From an uncultured Nitrospiraceae bacterium (GTDB taxonomy: Bacteria; Nitrospirota; Thermodesulfovibrionia; Thermodesulfovibrionales; Dissulfurispiraceae), in contig CAVSHF010000003.1 in NCBI GenBank assembly GCA_963727805.1, forward strand, positions 2,272,001 through 2,336,000: a stretch of 64,000 nt of DNA, given 5' to 3'. Under the pieces are notes generated by a model. It saw only the letters and a program-made list of their open reading frames with translations, was not told the origin of the DNA and searched no databases. The translations under genes and the position numbers were made by a program. Shown here one piece after another: positions 1 through 64,000 of the stretch; positions within the stretch are counted from its first letter, which is position 1; every line of letters begins with the position of its first letter.

Positions 1-1197
1 GAAGAGATGGACGCAGAAGACCCCCTCTTTATCCTGTATACCTCAGGGTCGACCGGAAAACCTAAGGGCGTTCTCCATACGACCGGCGGCTATTTGCTTT
101 ATACAAATCTAACATTCAAATGGATTTTTGATTATCATGACGAAGATATCCATTTCTGCACGGCTGATATAGGCTGGGTTACCGGACACAGTTATATTGT
201 TTACGGTCCGCTCAGCAACGGCGCCACGAGTCTTATGTTTGAGGGAATCCCCTCTTATCCAGATTATGGCAGGTTCTGGGACATTTGCGAGAAACACAGT
301 GTAAATATCTTCTACACCGCACCTACTGCTATACGGTCGCTTATGAAGGAAGGCGAAAGCTGGGTTGCAAAATATGACCTGTCGTCTCTGAAGGTTCTGG
401 GCAGCGTGGGAGAGCCCATCAATCCCGAGGCATGGATGTGGTATTACAAGAATGTGGGCAAGAGCAAGCTTCCTATCGTGGATACATGGTGGCAAACCGA
501 GACCGGCGGCATCCTTATAACACCACTTCCAGGTGCAATGACGCTGAAGCCTGGCTCCGCTACTAGACCGTTTCCTGGAGTCGTTCCCGCGATTCTTAAC
601 GAAAAGGGCGCTCCCGCCGGCCCCAATGAAGGCGGCAGCCTCGTTATTCTGAAGCCGTGGCCAGGTATGCTCAGGGGTACTTATGGCGATCCTGAAAACC
701 AGAGAGTCAAAGAGGTTTATTACTCAATGTACCCCGGCAAGTATTTCACTGGCGACGGTGCGCGCGTTGATAGTGACGGCGATTACTGGCTCATGGGAAG
801 GATCGACGACGTTATCAATATCTCGGGTCACAGGCTCGGTACGGCCGAGGTCGAGTCAGCCCTAGTAGCTCACGAGGCGGTTGCAGAGGCCGCAGTCGTT
901 GGTTACCCTCACGACATCAAGGGCGAAGGCATATATGTATATGTTACGCTCAAGCAAGGGTTCCAACCGTCCGACGAGCTCAAGAAGAAACTTGTTGCGC
1001 ATATCCGCACGGTTATAGGTCCGATAGCATCCCCCGACAAGATGCAGTTCTCCCCGGGCCTGCCCAAGACCAGGAGTGGCAAGATCATGAGAAGGATATT
1101 GAGGAAGATCGCAAGTGGCGAGATAGACGCTCTTGGCGATACCTCGACACTTGCCGATCCTACGGTCGTGACCGATTTAGTGGACAATAGACAGTAA
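1..1197 (+). CDS. acs: Acetyl-CoA synthetase (AMP-forming), 5' truncated by window edge
   Basis: [11 protein letters not shown] loop, DTWWQTETG, and [11 protein letters not shown] containing the acetylatable Lys. Confidence 0.95.
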
Positions 1198-1217
1198 AAG
1201 ACAGTTTTTCATAATGA

Positions 1218-1253
1218 AAAAGAAGAGGCGGGGACAACCCCGCCTCTTCTTTT
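1218..1253 (+). terminator. Rho-independent terminator, probably bidirectional
   Basis: Perfect 16-bp stem AAAAGAAGAGGCGGGG-acaa-CCCCGCCTCTTCTTTT just after the acs stop. Confidence 0.9.
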
Positions 1254-1524
1254 GTGCATCTTAACCTTTATCAGCGCAAGTTGCTAGTATACAGACAGTA
1301 AGGCAAAGTGCACGCGAATAGGTCTTTTCCCGATTGAAACCTTCAGTCTTGAACAATCTTGCTTCATTTTAGGGTTCTGTGAGGAGGTGACAGCAGACCA
1401 TGTTGTGACGATAAAGAATGGAAGTAGTTACGGAATCTGCCCCCTTCATCAAGCTGATGCAGATAAAGACATAAGATTGAGATTGTCATTTTTCTGTCAG
1501 CATACGAGGTACGCTCGGAAAATG

Positions 1525-2162
1525 GTCGAGTAGGCCGGTGGAATCGCACCACCAGCCCCTCACAGATTCCGTACGTGAACCTCTCGATTCATACGGCTCG
1601 TGTCAATCATCAAGTTGAGTCTTTGCAGTCTCAACCATACACATTGAGCGATAGTTCCTCCTGGTCACCCAGTTGACTGGTACTCTTTGTGGATTGACCC
1701 ATCCCCTTCCCTCCACGGCTTATTATCACTGCTTCATCGGTACTATTGGACGGTCCGACCCCTTCACCTGCATCGATACTTTCCCCCTTCGTTTGCACTT
1801 ATAGGGTTTTCTCTTAGCATCAGATGAAGAGTTCCCGCGTTCCACACAGGAGCCTAGATCAGCTTCATGCCGCCTCTATGCCGGACGCCGTTCAGGCAGT
1901 AAACAGGTATCTCCTGAACTAATCCTGATGCAAAGTAAGAACATCAGTTTTGACGTCGTCCTTTTCCTTTCGACACCTCATCAGCGGTTCGCTTACGCTC
2001 ATCTCTCTGATCCATCCCTGACACGATCTAGTCGTGCCTTTTCCTTTAACGCTCACCACCGGAGCCTTTCGACTACAGCAGCTTAAGGTGGGTTGAAGCC
2101 TGCTCCTGCAAGCCGGCTTCGAGGGGCCAACCCTCATCTTCCTGTGCAGCCTCGTGGCGCAC
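1525..2162 (-). mobile_element. ORF-less group II intron (IIB, bacterial class D-like architecture)
   Basis: Minus strand starts GTGCG at 2162; domain V GAGCCGTATGAATCGAGAGGTTCACGTACGGAATC (1599-1565, AGC triad); domain VI ends CCTACTCGAC at 1525; no RT ORF in domain IV; EBS1/EBS2 can pair with the 5' exon. Confidence 0.9.
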
Positions 2163-2406
2163 CCACCTCGGGAAAATATTGGGATTCTTTGCTTCTAAAT
2201 GAAAACCACCAAAATGGCCATGAATAGCATGAATAGTATGGGGCAAAAGTTGCAGGTTTTTGGGAAAAGGGCTTTTGTACAAAAGTTCCTGGTGTAACAA
2301 GCGGCCGGAGAGAGTCGCCCGCGTAGCATATCAGAGCTGGGGGAGATCGATAGAAATCAGCAAGACTCAATCAAAACAGGTCTTTCAGCATAAAGGCTCT
2401 GCTAAC

Positions 2407-2464
2407 TAACTTCTATATAGGGGTATTATATCGCCTATACAAAATTATCCCTATATAGAAGTTA
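2407..2464. repeat. Perfect 16-bp inverted repeat downstream of the glucan synthase
   Basis: TAACTTCTATATAGGG (2407-2422) and CCCTATATAGAAGTTA (2449-2464). Confidence 0.75.
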
Positions 2465-2481
2465 AATAATACTAATACGTT

Positions 2482-5400
2482 TTACCTCATTGCAATTCTC
2501 ACATCTACCGTGTGTTCCTGACGGTCATCAACAAGAGGGATAGCCTTCTCGTCTTGCTCAACGCCATCGACAGTCACTCTCGTCTCGGCGTTTCCGTCAT
2601 GTGTTTGCAGGACGGTAATATGATAAATAGATTCCCTGAATCGATAGTGTACTTTGAACGACTCCCATGCCTCAGGCAAGCACGATGTGAAACGGAGTTT
2701 GTCTACTTCAAGCCTCAGCCCCAAGATTGACTCTATGATAAGCTGGTACATCCATCCGGCCGATCCCGTGTACCACGTCCATCCACCACGGCCAATGTGC
2801 GGAGAGACCGCATAAACGTCGGCTGCAACAACATACGGTTCTACTTTGTAAGTCATCACTTCTTCCTTAGATCTCGCATGGTTAACCGGGTTGATCATTG
2901 CCAGCAGTTCCCAGGCGCGCCGGCTATCGCCCAAAGCAGCAAACGCCATCGCTGCCCAGATAGCACCATGAGTATACTGCCCTCCATTCTCACGAACCCC
3001 AGGGACATAGCCTTTTATATAGCCCGGATTCAAATCCGACTTGTCGAACGGCGGGTCCAGGAGTTGGATGAGCGCATGTTCCCGTCGAACGAGGCGCTTA
3101 TCCACCGCTTCCATTGCCATGGCTGAGCGTTTGGCATTCCCGGCACCAGAGAGAACAGACCAGCTTTGAGCAATTGAGTCAATCTGGCATTCGGCATTAG
3201 TCGCCGAACCGAGCGGCGATCCGTCGTCGAAGTAAGCCCGACGGTACCATTCGCCATCCCAACCATTGTCCTCGATATTCTGGCGCAGCTGGGCAGCTTG
3301 CTGCATGCAGCGCTCGACGAAGGACACGTCGCCATGCAGGCGTGCAATCTCAGAGAACTGCATGAGCACAGCATAAAAGAAGAACCCCAACCAAACGCTT
3401 TCGCCTTTGCCATCTTTGCCTACAATGTTCATGCCGTCGTTCCAATCACCCGAGCCTATGAGCGGCAAGCCGTGCGCTCCAAGGTTAATTCCCTTCATGA
3501 TAGCGTGCACACAGTGATCGTACAAACTGGCCATTTCTTCAGAAGCATGGGGAAGATCGTAATACGAGTCCTCGTCCTTGTTTAAGGGGCGGCCCTCTAT
3601 GAAACGCACACGTTCATCTAACACCCACGTATCTCCGGTCATCAGAACATAGCGGCACACGGCCAGCGGCAACCAGAGAAAATCGTCTGAACAGTGTGTA
3701 CGCACGCCTCGCCCCGACGGAGGATGCCACCAATGCTGGACGTCTCCCTCACTGTACTGATGGGCCGCGCAGAGGAGGATATGATCACGAACAAGTCGCG
3801 GCTCAGAGTGGATAAGCGCCATCACGTCCTGCAACTGGTCGCGGAAACCGAAAGCGCCCCCGGACTGGTAGTATCCGCTCCGCGCCCAAAGGCGACATGC
3901 TAGAGTTTGGTATAAGAGCCAGCCGTTGGCCAGCACATTCACGGACTGGTCCGGTGTTTCCACCTGCACTGCGCCGAGAGTGTGCGTCCAATGCTGCCAC
4001 ACCACATCGAGGGCGGCCCGCGCAGCGGCTGATCCTCGAAAGCGCTTGACCAGGGTTCTGGCATCGTCGTTATCTCGCCCTGCACCGAGTCTGAATATGA
4101 TCTCACGCTCTTGCCCGGCAGCAAGCTCGAAGGGGACCTGGATAGCAGCGCAGGGATCCAGGGCAGCCCCCACCTTGCCGGAAAGACGAGTGCGGGTCAT
4201 AGCGGATGGACTCCGAAGAGTGCCATTGCGTCCCAGGAATTCAGTCCGATCTCCACTTACAGTGCGAGTCGTATCGTCCACGTCGAAGAACACAGTTCGG
4301 TCGCGGAACTCAGTGTTGTATGGGTTGCGTGCGAAGATCGCGCCGCTATTCGGGTCAATTTCAGTGATCACGTGCATAGTCGATTTCTGCCGCAAGTCGC
4401 CAAGAACCCATTCTACATATCCGGTAGCGGAGAGCCTTCGGGATCGGCCCGACTCGTTGCGGACTTTGAGCACAGTAAACTTGATCGATGCGTCCAGCGC
4501 CACGTAAACCCACAGCTCGGAGCAGATGCCACGCTCGGTGTGTTCGAAGACACTGTATCCGAAGCCGTGCCGGGTGACGTAAAGCGTACCCCCGCGGCAG
4601 GGCAGTGGCGTGGGCGACCAGAAATGTCCGCGCTCTTCATCCCTGATGTAAAAAGCTTCTCCACTCGAATCACTCACCGGATCGTTGTACCAAGGAGTGA
4701 GACGGAACTCGTGGGCATTCTCGCTCCAGGTGTATGAAAGGCCGCTCTCTGAGAGGATTGTTCCGAAGTGCGGGTTGGCCAGCACGTTCACCCAAGGCGC
4801 CGGCGTCAGCTGTTCGTGCGTGGTGGTGATAACATACTCACGTCCATCCGGCGCGAATCCACCCAGCCCGTTGTAGAAAGCCAGATCGTGGCGCGGCAGC
4901 GGGGCGACCGCCAAGGGTTCGGAGCGGTAGGTGCGAGTCGGGGTAAGGTGCGGCAGTTGTATTTCCGTCACGCCTCCACGGGTGATCTGATCCGCCAGCG
5001 ACCCCCGGCTGTCGGCGATGATGGCACGAGCAACCGCTTGGAACAGGATACGGTCCTCCTGTGCTATCTGGTCCGCAGGCCTCACGAAAATGCCGCCGGG
5101 TCGATCGGTCACATTGGCTTCGATACCTGCGGCAATGAGTCCTATGATCTGGTCGTGGAGGAGTTGCCGGTAACCGGCATGATCTTCGTTCCAGATCACC
5201 AGGTCCACCGCCAGTCCTTTTAGACGCCAGTACGCGTGGGCCTGCACGAGTTGGCGCACCATGTCGATATTGGCCGGATCTTCAATCTGCAGCAGAACAA
5301 TCGGTAAATCGCCTGAGATAGCGTATCCCCAGAGACCGGATTGTCCCCGGCGGTTCTTTGTGAGGACGCTTGGGTCGGCTCGCAGCGAAGAGTTGGGGTA

Positions 5401-8400
5401 GATCACAGAGCCTGCAATACGACAATAGAGCTGCGCGTCGGCCTCTGTGGCGTTGATCTGCCGTAAGAGGACCTGGCTATGTGTCCATGCCAGATCAAAG
5501 ACGCGATCCGCGAGACGCCGATCCTGATATTTTTCTACCAGGCTTAAGGCTGCATCGCGGGTTTCACCGATGCCGGAGACAATATTTATCGTTGCCGATT
5601 CTTCTGGATCCAGAGTTATACGATACCGGATGGCGACAATGGGGTCCAGCACCGAGCCCTGGCTGCCCGAAAGTGCCCCTGAGGGATCTGATGACTCGCT
5701 CATCGCTTGTGGATTGGCGGTAGTGTTTCCGCGGCCGATGAACTGCATCCGATCAGTCTCGTAAGAAATCTCCCCAACTTTCACCCCATGCACGGCCATC
5801 AGGTGAAACATCCATTGCGACTGTTCGTCGATGGAGCGAGGCCGGCGAGTGCAGAGGATCGTCCTCTGTCGGCGGATGATCTCGGTCTGAACAAAGAGAT
5901 TGCTGAACGCCGGATGAAGTGCATCTGCGGCAGGCGGCGCCAGGACCACTTCCGCATAACTCGTCACGTCGATCTCTCTGCGCCTGCGAGCGCGGTTGGT
6001 GATAGTTATTCGGCGCAGTTCGATATCATCTTCGGATGAAACAGCAACCTCGGTGTAAGCGTCAAAGTCGTCGTGCCGACAGCGAAACTCGGCTCTCCCT
6101 TCAGAAAAAACCGCCTCAAAGTTTTTCGATTGTTTAAGCACCGGCTGATATGTTGTTGACCAGAACCTGCCACTGGTCACGTCCCGAATGTAGCAGAACG
6201 CGCCCCAGCTGTCGCAGGTGGTGTCTTCGTGCCAACGTGTAACGGCGATGTCCTTCCAGCGGCTGTACCCGCCGCCGGCGTTCGTGATCATCACATGGTA
6301 TCTGCCGTTCGAGAGCAACTGCACTTCAGGAACTGGCGTGTCCGGGCTGCTAAAAACGCGCACCGGCGTCTCTGTGCCACTAGTAGCCGCGTGCAACTCG
6401 GAAAGCTCGGTAGTGTGCGCATAGAACGCGGTAGCCTTGGGAACCCGCTCCTGGAGCAGCAACATAGTCGCCTGAAACGAGGGTTCCGCTTCGAATCGTT
6501 TCTGCATCGGACGGCCCAGGAGCAGATAGGCTAAAGAAAGAAAGCTCATGCCCTGGTGATGTGTCATGAAGGAGCGAACCACGACGCTCGATTGTCCACG
6601 CGGCAAGCGTGAAGGAGTGTAGTCGATCGCTTCATAGAAGCCGAATTTTCCTTCAACCCCTTCAGCGGACAACCGCTCGAGATTCAAACATGCCTTCTCG
6701 GGCGCCACCATAAGCGCAAGAGCCGAGGCATAGGGCGCAATCACCAGATCCTCAGCGAGCCCTCGTTTGAGCCCCAGGCCGGGCACTCCAAAGGCGCGGT
6801 ATTGGTAGTTGAGATGCACATCGATGGCATTGTAGCCGCATTCTGAAATACCCCAAGGCGCCCCGGATTTTCTCCCATACTCGATCTGGCTGGCCACAGC
6901 CGCCTTATAGGTCTGGTCGAGCAGCGTATGTTCGTAAGTCGGCATCACCAACAGCGGCATCAGGTATTCGAACATCGACCCGCTCCAAGAAAGGAGAATG
7001 GGCTCTCCACCAGTGGTGGTGAGCAGACGTCCCAGAGCGAACCAGCTATCCTGGGGCAACTCTCCCTGAGCAATCGCCACGAAACTGGAAAATCTTGCTT
7101 CTGAAGCCAGTAGATCGTAGTAGCTTGAGTCCTGCCGATGCTCCCCAACATTGTATCCGATGGTCAGTAGACGATGAGCCTTATCGAACAGGAAATCATA
7201 TTCCATACGGGCCAGCTCGTTTGATTGCAGTGCAAGTTCTTCAATAGCCGCAATCCTAGCACCGGCCCGGTAGCTTGCCTTCATGATGAGAGGTCGAAGC
7301 TCATCAAGCCACGCCCGCTCCTCTGGCGTTATCTTCATGGCAAGCCGGTGATCGATTTCCGGCAGGAGCTCCACCTCAAGGGTGGACAATTGGCTCAGCG
7401 TTGGGATTCCGTCAATACCGTGAAAGTCCTGAGGTCTATTCTGAGAAAACAAGAGCGGTGTCCAAGGAGCGAGAAACATTAACTCATCGATGGCATCATG
7501 GCACTGCCGGACTAATGAGTGCGCCCACCACCTCAGTTGGCTCTCAGGGCCGTCGTCAAAAGCATCGGCGCTGGCGGCCACTTCCGTGGCGAATGCCGTC
7601 AACCGGTCCAGACACAGCCGTGCTGCAGCGAGTGTGGCTGGGTGGGAACTGACCGCAAGCTCTAGCTCCTTCTGAAGTTGAGCAAGCTGGGCCGGAGAAA
7701 AACCTTCCGCAACGTCCTCTAGGATCCTCCATGTGTCGCTGAGCCCTGAGAATAAGCGCGCTCCCAGGATATTATCATCGGCAAGTCCGAGTAGACCCGG
7801 CCGCAATGTCAGCAGATGACCTGCAAGATTCCCACTGTCAACCGACGAAATGTACAGGGGCAACAGTGGCTTCAGAGATTGCGTGTCGTACCAGTTATAG
7901 AAGTGGCCCCGGTATCGCTCCAGGGCTTCCATTGTTCGGAGGGCGTTCGCTGTGCGTTCGATCAATTGTCCAGCTGAAATGTAGCCGAAATCGTAGGCGG
8001 ATAAATTCGCCAACAGTGCAAATCCCATGTTGGTGGGCGACGTGCGATGCGCGATCACGGCAACAGGATGCTCCTGATAGTTATCAGGCGGCAGCCAATG
8101 ATCTTCCAGGCCAATGAAAGTCTCGAAGAATGCCCAGGTTTTCCGGGACAGCTTCCGCAGAAAGAGGGTCTGTTCCTCTGTCAGCCTTTCTCGGCGGCGA
8201 GCGAGCGGCCGACTGATCCACCAGACGATAATGGGGGATGCAAACCAAAGACACAGAATGGGTCCAGCTACAACTAACGCGGTCGGCCTCAAAAGCGCAA
8301 GAGTAAGCGCCACGGCAGCGGCAATGACTGGGGCGATCCACATAGTTCGGCACGAGCCGGCAAGGTCCGTGCGGCTGTTGCGATCCGGGTCGCTTGACGG

Positions 8401-11217
8401 GTTCCATTCGAGAAGCCGCCTATGAGTGATCAGGAGGCGCCAGGCAATGCGCACAATCGCATCCAGACTGAAAAACGCTTCGTATGGCATGCATACAAGC
8501 GTGAATATAGCTTGAACAAAATGCCGGCGAGCCGAGCTCACTGCGACAGCAAGGTGCTGCCCCAGAGTCACATCTACTGGCTTCTGAAGCACATTCATGG
8601 CCGAAACCATCAAAGAAGGAATCAGGATGATGCCGATCACCGCCAAGGTCCAGAACCAGGCCGACGGTAACACAGTCCAGCCCAACAGCAGCAGGAGTGT
8701 TAACGCCGCAGCCATCAGACTACGCCGCAGGTTGTCGAAGATCTTCCAGCGGGACAGCATCGAAAGAGGATTTTTCTGCAGGCGCGTATCGGGGCCGGGA
8801 ATACCCGGCAACATCCAGCGCGCAATTTGCCAATCGCCGCGAATCCAACGATGCCGACGGCTCACATCCGCGCTATAGCGAGATGGATATGCCTCGTACA
8901 ACTGTACATCGCTCAATAGCCCGGCACGGGCGTAGCACCCTTCCAGAAGATCGTGGCTAAGGATCCGGTTGTCAGGAAAGCGCCCATTGACTGCCCGTTC
9001 GAATGCATCAACCTCGTAGATGCCCTTGCCGATGAATGAGCCTTCACCGAATAAGTCCTGGTAAACATCGGAAACGGCGCGCGTATACGGATCGATGCCG
9101 AGCTCACTGGCACACATACGCGCATACCTCGACCTGTTCGTGCCGGACAGGCTCACCGCCACCCGTGGCTGAAGAATGCCATATCCCGCAACGACACGTT
9201 GCTGGAATTCATCGTAGCGCGCACGATTGAGTGGGTGCCCCATGGCGCCAACAAACTGCCACGCCGAATCGCGCGCCAGTTGCGTATCGGTATCCAGGGT
9301 AATCACGTACTTCACGTCCGACAAAATGGCGGTATTACCAACAACGCGTGCGAAGCGATCACTTGATACGCCGCGCAGAAGCCCATTCAGATCCGCAAGC
9401 TTACCGCGCTTGCGCTCATAACCCATCCAGATTCGGTCACGCGGATTCCATCGGCGCGGGCGATGAAACAGGAAGAAGGTATCACCTTCTGAACTACGGT
9501 ACTTTTTGTTCAGCTCTTCGATTCTCTGCTGGGCCAACCGCAAGAGCGGTTCGTCCTCTGGCAGCGTTTCTTCGATGGCGTCGCGAAAATCAGTGAGCAG
9601 ACCGAAGTGGAGGTGATCATCCCGATTTGCCAAAAAGCGGACTTCCAATGCCTCGATCAGGTCCTCGATGTTTTGAGTGCTCGTGAGCATCGTGGGGACC
9701 ACAACCAGAGTTCGCAATTCCTGCGGGATCCCTTTGGAGAAGTCCATGCGCGGCAGCGGGCGCGGCGTCGCCAGCAACGTTGCCAGCCAGTTCACCAAGG
9801 CTACCGCCAAATGACTGGCGCACAAAAGCGAGAGCAGTCCGAGCAGCCCGAGCGCCCAACCCTGCAACCCGCCGGCATGCGCCTCTGCCGCGAAGCCCCC
9901 GGCGAAAATCCCCGTCATCAGCAGGATGGTGCCGCCATACAGCAGCAAAGGAAACCGGTGGCTGACTTTGCGTAGAAGCTCAGCAGATGATACGCGCACC
10001 TCCGTTATTCGTTCCAGCTGCGCCAATCCCTCGTCGATCAGGTAGAACCCAACATGCGCCGCACGTTCGTCTCCGCCTTTCCGACTCGCTCCCTCATGCG
10101 CCAGATGGATCGCTTTGCGAGCCACCTCGCTCTCGGAATGCGGACTGCTCTTCGCAACCTTCTCAACGACGTGGCGGTAGCGATCACGGGTGGCAAAATC
10201 CATCTTGCCGTAAACACCGGCAGGATCCTCACCCAAGGTCTGCTCGACAGTGCTCATAGTCTCTACGAACTTGCGCCAATCCATCACGCCCAGGAAACGG
10301 AGGCTGCCGATGCTGTTGCTCATCGAGACCTGGTCCGCAGCCTGCTGTTGGGTCTCCGCGCGCACCAACTGTTCGATGGTCAAGCTTGCCTCGGATAGTC
10401 GCTGTTCAATCCATGTGAGCGGCAGTGCCAGAGCGGGACCCTGGCCTTGCAAGCGCCGCGTGAGCTCCGCAACAAACGAGCTCACCATCGGGGGGTTTGA
10501 CCGTGCCATATCGGCGATGACCAGAATTAAGCTTTTGGGGTCCTTCGTGGCGATCTCAGTCATCTGATCGGCCCAATAGTCGGCGCGGTTTCGATCGATC
10601 CTGTCGGCGGCGACCCGGGCGGCAACCCTCCGAAGATTTTCGATCAGGGCCAAGCGCAGCATGATGGGGATGGCCCAAAGCTCGCCCAATTTCAGGGTGG
10701 TCACCGACTGGTAGGCGGCGACGAAACTGCTGAGGCTTTCGGGATCAACACGTCCGTCGTTGTGCGAGATCGTCTCCAACGCGATGTCATAAACCCGCGG
10801 AAGCCCAGCCGATGGGCCATTCAGCAAACGCGGCAGCTCACGGCTATAACCCTTCGGCAAGTGTCGTTTAGCTGTTCGAATCTGTTCCTCAATCAAATAG
10901 AAGTTATCGAGCAACCATTCCCCGGCCGGAGTGATCCGGCGGTCTGCCTTGACAGCAGCGGTAAGCAGATAGCGGACTCCAAGCAGTACACCTTCATTTT
11001 CAGCCAGCCGCGTCAGAAGGCGGTCCCGAGGTCGTCCCGAGCTCAACTTATGCGAGTCCGCCAAGTCCTTGCCATGATGCTTCATCTGATCGGTGCTGAA
11101 CAACTCCGATCGGAGCGGTGGTTCGCTGGTGGCGTACTTATGTGCCGGGCCGTTTCCCTGGAGGCTTGCCCACAAATGGTGCAAGTTTCCGAGAATGGTT
11201 TTGTTGAGTTCTTTCAA
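2482..11217 (-). CDS. ndvB: Cyclic beta-1,2-glucan synthase (GT84 plus C-terminal GH94 phosphorylase domains)
   Basis: 2911 aa; EWLLDNFY, GYERKRGK, SHDLLEG, RRHRWIRGDWQ, YDLLASEAR, GFRDQLQD, GDWNDGMN, RENGGQYTH motifs. Confidence 0.92.
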   Translation of the reverse strand: MKELNKTILGNLHHLWASLQGNGPAHKYATSEPPLRSELFSTDQMKHHGKDLADSHKLSSGRPRDRLLTRLAENEGVLLGVRYLLTAAVKADRRITPAGEWLLDNFYLIEEQIRTAKRHLPKGYSRELPRLLNGPSAGLPRVYDIALETISHNDGRVDPESLSSFVAAYQSVTTLKLGELWAIPIMLRLALIENLRRVAARVAADRIDRNRADYWADQMTEIATKDPKSLILVIADMARSNPPMVSSFVAELTRRLQGQGPALALPLTWIEQRLSEASLTIEQLVRAETQQQAADQVSMSNSIGSLRFLGVMDWRKFVETMSTVEQTLGEDPAGVYGKMDFATRDRYRHVVEKVAKSSPHSESEVARKAIHLAHEGASRKGGDERAAHVGFYLIDEGLAQLERITEVRVSSAELLRKVSHRFPLLLYGGTILLMTGIFAGGFAAEAHAGGLQGWALGLLGLLSLLCASHLAVALVNWLATLLATPRPLPRMDFSKGIPQELRTLVVVPTMLTSTQNIEDLIEALEVRFLANRDDHLHFGLLTDFRDAIEETLPEDEPLLRLAQQRIEELNKKYRSSEGDTFFLFHRPRRWNPRDRIWMGYERKRGKLADLNGLLRGVSSDRFARVVGNTAILSDVKYVITLDTDTQLARDSAWQFVGAMGHPLNRARYDEFQQRVVAGYGILQPRVAVSLSGTNRSRYARMCASELGIDPYTRAVSDVYQDLFGEGSFIGKGIYEVDAFERAVNGRFPDNRILSHDLLEGCYARAGLLSDVQLYEAYPSRYSADVSRRHRWIRGDWQIARWMLPGIPGPDTRLQKNPLSMLSRWKIFDNLRRSLMAAALTLLLLLGWTVLPSAWFWTLAVIGIILIPSLMVSAMNVLQKPVDVTLGQHLAVAVSSARRHFVQAIFTLVCMPYEAFFSLDAIVRIAWRLLITHRRLLEWNPSSDPDRNSRTDLAGSCRTMWIAPVIAAAVALTLALLRPTALVVAGPILCLWFASPIIVWWISRPLARRRERLTEEQTLFLRKLSRKTWAFFETFIGLEDHWLPPDNYQEHPVAVIAHRTSPTNMGFALLANLSAYDFGYISAGQLIERTANALRTMEALERYRGHFYNWYDTQSLKPLLPLYISSVDSGNLAGHLLTLRPGLLGLADDNILGARLFSGLSDTWRILEDVAEGFSPAQLAQLQKELELAVSSHPATLAAARLCLDRLTAFATEVAASADAFDDGPESQLRWWAHSLVRQCHDAIDELMFLAPWTPLLFSQNRPQDFHGIDGIPTLSQLSTLEVELLPEIDHRLAMKITPEERAWLDELRPLIMKASYRAGARIAAIEELALQSNELARMEYDFLFDKAHRLLTIGYNVGEHRQDSSYYDLLASEARFSSFVAIAQGELPQDSWFALGRLLTTTGGEPILLSWSGSMFEYLMPLLVMPTYEHTLLDQTYKAAVASQIEYGRKSGAPWGISECGYNAIDVHLNYQYRAFGVPGLGLKRGLAEDLVIAPYASALALMVAPEKACLNLERLSAEGVEGKFGFYEAIDYTPSRLPRGQSSVVVRSFMTHHQGMSFLSLAYLLLGRPMQKRFEAEPSFQATMLLLQERVPKATAFYAHTTELSELHAATSGTETPVRVFSSPDTPVPEVQLLSNGRYHVMITNAGGGYSRWKDIAVTRWHEDTTCDSWGAFCYIRDVTSGRFWSTTYQPVLKQSKNFEAVFSEGRAEFRCRHDDFDAYTEVAVSSEDDIELRRITITNRARRRREIDVTSYAEVVLAPPAADALHPAFSNLFVQTEIIRRQRTILCTRRPRSIDEQSQWMFHLMAVHGVKVGEISYETDRMQFIGRGNTTANPQAMSESSDPSGALSGSQGSVLDPIVAIRYRITLDPEESATINIVSGIGETRDAALSLVEKYQDRRLADRVFDLAWTHSQVLLRQINATEADAQLYCRIAGSVIYPNSSLRADPSVLTKNRRGQSGLWGYAISGDLPIVLLQIEDPANIDMVRQLVQAHAYWRLKGLAVDLVIWNEDHAGYRQLLHDQIIGLIAAGIEANVTDRPGGIFVRPADQIAQEDRILFQAVARAIIADSRGSLADQITRGGVTEIQLPHLTPTRTYRSEPLAVAPLPRHDLAFYNGLGGFAPDGREYVITTTHEQLTPAPWVNVLANPHFGTILSESGLSYTWSENAHEFRLTPWYNDPVSDSSGEAFYIRDEERGHFWSPTPLPCRGGTLYVTRHGFGYSVFEHTERGICSELWVYVALDASIKFTVLKVRNESGRSRRLSATGYVEWVLGDLRQKSTMHVITEIDPNSGAIFARNPYNTEFRDRTVFFDVDDTTRTVSGDRTEFLGRNGTLRSPSAMTRTRLSGKVGAALDPCAAIQVPFELAAGQEREIIFRLGAGRDNDDARTLVKRFRGSAAARAALDVVWQHWTHTLGAVQVETPDQSVNVLANGWLLYQTLACRLWARSGYYQSGGAFGFRDQLQDVMALIHSEPRLVRDHILLCAAHQYSEGDVQHWWHPPSGRGVRTHCSDDFLWLPLAVCRYVLMTGDTWVLDERVRFIEGRPLNKDEDSYYDLPHASEEMASLYDHCVHAIMKGINLGAHGLPLIGSGDWNDGMNIVGKDGKGESVWLGFFFYAVLMQFSEIARLHGDVSFVERCMQQAAQLRQNIEDNGWDGEWYRRAYFDDGSPLGSATNAECQIDSIAQSWSVLSGAGNAKRSAMAMEAVDKRLVRREHALIQLLDPPFDKSDLNPGYIKGYVPGVRENGGQYTHGAIWAAMAFAALGDSRRAWELLAMINPVNHARSKEEVMTYKVEPYVVAADVYAVSPHIGRGGWTWYTGSAGWMYQLIIESILGLRLEVDKLRFTSCLPEAWESFKVHYRFRESIYHITVLQTHDGNAETRVTVDGVEQDEKAIPLVDDRQEHTVDVRIAMR

Positions 11218-11598
11218 TGGTGAAGGCTCCTTATCTTAGAAGCGAAATCTCACAGAACCAGATCGCAACTGTGGGACGGGTTATGGGGTAATGTCGGACT
11301 AGCCCTCTCGTATGATCTAACTTAGTGTTTCTCAATCAATCGGCAGGGCAGACATCAATTTGCTGCATATCTATTATACCACAGCATATTGATATCGCTG
11401 TATTAATGTGGCGGACTTTTTCCCTTAGCCGCCCTGTTTCTGGATTGAATAACATTTTGGGCTTCTCACGCCAATTTGTCCACCCTATGAGGACGTAAAA
11501 GACCATCAGCAGCAGTTATTGTCTTCAGCATTTTCGGCGCCTCTGCCTAGTCGCCTAGAGTCTAGCGCTTATGAGTCGTGCTTAAGGTCTGGTTCGTA

Positions 11599-12357
11599 TC
11601 AGATGGACTTCGGAGCCTTTGTTCTCAAATAGCGTGAGCCCGTCCAAATAAGAACGGCTGCGAAGATAATCCTGAGTGCACCCTCCGAGAGGACAAGTGC
11701 GAGGCTTCCTCCGAAATAAGTGCCAACAAGAATGCCCGGAATCAGCCCCGCAAGAAGTTTGGTCACAACATTGCCGAGCTTGTAGTGTGCTTGAGCCCCC
11801 ACAGCTCCTGCGGGAACCATTGCGAGGAGGGAACTTCCCTGGGCTATATGCTGGCCCATGCCTGCCAATAAGACCATTGCAGGCACCATTATTGTTCCAC
11901 CCCCTACTCCCATCATTCCGGAAAGAAAGCCCGTAAAAACCCCGGTTAACAGGAGCACAACGATCTTAGGCCACCCCGATGAAACAGGATGCGAGATATC
12001 GGCAAGATAGGGCTTAAACAAGAGAAGAATAGAGACAAAGATGAGAAAGCCGCCAAAAGACCGCTTGAGTTTCCATTCTGGCAGCGCATGGGCGAAATGG
12101 GCGCCGAAACGGGCCGTGAATATGGCGGTTACAGCTAGGAGCGCTGAGGCCGTCAGGTCGACCGAGCCCTTGATAGCATATGTGATCGCCCCTGCAATGC
12201 CTGTAAAGACTAGGGCGACAAGGCTTGTCCCGTGGGCTTGGTGCTGGGTCATTCTAAGCACCCCGACCATCAGCGGGATCATCACTACTCCACCGCCAAG
12301 CCCGACCAGACCCCCGAATATACCGGCGACAAGACCGATTAAAAAATTCATCTGCAT
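11599..12357 (-). CDS. Sulfite exporter TauE/SafE (TSUP) family membrane protein
   Basis: Duplicated GLVGLGGG / GMMGVGGG and AHGTSL / AQGSSL motifs; hydrophobic 252 aa. Confidence 0.88.
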   Translation of the reverse strand: MQMNFLIGLVAGIFGGLVGLGGGVVMIPLMVGVLRMTQHQAHGTSLVALVFTGIAGAITYAIKGSVDLTASALLAVTAIFTARFGAHFAHALPEWKLKRSFGGFLIFVSILLLFKPYLADISHPVSSGWPKIVVLLLTGVFTGFLSGMMGVGGGTIMVPAMVLLAGMGQHIAQGSSLLAMVPAGAVGAQAHYKLGNVVTKLLAGLIPGILVGTYFGGSLALVLSEGALRIIFAAVLIWTGSRYLRTKAPKSI

Positions 12358-12438
12358 ATGTTATCCGAAACGAAATTAATTGATACTACTTTATAAGGGA
12401 GCAGCTTTGTGGGAACGGACATGTTCATCGGCGCGGGT

Positions 12439-14106
12439 TCATTCGCCGCCAGTCCGAGCCATGCTCAGTGCCTGTCCGATAGCGGGGATAAAATCCTTCT
12501 TACGCGAAAGCACCTTTGGCAGGATGCACGTGTCGTCTTTGACTGTTACGCCGAATGCCTTCTCAACGACCCATGTTTCCCCTTTCAGGAGAACGCGCTC
12601 CTGCTTTGAGCTCAGCGGATTCGTCACCAGTAAGGCCGTCAGATCATACCCACTTGTTACCCTTATGCGCTCAAGCTCATCGAGAAGTTCCGCTTCCCTT
12701 AGGTCGATCTGCTCGCAGTCCAGTACCATCATCTGGCTTACACCGAGTTTTTTCCCGCCGATCAGGAACTCCTTGAAGTCCGCTTCGATGAGCTCCGCAG
12801 AACTCTTTCCTTCTATATTGATGCTTGCATGGAGGAGTTCTTTGCCATATGAGTTGATGGAAACGCTGGCAAGCTCAGCAAGACGCTCTGCCATCCTGTG
12901 GTCCCGGTCGGTTGTGGTCGAAAGGGTGAGAATCAGGGTATCTGAAAGGATGCCCGAAAGGAGTAATCCGGCAATCTCTGGAGGTATCCTCACCTGGTGT
13001 AGGAACATGGTACCGGCCACTACGGTACAGGTGCTCCCGACGGGATCGTTGTAAACGAAAATAGGGGCTACAGTTGAGATGTCGCCTACCCGGTGGTGAT
13101 CGATGATTTCGAGTATTTCAGCATCTTCTATGCCGTCTATTGCTTGCGATATCTCGTTGTGGTCGACAAGGATCGCTCGTTTCCGCACGGGATCGAGCAG
13201 GTCAGTCCGTGTGATGAACCCGATGAGCCGATTTTCGCTGTCTACTGCAATCGCGGAACGATACTCCGATTCGCGTATCCTTTTGCGGAGGCTCGCGATA
13301 TGTGTGAAAAGTCCTACCGTCGGATAGTCAATACTCATGATGGATCCGACCGGTTCGGACATGGTTAAAAGCTGCAGTGTCCCGAATGCATTATGGGGCG
13401 AAGAACAGATGAGAGTTCCCCTTTCTTGGGCTGACAAAATTATGTCCTTATCCACCGGCAGCCCATCGGTGATAATTAGAGCCGAGCAGTCCGCATGGAT
13501 GAGTTCCATCTGGATGTCCTGCTGGTCGCCTATGATGACAACTGCCCCAGGGGTGACCATGTTCAGTATCGTCCCTTTCTGCATCGCGGCGACAAATACC
13601 TTTCCTGACAGGGAAGTGACATCTCTACTGTTGCTGATCACCCTGCAGTCAAGCGTTTTAACAAGGATATCTACCCCGATTGGGGACTTCGACAGATCAG
13701 AGAAGCCGACACTGTCTATATAGTGCCGCGCTATGTCTTTGAGCCCCACTAGCCCGGACAGGCGGTCCTGATCGTCAACAACAGGGACAGCACGTACGCC
13801 CTGATCTTTCATGAGCTGGGCCAGTGCCTGTATCGATTCACGAGAATGTATGAAAACAGGCTTCTTCATTTCGAGGTCACTTACTGTTGGGGTGAGGCTC
13901 TCGATTTCGTTGGGGATCGGTACCCCGAACCGTTCGAGCACAAACCGGGTTTCTTCGTTAAGCTTCCCTGCCCGTGCAGGTGTAAAGAGAAAGCGCTTGT
14001 CCGTGAGATTCTTGAAATGCGAATAGCCTATGGCGGAACAGACGGAATCAGTATCAGGATTCTTGTGTCCTACGACATAAACGATTTTTGTACGTTCAGC
14101 GCCCAT
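12439..14106 (-). CDS. ppaC: Mn-dependent family II inorganic pyrophosphatase with CBS-DRTGG insert
   Basis: GHKNPDTDS, DHN, IIDHH, SDT and C-terminal SRKK motifs with CBS and DRTGG-like insert. Confidence 0.9.
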   Translation of the reverse strand: MGAERTKIVYVVGHKNPDTDSVCSAIGYSHFKNLTDKRFLFTPARAGKLNEETRFVLERFGVPIPNEIESLTPTVSDLEMKKPVFIHSRESIQALAQLMKDQGVRAVPVVDDQDRLSGLVGLKDIARHYIDSVGFSDLSKSPIGVDILVKTLDCRVISNSRDVTSLSGKVFVAAMQKGTILNMVTPGAVVIIGDQQDIQMELIHADCSALIITDGLPVDKDIILSAQERGTLICSSPHNAFGTLQLLTMSEPVGSIMSIDYPTVGLFTHIASLRKRIRESEYRSAIAVDSENRLIGFITRTDLLDPVRKRAILVDHNEISQAIDGIEDAEILEIIDHHRVGDISTVAPIFVYNDPVGSTCTVVAGTMFLHQVRIPPEIAGLLLSGILSDTLILTLSTTTDRDHRMAERLAELASVSINSYGKELLHASINIEGKSSAELIEADFKEFLIGGKKLGVSQMMVLDCEQIDLREAELLDELERIRVTSGYDLTALLVTNPLSSKQERVLLKGETWVVEKAFGVTVKDDTCILPKVLSRKKDFIPAIGQALSMARTGGE

Positions 14107-14300
14107 TTCAGCCCTTGCAGATATAAGAGATGTAAAAATTCTGCCTCAGCAGCGCAGATTATTAATGTACCCATTAATCATCTATTCGTCAAGCGTGCTC
14201 ATCCATCCTTGCTCATCCATCCTGGTCTGCACGATTCTGTACGATAAAGTCATCGGTGATGCGGGTAGTTTGTAAAGATGAACAGATCATTCATGAAAAT

Positions 14301-14329
14301 TTGAAAAACCAACCGTTATGCTGTATAAA
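14301..14329 (+). promoter_or_regulatory. Putative sigma70 promoter
   Basis: TTGAAA-17 nt-TATAAA upstream of the ORF at 14441. Confidence 0.55.
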
Positions 14330-14440
14330 TTAATTAGAGATACATGTAGAATACTATTTCATAGGGAAAGTGGTCCGCCAGCTGTTTAAGATCACTCAAG
14401 AGTGCACTCAAAACGTCGCATTAATGAACGGAGGTCTGAA

Positions 14441-14752
14441 ATGTGGTACATAGCTACCTATGACGCAAAAGAAGATGTAATGCGAACCGAAATTTATCAA
14501 GAAAGAGCAGCATGGCTGAAGAATAAGGCGAAGGTATTTGAGAAGAAATGCAAAACAATTAAACGGTATGAAGTCATAGGGAGTTCCCCCGTGAAGGTCT
14601 TTTTCCTTATAGAGACGGATGATCCGAGAACATTGAATATACTGTCCAATCATTTTGGAGATGCTTGGTACTCGGAGACTTTTCCGGTAATCGAGCGTGG
14701 GATAGCCGAGGCATTGAAGGAAGATACAGCAGGGACTACCACAGCTAAATAG
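14441..14752 (+). CDS. Small hypothetical protein (possibly DUF3303-like)
   Basis: GGAGG RBS before ATG 14441, own promoter and downstream hairpin. Confidence 0.65.
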   Translation: MWYIATYDAKEDVMRTEIYQERAAWLKNKAKVFEKKCKTIKRYEVIGSSPVKVFFLIETDDPRTLNILSNHFGDAWYSETFPVIERGIAEALKEDTAGTTTAK

Positions 14753-14761
14753 AGACCATGA

Positions 14762-14788
14762 ACCACTCCGGACTGAGACCGGAGTGGT
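14762..14788. terminator. Hairpin between convergent genes
   Basis: ACCACTCCGG-7 nt-CCGGAGTGGT. Confidence 0.6.
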
Positions 14789-14863
14789 AACATAATCAAA
14801 TGGTTCTAAATTTTCTGCGTGGCTTCAGACTACTTTTTATGGCTCAAGGAGAGACTGCTTTTC

Positions 14864-15379
14864 TTAAGCAATCGCTCGACGGATAACGGCAATAGCATCT
14901 TCAACAGAAGTATTGTCAGTTTCAATAACTATTTCAGGATTTAAGGGTACCTCGTAGAGAGCGGTAATTCCGGGGACAGGCCAGCCTTCTCCCCCTTTTT
15001 TATAAATATTTTTTGGTGCGCTGCGGGTATCTTTCCTTATTGCCTCGCGCTGCTGGCATGTTTCTATGGGGCACTTCAGATACACTTCCATGTAATGGGG
15101 GATGATTTCGCGTGCCAAATCGCGCCACAGCCTGAGGTTGCCTGTGGCATCAATCAGTACATCATGCCCGAGTTCGGCAAGGACTTTGGCGAGAGAGACG
15201 ATAGATCGGTAAACGATATCTCGTTCCACCTCGGAATAAGTCGGTTGGGGCGTAATGATCTTTCTCAGATCGTCCATCCTGAGGAGTGTAAAATCAGGAT
15301 GCGCTTTCTTGATGGCATCGGCAATTGTGCTCTTGCCGCTTCCGGGAAGGCCCGTGATCCATAGGACAAGCCCACTCAT
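14864..15379 (-). CDS. Adenylyl-sulfate kinase-like P-loop kinase
   Basis: VLWITGLPGSGKST Walker A, EVYLKCP, and PG..Y..P motif; likely start MSGLVL at 15379. Confidence 0.8.
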   Translation of the reverse strand: MSGLVLWITGLPGSGKSTIADAIKKAHPDFTLLRMDDLRKIITPQPTYSEVERDIVYRSIVSLAKVLAELGHDVLIDATGNLRLWRDLAREIIPHYMEVYLKCPIETCQQREAIRKDTRSAPKNIYKKGGEGWPVPGITALYEVPLNPEIVIETDNTSVEDAIAVIRRAIA

Positions 15380-15602
15380 ATATAAAGCATAGCATCTTTT
15401 CAGCCGAACGCAGAGCCCACACTCAAGAACACAGACCAAGAGAATTTCTTTTTTCCTGTTTTTACATGCTCTGAGTGCTATCTATCCCTATTCGTCTAAG
15501 CTACTGAATATTTTCTTAAATATCAGGAAGGACAATAAAAAAAGGGGAGAATTTCTTGCTGTACGGTAAATTTTTTCTGAGCTCATACATTATTGCAGGT
15601 AT

Positions 15603-16817
15603 CTATTTCTCTTCTGCTGACTTGATGCACTCGACGGTCTGCTGAGCGATCTCAAGTTCCTCGTTAGTCGGGATGACCATAACCTTCACTCTGGCACCTG
15701 CTGTGGATATCTCGCGCAAGGATAGCAACGGGGCCGAGTTCTTTGCCGGGTCCATAATGATCCCCATTGCTTCTAAGCCGGAGCAGCATTGCTCGCGGAT
15801 CTCAACCGCGTTTTCGCCTATTCCGCCGGTAAAAATAATGGCGTCAACACTCCCGATCACTGCATAGAATTCGCCGATATATTTTCTGATTCGGTAGCAG
15901 AACATATCAATTGCAAGCCTGGCGTTCAGGTTGCCGCCTGCCGCAAGGCGTTCTACCTCGCGCATATCGTTTGCTCCGCAAATGCCCTTTAGTCCGCTCT
16001 GCGTGTTGAGGATGTTTTCAATCTCATTGAACGACTTGCCGAGGTTTCTGGCGAGATAGAAGGGGATTGCAGGATCAAGATCGCCACAACGTGTTCCCAT
16101 CACAAGACCTTCAAGAGGCGTCATTCCCATCGAAGTATCGACACTCTCACCGCCCTTGATGGCAGCGGCGCTCCCTCCGTTGCCCAGATGCAGGGTAATC
16201 AAGTTACATTCGCTAAGCGCCTTGCCGAGATAGGCAGCGCACTGCTTTGCGACGTACCGGTGAGAGGTCCCATGAAAGCCGTACCGACGCACGCGCAGCT
16301 CCTTGTAAAAAGTATAGGGAAGTGCATAGTGGTAGGCATGGGGAGGCATCGTCTGATGGAAGGCTGTGTCAAACACCGCAACTTGCGGAACGTTGGGACA
16401 GATGTGGCGTGAAACCTCGATCCCCATCAGGTTTGCAGGATTATGCAGCGGCGCAAGCGGGATCATCTCACGGATGGCATCGACGACCTTATCGACAATC
16501 AGGGCCGGTTTCCAGAAAGTCTCACCGCCATGGACAACGCGATGCCCGATCCCAGAAAGCTCATCTAGAGTATGAATGACGCCGAGCTTCAAGGTAATAT
16601 CGAGAATGAGTCTGAGGCCCTCATTGTGGTCTGCAACACGGCCTTCGGCAATTGCCTCCCTGGTATCACCGTTCCCGTCAAGCCATTTGTACTTAAGGCG
16701 GCCCGATGCCTCGCCGATCTGTTCGAGCAGGCCTGTTGTCAGGACCGAGCGATTATTCATGTTGAATATCTGATACTTGATCGATGAACTACCAGAATTA
16801 AGGACTAATATTTTCAT
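15603..16817 (-). CDS. ackA: Acetate kinase
   Basis: MKILVLNSGSSS, GHRVVHGG, PLHNP, FDTAFH, YGFHGTSH, HLGNG, TNEEL. Confidence 0.97.
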   Translation of the reverse strand: MKILVLNSGSSSIKYQIFNMNNRSVLTTGLLEQIGEASGRLKYKWLDGNGDTREAIAEGRVADHNEGLRLILDITLKLGVIHTLDELSGIGHRVVHGGETFWKPALIVDKVVDAIREMIPLAPLHNPANLMGIEVSRHICPNVPQVAVFDTAFHQTMPPHAYHYALPYTFYKELRVRRYGFHGTSHRYVAKQCAAYLGKALSECNLITLHLGNGGSAAAIKGGESVDTSMGMTPLEGLVMGTRCGDLDPAIPFYLARNLGKSFNEIENILNTQSGLKGICGANDMREVERLAAGGNLNARLAIDMFCYRIRKYIGEFYAVIGSVDAIIFTGGIGENAVEIREQCCSGLEAMGIIMDPAKNSAPLLSLREISTAGARVKVMVIPTNEELEIAQQTVECIKSAEEK

Positions 16818-16832
16818 ACGTGCTCGTCCCGC

Positions 16833-18932
16833 TTACTTAGCGTTCGCGTTCGCCTGCGCCTGAATGGCGGTAATGGCGACGGTATTCAGAATATCTGCTA
16901 CAGTACAGCCCCTGCTGAGGTCGTTCACCGGCCTGTTCAGGCCCTGAAGGATGGGACCGATGGCGACGGCATTTGATGAACGTTGAACCGCTTTATAAGT
17001 ATTATTACCCGTATTGAGATCGGGGAAGATAAAGACCGTAGCATGCCCTGCGACCTCGCTGTCGGGCAACTTAATTTTGGCTACAGAGGCGTCAATTGCC
17101 GCATCGAACTGAAGCGGGCCCTCAATCTTGAGGTTGGGTCTCAGCTCTTTTGCGATATGCGTTGCCTCGCGAACTTTATCGACATCCTTGCCCTTTCCCG
17201 ACTCACCCGTAGAGTATGAAAGCATTGCTACCCTTGGCTCAAGCCCAAACGCAGCAGCGGTTTGAGCGGAGCTGAGAGCGATATCCGCCAGCTGTTTTTC
17301 ATCAGGATTCGTGTTCACAGCGCAGTCGCCGAAGACGAGCACGCGGTCCGAAAGGCACATCAGAAAGACAGACGATACGATCGAGGTGCCGGGTTTTGTC
17401 TTTATGAACTCAAGGGCTGGGCGGATAGTGTGAGCGGTAGTATTGACGGACCCGGATACCATGCCGTCGGCATGGCCCTTGTATACCATCATCGTGCCGA
17501 AATAGCTTGGATCTGCCATAATGTCATGCGCCATTTCTTTAGCAATCCCCTTATTCTTCCTGAGTTCAAAATAGGTTTCCGCATACTCCTTGCGCAAATC
17601 GGAGGTTGATGGGTCGACAATGTTTGCCTTATCGAGCTTCAGGCCGAGTGCCATGATTCTCTGTTTGATCTTCTTCGGATTTCCGAGGAGGGTGATCTCA
17701 ACAACATCACGCAGTAACAAGAGTTCGCAAGCCTGGAGGACGCGCGGTTCCTCGCCTTCGGGCAGGACGATATGCTGCCTGCTAATCTTTGCACGGCGGA
17801 TAAGGTCATATTCAAACATGAGCGGTGTAACGCGGGTCGTTCGCGTAACGTTGAGACGGTCCATGACCTCCTGAACGCTGACCCCGGATTCGAAAATGCC
17901 GAGAGCTGTTTCTATTTTGCGTGTGTTCTCAGGAACCAGAGTACCCGTTACAGAACTGAGTTTCACGGTAGTACTGAATGTGTCGCTCTCCACGGTAAGG
18001 ATAGGAACGGCATCTATGGCAAACCCGTCAATCAGCCTTTGCACCTGTGGCGACGGTTTAAAACCGCCTGTGAGAATGATGCCGCCTATCCTCGGATAGG
18101 TAGTAGAGGCGTCGGCAAGGATGCAACCAATGGTAATGTCGTCACGATCGCCGGGTGTTATAATCATGGTGCCTTCGTTGATGTGATCAAGGAAATTGGC
18201 GAGCTGCATGGCCGCGACCTTGTAATCGACTACGTCTCGCTTGAGACATGATGCTTGACCGCTCAGAAAGCTGGCTTGAAGGGCCTCCGCTATCTCGCAT
18301 ACCGTTGGCTTCCACAACGCTTCATTCTCGGTAAGTACATACACAGGGATGCCCTTTGGAGCAACGTTTCTCAATCGTACGGGGGCATCTATCGCCTGAT
18401 GAGGCTCGATCCTGTTGACGACCACCCCGAAGATGTCACACTTCTTTTTTTCAAGGGCATCGACCACTCCGGTCACCGCTTCACTGATCTTCACCATCGA
18501 TCTTCCGAGCCCCTTCACAACAGGCATCATAAGGCTGCCCAAGTTATTCGCTACCTCTACATTGAAGTCAAACTCGACGGGGGAGACGGCGCTCCTGAAA
18601 TCGGAGCCGGCACAGAGCACGATGTCGCACTGAGCCTCAAGGGCCTTGTATTTTTCGATAATAACCTTGAGAAGTTCGTCGCTTTGGTCGGCCGCGATCA
18701 TCTCCTTGGCGGCATCAAGGGTGGTCCCATATAAAGCCTCATAGGGGAACTTCACGTTATAGCGACTCTTAATAAGATGTATCGTAGAGTCAGGTTCCAC
18801 CGTCTCTTGAATAATGGGCTTAAAGAAGCCCACCCGCTGGGCCTGGTTCCAGAGGAGCTCCATCATGCCGAGGATAACAATTATTTTGTCGACCCTTGGT
18901 TCTGCACTTGCTATATAAATGCTTTTTGCCAT
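16833..18932 (-). CDS. pta: Phosphate acetyltransferase, long form with DRTGG domain
   Basis: TPGDR, IVLPEGEE, FPDLNTGNNTYK, NDLSRG; directly upstream of ackA. Confidence 0.96.
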   Translation of the reverse strand: MAKSIYIASAEPRVDKIIVILGMMELLWNQAQRVGFFKPIIQETVEPDSTIHLIKSRYNVKFPYEALYGTTLDAAKEMIAADQSDELLKVIIEKYKALEAQCDIVLCAGSDFRSAVSPVEFDFNVEVANNLGSLMMPVVKGLGRSMVKISEAVTGVVDALEKKKCDIFGVVVNRIEPHQAIDAPVRLRNVAPKGIPVYVLTENEALWKPTVCEIAEALQASFLSGQASCLKRDVVDYKVAAMQLANFLDHINEGTMIITPGDRDDITIGCILADASTTYPRIGGIILTGGFKPSPQVQRLIDGFAIDAVPILTVESDTFSTTVKLSSVTGTLVPENTRKIETALGIFESGVSVQEVMDRLNVTRTTRVTPLMFEYDLIRRAKISRQHIVLPEGEEPRVLQACELLLLRDVVEITLLGNPKKIKQRIMALGLKLDKANIVDPSTSDLRKEYAETYFELRKNKGIAKEMAHDIMADPSYFGTMMVYKGHADGMVSGSVNTTAHTIRPALEFIKTKPGTSIVSSVFLMCLSDRVLVFGDCAVNTNPDEKQLADIALSSAQTAAAFGLEPRVAMLSYSTGESGKGKDVDKVREATHIAKELRPNLKIEGPLQFDAAIDASVAKIKLPDSEVAGHATVFIFPDLNTGNNTYKAVQRSSNAVAIGPILQGLNRPVNDLSRGCTVADILNTVAITAIQAQANANAK

Positions 18933-18945
18933 TTTGTCAGTGTGT

Positions 18946-19530
18946 CTAGGAATTTTGTTTCTGTTTAATAGCGCTTGATATTGCCTCGGGACTGTAACCC
19001 TTTATGATTATTCCTTCGACATCGACTACGGGGACCCCATGGCTACCGCCGGTCTTTTTAACCATTTCCTCCGCCGCGTTCCTTTCCCTTTCGATATCAT
19101 ATTCGATCAGGGACGCACCCTGCGAGTTGATGTAATCTCTCGCTTTTTTGCAGTAGGGACACCAGGAAGTCATATACATGACAACTTTTATATCCCTGAC
19201 CGGTCTGATCTCCTTTTTTTCCCGCGGCCCCTGAGGACTTTCGATCTGCCGCCCCCTTGTCATGCTTGTGTCTTTTTCTATTGTTGGCGGTGGCGGCAGT
19301 ACAGGCGGACGCTTTGTGTTTAGCAGTGCTTCTTTCACTTCTAATTCCGCTCTAGAGACAGAAGGATCAGGGGAAGAGTCGTCGCTGCCCTTGGCTTTCG
19401 TTACCAATATATTCGAAATCAGCGTACGTTCCCCGTTATTCATCCGCTGATAAACCCTATCAGCGAGGAAATAGGAAGAACATAGAAAGGTGGCAACCAA
19501 AATGACTATTACTATGTTAACCGGTTTCAT
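18946..19530 (-). CDS. Membrane-anchored glutaredoxin-domain protein
   Basis: N-terminal TM segment, Pro-rich linker, WCPYC and GVPV motifs. Confidence 0.8.
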   Translation of the reverse strand: MKPVNIVIVILVATFLCSSYFLADRVYQRMNNGERTLISNILVTKAKGSDDSSPDPSVSRAELEVKEALLNTKRPPVLPPPPTIEKDTSMTRGRQIESPQGPREKKEIRPVRDIKVVMYMTSWCPYCKKARDYINSQGASLIEYDIERERNAAEEMVKKTGGSHGVPVVDVEGIIIKGYSPEAISSAIKQKQNS

Positions 19531-19790
19531 GGGTAGTCGCAAAAATTAACCATAAAAGATCCATCCTGCTTAGTGACTGAATTATCCTCACTTTGTGTCG
19601 GAAATGTCAAGAAAGCATATATTGCGTGTGTCTATAAAGTCGATAACTTTTTTTATGTGTCCCTCAACGGAGATAATCCAGTTATTTCAATATGTTTTAT
19701 GATCCCTGTTCGAGCGGGGGAATGAAAATGCCTTCGTATGTGGATAGATTAGATTTACCACCATATTCGAGTGGATCGGAAAGATCTGAC

Positions 19791-19818
19791 ATGTTACAAT
19801 TAGTGTCACGTGTAACAT
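19791..19818. promoter_or_regulatory. Palindromic candidate operator in divergent intergenic region
   Basis: ATGTTACA-12 nt-TGTAACAT. Confidence 0.4.
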
Positions 19819-19968
19819 AATTACCCAATCGGGTCTGTGCGGACAATTCGTGACTCCAGCGAATTCCTGTTTATTCTAAGCAAATTGCAGCTTATATTCA
19901 GGAGGATAGGGTTTATGCTGTCATGATCTGTTCATGATCGGGCATTGGAATTGCTGATGTTACCTGTG

Positions 19969-21891
19969 ATGATAATCGAAGATGTTGTCGAATTCCTAAA
20001 ACATGTGCCTCCATTTCAATTTCTGGATGAACCTGCACTCACCGATCTTGCGGTCGGAATGTCGATGGAGTTCTTTCCGAAAGGGACGACTATTCTGAAG
20101 CAAGGTGGGGCCGCCAGCAAGTATCTTTATGTTATCAAGAAGGGGGGGGTAAAGGTATTCAGGCGCGCAGCGAGCGGCGAAGAGTCGGTTATCGATTTCA
20201 GGGGGCAAGGAGACCTCTTCGGGTATCTTTCCCTTGTCGGCGGAGATAAGGCGAGGGCTTATGTCCTAGCTGTGGAAAGCACAAGCTGCTATACCATCAA
20301 TAGAGAGGCGGTGAGGCAGCTCCTCGATAGCAGCGTAACAGTCAGAGAATTTTTTCTGAAGTCCTTCCTCAATATTTATATCGACAAGACTTTCAAGGAA
20401 ATGCACGGCAGGAGCCTTTTTTTTTCAGGAGGCAATGACCGGTTTCTATTCTCGACAACGGTCGGAGAGGTAGCCGCAAAGGATGTGCTCACAGCTCCTC
20501 AAGAAGCATCGATCAGAGAGGCTGCCACCATTATGTGCGAGAACAAGATTAGTTCCTTAATACTCGTCGACCGGGAACACCGGCCTGTCGGCATAATAAC
20601 CGACCGGGACATGAGGGGAAAGGTTGTTGCGCGCGGGAGGGACTTTAACGAGCCCGTGAAGAACATTATGAGTTACCCGCTCCTTAGGATTGATTCCAAT
20701 GACTATTGTTTCGAAGCCATTCTGAAGATGATGAAATACAACGTACACCATCTGCTAGCGATAAAAGATGGTGCTCTCGCAGGCATCGTGACGAACCATG
20801 ATTTTATGCTGCTGCAAGGGACCTCTCCTCTGCTTATCGCCAAGGATATAGAAGGACAGCAGGACATCGAAGGGCTTGCGGACGTTGCGAAGCAGATCAA
20901 CAATATTGTTGACATTCTTCTTAAACAGGGAGCGCGTGCGGGAAACATCACAAGCATCATTACTGAGATCAGTGATAGGCTTGTCAGGAAGATCCTGAAG
21001 ATAGCCGTGAGGAAGTTTGGCAGGCCGCCAGTGCAGTATTGCTGGCTCGCCTTCGGCAGTGAAGGCCGCAAGGAGCAGACTTTCAAGACCGACCAGGACA
21101 ATGCCATCATTTATGCTGACCCCGCAACGACCTTCGAAGCGGACGAAGCGAAGAAGTACTTCTCTGCCTTCGCTGCCTTTGTGAGGGACAGTCTTGTCCA
21201 GTGCGGCTATCCGTTCTGTCCCGATGCACATATGGCAAGCAATCCCCAATGGTGCCGGTCCCTTTCCGCATGGAAAAAGTTTCTTTCGGACTGGGTTGCT
21301 GATCCGGCCTCTGAGTTGGGAGAGACTGGGCTAAACCCTCTCACCTTTCTTGATTTCCGTGGGGTGGGAGGCGATTTTTCGCTGGCAGACCAACTCAGGG
21401 AATCCCTGGGAGCGATGCTCAGGGACCAGAAGGCCTTTTTGTGCTGCCTCGCAAACCTGGCGATCAAAAACAGGCCGCCCATCGGGTTTCTAAAAACCGT
21501 TGTAATCGAAAAGAGCGGAGAACATCGTGACAGGCTGGACCTCAAAGTGAAGGGACTCGCTCCGATCGTCGGCATCGTGCGACTTTACGCCCTTGAAGAG
21601 GCGATACGGGAATCATCCACCCTTGCGCGGCTTGAAGCGCTCAAGGAGCGTCATAGCGACGTAATTGAATACGGGGAGGAGATCGCCCACGCCTTTGAAT
21701 TTATCATGCTCCTCAGGATCCAGCATCAGTTCGGGCAGATCAGCAATGGGCAAGCACCCGACAATGTCATCAATCCCGACAACCTAACGAACCTGCAGAA
21801 GAAGACGATTAAAGAGGCTTTCAATCTGATATCGAAGCTGCAGAATTCGATCAGTGAGAGATACAAGCCTATGAAATGGCAAGTGGCATGA
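19969..21891 (+). CDS. cNMP-binding / CBS / DUF294 nucleotidyltransferase-like protein
   Basis: N-terminal cNMP-binding fold (PPFQFL..G..FG), CBS pair (ITDRD), GSEGRKEQ..TDQDN NTase motif, MASNP; start could be as early as 19945. Confidence 0.9.
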   Translation: MIIEDVVEFLKHVPPFQFLDEPALTDLAVGMSMEFFPKGTTILKQGGAASKYLYVIKKGGVKVFRRAASGEESVIDFRGQGDLFGYLSLVGGDKARAYVLAVESTSCYTINREAVRQLLDSSVTVREFFLKSFLNIYIDKTFKEMHGRSLFFSGGNDRFLFSTTVGEVAAKDVLTAPQEASIREAATIMCENKISSLILVDREHRPVGIITDRDMRGKVVARGRDFNEPVKNIMSYPLLRIDSNDYCFEAILKMMKYNVHHLLAIKDGALAGIVTNHDFMLLQGTSPLLIAKDIEGQQDIEGLADVAKQINNIVDILLKQGARAGNITSIITEISDRLVRKILKIAVRKFGRPPVQYCWLAFGSEGRKEQTFKTDQDNAIIYADPATTFEADEAKKYFSAFAAFVRDSLVQCGYPFCPDAHMASNPQWCRSLSAWKKFLSDWVADPASELGETGLNPLTFLDFRGVGGDFSLADQLRESLGAMLRDQKAFLCCLANLAIKNRPPIGFLKTVVIEKSGEHRDRLDLKVKGLAPIVGIVRLYALEEAIRESSTLARLEALKERHSDVIEYGEEIAHAFEFIMLLRIQHQFGQISNGQAPDNVINPDNLTNLQKKTIKEAFNLISKLQNSISERYKPMKWQVA

Positions 21892-22544
21892 CAGGCAGAT
21901 TGAAGAAGAGAAGCTCTGATGACAGTGTTGAGAACATGCCTATTACGCACGCGAAATATGTGGTCATCGATACTGAACTCACCGGACTCGATGAGCAGAG
22001 GGACTCAATTATTTCGATTGGGGCCATCAGAATGTCTGGTGGACGGATAGAATTGGGAGAGACATTTTATCGGCTTATGAGGCCTGACGGACCATCCACG
22101 CAGGGTGTCGGTATTCAGGGGAACAAGCCGTCAGGGCTTCTCCTCGAACCGGAAATCGCCCCGGTCCTTTCGGAGTTTCTCTCCCTCTGCGGAAACGATG
22201 TAATAGTAGGCCATCTCATTTTTACCGACCTCGCTTTCCTTAAGAATGAGGTGAGGCGTTTTTTCGGATTGGAGGTGAAGAACCCGATAATCGACACGTA
22301 TCAATTGTATCACTGGCTTATGCGGCGAGAAGCGCAGGGTGCGACCTATTCTCCCAAGGAAGTTAAGCTTTATGAGATCGCCTCCCAGCTTGGAGTTACC
22401 ATATCGGAGAATCACGATGCGATGAGCGACGCTTTTATTACTGCTCAGGTCTTTCAGAGACTCATGCCCATGCTCATCAGGGAGGGAGTAAAAACCGTCG
22501 GAGAAATGCTGCGAATCGGCGATCCTTCAGAGGGGTTGCGATAA
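21888..22544 (+). CDS. DEDDh 3'-5' exonuclease (DnaQ-like)
   Basis: VVIDTELTGLD, GH...D, HDAMSDA; ATGA overlap with the upstream gene. Confidence 0.85.
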   Translation: MTGRLKKRSSDDSVENMPITHAKYVVIDTELTGLDEQRDSIISIGAIRMSGGRIELGETFYRLMRPDGPSTQGVGIQGNKPSGLLLEPEIAPVLSEFLSLCGNDVIVGHLIFTDLAFLKNEVRRFFGLEVKNPIIDTYQLYHWLMRREAQGATYSPKEVKLYEIASQLGVTISENHDAMSDAFITAQVFQRLMPMLIREGVKTVGEMLRIGDPSEGLR

Positions 22545-22753
22545 TAAGGGACGCCACATCGTTGCGTGTAAAAACGTTGCACTGCATTTTGGAGGGTTGT
22601 GATGCTGCGAGGTTAGTTGCGAAAACAGGTTTTTTGGATTTCTGGTGCCATTATGGACCAGTCCCAGCTTTCTGATTAAGACTGGGGGGTTTTGCATACG
22701 AAACCGGGTTCGATGCAAGGCGTCGTGATATCCCGAATAAACGAGGAGGGAAA

Positions 22754-24073
22754 ATGGCGGAAGCTGTCAGTACAGGCGATGTAATTACCAAAGTGCCGGG
22801 TAAGGCATGGGTTGTCACCTTTGCCGGGACTGCTGTTAACTTATGTTTGGGAATCTTGTATGCATGGAGCGTATGGGCTAAGGCCCTGATCAATGTTAAA
22901 GATGCGGGCCAGCCCATGAGCGGAATTAACGAGGGATGGACGTACCTGACCAATGCAGAAGCAGCCACCCCGTTCTCTCTTTGCGTCATCATCTTTGCAT
23001 TGTTCATGATCCCTGGAGGGCGTATTCAGGACAAGTTCGGGCCCAAAGTCGGCGCGACGCTTGGTGGACTGTGCCTCGCGGCTGGTTGTATTCTCGCCGG
23101 CATGATGAAGAGCTATACCGGTCTTATAATCGGCTTCGGTATCCTCGGCGGCATTGGAATGGGGATTGGTTACGCCGCCCCGACTCCGGCTGCATTGAAA
23201 TGGTTCGGACCACACAAGCGCGGATTGATTGCCGGTCTGGTTGTCGGTGGGTACGGAGGAGCAGCGCTCTATATTTCTCCATTGGCACAAAAGCTCATCG
23301 ATGGCTATGGTCTCTCAGGAAGCTTTATTGGCTTGGGGGTTTTCTTTGCAATCGTGGTTGTTATCGCCGGACAGCTCCTCGCATGGCCGCCGACCGGCTA
23401 TACGCCTCCTGGAGCGCCCAAACAGACTGCAGCACAAACAGCAGCGACCGCTGCAAAGCAGACCGCGCATAACTGGACAGCCAGTGAAATGACGAAGACC
23501 TGGCAGTTCTATGCACTGGTAATCTTATTTATCGGTTCGACACAATCAGGACTGATGATCATAGCAAACGCAGCCGGCATATTGGCGAAAGCCGCAAAGG
23601 ACGTCCCTTACCTGGCTGCAAATGCTTGGATCCTAGCCTCTTTCGGCGGAGCTATCAATGCATTGGGACGAGTAGGCACCGGTATGTATTCTGATAAAAT
23701 TGGCCGGGCCAACGCATATACCGCGAACTGTATTATTTCCGCTCTCTGTCTCTTTGCGATGCCTTCCATTATCGCCTCGCAGAATATCGTACTGCTGTTT
23801 CTGGCGGTGGGTATTGCCTACTGGCAGTACGGCGGCGGACTTGCATTACTGCCCGCCTTCACTGCAGACTTCTTCGGTGCGAAAAACCTCGGCTTCAATT
23901 ACGGACTCGTGTTCCTCGGCTGGGGCCTCGGCTTCTTCATGGCGAGACTGGCCGGAACCATTAAGGATGTGACCGGAAGTCTTGATTATGCATTTTATCT
24001 TTCGGCAGCGGTGCTGATCGTGGCAGTTGTTGTGGTCAGGATTACCCAAAGACCGAAATGGACTACAGCATAG
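22754..24073 (+). CDS. MFS transporter, oxalate:formate antiporter (OFA) family
   Basis: LGILYAWSV, GRIQDKFGP, KWF...RGL, ADFFGAKNLGFNYG; strong GAGGAGG RBS. Confidence 0.88.
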   Translation: MAEAVSTGDVITKVPGKAWVVTFAGTAVNLCLGILYAWSVWAKALINVKDAGQPMSGINEGWTYLTNAEAATPFSLCVIIFALFMIPGGRIQDKFGPKVGATLGGLCLAAGCILAGMMKSYTGLIIGFGILGGIGMGIGYAAPTPAALKWFGPHKRGLIAGLVVGGYGGAALYISPLAQKLIDGYGLSGSFIGLGVFFAIVVVIAGQLLAWPPTGYTPPGAPKQTAAQTAATAAKQTAHNWTASEMTKTWQFYALVILFIGSTQSGLMIIANAAGILAKAAKDVPYLAANAWILASFGGAINALGRVGTGMYSDKIGRANAYTANCIISALCLFAMPSIIASQNIVLLFLAVGIAYWQYGGGLALLPAFTADFFGAKNLGFNYGLVFLGWGLGFFMARLAGTIKDVTGSLDYAFYLSAAVLIVAVVVVRITQRPKWTTA

Positions 24074-24212
24074 TCAGAAAAATGTGGGATTCTCTAGCAA
24101 GTGAGTAAAGGAGGAACTATTAGAATATATTAAAGAATAATTCAACATATAACGTGATATTCAAATATTTTTGACTGCAAAATAAATTATTAATGCAAGG
24201 AGAATTATTATT

Positions 24213-26261
24213 ATGGCTGAAAAAGAAGAAAAAGGAGTAGAAACGTCAGAGGCCGAGATAGCGGTACATTGGGAAGAAGGGGCTTTATATTATCCCTCAA
24301 CAAAGTTCATCGCGCAGGCAAACATGACAGATCCAGCGGTCTATGACCGGTTTAGCCTGGAGAATTTTCCGAACTGTTTCAAGGAGTATGCAGACCTTTT
24401 GACCTGGTACAAGTATTGGGACGAAACCCTCGACACCAGCGATGCCCCTTGCTTCAAGTGGTTCAAAGGCGGGTTGATCAATGCAAGCTATAACTGTGTT
24501 GACAGACATCTTGCAAAGAATAAAAACAAAACAGCGATCCACTTCGTACCGGAGCTTGAGACTGACAAGGTCGAGCACATCACCTACCAGGAGTTGTATG
24601 TGCGGGTGAATGAGTTTGCATCAATTCTCAAGAATGACTTGGGCCTGAAGGCAGGGGACAGGGTAACACTGCATCTGCCGATGGTGGCGGAGCTTCCCGT
24701 CACAATGCTTGCTTGTGCAAGACTCGGCATCATTCACTCCCAGGTCTTCGGCGGATTCAGCGGCAAGGCATGCGCTGACAGAATCGTTGACTCAGGAAGC
24801 GAATACCTGATAACGATGGATGCGTATTTCAGGGCTGGGCAGGTTCAGGATCATAAGGAAAAGGCGGATATTGCCGTTGCAGAGGCGGCAGCAGAAGGGC
24901 AGAAGGTTAAAAAGGTCCTGGTATGGCAGCGCTATCCCGGCAAATATTCTGCTAAGACCCCGATGGTAGAGGGTCGCGATGTCTTTATCAATGACATGCT
25001 GAAAAAGCATTATGGCGCAAGGATTGATCCGGTTCCGATGCCTGCTGAAGCACCGCTTTTCCTCATGTATACCAGCGGCACAACCGGAAAGCCCAAGGGA
25101 GCCCAGCACAGCACCGGCGGTTATCTTGCTTATGTAGCCGGGACATCGAAATACATTCAGGACATTCATCCTGAAGACGTATACTGGTGTATGGCCGACA
25201 TCGGCTGGATCACCGGTCATTCTTATATTGTATATGGTCCGTTGGCATTATGTGCATCCAGTGTTATTTTCGAAGGCGTTCCAACATATCCGGATGCAGG
25301 CAGGGCCTGGAGGATTGCCCAGGATCTGGATGTCAACATCTTCCATACCGCACCTACCACCATCAGAGCGCTGAGAAAGGTCGGTCCGGATGAGCCGGCA
25401 AAATACAATTATCACTTCAAACATATGACCACAGTCGGTGAGCCGATCGAGCCTGTAGTCTGGAAATGGTATTACGAGAAAGTCGGCAAAGGGGAAGCGG
25501 CTATTGTTGACACATGGTGGCAAACTGAAAATGGCGGTTTCCTCTGCAGCACAATACCTGCAATTAAGCCCATGAAGCCCGGCAGTGCAGGCCCAGGCGT
25601 CCCCGGTATCCATCCGATTATTTATGACAATGACGGAGTCGTAATCCCGGCAGGAGCCGGCAAGGCAGGAAATATCTGCATACAGAACCCGTGGCCCGGC
25701 ATGTTCCAGACCATCTGGGGAGACCGCGACCGTTTTGTTAAGACCTATTTTGAAAGATACTGCAAAGACCCAAAGAGCAAGAGATGGCAGGATTGGCCGT
25801 ATCTTACCGGTGATGCAGCGGTTATGGCAGCTGACGGGTATGTCCGTATCCTCGGCAGGATTGATGATGTCATCAACGTTTCCGGTCACAGACTGGGGAC
25901 CAAGGAAATCGAGTCTGCTGCGCTCACCCACCCTGATGTTGCAGAAGCAGCTGTTGTGCCGGTTAAGCATGACGTCAAAGGCAAGGAACCGGATCTGTAT
26001 GTTTCCTTGAAACCCGGCAAAGTTGCAAACGAGAACACCGCAAAAGAAGTGTCAGCGTGTATAGTCAAGGAGATCGGAGCAATTGCAAGACCGAGAAAGG
26101 TCTGGATTGTGCCTGACATGCCTAAGACCAGATCAGGAAAGATCATGCGTCGTGTGCTTGGCGCTATTTCTAACCACCAAGATGTCGGTGATGTTATGAC
26201 ACTGGCGAATCCTGAAATTGTTGAAGCAATTCAAAAGATGAATAAGGAATCAGGAATATAA
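24213..26261 (+). CDS. acs: Acetyl-CoA synthetase (second, divergent paralogue)
   Basis: [39 protein letters not shown]. Confidence 0.93.
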   Translation: MAEKEEKGVETSEAEIAVHWEEGALYYPSTKFIAQANMTDPAVYDRFSLENFPNCFKEYADLLTWYKYWDETLDTSDAPCFKWFKGGLINASYNCVDRHLAKNKNKTAIHFVPELETDKVEHITYQELYVRVNEFASILKNDLGLKAGDRVTLHLPMVAELPVTMLACARLGIIHSQVFGGFSGKACADRIVDSGSEYLITMDAYFRAGQVQDHKEKADIAVAEAAAEGQKVKKVLVWQRYPGKYSAKTPMVEGRDVFINDMLKKHYGARIDPVPMPAEAPLFLMYTSGTTGKPKGAQHSTGGYLAYVAGTSKYIQDIHPEDVYWCMADIGWITGHSYIVYGPLALCASSVIFEGVPTYPDAGRAWRIAQDLDVNIFHTAPTTIRALRKVGPDEPAKYNYHFKHMTTVGEPIEPVVWKWYYEKVGKGEAAIVDTWWQTENGGFLCSTIPAIKPMKPGSAGPGVPGIHPIIYDNDGVVIPAGAGKAGNICIQNPWPGMFQTIWGDRDRFVKTYFERYCKDPKSKRWQDWPYLTGDAAVMAADGYVRILGRIDDVINVSGHRLGTKEIESAALTHPDVAEAAVVPVKHDVKGKEPDLYVSLKPGKVANENTAKEVSACIVKEIGAIARPRKVWIVPDMPKTRSGKIMRRVLGAISNHQDVGDVMTLANPEIVEAIQKMNKESGI

Positions 26262-26315
26262 GAGCAGTTCGAAGGTTAAAGCATAAAACCTTATAGAGGC
26301 TATTAATAACCAAGA

Positions 26316-26352
26316 AAGGGGGCAGGAAGATATTTTCCTGCCCCCTTCTTTT
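26316..26352 (+). terminator. Rho-independent terminator
   Basis: AAGGGGGCAGGAA / TTCCTGCCCCCTT stem followed by CTTTT. Confidence 0.85.
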
Positions 26353-26408
26353 ATTGGTATACTATTGTGGAAGCAGGTTGAGTTGTCATTTCACTTCGGG
26401 AGATTCAA

Positions 26409-27365
26409 ATGAGAAAGACAGGGTTCCTCTACGATGAACGATTTCTGCTCCATTGCACTGGACCCGAACACCCGGAGTGTCCCGACCGGCTCCAGGCTGC
26501 TTACCGGGGGATTGAAGAGGGTGGGCTCCTGTCGCATCTAACGTTGATCAAGGCCAGCCGCGCCAAACAGGAGTGGATAGAAGCAGTCCACAGCATGAAA
26601 CTCATCATGCGTTTTGAAGAGGCGTGCCTTTGGGGATTGGACATGCTCGATCATCCCGATAACAGAATATGCAGGGAGACCTTTGAAACCGCGATGCTTG
26701 CAGTGGGCGGAATTATCGATACGGTGGACCGCGTAATGAGGGGCGAGATTGACAATGCATTTTGCGCGGTGAGGCCGCCGGGGCATCATGCTGAAGTCAA
26801 CCGGGTCATGGGTTTTTGCTTTTTTAATAATATCGCTATTGCCGCCAGATATCTGCAGAAAAAATGGGGTATACAGCGGATCGGTATCGTGGATTTTGAT
26901 GTCCACCACGGCAATGGCACGCAGAATATTTTTGAAGAAGACGACTCAGTTTTCTTTTATTCCATCCATGAGCATCCATCGTTTGCCTATCCCGGTACCG
27001 GCAGGGAATTCGAAAAGGGTTCGGGTCCTGGTGTCGGCTTCACCCTAAACTCGCCGGTATTGCCCGGACAAGGAGATGAAGAATATAAAGAGTTGCTCCA
27101 AAGAGATCTGTTTCCCGCCTTTGAAGAGTTCAAGCCTGAAGTGATCCTCGTATCCGCAGGCTTTGACGCCCACATTGATGATGATATGTCGGATATGAAG
27201 CTTTCAACAGAAGGCTTTTCGTGGATCATGAAAAATATTGTTGAAATGGCGGACAAATATTCGAAAGGTCGAATAATTTCCATTCTCGAAGGGGGATACT
27301 CACTCCTCCGTCTGCCTGAGTTGATAAAAAATCATATTAAAATCCTGCTTGGAACCGAGGCCTGA
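26409..27365 (+). CDS. Zn-dependent histone deacetylase-family protein (AcuC-like)
   Basis: HPE, RPPGHH, GFC, DFDVHHGNGTQ, SAGFD, LEGGY. Confidence 0.93.
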   Translation: MRKTGFLYDERFLLHCTGPEHPECPDRLQAAYRGIEEGGLLSHLTLIKASRAKQEWIEAVHSMKLIMRFEEACLWGLDMLDHPDNRICRETFETAMLAVGGIIDTVDRVMRGEIDNAFCAVRPPGHHAEVNRVMGFCFFNNIAIAARYLQKKWGIQRIGIVDFDVHHGNGTQNIFEEDDSVFFYSIHEHPSFAYPGTGREFEKGSGPGVGFTLNSPVLPGQGDEEYKELLQRDLFPAFEEFKPEVILVSAGFDAHIDDDMSDMKLSTEGFSWIMKNIVEMADKYSKGRIISILEGGYSLLRLPELIKNHIKILLGTEA

Positions 27366-27377
27366 AAGGGAGGCACT

Positions 27378-28070
27378 ATGTTTATCGATAAGTCGATGAC
27401 GAGAGATGTTATTACGATTCACCCGGAGGCAACTCTCCTTGATGCTAGGGCAAAGATGGATGAACACCATATCAGGCATCTTCCTGTGATAAGAGAGGAT
27501 AATACCGTAATCGGGATCATTACCGACCGTGATTTACGAAGCGCGCTGCCATCCGTGTACTCGACTTGCCTGGAAGATCCGAAGGAAAGGGAACGGATTT
27601 CCGAACTAAAGGTTGGGGATGTCATGACTAAAAGTCCGATCACCATTTCCCCAATGAACACACTTGAGGATGCGATTATGATGATGCACAAGATGCGTAA
27701 GGGAGCTTTCCCAGTTGTTGATAATGAGGGGAAATTGAAGGGCATTATTTCAACCCGCGACCTGATTCGTGCATTTATTAATGTGCTGGGCATTGAGAAC
27801 CCCGGCACTCTTTTGTGTATTGAAGTGGAGGACAAACTCGGGCAGATGAAAAGGATCGTTGACGCGATTACCGAGGAGAAAATATCCTTCGGGAGCATCC
27901 TTGTTGCCAGGCACTGGGATGAGGGAAAGAGGGCTATTTTCCCCTACCTGCTAACGAACAATGTGGTTAAAGTGAAGAAGAAACTTGAGGGCATGGGATA
28001 CACGTTGCTCAACCCGATGGAATGGTCTCTGGAGCAGCTCCCCAGGAACAGCGGGACAAAATCAGGATAA
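27378..28070 (+). CDS. CBS-CBS-ACT protein (AcuB-like)
   Basis: IRHLPV, GIITDRD, second CBS domain, C-terminal ACT-like segment. Confidence 0.85.
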   Translation: MFIDKSMTRDVITIHPEATLLDARAKMDEHHIRHLPVIREDNTVIGIITDRDLRSALPSVYSTCLEDPKERERISELKVGDVMTKSPITISPMNTLEDAIMMMHKMRKGAFPVVDNEGKLKGIISTRDLIRAFINVLGIENPGTLLCIEVEDKLGQMKRIVDAITEEKISFGSILVARHWDEGKRAIFPYLLTNNVVKVKKKLEGMGYTLLNPMEWSLEQLPRNSGTKSG

Positions 28071-28192
28071 TGACTGAAGGCCGGCAGCCCGGTGTTGATA
28101 CAAAGTATAGATGCAGGAAATATTCAGGGGGGCTTCAGCGCCCTGAATCCTATTTGGTCTTACTAAAGAAATGCTTCCAGAGGATCTGAATT

Positions 28193-30889
28193 ATGTCCAT
28201 AAAATATCTCGACTCTTTTTTCAATCCGAAACGAATAGCGGTCCTCGGGGCGAGTGAGGACCCAATAACCATTGGGTGCTCTGTTTTCGGCAACCTGATA
28301 GGCAAGGGCTATAAGGGAGCGGTCTATCCCGTAAACAGCCGCGTTGACTCGGTCCAGGGGGTTGAGGCATATCGCAAGATTGCCGATATACAGCATGACC
28401 TCGACCTGGCTATTCTAGCCGATGGCAGCGAGTTACTGCTCGCGCAGCTCGAAGAATGCGGTCAAAAAGGAGTGAAAGGAGTCATCATTCTCTGTCCCGA
28501 TTTTCACTACCGGGCAGCGGACCCGCAACAAATGGAAGTAAAAATCAAGGACCTCTCGCAGAAATATGGATTCAGGGTGCTGGGTCCTAATTCACTCGGC
28601 TTCATCAGACCGGGCAAGGGGATCAATGCAAGCATCTATCCAAATATGCCTCTCAAAGGCAATATCGCATTTATCGCGCAAGGCTCGACTCTCGCCAGCG
28701 CCCTTTTGGACAGGGCGGTAAGCAAGAAGGTGGGATTCAGTTACTTTGTTTCGCTTGGGTCAAAATTCGACATCGATTTTGCCGATATGATCGACTTCCT
28801 TGGCGTTGACCCTTCGACACGAGCCATAATCCTTTATGTGGAATCCCTCTGGAACGGCCGCAAATTCATGACTGCAGTTCGTTCTTATTCTTATAGCAAA
28901 CCTATCGTCGTCTTCAAATCAGGAAAATACGAAGAATCAGCCCATATTGCACTGACGTATTCCGGGAGATTGGCCGGCGAAGACCTCGTCTACGATGCCG
29001 CTTTCAGCAGGGCAGGTGCTGTCAGGGCAGACGAGCTTCTCGATCTCTTCTACCTCGCTGAGACCCTTTCCAAACAGCCCCGGCCGAAGGGAAACCGTCT
29101 TGCAATAGTATCAAATGCAGGAGGGCCGGCAGTGATAGCAGTCGATACGCTTTTGAAACAAGGGGGTGTTTTGGCACCGCTCGGCCCGGACACGATCACC
29201 GAACTGAAGACTGTACTACCGCAGTCAAAAAGGGTCGTGCAGAACCCGATTGATCTCCTTTCCGATGCCTCTCCCCAGCAGTTTCAAACGGCAGTTGTCA
29301 GTTGCCTAAAGGATGAGGATGTTGATGGCGTTCTCGTCATCCAGACACCGCATTTCGGAGCGAAACCAAACGAAACCGCAGAAGTGATCGCAGCGGCATC
29401 GAAGGCAAATCCCTACAAGCCGCTTTTTACTTCCTGGATGGGAGAGGAGTCGGTTGCATCTGCAAGAGAAGTCCTCATAGACAAGGGGATCCCTACTTTT
29501 ATTACTCCTGAGCAGGCGGTAAGGAACTTTATCTACATGTACCGATATGGCGACCATCTGCAACTCCTTCTGGAAACCCCCGAAGATATCCTTAAAGATT
29601 TCTTTCCTGAAAAGGGGAAGGTCGCATCGATAATCAAAGGGGCTTCCGAAAGACGAAAGCTACTCTTTAACCTGAATGAAGCTAAGGATATTCTCACTGC
29701 TTACGGCATTCCCGTCATACAGACTGAAAAGGCTTTCAGCGAGGAAGACGCACTCCGCATCGCCGAGCAGACCGGCTATCCTGTGGTGTTGAAAATCGAC
29801 ACGCCGAAGATTTTTCATAAATTGAAGAAAGGCGGCGTCATTCTCAATATCAGAGACAGGGATACTGTTGCCCAGGCGTTCAGGTCGCTCAGAGAGCTTG
29901 CCGCCAATGTGGGAGACCCTGGCGCGCCTGTACTTGTCCAGCCGATGATCATCAAGCATGGCTACGAGGTCGCGATCGGCGCAAAGAAGGACCCGACCTT
30001 CGGCGCTGTAATACTCTTCGGCATTGGTGGTGAACTCCTTGGTGCGCTTGAAGATTACGCGGTCGCCCTGCCGCCTCTTAATCAGGCGTTAGCCAAACAT
30101 ATGATGATGGAGACAAAGATCTTCCGCTATCTCCAGAGCCGGCCTGAGTATGCCGAGGTCATAAAATATCTCGAAGAAATCGTAGTGAGATTTTCGCAAC
30201 TGATCGTCGATTTCCATCACATTAAGGAAATCGATATCAATCCATTCTTTATCACTGAGAACGGAGGCTTTGCCCTCGATGCTGGGATTGTATTTGAAGA
30301 CGAGATCCTTGACGGCTTTGTGCAAAATGAAGGAGAATTTTGTCCGCCGCACCTCTCGATCTGCCCTTATCCGAGAAAATTTGCAACCGAAATTACGCTG
30401 AAAAATGGCACGCCGGCAGTCATCCGGCCGATACGCCCAGAAGATGAACCCATGATTGGCGAGCTGTTCAAGAGCTTTTCCGAACAGACCATCGTTTTGC
30501 GCTTTTTTCAACGATTCCCCCAATTCGCACATGAACAACTCGTAAGATATTGCCAGATCGATTACGACAGGGAGCTTGCCCTTGTTTGCGTAATCGAAGA
30601 TGGTGGACACGAAAAAATTATCGGAGATGTTCGAATGATAAAGCTCGCCGACATGGAAAACGCTGAAATGGCGATAATGGTGTCTGATCAGTGGCAGGGA
30701 ATGGGTGTTGGTATTGCGCTTTCAACGCACTGCCTTAAGGTAGCTCGTGATGCGGGGATAAAGAGGATCACTATGGACATATTGATAATAAACACCTACA
30801 TGCAGAACCTGGCGAAGCGCCTGGGATTCAAGAGGACCCATTCATACGACGATTATGTCGAAGTTGTATATGAAGTGAACGGGGAATAG
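28193..30889 (+). CDS. Pat/PatZ-type protein lysine acetyltransferase (acyl-CoA synthetase NDP-forming domain plus C-terminal GNAT)
   Basis: GPNSLG, SNAGG, NPIDL, ATP-grasp region (DINP), C-terminal IRPIRPEDE..IDYDRE..QGMGVG GNAT. Confidence 0.9.
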   Translation: MSIKYLDSFFNPKRIAVLGASEDPITIGCSVFGNLIGKGYKGAVYPVNSRVDSVQGVEAYRKIADIQHDLDLAILADGSELLLAQLEECGQKGVKGVIILCPDFHYRAADPQQMEVKIKDLSQKYGFRVLGPNSLGFIRPGKGINASIYPNMPLKGNIAFIAQGSTLASALLDRAVSKKVGFSYFVSLGSKFDIDFADMIDFLGVDPSTRAIILYVESLWNGRKFMTAVRSYSYSKPIVVFKSGKYEESAHIALTYSGRLAGEDLVYDAAFSRAGAVRADELLDLFYLAETLSKQPRPKGNRLAIVSNAGGPAVIAVDTLLKQGGVLAPLGPDTITELKTVLPQSKRVVQNPIDLLSDASPQQFQTAVVSCLKDEDVDGVLVIQTPHFGAKPNETAEVIAAASKANPYKPLFTSWMGEESVASAREVLIDKGIPTFITPEQAVRNFIYMYRYGDHLQLLLETPEDILKDFFPEKGKVASIIKGASERRKLLFNLNEAKDILTAYGIPVIQTEKAFSEEDALRIAEQTGYPVVLKIDTPKIFHKLKKGGVILNIRDRDTVAQAFRSLRELAANVGDPGAPVLVQPMIIKHGYEVAIGAKKDPTFGAVILFGIGGELLGALEDYAVALPPLNQALAKHMMMETKIFRYLQSRPEYAEVIKYLEEIVVRFSQLIVDFHHIKEIDINPFFITENGGFALDAGIVFEDEILDGFVQNEGEFCPPHLSICPYPRKFATEITLKNGTPAVIRPIRPEDEPMIGELFKSFSEQTIVLRFFQRFPQFAHEQLVRYCQIDYDRELALVCVIEDGGHEKIIGDVRMIKLADMENAEMAIMVSDQWQGMGVGIALSTHCLKVARDAGIKRITMDILIINTYMQNLAKRLGFKRTHSYDDYVEVVYEVNGE

Positions 30890-30918
30890 CCATTAAATCC
30901 TTCGTGGTATAATGTTGA

Positions 30919-32217
30919 ATGCGAATACTGTATAGTGACAAACAGTTGCAGGCTTTTTTACAGGTACTCAGGAAACGTGCTGCCGGAGTCAGTCCCGATA
31001 TTGAAAAGAGTGTTAGGGATATCCTTGCGGATGTGCGTAAGAAAGGTGATATAGCGGTCGCCAAATACACAAAGCGATTTGACAGGCATGTACTCCCTAT
31101 CAGGATAAAACCGTCCGAGATCAACGGATATGCGCGGAAGGCCACCAAGCACATCATGGAGGCACTTGAGCTTTCGGCTTCGAGAATTTATGATTTTCAC
31201 AACCGTCAGAAAGAAGACTCATGGTTTTTTGAAAAAGGTGGTATCATCTTAGGCCAGATTATTCGCCCCCTGGAAAGGGCCGGTGTATATGTACCGGGGG
31301 GGAAGGCATCTTATCCGTCGACGGTTCTGATGAATGTGATTCCGGCCCAGGTCGCCGGCGTTAAAGAGATCGCGGTCTGTGTGCCAACACCTGCGGGTGA
31401 GATCAATCCATATGTTATGGCAGCAATACAGCTTCTGGGGATCAAGGAGGTATATCGTGTCGGCGGCGCCCAGGCTATAGGCGCGATGGCATATGGTACC
31501 GGGAGCATCAGGAAGGTCGATAAGATAGTTGGCCCCGGCAATATTTTCGTCGCCCTCGCAAAGAAGATGGTCTTTGGGGAAGTAGATATTGACATGATCG
31601 CCGGTCCCAGCGAGATACTGATAATTGCCGATGATACGGCAAACCCCGTTTTCATCGCTGCCGATATGTTGAGTCAAGCGGAACATGACGAGCTCGCTTC
31701 AAGCATTCTTATTACACCGTCTGACACAGTTATCGAAAATGTGACGCAAGAATTGAGATCCCAGCTCAAAACCTTAAAGCGCCATGAAATCGCAAAGAAG
31801 TCACTTGGCAAATACGGAGCGATTATAAGGACGAAGAGCGTAGATGCAGCGACTGCTATTGCCAATGCAATTGCTCCCGAACACCTTGAAATAATGACTG
31901 AAGCCCCTGAAGAGGTCGTTGCAAAGGTCAAAAATGCCGGAGCGGCCTTTCTTGGGCCGTGGACGCCGGAGCCGCTGGGTGACTATTCTGCTGGACCAAA
32001 TCATACTCTGCCGACGGGAGGTACCGCCCGGTTTTCATCACCTCTCGGCGTATACGATTTTATCAAAAGAACTAGCCTTCTCCAATTCAATCCGAATGGG
32101 TTTGTGCAACTGGCCGATGCCGTCGAATCCCTTGCCGATGCAGAAGGGCTCGAGGCGCATGCTAAAACCATTCGCGTCAGAAGGGATGAGATTTTAGAAC
32201 GGTCAGGCAAGCGTTAA
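30919..32217 (+). CDS. hisD: Histidinol dehydrogenase
   Basis: YVPGG, GPGN, AGPSE, SQAEHD, PEHL, GPNHTLPT. Confidence 0.97.
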   Translation: MRILYSDKQLQAFLQVLRKRAAGVSPDIEKSVRDILADVRKKGDIAVAKYTKRFDRHVLPIRIKPSEINGYARKATKHIMEALELSASRIYDFHNRQKEDSWFFEKGGIILGQIIRPLERAGVYVPGGKASYPSTVLMNVIPAQVAGVKEIAVCVPTPAGEINPYVMAAIQLLGIKEVYRVGGAQAIGAMAYGTGSIRKVDKIVGPGNIFVALAKKMVFGEVDIDMIAGPSEILIIADDTANPVFIAADMLSQAEHDELASSILITPSDTVIENVTQELRSQLKTLKRHEIAKKSLGKYGAIIRTKSVDAATAIANAIAPEHLEIMTEAPEEVVAKVKNAGAAFLGPWTPEPLGDYSAGPNHTLPTGGTARFSSPLGVYDFIKRTSLLQFNPNGFVQLADAVESLADAEGLEAHAKTIRVRRDEILERSGKR

Positions 32218-32254
32218 CCCGGCTCAGGGGAATGATGGAAGACCGAGAGGGAAT

Positions 32255-32569
32255 TCAGCCCTTCATTAGCTTTTCTATGAAAATGAAGCTACCGCAAGGA
32301 GGGCCTGAGCGGTCTTCACGGTAATCGCAGCCGTCGATACGGAAATCGCACCTGCTGCATACTAGCCCAAAGAGGGTTTCATCATCGAGTGGGACCTGCT
32401 TCTTTATTCCTTCAGACCTGTCGATAAGGCGGTTGAAGTGCTCTAATTCCTTGAGGGTAAAATTGTCGATCAGCAGCTGGTAACCGCCGCACTGGATCTC
32501 TTCCTTTCCTTCTTTGAAAAAGTTGCAAAAACCTTTGCAAATGATCTCGCTATATATTCTTTCCTTCAT
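32255..32569 (-). CDS. Cys-rich hypothetical protein
   Basis: CxxxC, CxxCxxxxxxC and PPC motifs; start overlaps the cutA stop. Confidence 0.65.
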   Translation of the reverse strand: MKERIYSEIICKGFCNFFKEGKEEIQCGGYQLLIDNFTLKELEHFNRLIDRSEGIKKQVPLDDETLFGLVCSRCDFRIDGCDYREDRSGPPCGSFIFIEKLMKG

Positions 32570-32889
32570 TCGTTTTGTTTCGTAGTTTCCCTGAGCCATG
32601 CCAGATACTCCTCGGAGCCATCAACGACTGGTAGGACGATGATCTCAGGCACGGCGTAGGGATGGAGCTCTTTCACCCTAGTTTTAAGGGAGCTGAATAG
32701 CTCGGGCCGCGTCTTGACGATCATGAGTAGCTCTCTTTCGTCCTCGATTTTTCCTCGCCAGGAATAGATTGACCGAATGTCCTTTATGATGTTGACGCAG
32801 GCGGCGAGGCGTTCTTTGACAAGCGCTTTAGCAATCTTCGCCGCCTCTTCCTCGCTTGGCGCAGTGATGTAGACAACCAAGGCTTCCAT
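32566..32889 (-). CDS. cutA: Divalent-cation tolerance protein CutA
   Basis: LAACVN, SIYSWRG, HPYAVPE. Confidence 0.93.
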   Translation of the reverse strand: MEALVVYITAPSEEEAAKIAKALVKERLAACVNIIKDIRSIYSWRGKIEDERELLMIVKTRPELFSSLKTRVKELHPYAVPEIIVLPVVDGSEEYLAWLRETTKQNE

Positions 32890-32931
32890 TAATTAGCTCT
32901 TTTTCACATTGCTCAAATTTACGACGTAAAC

Positions 32932-34059
32932 TTAGAACAGTGGAACACCCTTTTCAAGGATGTTTGCCTTTGTCCCACCTGCCGCGATGAGGGTAACCGT
33001 CGGTTTGAAAAAAACGAAATCCTGATGAAAAGGTGTCTTTATCTTTCCGCCGAAGGAGCTGTTGTCGCCGAGAGCTATATGGATAGTTCCGAGGATCTTT
33101 TCAGATTCGAGTATATTGTCTGGCCTCTTTGCCCGAGGGTTAGTGCCTATCCCCAACTCTGCGATGTTCCGGTTCCCCTCATTTTCAGCGAGCTTTGATC
33201 TCAGGTAGTCCGCAAATGGTTCGCGGCCTGCAATGTTGACGACTTCTCCATTTTCGATTGTGAGAGCGATCGGCTCGGTTAGTTCACGCATCGGCGCCCA
33301 ATCGAGGACCAGCGTGCCCTCAGCGGTGCCTTCGAGCGGCGCGAGAAATACCTCGCCAGCCGGTAGATTTCCGAAAGCCCCTTTCTTCGTAAGAATTCCC
33401 GTGTCCGAAAGCGCTTTTCTTCCTTCTTTGGACAGTCGCAAATGGGTACCGTTCGGAGACGTAATGCCGATAGTGACGGCCTGATTGACAGTTTTTTCGA
33501 GAGCCCTTGTTCTTTTTGCGAGGGCCTTCCAGTCGACGTGCATTGAGCCTTCGAACATCGATACATCAAAGAGCGGCATACTTGCATAACGGCAGCCGCA
33601 GATCCTAGTCAGGAAATCCCTGAACCGAGTATGGCTTGTCGAGTAATTCGAAAGGGCGATGACAGCGTCGACTGCTTCAGGCTTGGATTTTTTCAATATA
33701 TCCTCAATACCCTTGAGGTCGGTATCAGAAAGTTCTTTTTTGAGAAGCGGATCCATAATGCTTTTCTTCCGCAGTTTATTTACAAAGGTCTTTCCGAAGG
33801 CTACTTCCCAAAGTTCCAGCGGAGGCTCCGTCCCGTGGCTGCCCGTGGCCTGATACTCTTCATAGATAATTTTCTTTGTGAAGGACCTGCCTATCTCTGC
33901 AGTCAAGAGGGAAATGTACCTGAGACCGTCCCTTCTACAGGCGTCCCCAGCATCAACGCTCTCGGAAGGAGAAGTCAGGTCAGTAAAGACGAGCACCTTT
34001 TCGCCAGCCTTTATGCCGAGATTTGTGCGGTAGATAGAACGTATCGTATCAAGAATCAT
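32932..34059 (-). CDS. Aminopeptidase (M29-like metallopeptidase)
   Basis: GNLPAGEV, AELGIGTN, EKILGTIHIALG, HQD. Confidence 0.85.
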   Translation of the reverse strand: MILDTIRSIYRTNLGIKAGEKVLVFTDLTSPSESVDAGDACRRDGLRYISLLTAEIGRSFTKKIIYEEYQATGSHGTEPPLELWEVAFGKTFVNKLRKKSIMDPLLKKELSDTDLKGIEDILKKSKPEAVDAVIALSNYSTSHTRFRDFLTRICGCRYASMPLFDVSMFEGSMHVDWKALAKRTRALEKTVNQAVTIGITSPNGTHLRLSKEGRKALSDTGILTKKGAFGNLPAGEVFLAPLEGTAEGTLVLDWAPMRELTEPIALTIENGEVVNIAGREPFADYLRSKLAENEGNRNIAELGIGTNPRAKRPDNILESEKILGTIHIALGDNSSFGGKIKTPFHQDFVFFKPTVTLIAAGGTKANILEKGVPLF

Positions 34060-34138
34060 GTCTTAAGTTTAGCAAGAACAAAGATTTTTTGTAAGGTGAT
34101 ACTTTACTGCCAAGGCTAGGCAAAAAAACCCGACTGTT

Positions 34139-35572
34139 TTATGCGAAAACGAGTTCCATCTGCGCCGTCTTTTCCCTGGGGAAGAGAATCGGGTACTTGT
34201 TGTCGAAACAAGCTGTGCAGTAATCCTCCGGATGGGGAATGATGCCTCTCAGTCCGCTGATGCTCAGATAGGCAAGGGAGTCGGCTGTAATGTATTTTCT
34301 GATTTCTTCAACAAGATGGCTCGAAGCGATAAGCTCTTGGCGGGTGGGGGTGTCGATGCCGTAGAAACAGGGGCCGATGGTGGGCGGGGAGCTTATGCGC
34401 ATATGCACTTCTTTCGCTCCTCCCACCTCACGTATCATCTTGATGATCTTCTTGGAGGTGGTGCCCCTGACGATCGAATCGTCAACGACAACGACTCGTT
34501 TGCCCTGAAGTAGGTCGCGTACGGGATTCAACTTTATCTTGACGCCGAAATGCCTGATGCTCTGTTTTGGCTCGATGAAAGTCCTGCCGACATAGTGGTT
34601 TCTTATTAGGCCGAAGTCAAAGGGGATACCACTGTGTTCCGCATATCCGATAGCGGCGGGGACGCCCGAGTCCGGTACCGGAATCACGATGTCGGCATCG
34701 ACGGGAGAATCCTTAGCGAGTTGCCTTCCAAAACTCTTCCGGATGGTATTGACGCATGTGTTGTTAAAAATATAACTGTCAGGCCTTGAAAAGTAGATAA
34801 ACTCGAAAACACAAAACGCTTTCCGTGAGCTTTTCAATGCCCCTACGGACCTTAACCCGTTTTCGTTGATGATTACCATTTCACCCGGCTCAACATCCCT
34901 GATAAATTTGGCGTCGATGATATCAAAAGCGCAGGTTTCTGAAGCCACCACGTAGGCGCCGTCAACCTTTCCGATAGAAAGGGGCCTAACGCCGTAAGGA
35001 TCACGGAAAGCGATCATTTCGTTTTCCCTCAAGAAAAGAAGACTGTACGCTCCTCTCATATCTTTGAGAGCTTCAGTAATACGCTCATGAGGGTCGTCGC
35101 TCTTCGAACGTGCAATCATGTGCAGAATGACTTCGCTGTCCGATGATGATTGGAAAATGGCCCCTTCCATTTCGAGTTGGGCACGCATCTGCTCTGCATT
35201 GACAAGATTGCCGTTATGCGCCACTGCTATGGAACCGAGGGCGTAATTCGCTAGAAGTGGCTGGACATTTTTGAGGACGCTGCTTCCGGCAGTAGAGTAT
35301 CGATTATGACCAATAGCAACATGCCCAGGTAGCCGCTTAAGCCTCTTTTCGCTGAATATTTCTGAAACAAGACCCATCGCTTTTTCGAGGTGGATGTTTT
35401 TTCCATCCGAAGAGCATATGCCAGCTCCTTCTTGCCCGCGGTGTTGTAGGGCATAAAGTCCCAAATAGGCGAGGTTAGCAGCTTCAGGATGTCCGAAGAC
35501 ACCGAAAATACCGCACTCCTCATGGATATCATGAAAGGGCGGCTTTGTAGAGCAACTGTTATGATTTCCCAT
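34139..35572 (-). CDS. purF: Amidophosphoribosyltransferase
   Basis: [32 protein letters not shown]; start uncertain (35572 or 35647). Confidence 0.96.
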
Positions 35573-35691
35573 TGGGTCGATGGCTCTTTTTAAAAAGGAG
35601 AATGATTCTGCAGCACACGATGAGTTAAGAGTGTAAACTCGCTTCATGCTGCTCGTTTACTCCAGTTATGTACTTATTCTAACATAAACTA

Positions 35692-37752
35692 GTGAATGAA
35701 TTTAAACTCAGGACAGATTTCACACCAAAGGGAGACCAGCCCAGGGCGATAGCCGAGCTGACCGAAGGACTCATCGGGGGTGGCAAGCACCAGGTGCTTC
35801 TCGGCGTTACCGGGTCCGGAAAGACCTTCACAATTGCCAATGTTGTGAAAAACGTGAACAAGCCGACAGTTGTCATCGCCCACAACAAGGCACTGGCAGC
35901 TCAACTCTATGGCGAATTCCGTGAGCTCTTCCCCGACAATGCCGTTGAATTCTTCGTGAGCTATTACGACTACTATCAGCCCGAGGCCTACCTCCCCGCC
36001 ACAGATACCTACATCGAGAAAGACTCGATGATCAACGACGATATCGACCGATTGAGGCACTCAGCTACCATGTCGATACTCGAACGTCAAGATGTCATCG
36101 TAGTAGCCTCGGTATCATGCATTTACGGGATCGGTTCACCCGAGGACTATCTCAATATGCATATTATCGTCGAAGAGGGAATGCGAACAACACGAGATGC
36201 ATTCCTGAAAAAGCTCGTCGAGATACTCTATGTCCGGACAGATATGGAATTCAAACGGGGGAGCTTCAGGGTGCGGGGTGATATCGTCGAGATCTTTCCC
36301 GCCTTCTCGCTTGATCGGGCCGTAAGGATCGAATTCTTCGGAGACGACATCGATGCGATCTACGAATTTGACTCACTCACCGGCACAAAGCTGAAAAGAG
36401 CGGGAAAACTCATACTCTACCCCAACAGCCACTGGATAACGCCGCAGCACAAGATAGAAAAGGCCATCGCTTCAATCCTTCAGGAAATGGAAGATCGCGC
36501 GCGCTGGTTTAGAAATAATGGGGAGCTTGCCTTTTCACAGCGGATCGAACAGAGGACGAGATTCGACATGGAGATGCTGAAGGAATTCGGCTTTTGCCAT
36601 GGTATCGAGAATTATTCGCGCCATTTGAGCGGGAGATTGCCCGGAGAGCCGCCTTTCACGCTGCTCGATTACCTCATCAGCGGTCCTTCAAAGGGTGATT
36701 ACCTCATGGTCATCGACGAGGCTCACGCCACGGTCCCGCAGATCGGTGGCATGTACCACGGCGACCGGTCCCGCAAGCAGACCCTTATAGATTATGGGTT
36801 CCGACTACCCTCCGCCCTTGACAATAGACCTCTTCAATTTGACGAATTTGAGCACAGGGTGAATCGGGCCATTTATGTTTCCGCAACCCCGGGACCCTAT
36901 GAACTGAACAAGGCGCAGGGCAGAATCATCGAGCAAGTAATCCGGCCTACCGGTCTCATGGACCCTAAGATGGTTATCAGGTCTACGGCCGGACAAGTAG
37001 ATGACCTGCTGGGAGAGATCAGGAAGAGGGCCGAAAAAGCAGAGCGTGTGCTCGTCACAACACTCACAAAAAAGATGGCCGAAGACCTGACCGATTATTA
37101 TGTTGAACTCGGCGTGAGGGCGCGGTATCTCCATTCCGATATTGACACGCTCGAACGGATTGCAATATTGAGAGATTTGAGACTCGGGGAGTTCGACGTC
37201 CTCATTGGTGTTAACTTGTTGAGGGAGGGTCTCGATCTTCCTGAGGTTTCACTCGTTGCGATATTCGATGCGGACAAGGAGGGGTTCCTCCGCTCCGAAC
37301 GGTCATTGATTCAGACATCAGGCCGCGCTGCACGAAACGTGAACGGAGAAGTCATACTTTATGCTGATACAATGACAAATTCAATAAGAAAGGCGATGGC
37401 CGAGACTGAACGGCGCCGGGAGATCCAGGAAGCCTACAACACAAAAATGGGTATAACACCTGAAACCGTGAAGAGCCAGATAAAAGATATCCTCGGATCA
37501 ATCTATGAAGCCGATTACCTTACCCCAGAGATCCTTACAGAGGAATCTGCCGAATATGATCTGACGGAACAAAGTGTCATAGGACTCGAAGCGGAGATGA
37601 AAAAGGCGGCTAAAGGGCTTGATTTCGAGCGGGCCGCAGAGATCAGGGACAAGATAAAAGTAATTAGGGATAAGATGCTTCAGTTGGGGGTAAAAGAAAA
37701 AGGCTCTGAAAAAGCTGCAGCGAAGAGGATATCTAGGAGAAAGAAGCAGTAG
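35692..37752 (+). CDS. uvrB: Excinuclease ABC subunit B
   Basis: [31 protein letters not shown]. Confidence 0.98.
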
Positions 37753-38293
37753 ACAGCAAGCCTTCTTTTATCTACGGCGAGTTTGACAACATGATCGTAT
37801 CAATCACTCGGCTCTCTTCGTGACTGCCTCAGTGTCTCTTTCTGATGAGAATTTAAAAAAGGACATGGCGCCCACCCTGAAAGCATTGCTTGACAGAGTC
37901 ATGCATTTGCATGGAGTAAGCCATGAGTGAAGCACAGCAGAGAATTACAGCAGGAGATTCAGTCAAGGCAAGGAGATCGGTCTAATCGCCCAAGAGAAGA
38001 AGGTTGTTCTCTCTGAACTTTTTTTGCCGATATCGTAGGCACGGCCCATACCTATGATAAGATAGTTCCAGTCCGGGTTGAGATGATAAAGGGACAGGAG
38101 TTTTTTATCAGGAACCCGGGAAGGCAGAATACTGACAAAGAAGCCTGCATTATGAGACCAGAGAACGCATTTGACTTAATAGACAAACGAATCGCGTTAA
38201 TTAATCATCCATCAAATACCATCATATTGAAATACGAGAATCTTGAAAAAGACAGAGAGATACAAATGTCCCCTTGCGTCTTGGAATCTTTCT

Positions 38294-39346
38294 TCAGGAA
38301 GGACTCCCTATATACTCATTGATCATGCCGACTTCAAACCTCGAGCACGATAGCACGTTCTTTACGAAGTCAAATATCTGGTGCCGCACTTCGGGAGTCA
38401 CGTCGGGATAGAATACGGGGTTAGCAACCACGACACCGCGAAACGCATAGAATGGTGCAATCACCTCGAGCAGTTCCTCATCGCTCGTTGCTTGCAGGTA
38501 TTCATCAAAAAAGAGTTGCAGACCTGCGAGATAAGCTCCCCTTATAACACCGTGATACCGAAGGGAGAAAAAGATATAGTTGATCGTGAGTGCGGAGATA
38601 TCATCCGCCGGCTCGCCCCAAGGACCGCGACTCCTGTCAAGGAGGACTAAATCGTGGTCGTTCCGGAACCAGATGTTGCCGGGATGAAAGTCGCCATGGA
38701 CCATTGAAAGGCGATATTCTTTTCCCCTAAGCTGCGCCCGCCAGTCGATGCACATCTTTTCGATTTCCGCCATTTCGGAGCTGCTTATGGTACCGTCAGG
38801 ATAGGCATCGAAAACCCCCATCAGGCATTCTCCGTGACCTATTGTATCTCTTATCTTCCTCAGGTAGAGTGACTTAGACTCTTTTTTCTCGGCGTGTATG
38901 CGGCCGAGATAGGATGCCATTGCCTTTATCTTTGACTTGTCTACGTCGTCAAGATTTTCCTTGTCCCGAAAACGTTCAAGGTCTTTGAAGTAGTCAGTCC
39001 CCTCGGCCCGTTCCATAAGGAGATAGTATTCCTTTCCTCCGCCGATGGACTTCACCTCGCCTCCGTCAAGTTCGGCAAGAACATCAAGGGCCCGAACATG
39101 CTCCGGTAGTTTTTTATATTCGTCAAGATCAAGAAGAAAGACCCCGGCGCGGTCAGAAGGATAATCATGCCCCAGCCCTATCGGAAAGAGCGTCTTAACG
39201 ACATATGAGTTGCAACCCTTGGGAGTGGTCAAATTAATGAGAAAGCCCGAGCCCTGGACCCCAGAGCCGAGCTTGCTGATATCGATAGCAGAGACATCGG
39301 GAAAGGTCGTCCGCAGGTATGCCTTTAGTGCTTCTTCATTAATCAT
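38294..39346 (-). CDS. APH/choline-kinase-like phosphotransferase
   Basis: LGSG, HGDFHPGNI, LLD motifs. Confidence 0.85.
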   Translation of the reverse strand: MINEEALKAYLRTTFPDVSAIDISKLGSGVQGSGFLINLTTPKGCNSYVVKTLFPIGLGHDYPSDRAGVFLLDLDEYKKLPEHVRALDVLAELDGGEVKSIGGGKEYYLLMERAEGTDYFKDLERFRDKENLDDVDKSKIKAMASYLGRIHAEKKESKSLYLRKIRDTIGHGECLMGVFDAYPDGTISSSEMAEIEKMCIDWRAQLRGKEYRLSMVHGDFHPGNIWFRNDHDLVLLDRSRGPWGEPADDISALTINYIFFSLRYHGVIRGAYLAGLQLFFDEYLQATSDEELLEVIAPFYAFRGVVVANPVFYPDVTPEVRHQIFDFVKNVLSCSRFEVGMINEYIGSPS

Positions 39347-39366
39347 TCTATTATGATAATATCTAT

Positions 39367-40299
39367 TTAAAGCCTTTCCCCGAAATTAGCTCTGAATCTC
39401 TCTCTGAAATCAGCATAGGTAAAGTGATGTTCCTGGGTGCCGTATTCCTCAATCGCATAAGTCGCGGCGACGGCGCCTATTTTTGAGGCTGTCTCAATAT
39501 CTCTCCCAGTGACCAGCCCTTTGAGAAGTCCTGCTCTATAGGCGTCTCCGGCGCCGGTAGGATCAAGAACATCACGGGCCTTTGCAGCAGGGATAGTGAT
39601 TTCTTGTCCGGTTGTACTGATAATAGAGCCCTGTTCTCCAAGAGTCGTTATAATTATTTTTGTGAGTCCAAGCAGCTCTTTTCTATCCTTACCGGTCATC
39701 TTCAAGATCAGTTCAAGTTCATAGTCATTCGAGATCAGGATTGTCGAGCCGCTGATCCATTCAATCAGGTCTTTCCCATCCCAGGCAGTCAGGGACTGGC
39801 CAGGATCGCAGATGCAGTCGATACCATTGGCCTTATAAAACTTCGCATATTCGATCATGTCGCCAAGGTTTCCCGGTGCGATCAGTCCGATAGCCTTCTC
39901 TGTCATGCGCGGGAATCTATATTCCGACCGATATTTCATCGCCCCGGGATTAAATCCGGTAATCTGGTTGTCGGCCTTGTCTGTGGTAATGTATGCGCCT
40001 GCGGTAAACTCTTCTTGAATGATCTTGATACCCTCAGTGCCTATGTCGTTAACCTCCAGCCACTGGTAGTAATTAGCATGGTCCTTTCCGATAGTCGCAA
40101 GGATTGTCGAATTCTCGCCGAGGAGTCGCAGCGAGTAGGCGATGTTCCCTGCCGTGCCTCCGTATTTCTCCTGCATCCCGCTGACGGTAAAGCAGACATT
40201 TAGGATGTGAATTTTGTCCGGTAGAATATGGTCAGAAAAAAAACCGGGAAAGTCCATGATGCGGTCGTATGCGAGCGAGCCGGAGATGTAAATATTCAT
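39367..40299 (-). CDS. PfkB-family sugar/nucleoside kinase
   Basis: GSLAYD, GGTAGN, DPTGAGDAY. Confidence 0.9.
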   Translation of the reverse strand: MNIYISGSLAYDRIMDFPGFFSDHILPDKIHILNVCFTVSGMQEKYGGTAGNIAYSLRLLGENSTILATIGKDHANYYQWLEVNDIGTEGIKIIQEEFTAGAYITTDKADNQITGFNPGAMKYRSEYRFPRMTEKAIGLIAPGNLGDMIEYAKFYKANGIDCICDPGQSLTAWDGKDLIEWISGSTILISNDYELELILKMTGKDRKELLGLTKIIITTLGEQGSIISTTGQEITIPAAKARDVLDPTGAGDAYRAGLLKGLVTGRDIETASKIGAVAATYAIEEYGTQEHHFTYADFRERFRANFGERL

Positions 40300-42083
40300 A
40301 CAGTATTCCTCTCTTTAAGATGTTCTATAATGGATGCCGCGATCTTCGCATTGAATCCCTTTAACTTCACGATATCCTCAGGCGAAGCCTTTCTGATATT
40401 TTCAATACTGCTAAAATGTCTCAGGAGTTCGAGTCTCCTCTTCTTGCCGATGCCTGGGACCTTTTCGAGAAGGGATTCGGTAAACCGTTTATCCCTCAGC
40501 TTCCGGTGGAAGGTAATGACAAAACGGTGGACTTCGTCCCGTAGTTTTTTCAGCAGTAATGATGATCTATTTCTATCCTCTAGGTCAATGACTCCTCCAT
40601 CTATGAGGAACGCTCGGTCGGGTTTTTTCGCGACACCCAGGATATCGGTAGCGATACCGATATCCTGCAACGCTTTACGCGCAATCTCAAGCTGTCCTTT
40701 ACCACCGTCGATCACGATGAGGTCAGGCACTCTTCCCTCAAGGTTCCTGAAGGTCCTCAAGATGGTTTCATAAAGCATAGAATAATCGTCCATACCCGCC
40801 ACCCACTTGATACGCACGTGCCGGTAAAGATCTTTTCTGAAATCCCCCCGTTCCCACCAAATCAGGGCGCCGACCGATTCGCTCCCGAAGAGGGTTGATA
40901 CATCGAAGGCGCCGATAGACTCCGGCGGCTTGCTGAGATTGAAGCGGTCCGCTAGTTCGATTATGAACTCCGCTTTATGAGTCTTTCTTTTTGCACCCAA
41001 ATGGAAACGGGCATTCTCGGTCGCCATCCTGAGGAGTTCAAGCTTTTTACCCTCTCTCGGCACAACTATTTTGACCCGCATGTTCTTTCTGCTTTTGAGC
41101 CAGGAAAGAAGAGAGGCTTTATCGGCGGGAATGACCTGTGTCAGAATAGTCGCGGCGGGAAGGATTTCTTTTGAGTAGAAGAGTTCAATGAAGCTCCTCA
41201 TAATCTCCGCATCTCCGGTATTGAGCTGATTGTCGATGAAGAAGTCCTTTGCGCCAATCATCATGCCATTTCTAATAAACAGAATATGAATCGCCGCATC
41301 GCCGCTACTGTCGGTTTCATCTTTGTAAAAACCGATCACATCGAGGTCGCCGAGTTCGGGGGCTATAATCTTCTGGGACTCGAAGGCCTTCCTGAGCCGT
41401 GAGATGCTGTCTCTCACCTGCGCGGCCTCTTCATACCTCATCCCTGAGGAATAGCGCTGCATTTTTTTTTCAAGCTGCCCAATAAGCCCTTTCTTTTCGC
41501 CTTTGAGGAACAGGACGATATCGTTCACCATCTTCATATACTCTTCGGTGCCAACCTTGCGCCCGCAGGGAGCGCAGCAGCGCTTCATCTGGTACTGGAT
41601 GCAGGGTTTTCGAGATTTTTCAAGGAGGTGGTCGCACGTCCTAATGGGAAAATTCTTCCGTATGAAGCCGAGTGCCTCCCACATCGCCTGAGCCGGAATG
41701 TAAGGCCCGAAATAGAGATTGCCGTCCCTCGTAATCTTTCTGACGACCACTACACGCGGCCATTGCTCGGTTATGGTCACTTTAAGATATGGATAGTTCT
41801 TGTCGTCCCTCAGGACAATATTGAATTTGGGCTTATATTGTTTTATTAGGTTCGCTTCAAGTATCCATGCCTCAAGTTCATTATCCGTCGCAATGTAAGA
41901 GAAGTCCTTGATCTCGCTCACCATTGCGGCCTTCCTCGCATCGAGCTTGGAAGAGCCCTGGAAATAACTTCTCAGCCGGTTCTTTAGGTTCTTCGCCTTG
42001 CCGACATAAATCACCCTCTCACCGGAGGCCTTAAACAAGTACACGCCGGGATTTTGAGGCACTTGTGTCAGATCGACAGTCAT
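40296..42083 (-). CDS. uvrC: Excinuclease ABC subunit C
   Basis: PGVY..IYVGKAKNL GIY-YIG, DGGKGQ, RDEVHRF, HhH; likely start MTVDL at 42083. Confidence 0.96.
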   Translation of the reverse strand: MTVDLTQVPQNPGVYLFKASGERVIYVGKAKNLKNRLRSYFQGSSKLDARKAAMVSEIKDFSYIATDNELEAWILEANLIKQYKPKFNIVLRDDKNYPYLKVTITEQWPRVVVVRKITRDGNLYFGPYIPAQAMWEALGFIRKNFPIRTCDHLLEKSRKPCIQYQMKRCCAPCGRKVGTEEYMKMVNDIVLFLKGEKKGLIGQLEKKMQRYSSGMRYEEAAQVRDSISRLRKAFESQKIIAPELGDLDVIGFYKDETDSSGDAAIHILFIRNGMMIGAKDFFIDNQLNTGDAEIMRSFIELFYSKEILPAATILTQVIPADKASLLSWLKSRKNMRVKIVVPREGKKLELLRMATENARFHLGAKRKTHKAEFIIELADRFNLSKPPESIGAFDVSTLFGSESVGALIWWERGDFRKDLYRHVRIKWVAGMDDYSMLYETILRTFRNLEGRVPDLIVIDGGKGQLEIARKALQDIGIATDILGVAKKPDRAFLIDGGVIDLEDRNRSSLLLKKLRDEVHRFVITFHRKLRDKRFTESLLEKVPGIGKKRRLELLRHFSSIENIRKASPEDIVKLKGFNAKIAASIIEHLKERNTV

Positions 42084-42150
42084 ATCATAAATATACCACA
42101 CCAACAGCAGCAGACTCTCCAATACCTTATTGCAGCTGCTATAATATGAA

Positions 42151-43944
42151 ATGCGGTTGCCAGGATGGTTCAAGGTCACGATTCTCTTTCTCTTCATGAT
42201 TGCGATAGGGGGGACAGGAGGATATGTCTATGCGCTCTTTTCCGATCTTCCCGACATCCGCAAGCTCGAAAGTTATGCCCCTCTCGAATCATCGGTCGTC
42301 TATTCATCCGACGGGAAGGTCATTGCGGAGTTCTATCTCGAAAGACGGACGTACATCCCCTACTACAAGATCCCATTGAAAGTGAAGCAGGCCTTTGTCG
42401 CCATCGAGGACCAGCGCTTTTATTCGCACCATGGCATTGACTTCTTAGGGATCCTGCGGGCTGTCTACAAGGACATCAGGGCTCAAGGGGTTGTCGAGGG
42501 AGGCAGCACCATCACGCAGCAACTAGCCAAGATGGTTTTTTTCAAGCCTGAGAAGAGTGTGAAGAGGAAGATCAAGGAAGCCATTATTTCGGCCCAGATA
42601 GAGAAACGATATACAAAAGACGAAATACTCGGGATGTATCTGAATCAGGCCTATTTCGGCACAAGGGCATACGGCATAGATGCTGCCGCCCGCACCTATT
42701 TCGGTAAACCGGTCGATGAGCTGTCAATCGCCGAGATGGCGATGATCGCAGGACTCCAGAAGGCGCCAACTTCTTATTCTCCCTTCAGAAAACCTGAAAA
42801 GGCCCACACAAGAAGAAACCTCGTTTTGAACAATATGCTCGATAACGGCTTTATCACCCAGGAAGAGTATGAAAAAGCCAAGGGTGCTCCATTGCCCGCT
42901 AAACCCTTCTTCCGCAAATTCGAAGCGCCCTATTTCGTAGAATCGCTCAGGCAGCAGCTCGAAGAACGATACAGCGATCTCTATACCGCGGGGTACAAAA
43001 TCAATTCGACCATCGATTTCACGATGCAGAAGACCGCCGAGGAGGCGGTATTAAACGGCATCAAGGCATTAGATCAGAGGGAAAAACGGGGTGCCCAAGC
43101 CGCCCTGATCGCCATCGATCTCAGAGACGGCCATATTAAGGCACTCGTCGGAGGCAACGATTTCTGGGAGACCCAGTTCAACAGGGTAACCATGGCGATA
43201 AGACAGCCGGGCTCAGCATTCAAACCTTTTGTCTATGCTACGGCTCTCGAAAAAGGAATGACCGGAGAGAGCAAAATACTCGACGGACCGATATCGTTTC
43301 CGGGTGCAGTACATGGGAAGCCTTGGTCACCAAAAAACTATGATGGAAAGTACCACGGATATGTACCTTTGACAACAGCCATCGCTCTTTCATTGAACAC
43401 TGCAACGGTTAGGCTCGCTAACCAAATCGGCATCAAGGATGTCATCGACGTTGCCCAGAGATGCGGAATAAAAAGTACTATAGCCCCGTATCTTTCCGCT
43501 GCACTCGGGGCTGCTGATGTCACGCCGATGGAGATCACCACCGCCTATATGACCTTTGCAACGGGGAAAAGGACCAAGCCGGTTTATTACGATAAGATCC
43601 TGAGCCGTGATGGCTTTGTACTTTCAGAAGGAGATTCGTCTTCCGAAGATGTTTTTTCAGAGGAGACAGTGATGCAGATGAAGAATCTCCTCAGGGGTGT
43701 CGTCGAGCATGGGACCGCAATGAAGGCAAAGGAGATACCGAGGATGGTCTATGGGAAAACCGGCACGACGAATGATTTCTCTGATGCTTGGTTTATAGGG
43801 TTCGATGACTCCCTTGTGGTCGGAGTATGGGTGGGAAGGGACAACCATGTTCCCATAGGCAATAAAGAGACCGGCGCAAGGGCGGCACTGCCGATCTGGA
43901 TGGAGTTCATGCAGAAGATCGACAAGTATTCGGGGTATAAATAA
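42151..43944 (+). CDS. Class A penicillin-binding protein (PBP1A family)
   Basis: EDQRF, GGSTITQQ, SAFK, SLN, KTG. Confidence 0.95.
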   Translation: MRLPGWFKVTILFLFMIAIGGTGGYVYALFSDLPDIRKLESYAPLESSVVYSSDGKVIAEFYLERRTYIPYYKIPLKVKQAFVAIEDQRFYSHHGIDFLGILRAVYKDIRAQGVVEGGSTITQQLAKMVFFKPEKSVKRKIKEAIISAQIEKRYTKDEILGMYLNQAYFGTRAYGIDAAARTYFGKPVDELSIAEMAMIAGLQKAPTSYSPFRKPEKAHTRRNLVLNNMLDNGFITQEEYEKAKGAPLPAKPFFRKFEAPYFVESLRQQLEERYSDLYTAGYKINSTIDFTMQKTAEEAVLNGIKALDQREKRGAQAALIAIDLRDGHIKALVGGNDFWETQFNRVTMAIRQPGSAFKPFVYATALEKGMTGESKILDGPISFPGAVHGKPWSPKNYDGKYHGYVPLTTAIALSLNTATVRLANQIGIKDVIDVAQRCGIKSTIAPYLSAALGAADVTPMEITTAYMTFATGKRTKPVYYDKILSRDGFVLSEGDSSSEDVFSEETVMQMKNLLRGVVEHGTAMKAKEIPRMVYGKTGTTNDFSDAWFIGFDDSLVVGVWVGRDNHVPIGNKETGARAALPIWMEFMQKIDKYSGYK

Positions 43945-43966
43945 TCGGGTAGAGAGCGGGAAGTTT

Positions 43967-44635
43967 ATGACCACCGAGAAACAGGCCTCCCCTCAAAAAC
44001 ATCTTACGCTCAGGACGATATACGAAAAGCTTTATGCGTTTTACGGTCCCCAATACTGGTGGCCAGGAGATACTCCTTTCGAAATGACCGTCGGCGCTAT
44101 ACTTACCCAGAACACTAATTGGGCCAATGTTGAAAAGGCCATCGATAATCTCAAAGTGCATGACGTTATGAATTCACGGGCACTTCACAAACTACCGCTC
44201 CAAACGCTCGCCGCTTTGATCCGTCCTTCCGGGTATTACAACATCAAGGCTAAGAGAATTAGGGCCTTCCTTAACTTCCTCTTCGAAAAGTATGGGGGCA
44301 GCGTGGGGCGCATGAAAACTGATGAGACGAGAACACTTAGGAAGGAACTTCTCGCAATTAATGGAATCGGTCCGGAGACGGCAGATTCGATCCTCCTCTA
44401 TGCACTTGAAAAGCCAGTATTTGTTATCGATGCGTACACTAGGAGGATCTTCTCTCGCCACGACATTATCGACGCAAATGTGCGCTATGATGAATACCAG
44501 GATTTCTTTCACTGCGAACTCGACCAGGACGTACATCTCTTTAATGAATACCATGCGCTTCTGGTGAGAGTAGGAAAAGAATACTGCAGGACGGAGCGCC
44601 GGTGCGAGAGGTGTCCTCTTTCAGTACTTCAATAA
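43967..44635 (+). CDS. HhH-GPD / endonuclease III-domain DNA glycosylase
   Basis: ILTQNT, GIGPETAD, VIDAY, C-terminal Cys cluster. Confidence 0.88.
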   Translation: MTTEKQASPQKHLTLRTIYEKLYAFYGPQYWWPGDTPFEMTVGAILTQNTNWANVEKAIDNLKVHDVMNSRALHKLPLQTLAALIRPSGYYNIKAKRIRAFLNFLFEKYGGSVGRMKTDETRTLRKELLAINGIGPETADSILLYALEKPVFVIDAYTRRIFSRHDIIDANVRYDEYQDFFHCELDQDVHLFNEYHALLVRVGKEYCRTERRCERCPLSVLQ

Positions 44636-44876
44636 ATATATAACCTTCAAATGTTTTATCATTGCTGCTGAGCGCAGCAGCCGCTATACTTTACCTATGT
44701 TTAAAGAAGTCCTTACTAAAGTTAATGAATACTCAAACTCGGAAGTAGCGACGCGCTGCACTGTCGCCTTTGCCCTTTCGTATGTATTAGCGATGGCCTG
44801 ATGAGTAGCAACATTGGGCATGGCAACTGTGTGTGAAATGATAGCAAATAAAATATAATGATAGTGAGAGAATAAT

Positions 44877-46511
44877 ATGAAGGCATCCGATCTTTTCGTC
44901 AGACAACTTGAAGAGGAAGGCGTTGATTACATCTTCGGCCTGCCCGGAGAGGAAAACCTCGACTTCCTCGAATCCCTGCGCACCTCCTCTATCAAGGTGA
45001 TCATTACACGTCATGAACAGTCAGCCGCGTTCATGGCTGCTACTTACGGAAGACTCACGGGAAAGGCCGGAGTCTGTTTTTCGACTCTCGGACCAGGGGC
45101 ATTGAATCTTGTTACCGGTGTGGCCCACGCGCAGCTCATCGGCGCGCCATTCGTTTCGATTTCCGGACAGAAAGCGCTCAGGGAGAATTGGCAGGCTCGT
45201 TTCCAACTCATCAATATTGTGGAAGTCATGGAGCCTATCACAAAGGAATCGGTCTCGGTTGTGGACCCTGGCACTATTCCCACGATTGTGCGCAACGCAT
45301 TCAGGGTAGCACAATCTGAGCGGCCCGGTGCCGTGCATATTGAGTTGCCGGAGGATGTCGCCGAGAGCCACACCGATGCACAGGTGCAGAAGCCCGGATA
45401 CATTCGAAGACCGATACCCGATTCCAAAGCCATCGCCCGTGCCGCCGAGATGGTCAATGGATCAAAGCACCCCCTGATTATCCTTTCATCCGGGGCAAAC
45501 CGGAATATGATCAACCGACAGCTGACGCAATTTATCGAAAAGACCGGAATCTATGCCGTGCATACACAAATGGGCAAGGGTGTTTTGAGCGATGAATCGG
45601 AACACAGCCTTTTCGCCACCGGCATCCACCGCCATGACTACGTGAATTGCGGTATCGACCGGGCCGATGTGATCATCACGATTGGGTACAATATCGTCGA
45701 ATATCCGCCTTACATCTGGAACGCCAATCTTGAGAAGAAAATCATCAATATCGACTTCGCCGAAGCAGAAGTTGACAAATATTATAATCCCGACATCGAA
45801 ATTATCGGAGATATTCACTCTTCCCTGAGACATCTGGGGGAGATGATCACCCCGAGAAAAGATGATGTAACATTTAAAGCTGTGCGAGAATTCCTGAACC
45901 GCAAGCTATTACTTGATGTCAAAAATCAGTATCCGGTGACCCCTCAGGAAGTTGTGCAGCATGTGCGTGAGGCGCTGGCGCATGAGGACATTCTGACGCT
46001 CGATAATGGGATTTACAAGTTGTGGTTTTCACGGCTCTACAGGACTTACAAACCCAATACGTTTCTGGTGGACAATGCACTCGCGGCGATGGGCGCGGGA
46101 CTTCCCGCCGCTATCATGGCCAAGATGCTCAAACCTGATCGTAACGTCCTGGCTGTAGTTGGGGATGGCGGGTTCATGATGAATTCCCAGGAAATAGAGA
46201 CAGCCCTGAGATACAATGTCCCTGTTGTTATCCTGCTCCTGAACGACAACGCATTTGGTTTTATTAAGTGGAAACAACTGTGCAAGGGATATCCGAGTTT
46301 CGCCCTCGATTATTCGAATCCCGACTTCATGAAGTATGCGGAAAGCTTTGGGGCAGTCGGTATGAAAGTAAAGAAAGGAGACGATATTTCACAACTCTTG
46401 CGCAGAGCGTTTTTGCTGAAGAAACCGGTCCTCATCGAATGTCCGATCGATTATTCTGTCAACTTCGAAACCTTTTCCGGAGAACTTGAGAATATCGTCT
46501 GCGAGTGCTGA
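44877..46511 (+). CDS. Acetolactate synthase large-subunit-like ThDP enzyme
   Basis: GLPGEEN, RHEQ, TLGPG, GDGGF..N. Confidence 0.9.
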   Translation: MKASDLFVRQLEEEGVDYIFGLPGEENLDFLESLRTSSIKVIITRHEQSAAFMAATYGRLTGKAGVCFSTLGPGALNLVTGVAHAQLIGAPFVSISGQKALRENWQARFQLINIVEVMEPITKESVSVVDPGTIPTIVRNAFRVAQSERPGAVHIELPEDVAESHTDAQVQKPGYIRRPIPDSKAIARAAEMVNGSKHPLIILSSGANRNMINRQLTQFIEKTGIYAVHTQMGKGVLSDESEHSLFATGIHRHDYVNCGIDRADVIITIGYNIVEYPPYIWNANLEKKIINIDFAEAEVDKYYNPDIEIIGDIHSSLRHLGEMITPRKDDVTFKAVREFLNRKLLLDVKNQYPVTPQEVVQHVREALAHEDILTLDNGIYKLWFSRLYRTYKPNTFLVDNALAAMGAGLPAAIMAKMLKPDRNVLAVVGDGGFMMNSQEIETALRYNVPVVILLLNDNAFGFIKWKQLCKGYPSFALDYSNPDFMKYAESFGAVGMKVKKGDDISQLLRRAFLLKKPVLIECPIDYSVNFETFSGELENIVCEC

Positions 46512-46614
46512 GCATCTGGAACTTTGCAGATGGTCCATGGAAGATAATGAACGGAGGCACCAGAATGCATGATAGCATAGAAACCCTAGAACACTCGTTC
46601 GGTGTCATTGATAC

Positions 46615-46815
46615 ATGATTACTGACGATGACTACAAGAAGGTTTTCGTGTTGGCGACCGCGGTCTTGGGGAATAAAACTAAGGCCAGAAAATGGCTCTC
46701 GGCAGGCCAATTCGCACTTGGTGGTATAGCCCCCCTCGACTTCATGGAAACCCCGGAAGGCTCTCAGGAAGTTTACAAGCTCCTTGGTCGTATCGATGAC
46801 GGGGCGCTTCTGTGA
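46615..46815 (+). CDS. Xre/MbcA/ParS-type antitoxin C-terminal domain
   Basis: A..VLG....A..WL.....ALGG..PLD...T..G...V..LLGRI..G pattern. Confidence 0.8.
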   Translation: MITDDDYKKVFVLATAVLGNKTKARKWLSAGQFALGGIAPLDFMETPEGSQEVYKLLGRIDDGALL

Positions 46816-46961
46816 AAACGTGCATATAAATCGGATTCATCACGTCTCTTGAGCATTCTGTTCATAAAACAGCACGAAATTATGCAGCAGAGCAGAATTC
46901 CCCGCCTTGCATCGCAGCTTGTAGACGCGTAGGATATAAGAAGAGGAAATGGATAAAATCA

Positions 46962-47504
46962 ATGATCTTGTGCAAGTTTTTTGGAAAATGCATATTTCTC
47001 GCCACTATCATAATGCTGCTTTCTGGCTGTCCCTATTATTCAGAGGTCCCTATCGACCGGAGTGAACTCGCATATATCGATAAGGAACTGATCGGAAATT
47101 GGCTCTATAAAAACACTGATCAGAAGGAATCGGAGATTGTAACTATTTCTCCGTTCAATGAACGCGAGCTTCTGATCATTATCCGGGACGAAGGTAAATG
47201 TGCGTATGATTTTTACAGGGCCTTTGTTAGCGTAGTGGACGGCGAAAAGTTCCTCAATGTTCAGGAGATCAAGTCGTCAAATGAGAAGCGATCCTGGGTG
47301 TTCGTTAACTATAGGATATCCTCTGGTGAATTGACAATCAGGATTGTCGAAGACAAGCTTTTCAAAGATAAAATTGCATCTTCTTCAGCACTGATGGACT
47401 TCTTAAACTCCAACGTCGAAAACAGGGACCTCTACGGCAGCGACGGCGTAAAAGTCCTGAAATTCGTTAGAGAAGTCGTGCCGCACCCCCCCCCTGAAAA
47501 ATAA
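46962..47504 (+). CDS. Putative lipoprotein
   Basis: Lipobox LSGC after a hydrophobic segment. Confidence 0.7.
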   Translation: MILCKFFGKCIFLATIIMLLSGCPYYSEVPIDRSELAYIDKELIGNWLYKNTDQKESEIVTISPFNERELLIIIRDEGKCAYDFYRAFVSVVDGEKFLNVQEIKSSNEKRSWVFVNYRISSGELTIRIVEDKLFKDKIASSSALMDFLNSNVENRDLYGSDGVKVLKFVREVVPHPPPEK

Positions 47505-47511
47505 AGCTATT

Positions 47512-48108
47512 ATGCCAGACGATACAAAAGCAGAAGTTGAGGAGCACATCGATGAAACGGGCGCTGTATATTATGTCGACAGATTCGAGCGCCTGCTTGC
47601 GGTATCGGATTTTGATTATGGCGATCACTATAAGATGAGTTGCGAGGCTTGTGAGAAATATGGAAAGAATCTTGCATGCCCCCCCTTTAGCCCCTCGTTT
47701 TTTAGCTACATAGATAACGCTCCGGTGGCCAAGGTTATCTGCCTGAGAGTCCCGCAGGAATATTTCAACCATTTGCCGTCAGAGGAAAGATATCACGCCT
47801 GTTTCAGAAAGGCGAGAAGTCTTCTCGTAGGGATATTACTAGATTATCGAAAAAAAGGATATGCGGTAGCAGGCTCTGGTGCTTGTCTGGCATGTGAGAT
47901 CTGTGCAGCAGAGGACGAGGCAGACTGCCGGCAATGCAGACAACCCGACAAGCTCATTTACAGCCTCGAATCGATGGGAGTCAATGTGATTGCGTTAGTT
48001 AAGAAAAGTTTCGATATCGACCTTGAGTGGAATTCTGATGAGCAATTTGCTGATTTTGTTGATGCTGTCGGTGCCGTATTTTTTAATGGCGACGAAATGA
48101 TAGCCTAG
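47512..48108 (+). CDS. DUF2284-like metal-binding protein
   Basis: CxxC..YG....CPP, GxCxxCxxC, SLESMG.NV. Confidence 0.8.
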   Translation: MPDDTKAEVEEHIDETGAVYYVDRFERLLAVSDFDYGDHYKMSCEACEKYGKNLACPPFSPSFFSYIDNAPVAKVICLRVPQEYFNHLPSEERYHACFRKARSLLVGILLDYRKKGYAVAGSGACLACEICAAEDEADCRQCRQPDKLIYSLESMGVNVIALVKKSFDIDLEWNSDEQFADFVDAVGAVFFNGDEMIA

Positions 48109-48314
48109 AATCATCTTGCTTGCCAGAGCGACAATGGCACTCTGAGGTTCAGCTGGACGCAGACCAATCACTGTCTGGGAGCCCTGATAGAGGCTGCACC
48201 TTTTTATTTTAGATTGACAGTGGCTTTCGAGGACCCCATTGCTCATCCAGAACGGCCAGACAGAGAGCTTTGCAGGGCGGTTATGATCATCCATCTTTCA
48301 AGAGGAGAAAACTC

Positions 48315-49247
48315 ATGAGCAAGATAGCAGTGTCTCTGATAATGATCCTTTACTGGTGTTCGCTGGCCGCGGCCGGAATCGTCAATGTCGAATTCAACTT
48401 TACGCCTTTTGTTGGGGACCCTATAAAGGCAGATCATGTTGAAACAGTACCCGGCAAGGCGTCGGTTTATATCAACAACGTTCTGGTGGCTGAAAAAGAG
48501 GTGGACAAAACAGAGGTTCCCGTCCTTTTTGAGGAACGCGAAATCGCGGCGTCAGTATGGTTACCGGTAAGATCTCTAGGCCCGGCATTGCGCAAGGGGA
48601 AAAACAGGATCCGCATCAAATTCGAGCCTACTGATTCCAAAGTACCGTACTATGCGCAGCTTCGTTGGGCGTCAGTGACGGACCGGGTTACGAGGACGGA
48701 AGATGACTCGGGGCACGTGCATGAGACCAATCAAAGCAGCGAGGGGGTGGATGAAAAGAAAGCTACGGGTCGTGTCGAATTCGAACGTGAGTTCGTCGCG
48801 GATTTCGCAGCCGATCTGCCTTGGCATCATTATCCCCCTGTAACAACCCTCGGTGATGAGGACAGGAAAGTTCTTGCGAAGCTAGTACAGGAGCGAGTAG
48901 AGATTTTTAAACCAAACTTTGCCGGAGCATACCAAATAGTGAAGAGCAAATCGGACATCGACCCGGCCGAGATCAAAAAAACCAGGTGTCTCGACAAGGG
49001 CTATGCAGCTGGAGTTCGGGTCGCCGCCCATCCTTCCGATGAACTCGATTTTGTCGTGACCGGAAATCCAGAAATTGTTATTCAAGGCAAAGCAGGAAGT
49101 CTCCACTATCCGCTTGATCCGAAAGCATTTGACCGGATTGAAGGCGATGATGTGCAAATGTGTGTTGTCATGGTCTTATCCATTCTCTACCCACCGAGTC
49201 TCGTGGTCGTGCACGACGCTGCCGGGAAATGGGCAGTGGTCTATTGA
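48315..49247 (+). CDS. Hypothetical exported protein
   Basis: GAGGAG RBS, signal peptide MSKIAVSLIMILYWCSLAAA. Confidence 0.75.
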   Translation: MSKIAVSLIMILYWCSLAAAGIVNVEFNFTPFVGDPIKADHVETVPGKASVYINNVLVAEKEVDKTEVPVLFEEREIAASVWLPVRSLGPALRKGKNRIRIKFEPTDSKVPYYAQLRWASVTDRVTRTEDDSGHVHETNQSSEGVDEKKATGRVEFEREFVADFAADLPWHHYPPVTTLGDEDRKVLAKLVQERVEIFKPNFAGAYQIVKSKSDIDPAEIKKTRCLDKGYAAGVRVAAHPSDELDFVVTGNPEIVIQGKAGSLHYPLDPKAFDRIEGDDVQMCVVMVLSILYPPSLVVVHDAAGKWAVVY

Positions 49248-49382
49248 CAATGGTGGCCATCGTGGTTATTCCCATAACGATCATACAAATAGAGAGAGGG
49301 AGCTATAAACATACCGGAGCGAAGCGATGCTGTGGTTCCTGAACCCTCAGAGGATTAGGCAGGTAATTTAAATCAATGTATC

Positions 49383-49917
49383 TCAGAGCACCTCGACGGG
49401 ATGGACGGCGGTCTTGCCAATCCCATCTTTAATATGATGCCTGCAACTCGTTCCAGGAGCGGTAATGATGGTCGTATCATCGGCTTCGCGTACGGAAGGG
49501 AACAGGGCCAATTCTCCTATTTTCATGGAAATATCATAATGCTCTGCCTCATAACCGAAGGAACCCGCCATGCCGCAACACCCGGAGTTGATCTCTTCGA
49601 CTGTATATCGTTCAGGCAGGGTTTTTTGTCATATATTTCGACACATCAACAACAATTCCGCTCCCTACACATTGTCCAGCAAGCGACGTGCCCGCAGTGC
49701 GGGGAATTAGCGAAACCTTTTCAGCATGCGCAAAGCGGACAAGTTTTTTAAAGTCCTCGGTATTCTCCGGCCCTGCCACGGCCAATGGCATTTCGCGGTA
49801 GACGGAAGCATCCGTGGAATAGAGAATTCGAGTGGCCTTATCATAAAACAGATCACCTTCAAGAGATTTTTCTAAGTCAATAAGTTTGTTTTCCATGCCA
49901 ACATCGCGTTTAATCAT
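49383..49917 (-). pseudogene. FAD-linked / Fe-S oxidoreductase (GlcD/Dld-like) with large internal deletion
   Basis: N-terminus (YSTDASVY, PRTAGTSLAGQ) joined out of frame near 49620 to the extreme C-terminus (SGCCGMAGSFGYE..GTSCRHHI..HPVEVL). Confidence 0.88.
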
Positions 49918-51181
49918 TGATGAAAGGAACCGTCAGGCTACCCTGGGGCATAAGGATGATAGTCGGGGACGGTCCAACTATCTCGAATGCCAGCTTAAGG
50001 GCTTCATCCATATCTCTGGCTGGTGTGAATAACAGCATTCTCGCCAAATCCGGGTCCAGCATTGAGACCAGAATGAAGCGGGCCTTTTTCATCAAACGGG
50101 TTACCGCATAGGCTTTATGCGCTCCTATCTGGAAGCTATCCTGCAGCCTTCTGGCGACGCAATCCGCAGTCCTGCAATCTCGCATGGTTTGCTCATATAA
50201 GGCTGACCCAGAACCTTCACAACACTCACCCAGAATGATCACGATGCCACCTTCGCGCACTGCACACCAGGCATTGTCCATAGTCTTCTGGAGCTGATAG
50301 ATGTTGATGTCCTTCGGATATCCCCCGCAGCCAGCGATTACTATATCAGCTCTTTTATCAAGCGCGGTGCTGTAAACGCTTTCGACAAACTTACAAGCTT
50401 CGAGATGTGCGGTTATATAATCCCCTGCAAAAACCTGCAGGAGTTCATACTTTTCATTCAGCACTACATTCAGCAGGAATGAAGGCCGGCACATTTCTGC
50501 CCCTTCGATCTGGTCTTCATAAACCGGGTTACCCAGGAGCTTGCCGATTACGGCATTAGGATCCATCATGAAACTGTGGTTATGCCTTATTGTTTCATAG
50601 GAAGCCACACCGGGGAAGAGAGCCTTTCGACCACCGCCAAACCCGGCAAAAAAGTGATGAACAACACTGCCTGTGCAAATGACGTGATCGGTTTTGGCCA
50701 CCAGGTTATGGAAGGCAACCCTGGTCCCCCGTGAGGTCGTACCGAAATAAATAAACTGGCTGTCATCTTTGGAATCAATGTTATGCATCTGCAACCGCCG
50801 CGCAACATTTTCCCCTACTGCCTCGATCATTTCCTTCTCGGTCATGGCGCGATGTGTACCCAAGGCAAAGATAATCTGCATGTCATTGTCGCTCACACCT
50901 GCTTCATTCAGCTCTTCCATAAGGATCGGAATAAACAAATCGCTTTGGGCTACACGCGTCGGGTCATTAACGATGAAGGTAACAGTTTGGCCGGGCTTCA
51001 CTATCTCCCGAAGCGGACGGGAACCTATGGGATTCCGAATAGCCTCTCGGATGGTGGTAGTCGGGTCGGCAAGAGGAGGATACTCGTTAATTCTTAGTTC
51101 AGAGATAACCAGAGAGGGATCCAGACTAAAACGCATCTCGCCCTTTCCGTAGTGCATGGAATAGACATTCTTTGCAGTCAT
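49910..51181 (-). CDS. larA: Nickel-pincer-dependent lactate racemase family protein
   Basis: DPTR, GTHR, HHFFAGFGGGRK, NH, GGYPKD..YQ..K; substrate not determinable. Confidence 0.88.
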   Translation of the reverse strand: MTAKNVYSMHYGKGEMRFSLDPSLVISELRINEYPPLADPTTTIREAIRNPIGSRPLREIVKPGQTVTFIVNDPTRVAQSDLFIPILMEELNEAGVSDNDMQIIFALGTHRAMTEKEMIEAVGENVARRLQMHNIDSKDDSQFIYFGTTSRGTRVAFHNLVAKTDHVICTGSVVHHFFAGFGGGRKALFPGVASYETIRHNHSFMMDPNAVIGKLLGNPVYEDQIEGAEMCRPSFLLNVVLNEKYELLQVFAGDYITAHLEACKFVESVYSTALDKRADIVIAGCGGYPKDINIYQLQKTMDNAWCAVREGGIVIILGECCEGSGSALYEQTMRDCRTADCVARRLQDSFQIGAHKAYAVTRLMKKARFILVSMLDPDLARMLLFTPARDMDEALKLAFEIVGPSPTIILMPQGSLTVPFIND

Positions 51182-51354
51182 CTTGTCGTTCCCTTCCCCA
51201 CAATTAAAGTTGCGATTATCAATGGTCCCCTATTAGCAGTCAGATAATATGCCCCGTAAATACCCGGGATTGAAATATCACTTGAGCTCGAACTTGTCGC
51301 CCAGTCTAACGAAAAAACGAATTTTAAGTAAAGAGCCTCCACCAAAAGTAGAAC

Positions 51355-51378
51355 TACTTATACTTATACTTATACTTA
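51355..51378 (+). repeat. Hexamer microsatellite (TACTTA)x4
   Basis: Four perfect tandem copies. Confidence 0.9.
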
Positions 51379-51391
51379 TGCTTTTGTTTGC

Positions 51392-51638
51392 TCATGTTAC
51401 CTCAACATTCGTCGCTTTCATCGTGTGATAGATAGTCACCTTAGAACCTACCTTGAGATTGCCGTTTATCTTAGTATCCTTATCACGGACGATGCCCTAA
51501 TTCTCTATTCCTTATCTGAACAGGGATGATTTCATCCCTATCCTCAATAACAGTCCTTTGACTTGATCAGTTTTTGAACTTGCAAATGTAAACGAAACGA
51601 ATTAAAAAAATGAACCCCGAAAATACAAGGTGTCTCAT
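51392..51638 (-). pseudogene. Degraded small exported OB-fold-like protein
   Basis: C-terminal frame RDKDTKINGNLKVGSKVTIYHTMKATNVEVT*; signal-peptide-like start MRHLVFSGFIF in another frame; stops between. Confidence 0.55.
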
Positions 51639-51931
51639 TGTTACCCCATGTATCTCAATAGTAGTTCTCTCGGAGCACTCAAGGCAAACACCTAATTATT
51701 GCCATTTTTCATCATATGATTTGATTTTCTATACGTGACTCCTTCCACCTTCATTTTATCTTCAGGAGTACTACAGAGTGTCCCATTTATGTTCGTATGT
51801 CCGATTCGAAACTAAACCAGCAGGTTTTTTTTGAACATGTAAAACTATATCAACGTTGTGACCCCAGTCAACAAGAAGACAGAGTGCAGTTGGGAATTGT
51901 ATCTTGCCCCTGCATGCTTTCAGCCGCTCTT

Positions 51932-52876
51932 TCAGATCCTCAACTTCTTTTGCTTCTCCTGATATCTTATCCTTCTGTCGAGTCTGGCGATGCCTTCCTC
52001 CCGCGCTGCACTCACAGCCGCCTCATATTCGCCATGGGTGATTTTTCTGTCCAAAGAAGGGTATTTACTGGTGCTACCGCATGGGCTGTATTGATCCATG
52101 ATATTCACATAGGTTTTTGAGGAGATTTCTCTGGCAATGAAACGCATTATCTTCCTCGTATCCGCCACTCCTGACGGCATAACCAAATGCCGCAGCAAAA
52201 TCCCCCTTGAAGCGACACCATTTTCATCAATGGTGAGATCACCAACCTGCCGATGCATTTCCTTTATAGCTTCTTTTGCTCTTTCAGGATAATCCGGAGC
52301 CATTAAATACTCACTCGCCATTTCTGGGTCCAAGAATTTGAAATCAGGTAAATAAATATCGAAAATCCCATCTAGGAATTTAATGCTTTCTACCGCGTCG
52401 TAGCCGCTACTATTGTATACAAGGGGGACATTCAAGCCGCCCTTAATCGCGCAGGGCAATGCATTGAGGATTTGAGGGATTACATGGGTAGGTGTAACAA
52501 AATTTATGTTATGGCACCCCTGCCTCTGAAGGTGGAGCATCATGCCGGCAAGGTTTTGCGAGGTCACTCGGCTTCCTTTGCCCAAATGGCTGATTTCCCA
52601 ATTTTGACAGAATACACAGAGAAGATTACAGTTTGTGATAAAGATGGTCCCGGAACCATGCGTACCTGCCAGAGGATCCTCTTCTCCAAAATGAGGGCCG
52701 TAGCTTGAAACCATGGCAAATTGGCCGGTACGACAAGTCCCCTTTTCATCCTCGATCCTGTTAACTTCACATTCACGAGGACAGAGGCGGCAATTCTCTA
52801 GTAATCTGTTAGCTTTGTTTATGCTATTAGCCAGTTTCCCAGTGCGGTGTGCCTCTATGTAGGATGGTATAAACAA
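51932..52876 (-). CDS. Radical SAM protein (PflX-like)
   Basis: CxxCPRxC, HFGEE, CNLLCVFCQN, GCHNIN, RHLVMP. Confidence 0.9.
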   Translation of the reverse strand: MFIPSYIEAHRTGKLANSINKANRLLENCRLCPRECEVNRIEDEKGTCRTGQFAMVSSYGPHFGEEDPLAGTHGSGTIFITNCNLLCVFCQNWEISHLGKGSRVTSQNLAGMMLHLQRQGCHNINFVTPTHVIPQILNALPCAIKGGLNVPLVYNSSGYDAVESIKFLDGIFDIYLPDFKFLDPEMASEYLMAPDYPERAKEAIKEMHRQVGDLTIDENGVASRGILLRHLVMPSGVADTRKIMRFIAREISSKTYVNIMDQYSPCGSTSKYPSLDRKITHGEYEAAVSAAREEGIARLDRRIRYQEKQKKLRI

Positions 52877-53678
52877 ACTATGCCCCTTACCATTGGCAGA
52901 GGATCAACTGGATATCTCTATTATCCCTGAGCACTTCTGCCACGCAAACATGACGGGCGCCGGTGTGAGCAAGAGGCGAAAGATTTATTGTCAATGGACA
53001 AGGGCTGACCACTTTCGCTATCTTTCTTTAAAGTGTGCCGGGATGATTCGAAAATATGCAAGTCGTCTTAGGCCTTGAATGTAATAAAAACTCGTATATA
53101 CTGGTGAGCATCGGGAAGAGTATTACGAAAATCGAGCAGATGTCCATTAATTATAGTTCTCAAAATAAATTTCCCAGAGCGAGTTTTCTGGGCTATTTGT
53201 CCATTAATAAGAGCCATACAATATAACGCTGGGCAGATTCATCACTTCCGCCGGCAAATCTAAACGATATCCCGACTTAAATATACCCATATTTTTGTAT
53301 GGCTCTATTTTGTCTGCAATGAACTCTATGGTGACCATAGCTCTTTTCCGTTTTTGGGAGCTTCGCAGATGTTTCAGGCTTCCCTCTCGTTGCTGAGGGC
53401 TTGCTCACCACATCAGACACTTACTCCCTCACTCATCAGTGTTCCTATGGCTAGCCATAGAATAACATTGCAAGTTCGTCCTAATTAAATCATACTCCAT
53501 AAAAGACTGAAAATGAATCGGACTAAATCTAATTTTGTTGTCAGACTTGTCCTACAAGGCGTTGCATTGAGCAAAGACAAAATTAAATTCCCAGAGTGTA
53601 GTTGAAAACGCGTTCTTAAATCCTTAGTCTAAAATAGTGTCTGTAGTAACTGTTAAAGCAAATCCAATTTTATGCGAT

Positions 53679-54335
53679 TTACAGGATATCCGGTTTATCG
53701 CTCACGATCCCGTCTACACCTTTGGCTCTGTATGTTTCCACCTCGTCCTTTGAATTGATCGTCCATACTACTACCTTCAGATTATTCTTATGAGCTTCTC
53801 CTACATTTTTTGTATGAATGAATTTGTACAAGGGCAAGAGATATTGTGAGTGAAGCGCCATAGCCGAGGCAATAGGGTTCTTATGCCGGACATAAATCAA
53901 GCCGGTCTCGATGTCCTTGTCGAGTCTTCTAATTTCGGAAAGAGATGCTTCATGAAAAGAGACGATGATGATATAATCACGAAGCCTTGACTTTTTAATC
54001 TGCCTAAGGACTTCACTTTCATAGCCTTCCTTCTTCAATTCCACGAGGATCTTATCAACCTTTTTGTTGATGAATTCAAGGGTTTCCTGGAACGTAGGGA
54101 TTTTATCCCTTGTAAGTGCCTTCAAGTCCCTTAATAAAGAGCCCTCTGTAGGAATGTCCTGCCCGAAAACTCTCTTTAGATTGTCGTCATGACTTACGAC
54201 CAATCTATTGTCAGCTGTCTGTTGCAAATCTAATTCAATAGCATTCGCGCCAAGTTCGATCGCCTTTCTGAAACTTTCGATAGTATTCTCGGTTTCATAA
54301 GCCTTTGCCCCTCTATGTCCTACCTTCAAGAACAA
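53679..54335 (-). CDS. Glycerophosphodiester phosphodiesterase
   Basis: GHRG..ENT, ELD, HD, WTIN, GVDGIVSD. Confidence 0.92.
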   Translation of the reverse strand: MFLKVGHRGAKAYETENTIESFRKAIELGANAIELDLQQTADNRLVVSHDDNLKRVFGQDIPTEGSLLRDLKALTRDKIPTFQETLEFINKKVDKILVELKKEGYESEVLRQIKKSRLRDYIIIVSFHEASLSEIRRLDKDIETGLIYVRHKNPIASAMALHSQYLLPLYKFIHTKNVGEAHKNNLKVVVWTINSKDEVETYRAKGVDGIVSDKPDIL

Positions 54336-54785
54336 TATCCTTCACCTGCTGAAGTGCTTGAATTTATACTTTTACCATTCTTGCAAGCGATATATATCAG
54401 CATATCCAATGAACAGGGCATCGTTCATAGTGTATCAATATGTTCATCCCAATTTCCCAAGGGATTTTACTTTTGATTAATAAACATTGTGTGGGATATT
54501 AAAGGAAGTTGTAAATAAGGGGAAAGGGTTTATACCTCGAAGATAATAAAGGGAATATTCAAGCAAATAACGGCTTTATTATCTCTTGACAACCCAAAAA
54601 GTTCAGTGTGATTTAAAGACTTCCAGAATGCAGCTTTGACGTACATTTATCCGGAAAATTAAAGAATTCTGAACGCTACTGGTTGCCTTGTAGATCTAAA
54701 AAGTGACGGAATGACAATTGCTAAATTGTGCTAGTCAATACAAATATTTATAACCGAAGTACCGATTCTAGTTTATTTGTTCAAT

Positions 54786-54947
54786 AAAAAAGTGGTGCTT
54801 GCTTCCTTTCTCTACTCAGCGGTTTGCAACATCTTGAGACATTCGACATGAGACTCTTTGTGTCTGACATCTTACGTCCTGCGACTTTACAACCATTCGC
54901 TGAGCTCTGAAAGGAGCAAGACCACCACTTGGTGAGCGTGTCCTCTT
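54786..54947 (-). ncRNA. Candidate structured noncoding RNA (long rod)
   Basis: Nested pairings 54790-97/54923-30, 54798-803/54915-20, 54805-10/54909-14, 54815-21/54898-904; promoter upstream and U-tract downstream. Confidence 0.6.
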
Positions 54948-54953
54948 GATTCA

Positions 54954-54982
54954 TTTATACACCCATTTCCGGTCATTGTCAA
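54954..54982 (-). promoter_or_regulatory. Near-consensus sigma70 promoter
   Basis: TTGACA (54982-54977)-17 nt-TATAAA (54959-54954). Confidence 0.75.
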
Positions 54983-55034
54983 GTTAATTTTTATGCAACA
55001 GTTAATTTTTATGCAATGTTAATTTTTATGCAAC
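54983..55034. repeat. Three tandem 17-18 bp repeats
   Basis: GTTAATTTTTATGCAA at 54983, 55001 and 55018. Confidence 0.92.
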
Positions 55035-55183
55035 CTTTTTAAAGGGAAAAGAACTCAGATTTAATCGACAAAATACCACAATTTATCGCAAATACAACTG
55101 TAATTGCCAAAAATATAGCCCGATTCCCAATATATACCTTCTCAAATTGCATCTGTATACATTATGGAAATTCCGGGCAGGTT

Positions 55184-57312
55184 TCCGGGTAGGAGCAGCG
55201 ATTGCTCGCCACTCCCCCCACAGACCCGGACGAGCCCGATTAAGGCATCCGGTTCGTCAGTAACAAGAGGCATACAGCCTCTGGCTAACTAAACGGATTC
55301 GACCCGTTTAGCGCATAACTTTGCTGACCTGCATGGTTTAGATATCATGGACTATTCGGGGCGACGGCAGTGGGAACAGCCGCTCCAGCTTTGGGAATTC
55401 ATCCTCCCAATTCATCGATCCCTTATTGCTGCGACGACTCAACCAGTAGTGCCACGCCTTCCGTACATGCCTGTAGACAAGCAGCAACTTACGGTAATTG
55501 CCTCTGATGCCGTAATATTGGTAGTGACCTTTTAACTTAAGGGTTAGAACACGACATTGTTCCTTAAGCGGCTCATGTCGGTGTTCCCGACACCACTCCC
55601 AAGCGCGCTTCATGGCCCGGCGCAGCCTTTTCTTGGCTGTTTGCCGCTTTACTATCCAGTACCCCCGCCGCGTCTTCGCCCAGTAGTGCGTAAAACCCAA
55701 AAAGTCAATGCTCCCATTTTCCTCAGGGTCGCTCTTGCCTTTTGGCCTTCCGAACCTAACCAGCTTCGTCTTTGTCGGGTGTATCGTTAGCCCGTACTGT
55801 TGGAGTCTCTCAGTCAGAACGGGCAATATCCATTGTGCATCAGATTCGTGTTCGCATCCGATTAGAAAGTCATCGGCAAAACGAATCAGAAAGCTCTGTC
55901 CCTTAATGCTGGGCTTCACTTCCTTGACATACCACTCATCCAGCACATGGTGTAGGAATATATTGGCCAGAATCGGCGATATGACTCCGCCCTGCGGCGT
56001 GCCCTTCTCTGGGTATGTCAGAGTTTCCCCTTCTATTACCCCGGCATTCAGCCATTTGCCGATTAGCCGTATTATTCCTCCATCGTTGACCCTTTGCCTG
56101 ATTATTTCCAACAGCCTGCCGTGATCGATATTATCGAAATAGCCTTTGACATCCGCATCCACTATCCAGCCGATGTTCCCTTTCACGCATTTCTGTTGAA
56201 GCTCGCTTAACGCCTGATGCTGGCTATGGCCGCGTCTGAAGCCGTGAGAGAAGGCGAAAAAGTCGCTCTCATACACTGCCTCAAGGAGCATCGCTACCGC
56301 ACGTTGAACTACTTTGTCTTCAAACGTCGGAAGTCCTAACGGCCTTTCCCCTCCGTCATCCTTAGGTATCCACACCCGGTTTACAGGCGGAGCATGATAC
56401 CGTCCTCCCTTGAGTCGTGTGTGCAGCTCCCGTAGATTTTCTTCGAGGTTTGATGCGTATTCTTCTGCTGTGACCCGGTCTATACCGGGCGCAGCGTCTT
56501 TTCGGGTCAGCCTGTAGGCTTCCCGCAAGAATTCCACATCTACGTGGTGCGCCAGCGTAGTGAACACCATCTCCGGATACCGGATGGCCTGCGCTGCAAT
56601 CCACCGAAGTTTCGTTGATACGGTTTGTGAGTTCGAAGCCTCTCCCATATTTCCTCTCGGTGAAACGTTATACCCGGCCTCGCCTTCCCTTCAGTGGGTC
56701 CCTTGGTCCTCGGTTCCCCACCTTCCCGGCCCGCTGGGGCCTTCGGTACTATGCTCGGCTAAGACTGCCTCATGTCCATCCCTAGTCTCTTCGTTTGTCA
56801 CTCGATTCCCGGTACCACGTTTGCTCTCTGTCTTCGTTCGTCGATGTGCGAGAGCCCTCACCGACGCCTGGGGCTTTTGTTCTTCCGGTCGCCCTCTTCC
56901 CTTCCGGTTCTCAACGTGGAGACATGCGGCCCTCCCAAGTTCCCGATCTATCCCTTTGAATGTATGCCCTGCTCTCAGACCCCGGTGGTGTTCTGATGCT
57001 CGCCATTGCGCATTCAGAACTGCTGTCTTCCAGTTGTCCGAGACTGTCGACTTTCCCTCCAATGCCCTGAAGGTTATCTTACTGACCACAATGTCAACGA
57101 TTTCGGGGCTCACTAACACGGCCTACATTCTCGCTACACCCAGCTCCGCACCTCCCCTCGCGAGGACGCACGCGGGTTCGCTTCCGACCTGTTGGCTAAG
57201 CTTTGGCCGGATGGGACTTGAGGTTTTCCGCCTCTCACCCATTGGATAGCAACAGCAAATTTCATCTCCTTTTCGCGAGATTCCCGATGCCTCGGATTTA
57301 CCTTGGCGCGAC
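55184..57312 (-). mobile_element. Group II intron with RT/maturase ORF (class E-like; boundaries +/- 2 nt)
   Basis: Domain V GAACCGGATGCCTTAATCGGGCTCGTCCGGGTC (55255-55223), domain VI CTACCCGG; EBS1 GGACAAC (57039-57033) complementary to exon GTTGTCC (57319-57313). Confidence 0.88.
55338..56648 (-). CDS. ltrA: Group II intron reverse transcriptase/maturase without endonuclease domain
   Basis: APGID, IPK..G.RPLG.P, GFR, GTPQGG.ISP.LAN, RFADD, FLGF, X domain GHYQYY; 436 aa. Confidence 0.95.
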   Translation of the reverse strand: MGEASNSQTVSTKLRWIAAQAIRYPEMVFTTLAHHVDVEFLREAYRLTRKDAAPGIDRVTAEEYASNLEENLRELHTRLKGGRYHAPPVNRVWIPKDDGGERPLGLPTFEDKVVQRAVAMLLEAVYESDFFAFSHGFRRGHSQHQALSELQQKCVKGNIGWIVDADVKGYFDNIDHGRLLEIIRQRVNDGGIIRLIGKWLNAGVIEGETLTYPEKGTPQGGVISPILANIFLHHVLDEWYVKEVKPSIKGQSFLIRFADDFLIGCEHESDAQWILPVLTERLQQYGLTIHPTKTKLVRFGRPKGKSDPEENGSIDFLGFTHYWAKTRRGYWIVKRQTAKKRLRRAMKRAWEWCREHRHEPLKEQCRVLTLKLKGHYQYYGIRGNYRKLLLVYRHVRKAWHYWLSRRSNKGSMNWEDEFPKLERLFPLPSPRIVHDI

Positions 57313-57568
57313 GGACAACCGTTCCGATTTAGAAACGGGGCAAGGTACTTGGATTATCTGGCTACATCTTCGTGGCGCAGTTGCGGTTCGGACGGTTGCT
57401 ATAACTTTGGGATAGCCTGACCACTGCGAAACATGAAGTGCCCGTGCACAGGGCGAGATGATGCAACTCGGTGTACATAGAGCTTCTTACGCCATTTCAG
57501 TTAGACCATCATGTCGACAGCCTCTTGAATCATTTTACTAAGACGGCCATAAGTAAGAATACATGATC

Positions 57569-57639
57569 GACATTCTACGATTTGATCGGGGAATCCAGAC
57601 CCATTTGCTATGGATACGGCGGTCAAACCGGAGTATGAC
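57569..57639. repeat. Degenerate REP-like palindromic element
   Basis: GACATTCT..TTGATCGGGGAATCCAG ... TGGAT..CGGTCAAACCGGAGTATGAC arms. Confidence 0.6.
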
Positions 57640-57686
57640 AAACTAGCGAACTATGCCGCCATACTAATGACCGTCTTCGTAGGTCA

Positions 57687-57713
57687 CAGGAGCCACAATC
57701 TTCTCGGCTCCTG
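57687..57713. terminator. Hairpin downstream of the 57744-57989 ORF
   Basis: CAGGAGCC-11 nt-GGCTCCTG. Confidence 0.45.
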
Positions 57714-57743
57714 CAACGATGAAATGGGATTATTGGAGGGTCT

Positions 57744-57989
57744 TTATACGTATTTGTTGATTGACGGCTTAGCGGCCGTTGAGCCTTCCTGTTTTGTTGT
57801 TTCCGGCACTTTGCTGGTATCGATGTCTACCCCGACGGTGCCTTTTGTTTGTGGTGCAGTTGCCGTTTGTGATGATTGGCTGGCATGCTCATGCTTGTGT
57901 TTTTTGGCAGCCTTGTGTGTTGTTGTCGGGATGGTTGTTAGTGTTGTTCTTGGTTCTGTTGTAGAGTCTGTTACAGAATTAATAGCCAT
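57744..57989 (-). CDS. Small Thr/Lys-rich hypothetical protein
   Basis: AGGGGG RBS; MAINSV start and INKYV end. Confidence 0.6.
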   Translation of the reverse strand: MAINSVTDSTTEPRTTLTTIPTTTHKAAKKHKHEHASQSSQTATAPQTKGTVGVDIDTSKVPETTKQEGSTAAKPSINKYV

Positions 57990-58096
57990 AAATTCCCCCT
58001 TTTGCGATATTGTAAAGAGTTCTTACAAAAACTCGTAATGCTTATGCACAGAGTTTCAACTTACTGTGCCGATTTACACTTATGGTCACGACATCA

Positions 58097-58402
58097 CTAT
58101 ATTTTCAGATCAACCAAGCTCTTAATAACTTGATTGCCCGTCTGCATAGATTTGATATTTGCCTCAACCCCCATCTTCTCGATTATCATCTCAGTCATTT
58201 CCTGTGCAGGATCAACACCTGTATTCTGGCTTTGGCTCAAAGTCACCCTAACGCCACCGTTGGGATCCTCATTCATCACCGCAGTAGACGGCTTGAAATC
58301 ATTTGTTTGCATATTGGCAACATTGTTTGCCGTTACCGCCAACCCGACGCTGAAAGCGTTTATTCCACTACTTGCGCTGTTAGTGATGCTTCCGATAGGC
58401 AT
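58097..58402 (-). CDS. Small flagellar basal-body rod/hook-like protein (N- and C-terminal motifs only)
   Basis: SG..A....L.VTANNVANMQT..FK, VD...EM..M......AN, L.DLK; GGAGG RBS before ATG 58402. Confidence 0.82.
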   Translation of the reverse strand: MPIGSITNSASSGINAFSVGLAVTANNVANMQTNDFKPSTAVMNEDPNGGVRVTLSQSQNTGVDPAQEMTEMIIEKMGVEANIKSMQTGNQVIKSLVDLKI

Positions 58403-58558
58403 ATTTGACCCTCCATTCCCTATATCGACTAATAATTTCATTATCACAGAAATGCAATTATTTTCCAGTGCCATAGCACACAAAATGGGAACAATTTGCT
58501 TATTTAGTGACACACATCACCTGTATATTCGCGGAAAGCACAAAGCGCCACCAGCTAA

Positions 58559-60204
58559 CCCAGATAATTCATAAATAATCGGCAAAAAAATAGCCAACGT
58601 CCTTTGAACCTTGGTATTATTGAAGGTGCGAGCAACAAAAACCCAAGAAAGGACATTGGCTACTATGACAAAGTGTAACACAGAACAGCTTGGATTTTCA
58701 TTCCTGCGGAAGCGCAAACTGACGGTGGATTTTGGAGGCGGAGAGATCACATCTGACTCCGGACTTCTGCTTGTCAGGCAGGCCGATCAAGCATTGGGAC
58801 TCTTGAAAGGATTGGCGAGCTGCATCACAGACCGGCGGGATTGTCGGTACACAGATCATGACTTGTTGACTCTTCTGAGACAGCGAATATATCAGATAGT
58901 GGCAGGCTATGAAGACTGCAATGACGCGAACTTTCTGAGGAAAGATCCCGCATTGAAAGCAGCTTGCGGCAGGATGCCAAGCGACAAGGAACTGGGATCG
59001 CAGCCTACACTGTCGAGGTTGGAGAACACCGTAACCCAAGAAGATCTTTATCGGATGGGGCAGTGGTTTGTTGATCTGTATGTCCGTCGCAACCGGAAGC
59101 GTAAGCCAAAGCGAATCATCATTGATGTCGACGGCACCGACGATCCTACATATGGGGACCAACAGCTCACCTTTTTTCACGGCTACTATGATCAGTATAT
59201 GTATCATCCTTTGTTGGTCTATGATGCTGATACAGGAGAGATGATCACAGCAGTATTGAGGGCAGGCAATCGACACGCAAGTTATGGCGTGGTTTCAATC
59301 TTGAAGCGGATAGTGGCGAGGCTCCAGGCAGCGTTTCCCAATGCTGAGATCATCATACGAGGTGACGCGGGGTTTGCGATCCCGGCCTTATATGAGTACT
59401 GCGAGAAAGAAAAGCTGAGTTATGTAATCGGCCTTATTCGCAACGACGTACTGGAGCGAATGATCGAAAGACTTCTTGAGAAGGTACAATCTCTCCACGA
59501 AAAGACAGGACAGAAGCAACGACTCTTTGCAGAGGGTTTTTATCAGGCACAGAGCTGGGAAAAAGAACGCCGAGTAATCATGAAGGCCGAATGGCTGCCG
59601 CAGGGACCAAACCGTCGGTTTGTGGTGACGAATCTTTCTATGGAGGCCAAACAACTCTACGAGTTCTACACAGAGCGCGGTGGCACTTGCGAGGTGCGCA
59701 TTGATGAATTCAAAAACGGGCTGAAGGCGGATCGGTTAAGTTGCCATCGTTTTGCTGCCAATCAGTTCAGGCTTTTTCTGCACATGGCTGCATATTGGCT
59801 CGTACTGCGGCTCAGACAAGCGCTTGCTGAAACAGAGTTCTCATCGATGCAGATTCAGCAGCTCAGGACAAGGATCTTAAAGATCGGCGGCCAAGTAGTT
59901 CAGACAGCCAGACGGGTATGGTTCCGCCTGGCGAGCGGCTATCCTTGGAAAGACATCTTTGCCTTGGCATATCGACGACTTGCCGCTGATACCTGCTGAA
60001 ATTTCCCGAAGCCCAAAAGCACAGTAAAGTTCCAACGGGTGAAGTGCGCTCAAAACAGGGCTGCAGTGTCCCATACATCGTATTGCATGCGACCACAAGC
60101 CTCTCGTCACCTCAAAAAGTTGACTGACAATCCATTCTACCGTGCTCTCAGCGATGAAACAGCTTCAATTCGGCTCAGTTCTGAAAATTTATGAATTAAC
60201 TGGG
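58559..60204 (+). mobile_element. IS1380-family insertion sequence, intact
   Basis: IRL CCCAGATAATTCATAAA (58559-75), IRR TTTATGAATTAACTGGG (60188-204), 4-bp TSD CTAA on both sides. Confidence 0.93.
58665..59999 (+). CDS. IS1380-family transposase
   Basis: FGGGEITSDSG, GYEDCND, SQPTLSRLEN, DVDGTDD, RGDAGF, E.KNG. Confidence 0.93.
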   Translation: MTKCNTEQLGFSFLRKRKLTVDFGGGEITSDSGLLLVRQADQALGLLKGLASCITDRRDCRYTDHDLLTLLRQRIYQIVAGYEDCNDANFLRKDPALKAACGRMPSDKELGSQPTLSRLENTVTQEDLYRMGQWFVDLYVRRNRKRKPKRIIIDVDGTDDPTYGDQQLTFFHGYYDQYMYHPLLVYDADTGEMITAVLRAGNRHASYGVVSILKRIVARLQAAFPNAEIIIRGDAGFAIPALYEYCEKEKLSYVIGLIRNDVLERMIERLLEKVQSLHEKTGQKQRLFAEGFYQAQSWEKERRVIMKAEWLPQGPNRRFVVTNLSMEAKQLYEFYTERGGTCEVRIDEFKNGLKADRLSCHRFAANQFRLFLHMAAYWLVLRLRQALAETEFSSMQIQQLRTRILKIGGQVVQTARRVWFRLASGYPWKDIFALAYRRLAADTC

Positions 60205-60271
60205 CTAAAACGATCGAGAACTCGGCACTCTCAATCTCACTTTATTTCACGATACTAATAAAGAGAAGAAT

Positions 60272-60712
60272 ATGGATAAAGGTAGCGATGACACCATAGT
60301 GACATGCAGTATCAGACTTCAAGACCTCAAGCAGTGGGAAATGAACGGCAAGGAGACTATACCGTTTTACCTTCACGCGGGAGATAGTGGCGGCTTGGTG
60401 TTCAATGATAAGCCGGAAATCGCATGCCAGTTGATAAGGATATACAATACGCAGAAGATTTCCTTTTACATAAAGCTCGTCTCCTTCCTCAACGCCGAGC
60501 GAGTCGCAGCTCGGATAGTTTCGGCACCGCTAGACGATGTGCTCGAGGTTCACGCCCAACTCTCGAACAATTATGCGCTGAGTCGGTTAAGGTCCTCAAA
60601 GCTAGTGGGGATCATCCCAACCTTTCTGGTGGTCACCGACAATCTCCATTCAGAAATGCGACTTGGTGGCTGCTACTCCGAGTTTCTTAAGTCAAATAGT
60701 CCACAAAGATAA
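60272..60712 (+). CDS. Hypothetical protein
   Basis: 146-aa ORF with weak RBS; no recognised motif. Confidence 0.4.
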   Translation: MDKGSDDTIVTCSIRLQDLKQWEMNGKETIPFYLHAGDSGGLVFNDKPEIACQLIRIYNTQKISFYIKLVSFLNAERVAARIVSAPLDDVLEVHAQLSNNYALSRLRSSKLVGIIPTFLVVTDNLHSEMRLGGCYSEFLKSNSPQR

Positions 60713-60846
60713 TGGGGCGTACACTGCAAGCCACTTGTGATACATTTTTTCGGGAATAAATACCTCCGGGGAAATATCCGCGGTAAAGGTTATCAGGTGA
60801 ATATAAGACTGAAGGAAATCACTTTATGAGACTAAAAAGACCTACG

Positions 60847-60975
60847 TGTAAATCGGCATCGAATTCTGACCCATCATCGGCGCCCGATGGCGACCCACTC
60901 ATTCATATGCTAAGAAGCTTAAGAACAATATGTTGCAACATTAGCAGGCGAGTCATAGATGAATGCCGATTTAAG
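60847..60975. mobile_element. IS21-like miniature element (MITE/remnant)
   Basis: TGTAAATCGGCATCGAATTCTGACCC with internal repeat ATCGGCG..GACCCA; inverted ATGCCGATTTA at 60963-60973. Confidence 0.55.
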
Positions 60976-61055
60976 CTAAAAGCGCATCAAATGGTCATGC
61001 CGATCAACAGGCAACATAGTAGTACCCATATAGAGGGCACCCATATAGAGGGCAC

Positions 61056-61441
61056 GTGTCAAGAGAAAAAATATCCCTATCAAGAAAATCCTTCTTGTTT
61101 TTTTGTTTCAGTTATCATCGTCTATCACCAGTGCCGTTTTTTCTTTAAATAGTGTGTCAGCCTTCACTGCACCACGCACCCATCAGGATTAAGGTAATGC
61201 CCCAAAACATGTACTGCAAGGCAAAACCCTTTCCGCTCATATGCGGACCAGAAAACCTTCGGTACCGGGCCGGGTCCATTTGTTATATCTCAGATTGCAT
61301 GGTTATTAACCAACCCTCACTGGCTCCCGACGCGGACAGTAAAGACGTCGATAACTTTTATGTTACTGCAGGGGACGGGTTCCAATCAGGTGCTTGGCTT
61401 ATTTCCAACTACTCAGTAGGTTCATCGTCCCCTCCAGGTCC
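61056..61441 (-). ncRNA. Candidate bridge/seek RNA region of the IS110 element
   Basis: Contains CACCTGA and AGTAG matching the flanks, and ATGGGTG matching the element end. Confidence 0.65.
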
Positions 61442-62461
61442 TTATTGAAATGCTTTATCCGGCATAAATATAACCCCATCCCTCATTATGTAATACGCAG
61501 CTCGGGTCAACTTGTGCGCCAGAGCGTTATGTGCAATAGGAGCGTTTGTTTGTTTCAGCTTGCGCTGATAATATTTTTGTGCTTCGGCATCGTGGAACCG
61601 TGCATGGTCTGAAGCTTCAGAAAACGCCCATGCCAGATACTTATTGCCGTTCTTCCTGTTGCCGGTCCCTTTCTTTTTGTCATTACTAAACCTTCCTGCT
61701 GGGACTTTCCTGCAATATGAAGCGTAGTTACCCACAGTCCGGAATCGTTCGATAGAACCAGTTTCTAACATGATAGTAGATGCGAGGATCTTGCCTACCC
61801 CAGGCATGCTTAGAAGACGGTCATAGGGATGACTTAAATGTATCCTTCCATCAATGATGTCCTCCATCGCCTTGATCTGTCTGGTCATGAAGTCTATAGT
61901 TTCCTTGCTCACTTTACCCGCCAGTGCAAGATCCTCGTTGTCAGCAAACAGAGGACTTACTCTGTCCGTCATCAGAAACTTCACATCGTTTGACTTCAGT
62001 CTACTGCCCAGGTTCCGTGCCACAATGTTCTGCAGGCTTACGATGAGAGATGTCCTAAGTTTTACTAAATGTCCTCTCTTCCTCAACAGGTCCCTTATCG
62101 GCCGTTCTTCTTTTGGGTAAATGTACCCCTTAGGCAATATGCACAATCGAAGCATCTCGGCAAGCCAGAAGGCATCATGTTTGTCAGTAGAGTATTTCAG
62201 TCCAGCGTATTGCTGAGCTTTCATTACGTTGGCTAGATGCACCTGGTATCCCTCCTCCTTAAGTAGATCAACTAAAAAGTACCAGTTGTATGTCGACTCT
62301 ACAACAATCCCTTCAATGTCACCTTTGTATGGCCTGAGCGTTTCCTTGATTGTTGCCGGTTCATTAAGGATCTTCTTCTTGAAAATCCTCTTTCCAGTTT
62401 CATCGATGATTCCCACATACGAGTTGTTTGAATGTAAATCAAAACCTGCGTATAATCCCAT
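61442..62461 (-). CDS. IS110-family transposase/recombinase
   Basis: GFDLH, VVES, TDKHDA (DEDD), PGVG, conserved Ser in RFSN, GN..L; AGGAGG RBS before ATG 62461. Confidence 0.93.
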   Translation of the reverse strand: MGLYAGFDLHSNNSYVGIIDETGKRIFKKKILNEPATIKETLRPYKGDIEGIVVESTYNWYFLVDLLKEEGYQVHLANVMKAQQYAGLKYSTDKHDAFWLAEMLRLCILPKGYIYPKEERPIRDLLRKRGHLVKLRTSLIVSLQNIVARNLGSRLKSNDVKFLMTDRVSPLFADNEDLALAGKVSKETIDFMTRQIKAMEDIIDGRIHLSHPYDRLLSMPGVGKILASTIMLETGSIERFRTVGNYASYCRKVPAGRFSNDKKKGTGNRKNGNKYLAWAFSEASDHARFHDAEAQKYYQRKLKQTNAPIAHNALAHKLTRAAYYIMRDGVIFMPDKAFQ

Positions 62462-62600
62462 ACGGCACCTCCTAAAGGTTAAGATTGGCGTCTTGCCTTT
62501 GAGCATATCAATATATGATATGCTCGGGAGGTGCCCTCTATATGATTATCAGGTGATGTGAAACACATCTTTATGAGTTACTGCGTTATAAAATTGAACT

Positions 62601-63287
62601 ATGAAGATATTCTGTATATTGATACTTTTTCTACTAATTGGTTGCATCGCACATGCCGATATGTATCAGAGCGTAGCCGATGATGGTACTGTCCTTTATT
62701 CGAATATTTCGAGATCCGGATCAAAAGCTGTCATGAAAGAAAAAGCTATCGCGCTAAGAGATAACGCTAAGACTGCCCAAAATAAGATTTATGGAATCGG
62801 CGCGTTTCATCGTGTTGCCGAAGAGAAGGCCATAAAACATAATATCGACCCTAGACTCGTACAGGCTGTCATTTCCGCCGAGTCTAACTGGAATCCCAAT
62901 GCCGTTTCTCAAAAAGGGGCCGTCGGAATGATGCAGTTGATGCCCAAAACAGCAAGAGACATGGGTGTCGGCAATCCACTTAATGCCGATGAGAACATCG
63001 AAGGCGGCGTAAAGTATCTCAGATACCTTCTCACCAAGTTCGGAGGCAATCTTGCTCTCGCACTTGCTGCATATAATGCAGGACCGTCGTTGGTCGAAAA
63101 AGTCGGAGGCATTCCATCGATTCCGGAAACTGTCAGATATGTGAGGCAGGTAATGAATGAATATTCCGGAGGGGGCCACACAGCTTGGGACACAAGTAGC
63201 GATAGTGCGAAAATACTTAGGGTTGTGCTTAAGGATGGAACGCTCCTTATTACTAACTCATACGATACTGCCCACTCTTACAAGTAA
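62601..63287 (+). CDS. Lytic transglycosylase (SLT domain) with N-terminal DUF4124-like segment
   Basis: AVISAES, GAVGMMQLMP, AAYNAG, ETVRYV. Confidence 0.92.
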   Translation: MKIFCILILFLLIGCIAHADMYQSVADDGTVLYSNISRSGSKAVMKEKAIALRDNAKTAQNKIYGIGAFHRVAEEKAIKHNIDPRLVQAVISAESNWNPNAVSQKGAVGMMQLMPKTARDMGVGNPLNADENIEGGVKYLRYLLTKFGGNLALALAAYNAGPSLVEKVGGIPSIPETVRYVRQVMNEYSGGGHTAWDTSSDSAKILRVVLKDGTLLITNSYDTAHSYK

Positions 63288-63358
63288 CATATAATGCCCG
63301 CTAAAGAGGAACCAGACTGCCTGAGGCTGTCTGGCGAAGTGACTTCGTGACTTTCAGT

Positions 63359-63523
63359 CTAGGCTGCTGCCATCTTGTATACTATACCTACCGGTGGCTC
63401 ATGTGCAGGCGCAGCCGATATTTGCTGCGGCTCAACATCCTCTTCGTAATCGCAAAAACCATTGGAGCATTTCAAGAACGTAATCATGTTTACCATCATT
63501 CTGCCGCATGAAGGACATTTCAT
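63359..63523 (-). CDS. Small zinc-ribbon protein (54 aa, below ORF-track cutoff)
   Basis: GAGGAGG RBS; MKCPSCGRMMVNMITFLKCSNGFCDYEE... Confidence 0.7.
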   Translation of the reverse strand: MKCPSCGRMMVNMITFLKCSNGFCDYEEDVEPQQISAAPAHEPPVGIVYKMAAA

Positions 63524-64000
63524 AAGATCCTCCTCTGTTCTTATAGTGAGCTTATACGATAGTTTACTTGGAAAACATTACAGGAATATTTCGGCAACAT
63601 TAAATATTCGCGTCAAACGTTGGAAGTACATCTTGTAGTATTACTCTAAGAACGCTAATCGAAATTTTAGCCAGACATAGCATCTCTATGACTGTCAATA
63701 AAGTACCAGATTATTTTAGCTATCATCATACACGAGAATAGGTTACTTATGATGACTTTCACGTGTAAAGCGGAGCCAAAACTGAGAGGACTTGTCTCTC
63801 GGTTTCGGGAAGAAGTTGATACTGAACTCTTTGGAAACACCGCTCTGACAATCTGTCCGAACTAAATTGGAATAGTGTCCGAAGTAGATCGGAATAATTA
63901 CCTCGCCGATAGAACTGAAGGATTATCAGAAAAACCACGCAATGATCTGCTAGTAGGGGGAATACGCAGCAATTAATTCAAATTATGCTGTAAGGACTTC

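Follow-up and report, generated by a model that had tools for sequence, protein, structure and literature searches.

An ORF-less hybrid group II intron at ten intergenic sites of one genome, probably mobilised in trans

The window, the whole stretch of 64,000 nucleotides analysed here, comes from source genome G000. Between a convergent acetate-CoA ligase gene and the end of a gene for a 2911-aa protein with GH94/glucoamylase domains, it carries a 638-nt group II intron without an ORF (1525-2162, minus strand), which we call O1. The intron occupies this intergenic site in the same sense as the 2911-aa gene, and consensus scanning found no terminator-like site between the two, so that read-through would be a plausible source of precursor RNA. 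A sequence-only reading of this DNA had proposed a minus-strand element of 638 nt, and its limits hold: O1 starts with GTGCG at 2162 and ends with ...CTACTCGAC at 1525. Two covariance models match it above their Rfam gathering scores, RF01999 (group-II-D1D4-2) at 2135-2016 with 109.8 bits (gathering 36) and RF00029 at 1601-1525 with 45.4 bits (gathering 40). The whole intron folds with z = -3.6 against 20 shuffles and all six domains fold, including domains I-III, on whose folding the sequence-only reading had made itself depend. O1 has the hallmarks of a group II intron (GUGYG 5' end, AY 3' end, six-domain fold, domain V triad and bulged A in domain VI), and the pairings EBS1-IBS1, EBS2-IBS2 and EBS3-IBS3 together with an internal delta-delta' contact place it in subgroup IIB; further internal contacts are alpha-alpha' and that of gamma G407 with the last C. 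Over nt 14-466 the ribozyme is 71% identical to that of an S. meliloti intron whose IEP has 419 aa. The class D motif of IEPs is inapplicable to O1, because it has no IEP; the resident IEP introns that share its domain I carry the motif.

All parts of O1 lie on the minus strand. Domain I (D1; 1835-2157, intron nt 6-328) is 89-91% identical to the resident IEP intron. It contains alpha GCAGG (2105-2109), which pairs with alpha' CCTGT at 1907-1903; EBS2 GGAAAA (1962-1967); delta C and EBS1 (1932-1939), with the delta C at 1939, its best partner delta' G at 1977, and EBS1 TTACTTT at 1938-1932 inside CTGATG(T)/(G)CATCAG; and the EBS3 G at 1876. A GAAA-capped IC1 hairpin (2063-2074), which we take to be theta, forms a patch of ORF-less-family type within this otherwise IEP-intron-like domain. 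Domain II (1760-1831), with an 11-bp basal helix, is of ORF-less-family type. Domain III (1696-1755) is directly preceded by the gamma G at 1756 and contains a mismatch private to the window copy: an A at nt 433 (window 1730), which breaks a domain III pair. All four sequencing runs read G at this position, so the A is either a private mutation or an assembly error. Domain IV (DIV; 1602-1698) had been described as a short stem without an RT gene; the lack of an ORF stands, while the domain proves to be a 97-nt element of two arms, DIVa (about 1691-1639, with CAGGAGGA at 1663-1656) and a GCAA-capped hairpin of the GNRA type (1635-1614). Similarly, domain V (1565-1599) has the AGC triad expected of a canonical one and departs from it by one extra A in its basal 3' strand (35 nt), an A common to all ten copies of O1. 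In domain VI (1527-1562), the bulged A named earlier is found at 1531, 7 nt from the 3' end.

Both exon pairings of the sequence-only reading were borne out. EBS2 (1967-1962) forms six of six pairs with IBS2 TTTTCC (2171-2176), and EBS1 (1938-1932) joins IBS1 GAGGTGG of the 5' exon (2163-2169) by three Watson-Crick and four G-U pairs. To these we add EBS3, whose G pairs with IBS3, the C at +1 of the 3' exon (1524), a letter found at 10/10 sites. Together the three pairings score 12/14 at the window site, a value equalled by 93 of 7.79 million genome positions (1.2e-5). Ranked in the same way, nine of the ten O1 targets fall in the top 0.05% of genome positions and all ten in the top 0.74%. The target letters are correspondingly uniform: C-9 and C+1 at every site, and C-10, T-11, T-12, G-4, T-3 and A-1 at 9/10 each. 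Across the four intron types of the genome, the EBS3 letter G or A tracks a +1 C or T; EBS3 is A in the resident IEP introns and in the ORF-less intron O3, whose 3' exons begin with T. The +1 C of the O1 sites thus matches the EBS3 of O1 and not the A of the resident IEP intron I1, suggesting that the copies were placed by O1's own ribozyme. On the G-rich strand, where En-minus class D introns would be expected to insert, there are eight of the ten copies (p = 0.055), in a genome region set whose strand skew is itself weak.

A search of the genome returned ten full copies of O1 at ten unrelated sites, all of them intergenic by ORF inspection. Nine are identical and the window copy departs from them at 1 nt. 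Every copy runs precisely from GTGCG to CTCGAC; the flanks are unrelated and show no duplication. For 8/10 copies, a paralogous site that lacks the intron can be aligned through the junction. For the window junction itself, no intron-less allele was found among 68 family genomes; what matched in other genomes was either the end of the neighbouring gene (query 1-208) or a fragment of 31 nt, never the DNA adjoining the intron. Nor did any contig in four sequencing runs bridge the window site, although such a lack of coverage is no proof of absence. RF01999 has 14 matches in the genome: the ten copies of O1, two IEP introns (I1 and I2) and two further ORF-less introns (O2 and O3). RT-based annotation thus overlooks 12 of the 14 class D-type introns of this genome. 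The near-identity of the copies and the fit of all ten targets to EBS1, EBS2 and EBS3 point to recent spread by retrohoming, and we regard O1 as a real, recently mobile, non-autonomous intron of class D type. The earlier description of a live non-autonomous ribozyme is supported, as far as sequence comparison reaches, by the ten copies with 0-1 nt differences, the EBS/IBS-matching targets and the two class D IEP introns in the same genome; it had not extended to copy number, to a recombinant origin or to a wider ORF-less family.

Seven of the ten O1 sites fall within a dispersed repeat, roughly 100 bp long, that forms four subfamilies (118 blocks, 0.23% of the genome); three, the window site among them, fall outside the four repeat profiles. 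Because the intron-free paralogues behind the profiles had been retrieved with these very flanks, this enrichment arises partly by construction. The 118 blocks are spread over contigs C3 and C5 of G000 (e.g. C3 770-800 kb and C5 8-63 kb), clustered in variable regions; their core is GATTTCCGGAAGAAA-like and their ends read GATGACTTT/TAAGTAG. O1 inserts into one of their strands and O3 into the opposite one. In appearance they resemble recombination sites; no convincing ORF that would make them gene remnants was found in the repeat.

Contigs of the sequencing runs X1, X2 and X7 (two studies, with RNA as the source of one of the three runs) reach across the breakpoint described below, so the mosaic is no assembly artefact. 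Run X2 contains exact flank pieces of G000 and is not an independent host. The RNA run X7 holds intron pieces only and is not counted as expression, since DNA may be present in its library. No spliced-exon junction occurs in the contigs of the four runs. In X1, contig depth is about 31-33 on the intron and 4-5 on the flanks, a ratio that is no measure of copy number. One contig of X3 combines O1 with EBS1/EBS2 letters of I1 type; we set it aside as a fresh recombinant, as a collapsed assembly bubble explains it equally well.

As to a source of protein, the sequence-only reading had called for an IEP-bearing intron elsewhere in the genome, and two of class D are present. I1 and I2 are 1835 nt each with two differences between them, and encode IEPs of 412 aa that match TIGR04416 and consist of RVT_1 and GIIM, with no other Pfam match and no endonuclease domain. 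Both IEPs carry the class D motif LX3AX3PXLF[V/A]HW (as given in the accessible text of PMC4615759), which is found in 0/4 of the other RTs (six RTs in the genome). The I2 protein reads ERYADD, and that of I1 (G000:C3:1126260-1128094) ECYADD, with Cys for Arg just before YADD, so the I1 IEP may be impaired. O1 shares about 90% of D1 and a GUCAAC...GGAGGA core of DIVa with both introns, and the letters upstream of its targets (T-16 G-15 A-14) resemble those of I2. From the IEP class, the D1 identity and the shared DIVa core, we infer action in trans: the likely helper of O1 is one of these two introns, a candidate identified by class and similarity only. The genome holds further introns. O3 (L004, G000:C3:690343-689720), 624 nt and ORF-less, goes with the I1 lineage from end to end as a simple relative of deletion type, and similar short forms occur in G010, G018 and G284. 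Another IEP intron at G000:C3:6831-about 9100 (minus strand) has a 500-aa frame, in which no HNH pattern was found, and is inserted in the same dispersed-repeat family. Within the window, a group II intron of another type at 57331-55165 (minus strand) encodes a 450-aa RT with FADD; RF02005 (D1D4-6) matches at 57220-56970 and RF00029 does not match at its gathering score. It has three genome copies of 99.4-99.7% identity.

The composition of O1 changes along its length. Its identity to I1 and to O2 is 91% and 67% in D1, and 53% and 83% in D2-3. In 40-nt windows, identity to I1 is 93-100% over nt 1-80 and 121-320, 65% at 81-120 and 40-68% after 321, whereas for O2 the values are 57-80% within D1 and 80-88% at nt 321-520. 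MaxChi reaches 94 at nt 327-332 (window 1831-1836), in the D1/D2 linker, with informative sites at 93:15 to the left and 9:62 to the right and 0/5000 permutations reaching it. The same breakpoint is obtained with each of four family members as second parent (93.5-96.9, 0/5000 permutations). Five presumed non-mosaic controls gave 1.3, 2.4, 5.6, 15.1 and 15.6; as two of these lie near 15, with 23/5000 permutations, small MaxChi values are meaningless. Trees of 18 rows, chosen from the 33 in the alignment by dropping mosaics and several rows that were near-redundant or divergent, join O1 with I1 in D1 (support 99/99) and place it within the ORF-less family in D2-3 (100/100), and the AU test rejects both O1+I1 in D2-3 (p 1e-69) and O1 within the family in D1 (p 0.037). 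The D1 of I1 agrees with its own D2-3 lineage and that of O1 does not, so O1 is the recipient. When the trees are enlarged to 44-45 rows, the partner of O1 in both D1 and D2 is L023, which comes from a genome of the same genus. The two therefore share the event: recombination predates their split, the ten-copy burst is much younger, and the sequence was donated by an intron related to the present IEP intron, not by that copy itself.

Other introns are mosaic too. L023 and L048 break at the breakpoint of O1, and L053 has only D3-D4 of family type. L054 (G346:C3), an IEP-encoding class D intron, has domain II and the IC1 hairpin of ORF-less-family type and is the reciprocal direction of exchange. 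The IC1 hairpin (nt 89-100) stays family-like in O1, L023 and L054, and not in L048; a family-like hairpin would fit a theta contact with domain II.

The ORF-less family itself is widespread and sparse. In a scan of 145 loci with a DIV profile, which favours ORF-less forms by design (L119 of genome G953 is excluded from all counts), full or near-full matches running straight into domain V occur in 16 genomes or records: G000, G003, G010, G101, G324, G344, G656-G659, G1107, G1159, G1238, G1360, G1382 and a complete Caballeronia plasmid. In G1384 the copy is partly masked, and seven metagenome contigs, some of them redundant, also carry the family DIV (L040 is shortened by its contig end). The named hosts belong to Thermodesulfobacteriota, Bacillota and Pseudomonadota; four are MAG contigs and possibly mis-binned. 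Only 3/401 genomes of the phylum of G000 carry the family, the 351 genomes around G659 hold no full match besides the query's own genome, and viral contigs gave none. DIV appears to be maintained: across 13 sequences, 18/31 pairs change on both sides, more than in all 500 shuffles and all slid controls, and 93% of DIV cells pair, against at most 41% in the slid controls. Relatedness inflates the shuffle test and is preserved by the slide control. Sequence searches turned up no apparent ORF-bearing member: 0/20 IEP-bearing introns join the D3+DIVa clade of the family (support 89/87), and the one strong DIV match among these 20 loci is a nested family copy. On the D1 tree, no fewer than three changes of the family label on starred branches are required, so D1 has been exchanged more than once. 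A class D-like IEP (at least 50% identity) is present in six of nine family-bearing genomes checked and was not found in three, which are drafts or MAGs. In G101, G324, G657, G003 and the Caballeronia plasmid, the D1 of the family member is unlike that of the resident IEP intron; that a D1 swap tunes an intron to its local helper is thus a notion drawn from O1 alone. O2 (L001, G000:C3:2011708-2012346), the unswapped relative in G000, interrupts a 505-aa TnpB/Cas12f-like ORF (PF07282) just after the zinc-finger codons, and its ends are fixed by a 98%-identical intron-free allele at C3:306137-305838.

How might the hybrid have formed? Four records show family members cleanly nested inside class D-type introns: in L051 within domain II of an IEP intron whose own IEP is 86% identical, in L085 and L124 within D1 at about nt 110, and in L123 at the very start of domain II (L103, a tangled intron stack, is not counted). 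Deletion between the outer and inner D1 ends of a nest of the L051 or L123 type gives exactly the layout of O1, making such nests a plausible route to the hybrid, with RT template switching as an alternative. Head-to-tail arrays of ORF-less introns occur in L087 (Neochlamydia S13 plasmid, 671-2600), L124 and L053; the three Neochlamydia copies differ mainly in EBS1/EBS2.

Our main reading, which we hold with a probability of roughly 80%, is that O1 is an ORF-less IIB hybrid at ten intergenic sites, with D1 from a class D IEP-intron lineage and D2-D4 from an old ORF-less family, and that it likely retrohomes via a class D RT/maturase acting in trans. Read-through transcription would provide the precursor. 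A class D IEP would bind the retained DIVa and domain I and promote lariat splicing, and the lariat would reverse-splice into targets of the form TTCC-N-RAAGTAA|C. The IEP, having no endonuclease, would then copy the inserted intron, with priming probably at replication forks. The hybrid itself would have arisen once, in an ancestor of the host genus, plausibly when a nested pair lost the stretch from its outer to its inner domain I. A bolder extension is tentative and in our view rather unlikely as a whole: an old class D satellite lineage that never bore an ORF moves between phyla, often lands in class D introns and swaps whole domains at their junctions, and the D1 of the local lineage made O1 a better maturase client and drove the ten-copy burst, a SINE-like ribozyme life cycle. 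The link between swap and burst is a single comparison, ten copies of O1 and one of O2.

A plain origin by ORF deletion from an unsampled IEP intron, with the mosaic signal produced by uneven rates or by the history of the parent, is improbable. An IEP intron with a family-type D2 does exist (L054, whose D2 is 90-92% identical to that of O1), and the sample of IEP introns is small (20 rows). Moreover, a 12-nt word of the O1 DIV recurs near the end of the resident IEP ORF (8/2000 shuffles, post hoc); a view of the DIV hairpin as the remnant of an IEP 3' end could draw on this match and on a stem in I2, neither of which recurs in the other 15 IEP introns folded. Yet D3 of L054 is only 56% identical to that of O1, the D1 of I1 goes with its own D2-3 and that of O1 does not, and the ORF-less DIV, of fixed length and with compensatory changes, is common to introns whose D1 is only about 67% alike. 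Simple deletion is refuted for now.

That the protein came from another source is in our view unlikely; candidates would be the 450-aa RT intron with its three copies, the intron with the 500-aa RT, or a class D intron that has since disappeared or came in temporarily on a mobile element. The 450-aa RT intron has itself recently multiplied, the DIVa of O1 differs in sequence from that of I1, and related introns were mostly not mobilised by heterologous class D IEPs in the accessible results of PMC4615759. The other RTs, however, are without the class D motif and belong to introns of different ribozyme types, whereas O1 and I1/I2 share about 90% of D1 and the DIVa core, and the letters upstream of the O1 targets resemble those of I2. 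Copies made with no IEP at all, whether by protein-free reverse splicing with host polymerases or at the DNA level, by duplication or by recombination at the dispersed repeat, seem highly improbable. The family-bearing genome G344 (78% complete) has no RT match, seven O1 sites lie in repeats, and protein-free reverse splicing into DNA is reported in vitro for another intron in the part of that preprint available (bioRxiv 10.1101/2024.08.31.610620). Against this stand the exact ends, the unrelated flanks with no duplication and the three sites outside the repeat profiles. A stable DNA copy of an intron, moreover, requires RNA-templated synthesis.

Trans-mobilised ORF-less introns are known from Thermosynechococcus elongatus; new here are the recombinant build and the persistent ORF-less family. 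As far as the accessible text of PMC2882425 goes, the T. elongatus TeI3 introns are mobilised by the "driver" IEP of TeI4c and resemble O1 in being ORF-less IIB introns that outnumber IEP introns, mostly intergenic and with good EBS/IBS pairing; their remodelled DIV and the nesting of some of them in IEP introns recall O1 and its relatives. O1 shares with them several near-identical ORF-less copies at EBS-matching sites and an IEP intron in the same genome. TeI3, however, is CL/IIB1 and descended by ORF deletion from a resident IEP intron within one genome, whereas O1 is of class D type with D2-D4 from a family that is foreign to the resident IEP lineage (53% identity in D2-3, AU p 1e-69) and found in three named phyla. 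To the class D (IIB3) introns RmInt1, RmInt2 and Sr.md.I1 of Sinorhizobium, as covered by the accessible text of PMC4615759, O1 is linked by EBS1/2/3 recognition and a DIVa with a sequestered SD, and the resident candidate helpers by their En-minus IEP class with the C-terminal motif and, presumably, a partial interchangeability of IEPs; the counterpart of their lagging-strand-template bias is only suggestive in O1. Unlike O1, they encode their own 419-aa IEP, and that text describes no recombinant or ORF-less form. In Methanosarcina acetivorans, ORF-less introns home into related introns and copies recombine, as in the O1 family (Dai and Zimmerly 2003, via the accessible part of PMC4424553); recombination there deletes copies, while O1 is a new mobile hybrid with its break at a domain junction. 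A literature search mostly without subscription papers found neither a natural domain-swapped bacterial group II intron nor a cross-phylum ORF-less class D family; Simon et al. 2008 may list the family in part. SINEs and MITEs pair with autonomous LINEs and transposons. The likeness to O1 is that a non-autonomous lineage persists and exchanges modules with its helper; unlike them, the non-autonomous element here does the catalysis itself and bears the sites that pair with the target.

Finally, we would like to place O1 in the wider biology of these introns. The 2015 review, in its accessible part, calls bacterial ORF-less introns rare and short-lived and leaves the conflict between RNA trees and IEP trees unexplained (PMC4424553). 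Here, an ORF-less lineage persists across three named phyla with its domain IV under selection, and the mosaics O1, L023, L048, L053 and L054 are cases of domain-wise recombination in nature, all within class D; such exchange would blur phylogenies that assume a single history. With O1, O2 and I2 in one genome, nature has set up an experiment on which RNA domains determine maturase specificity: O1 and O2 combine the same D2-D4 with two different D1s, and one is present in ten copies, the other in one.
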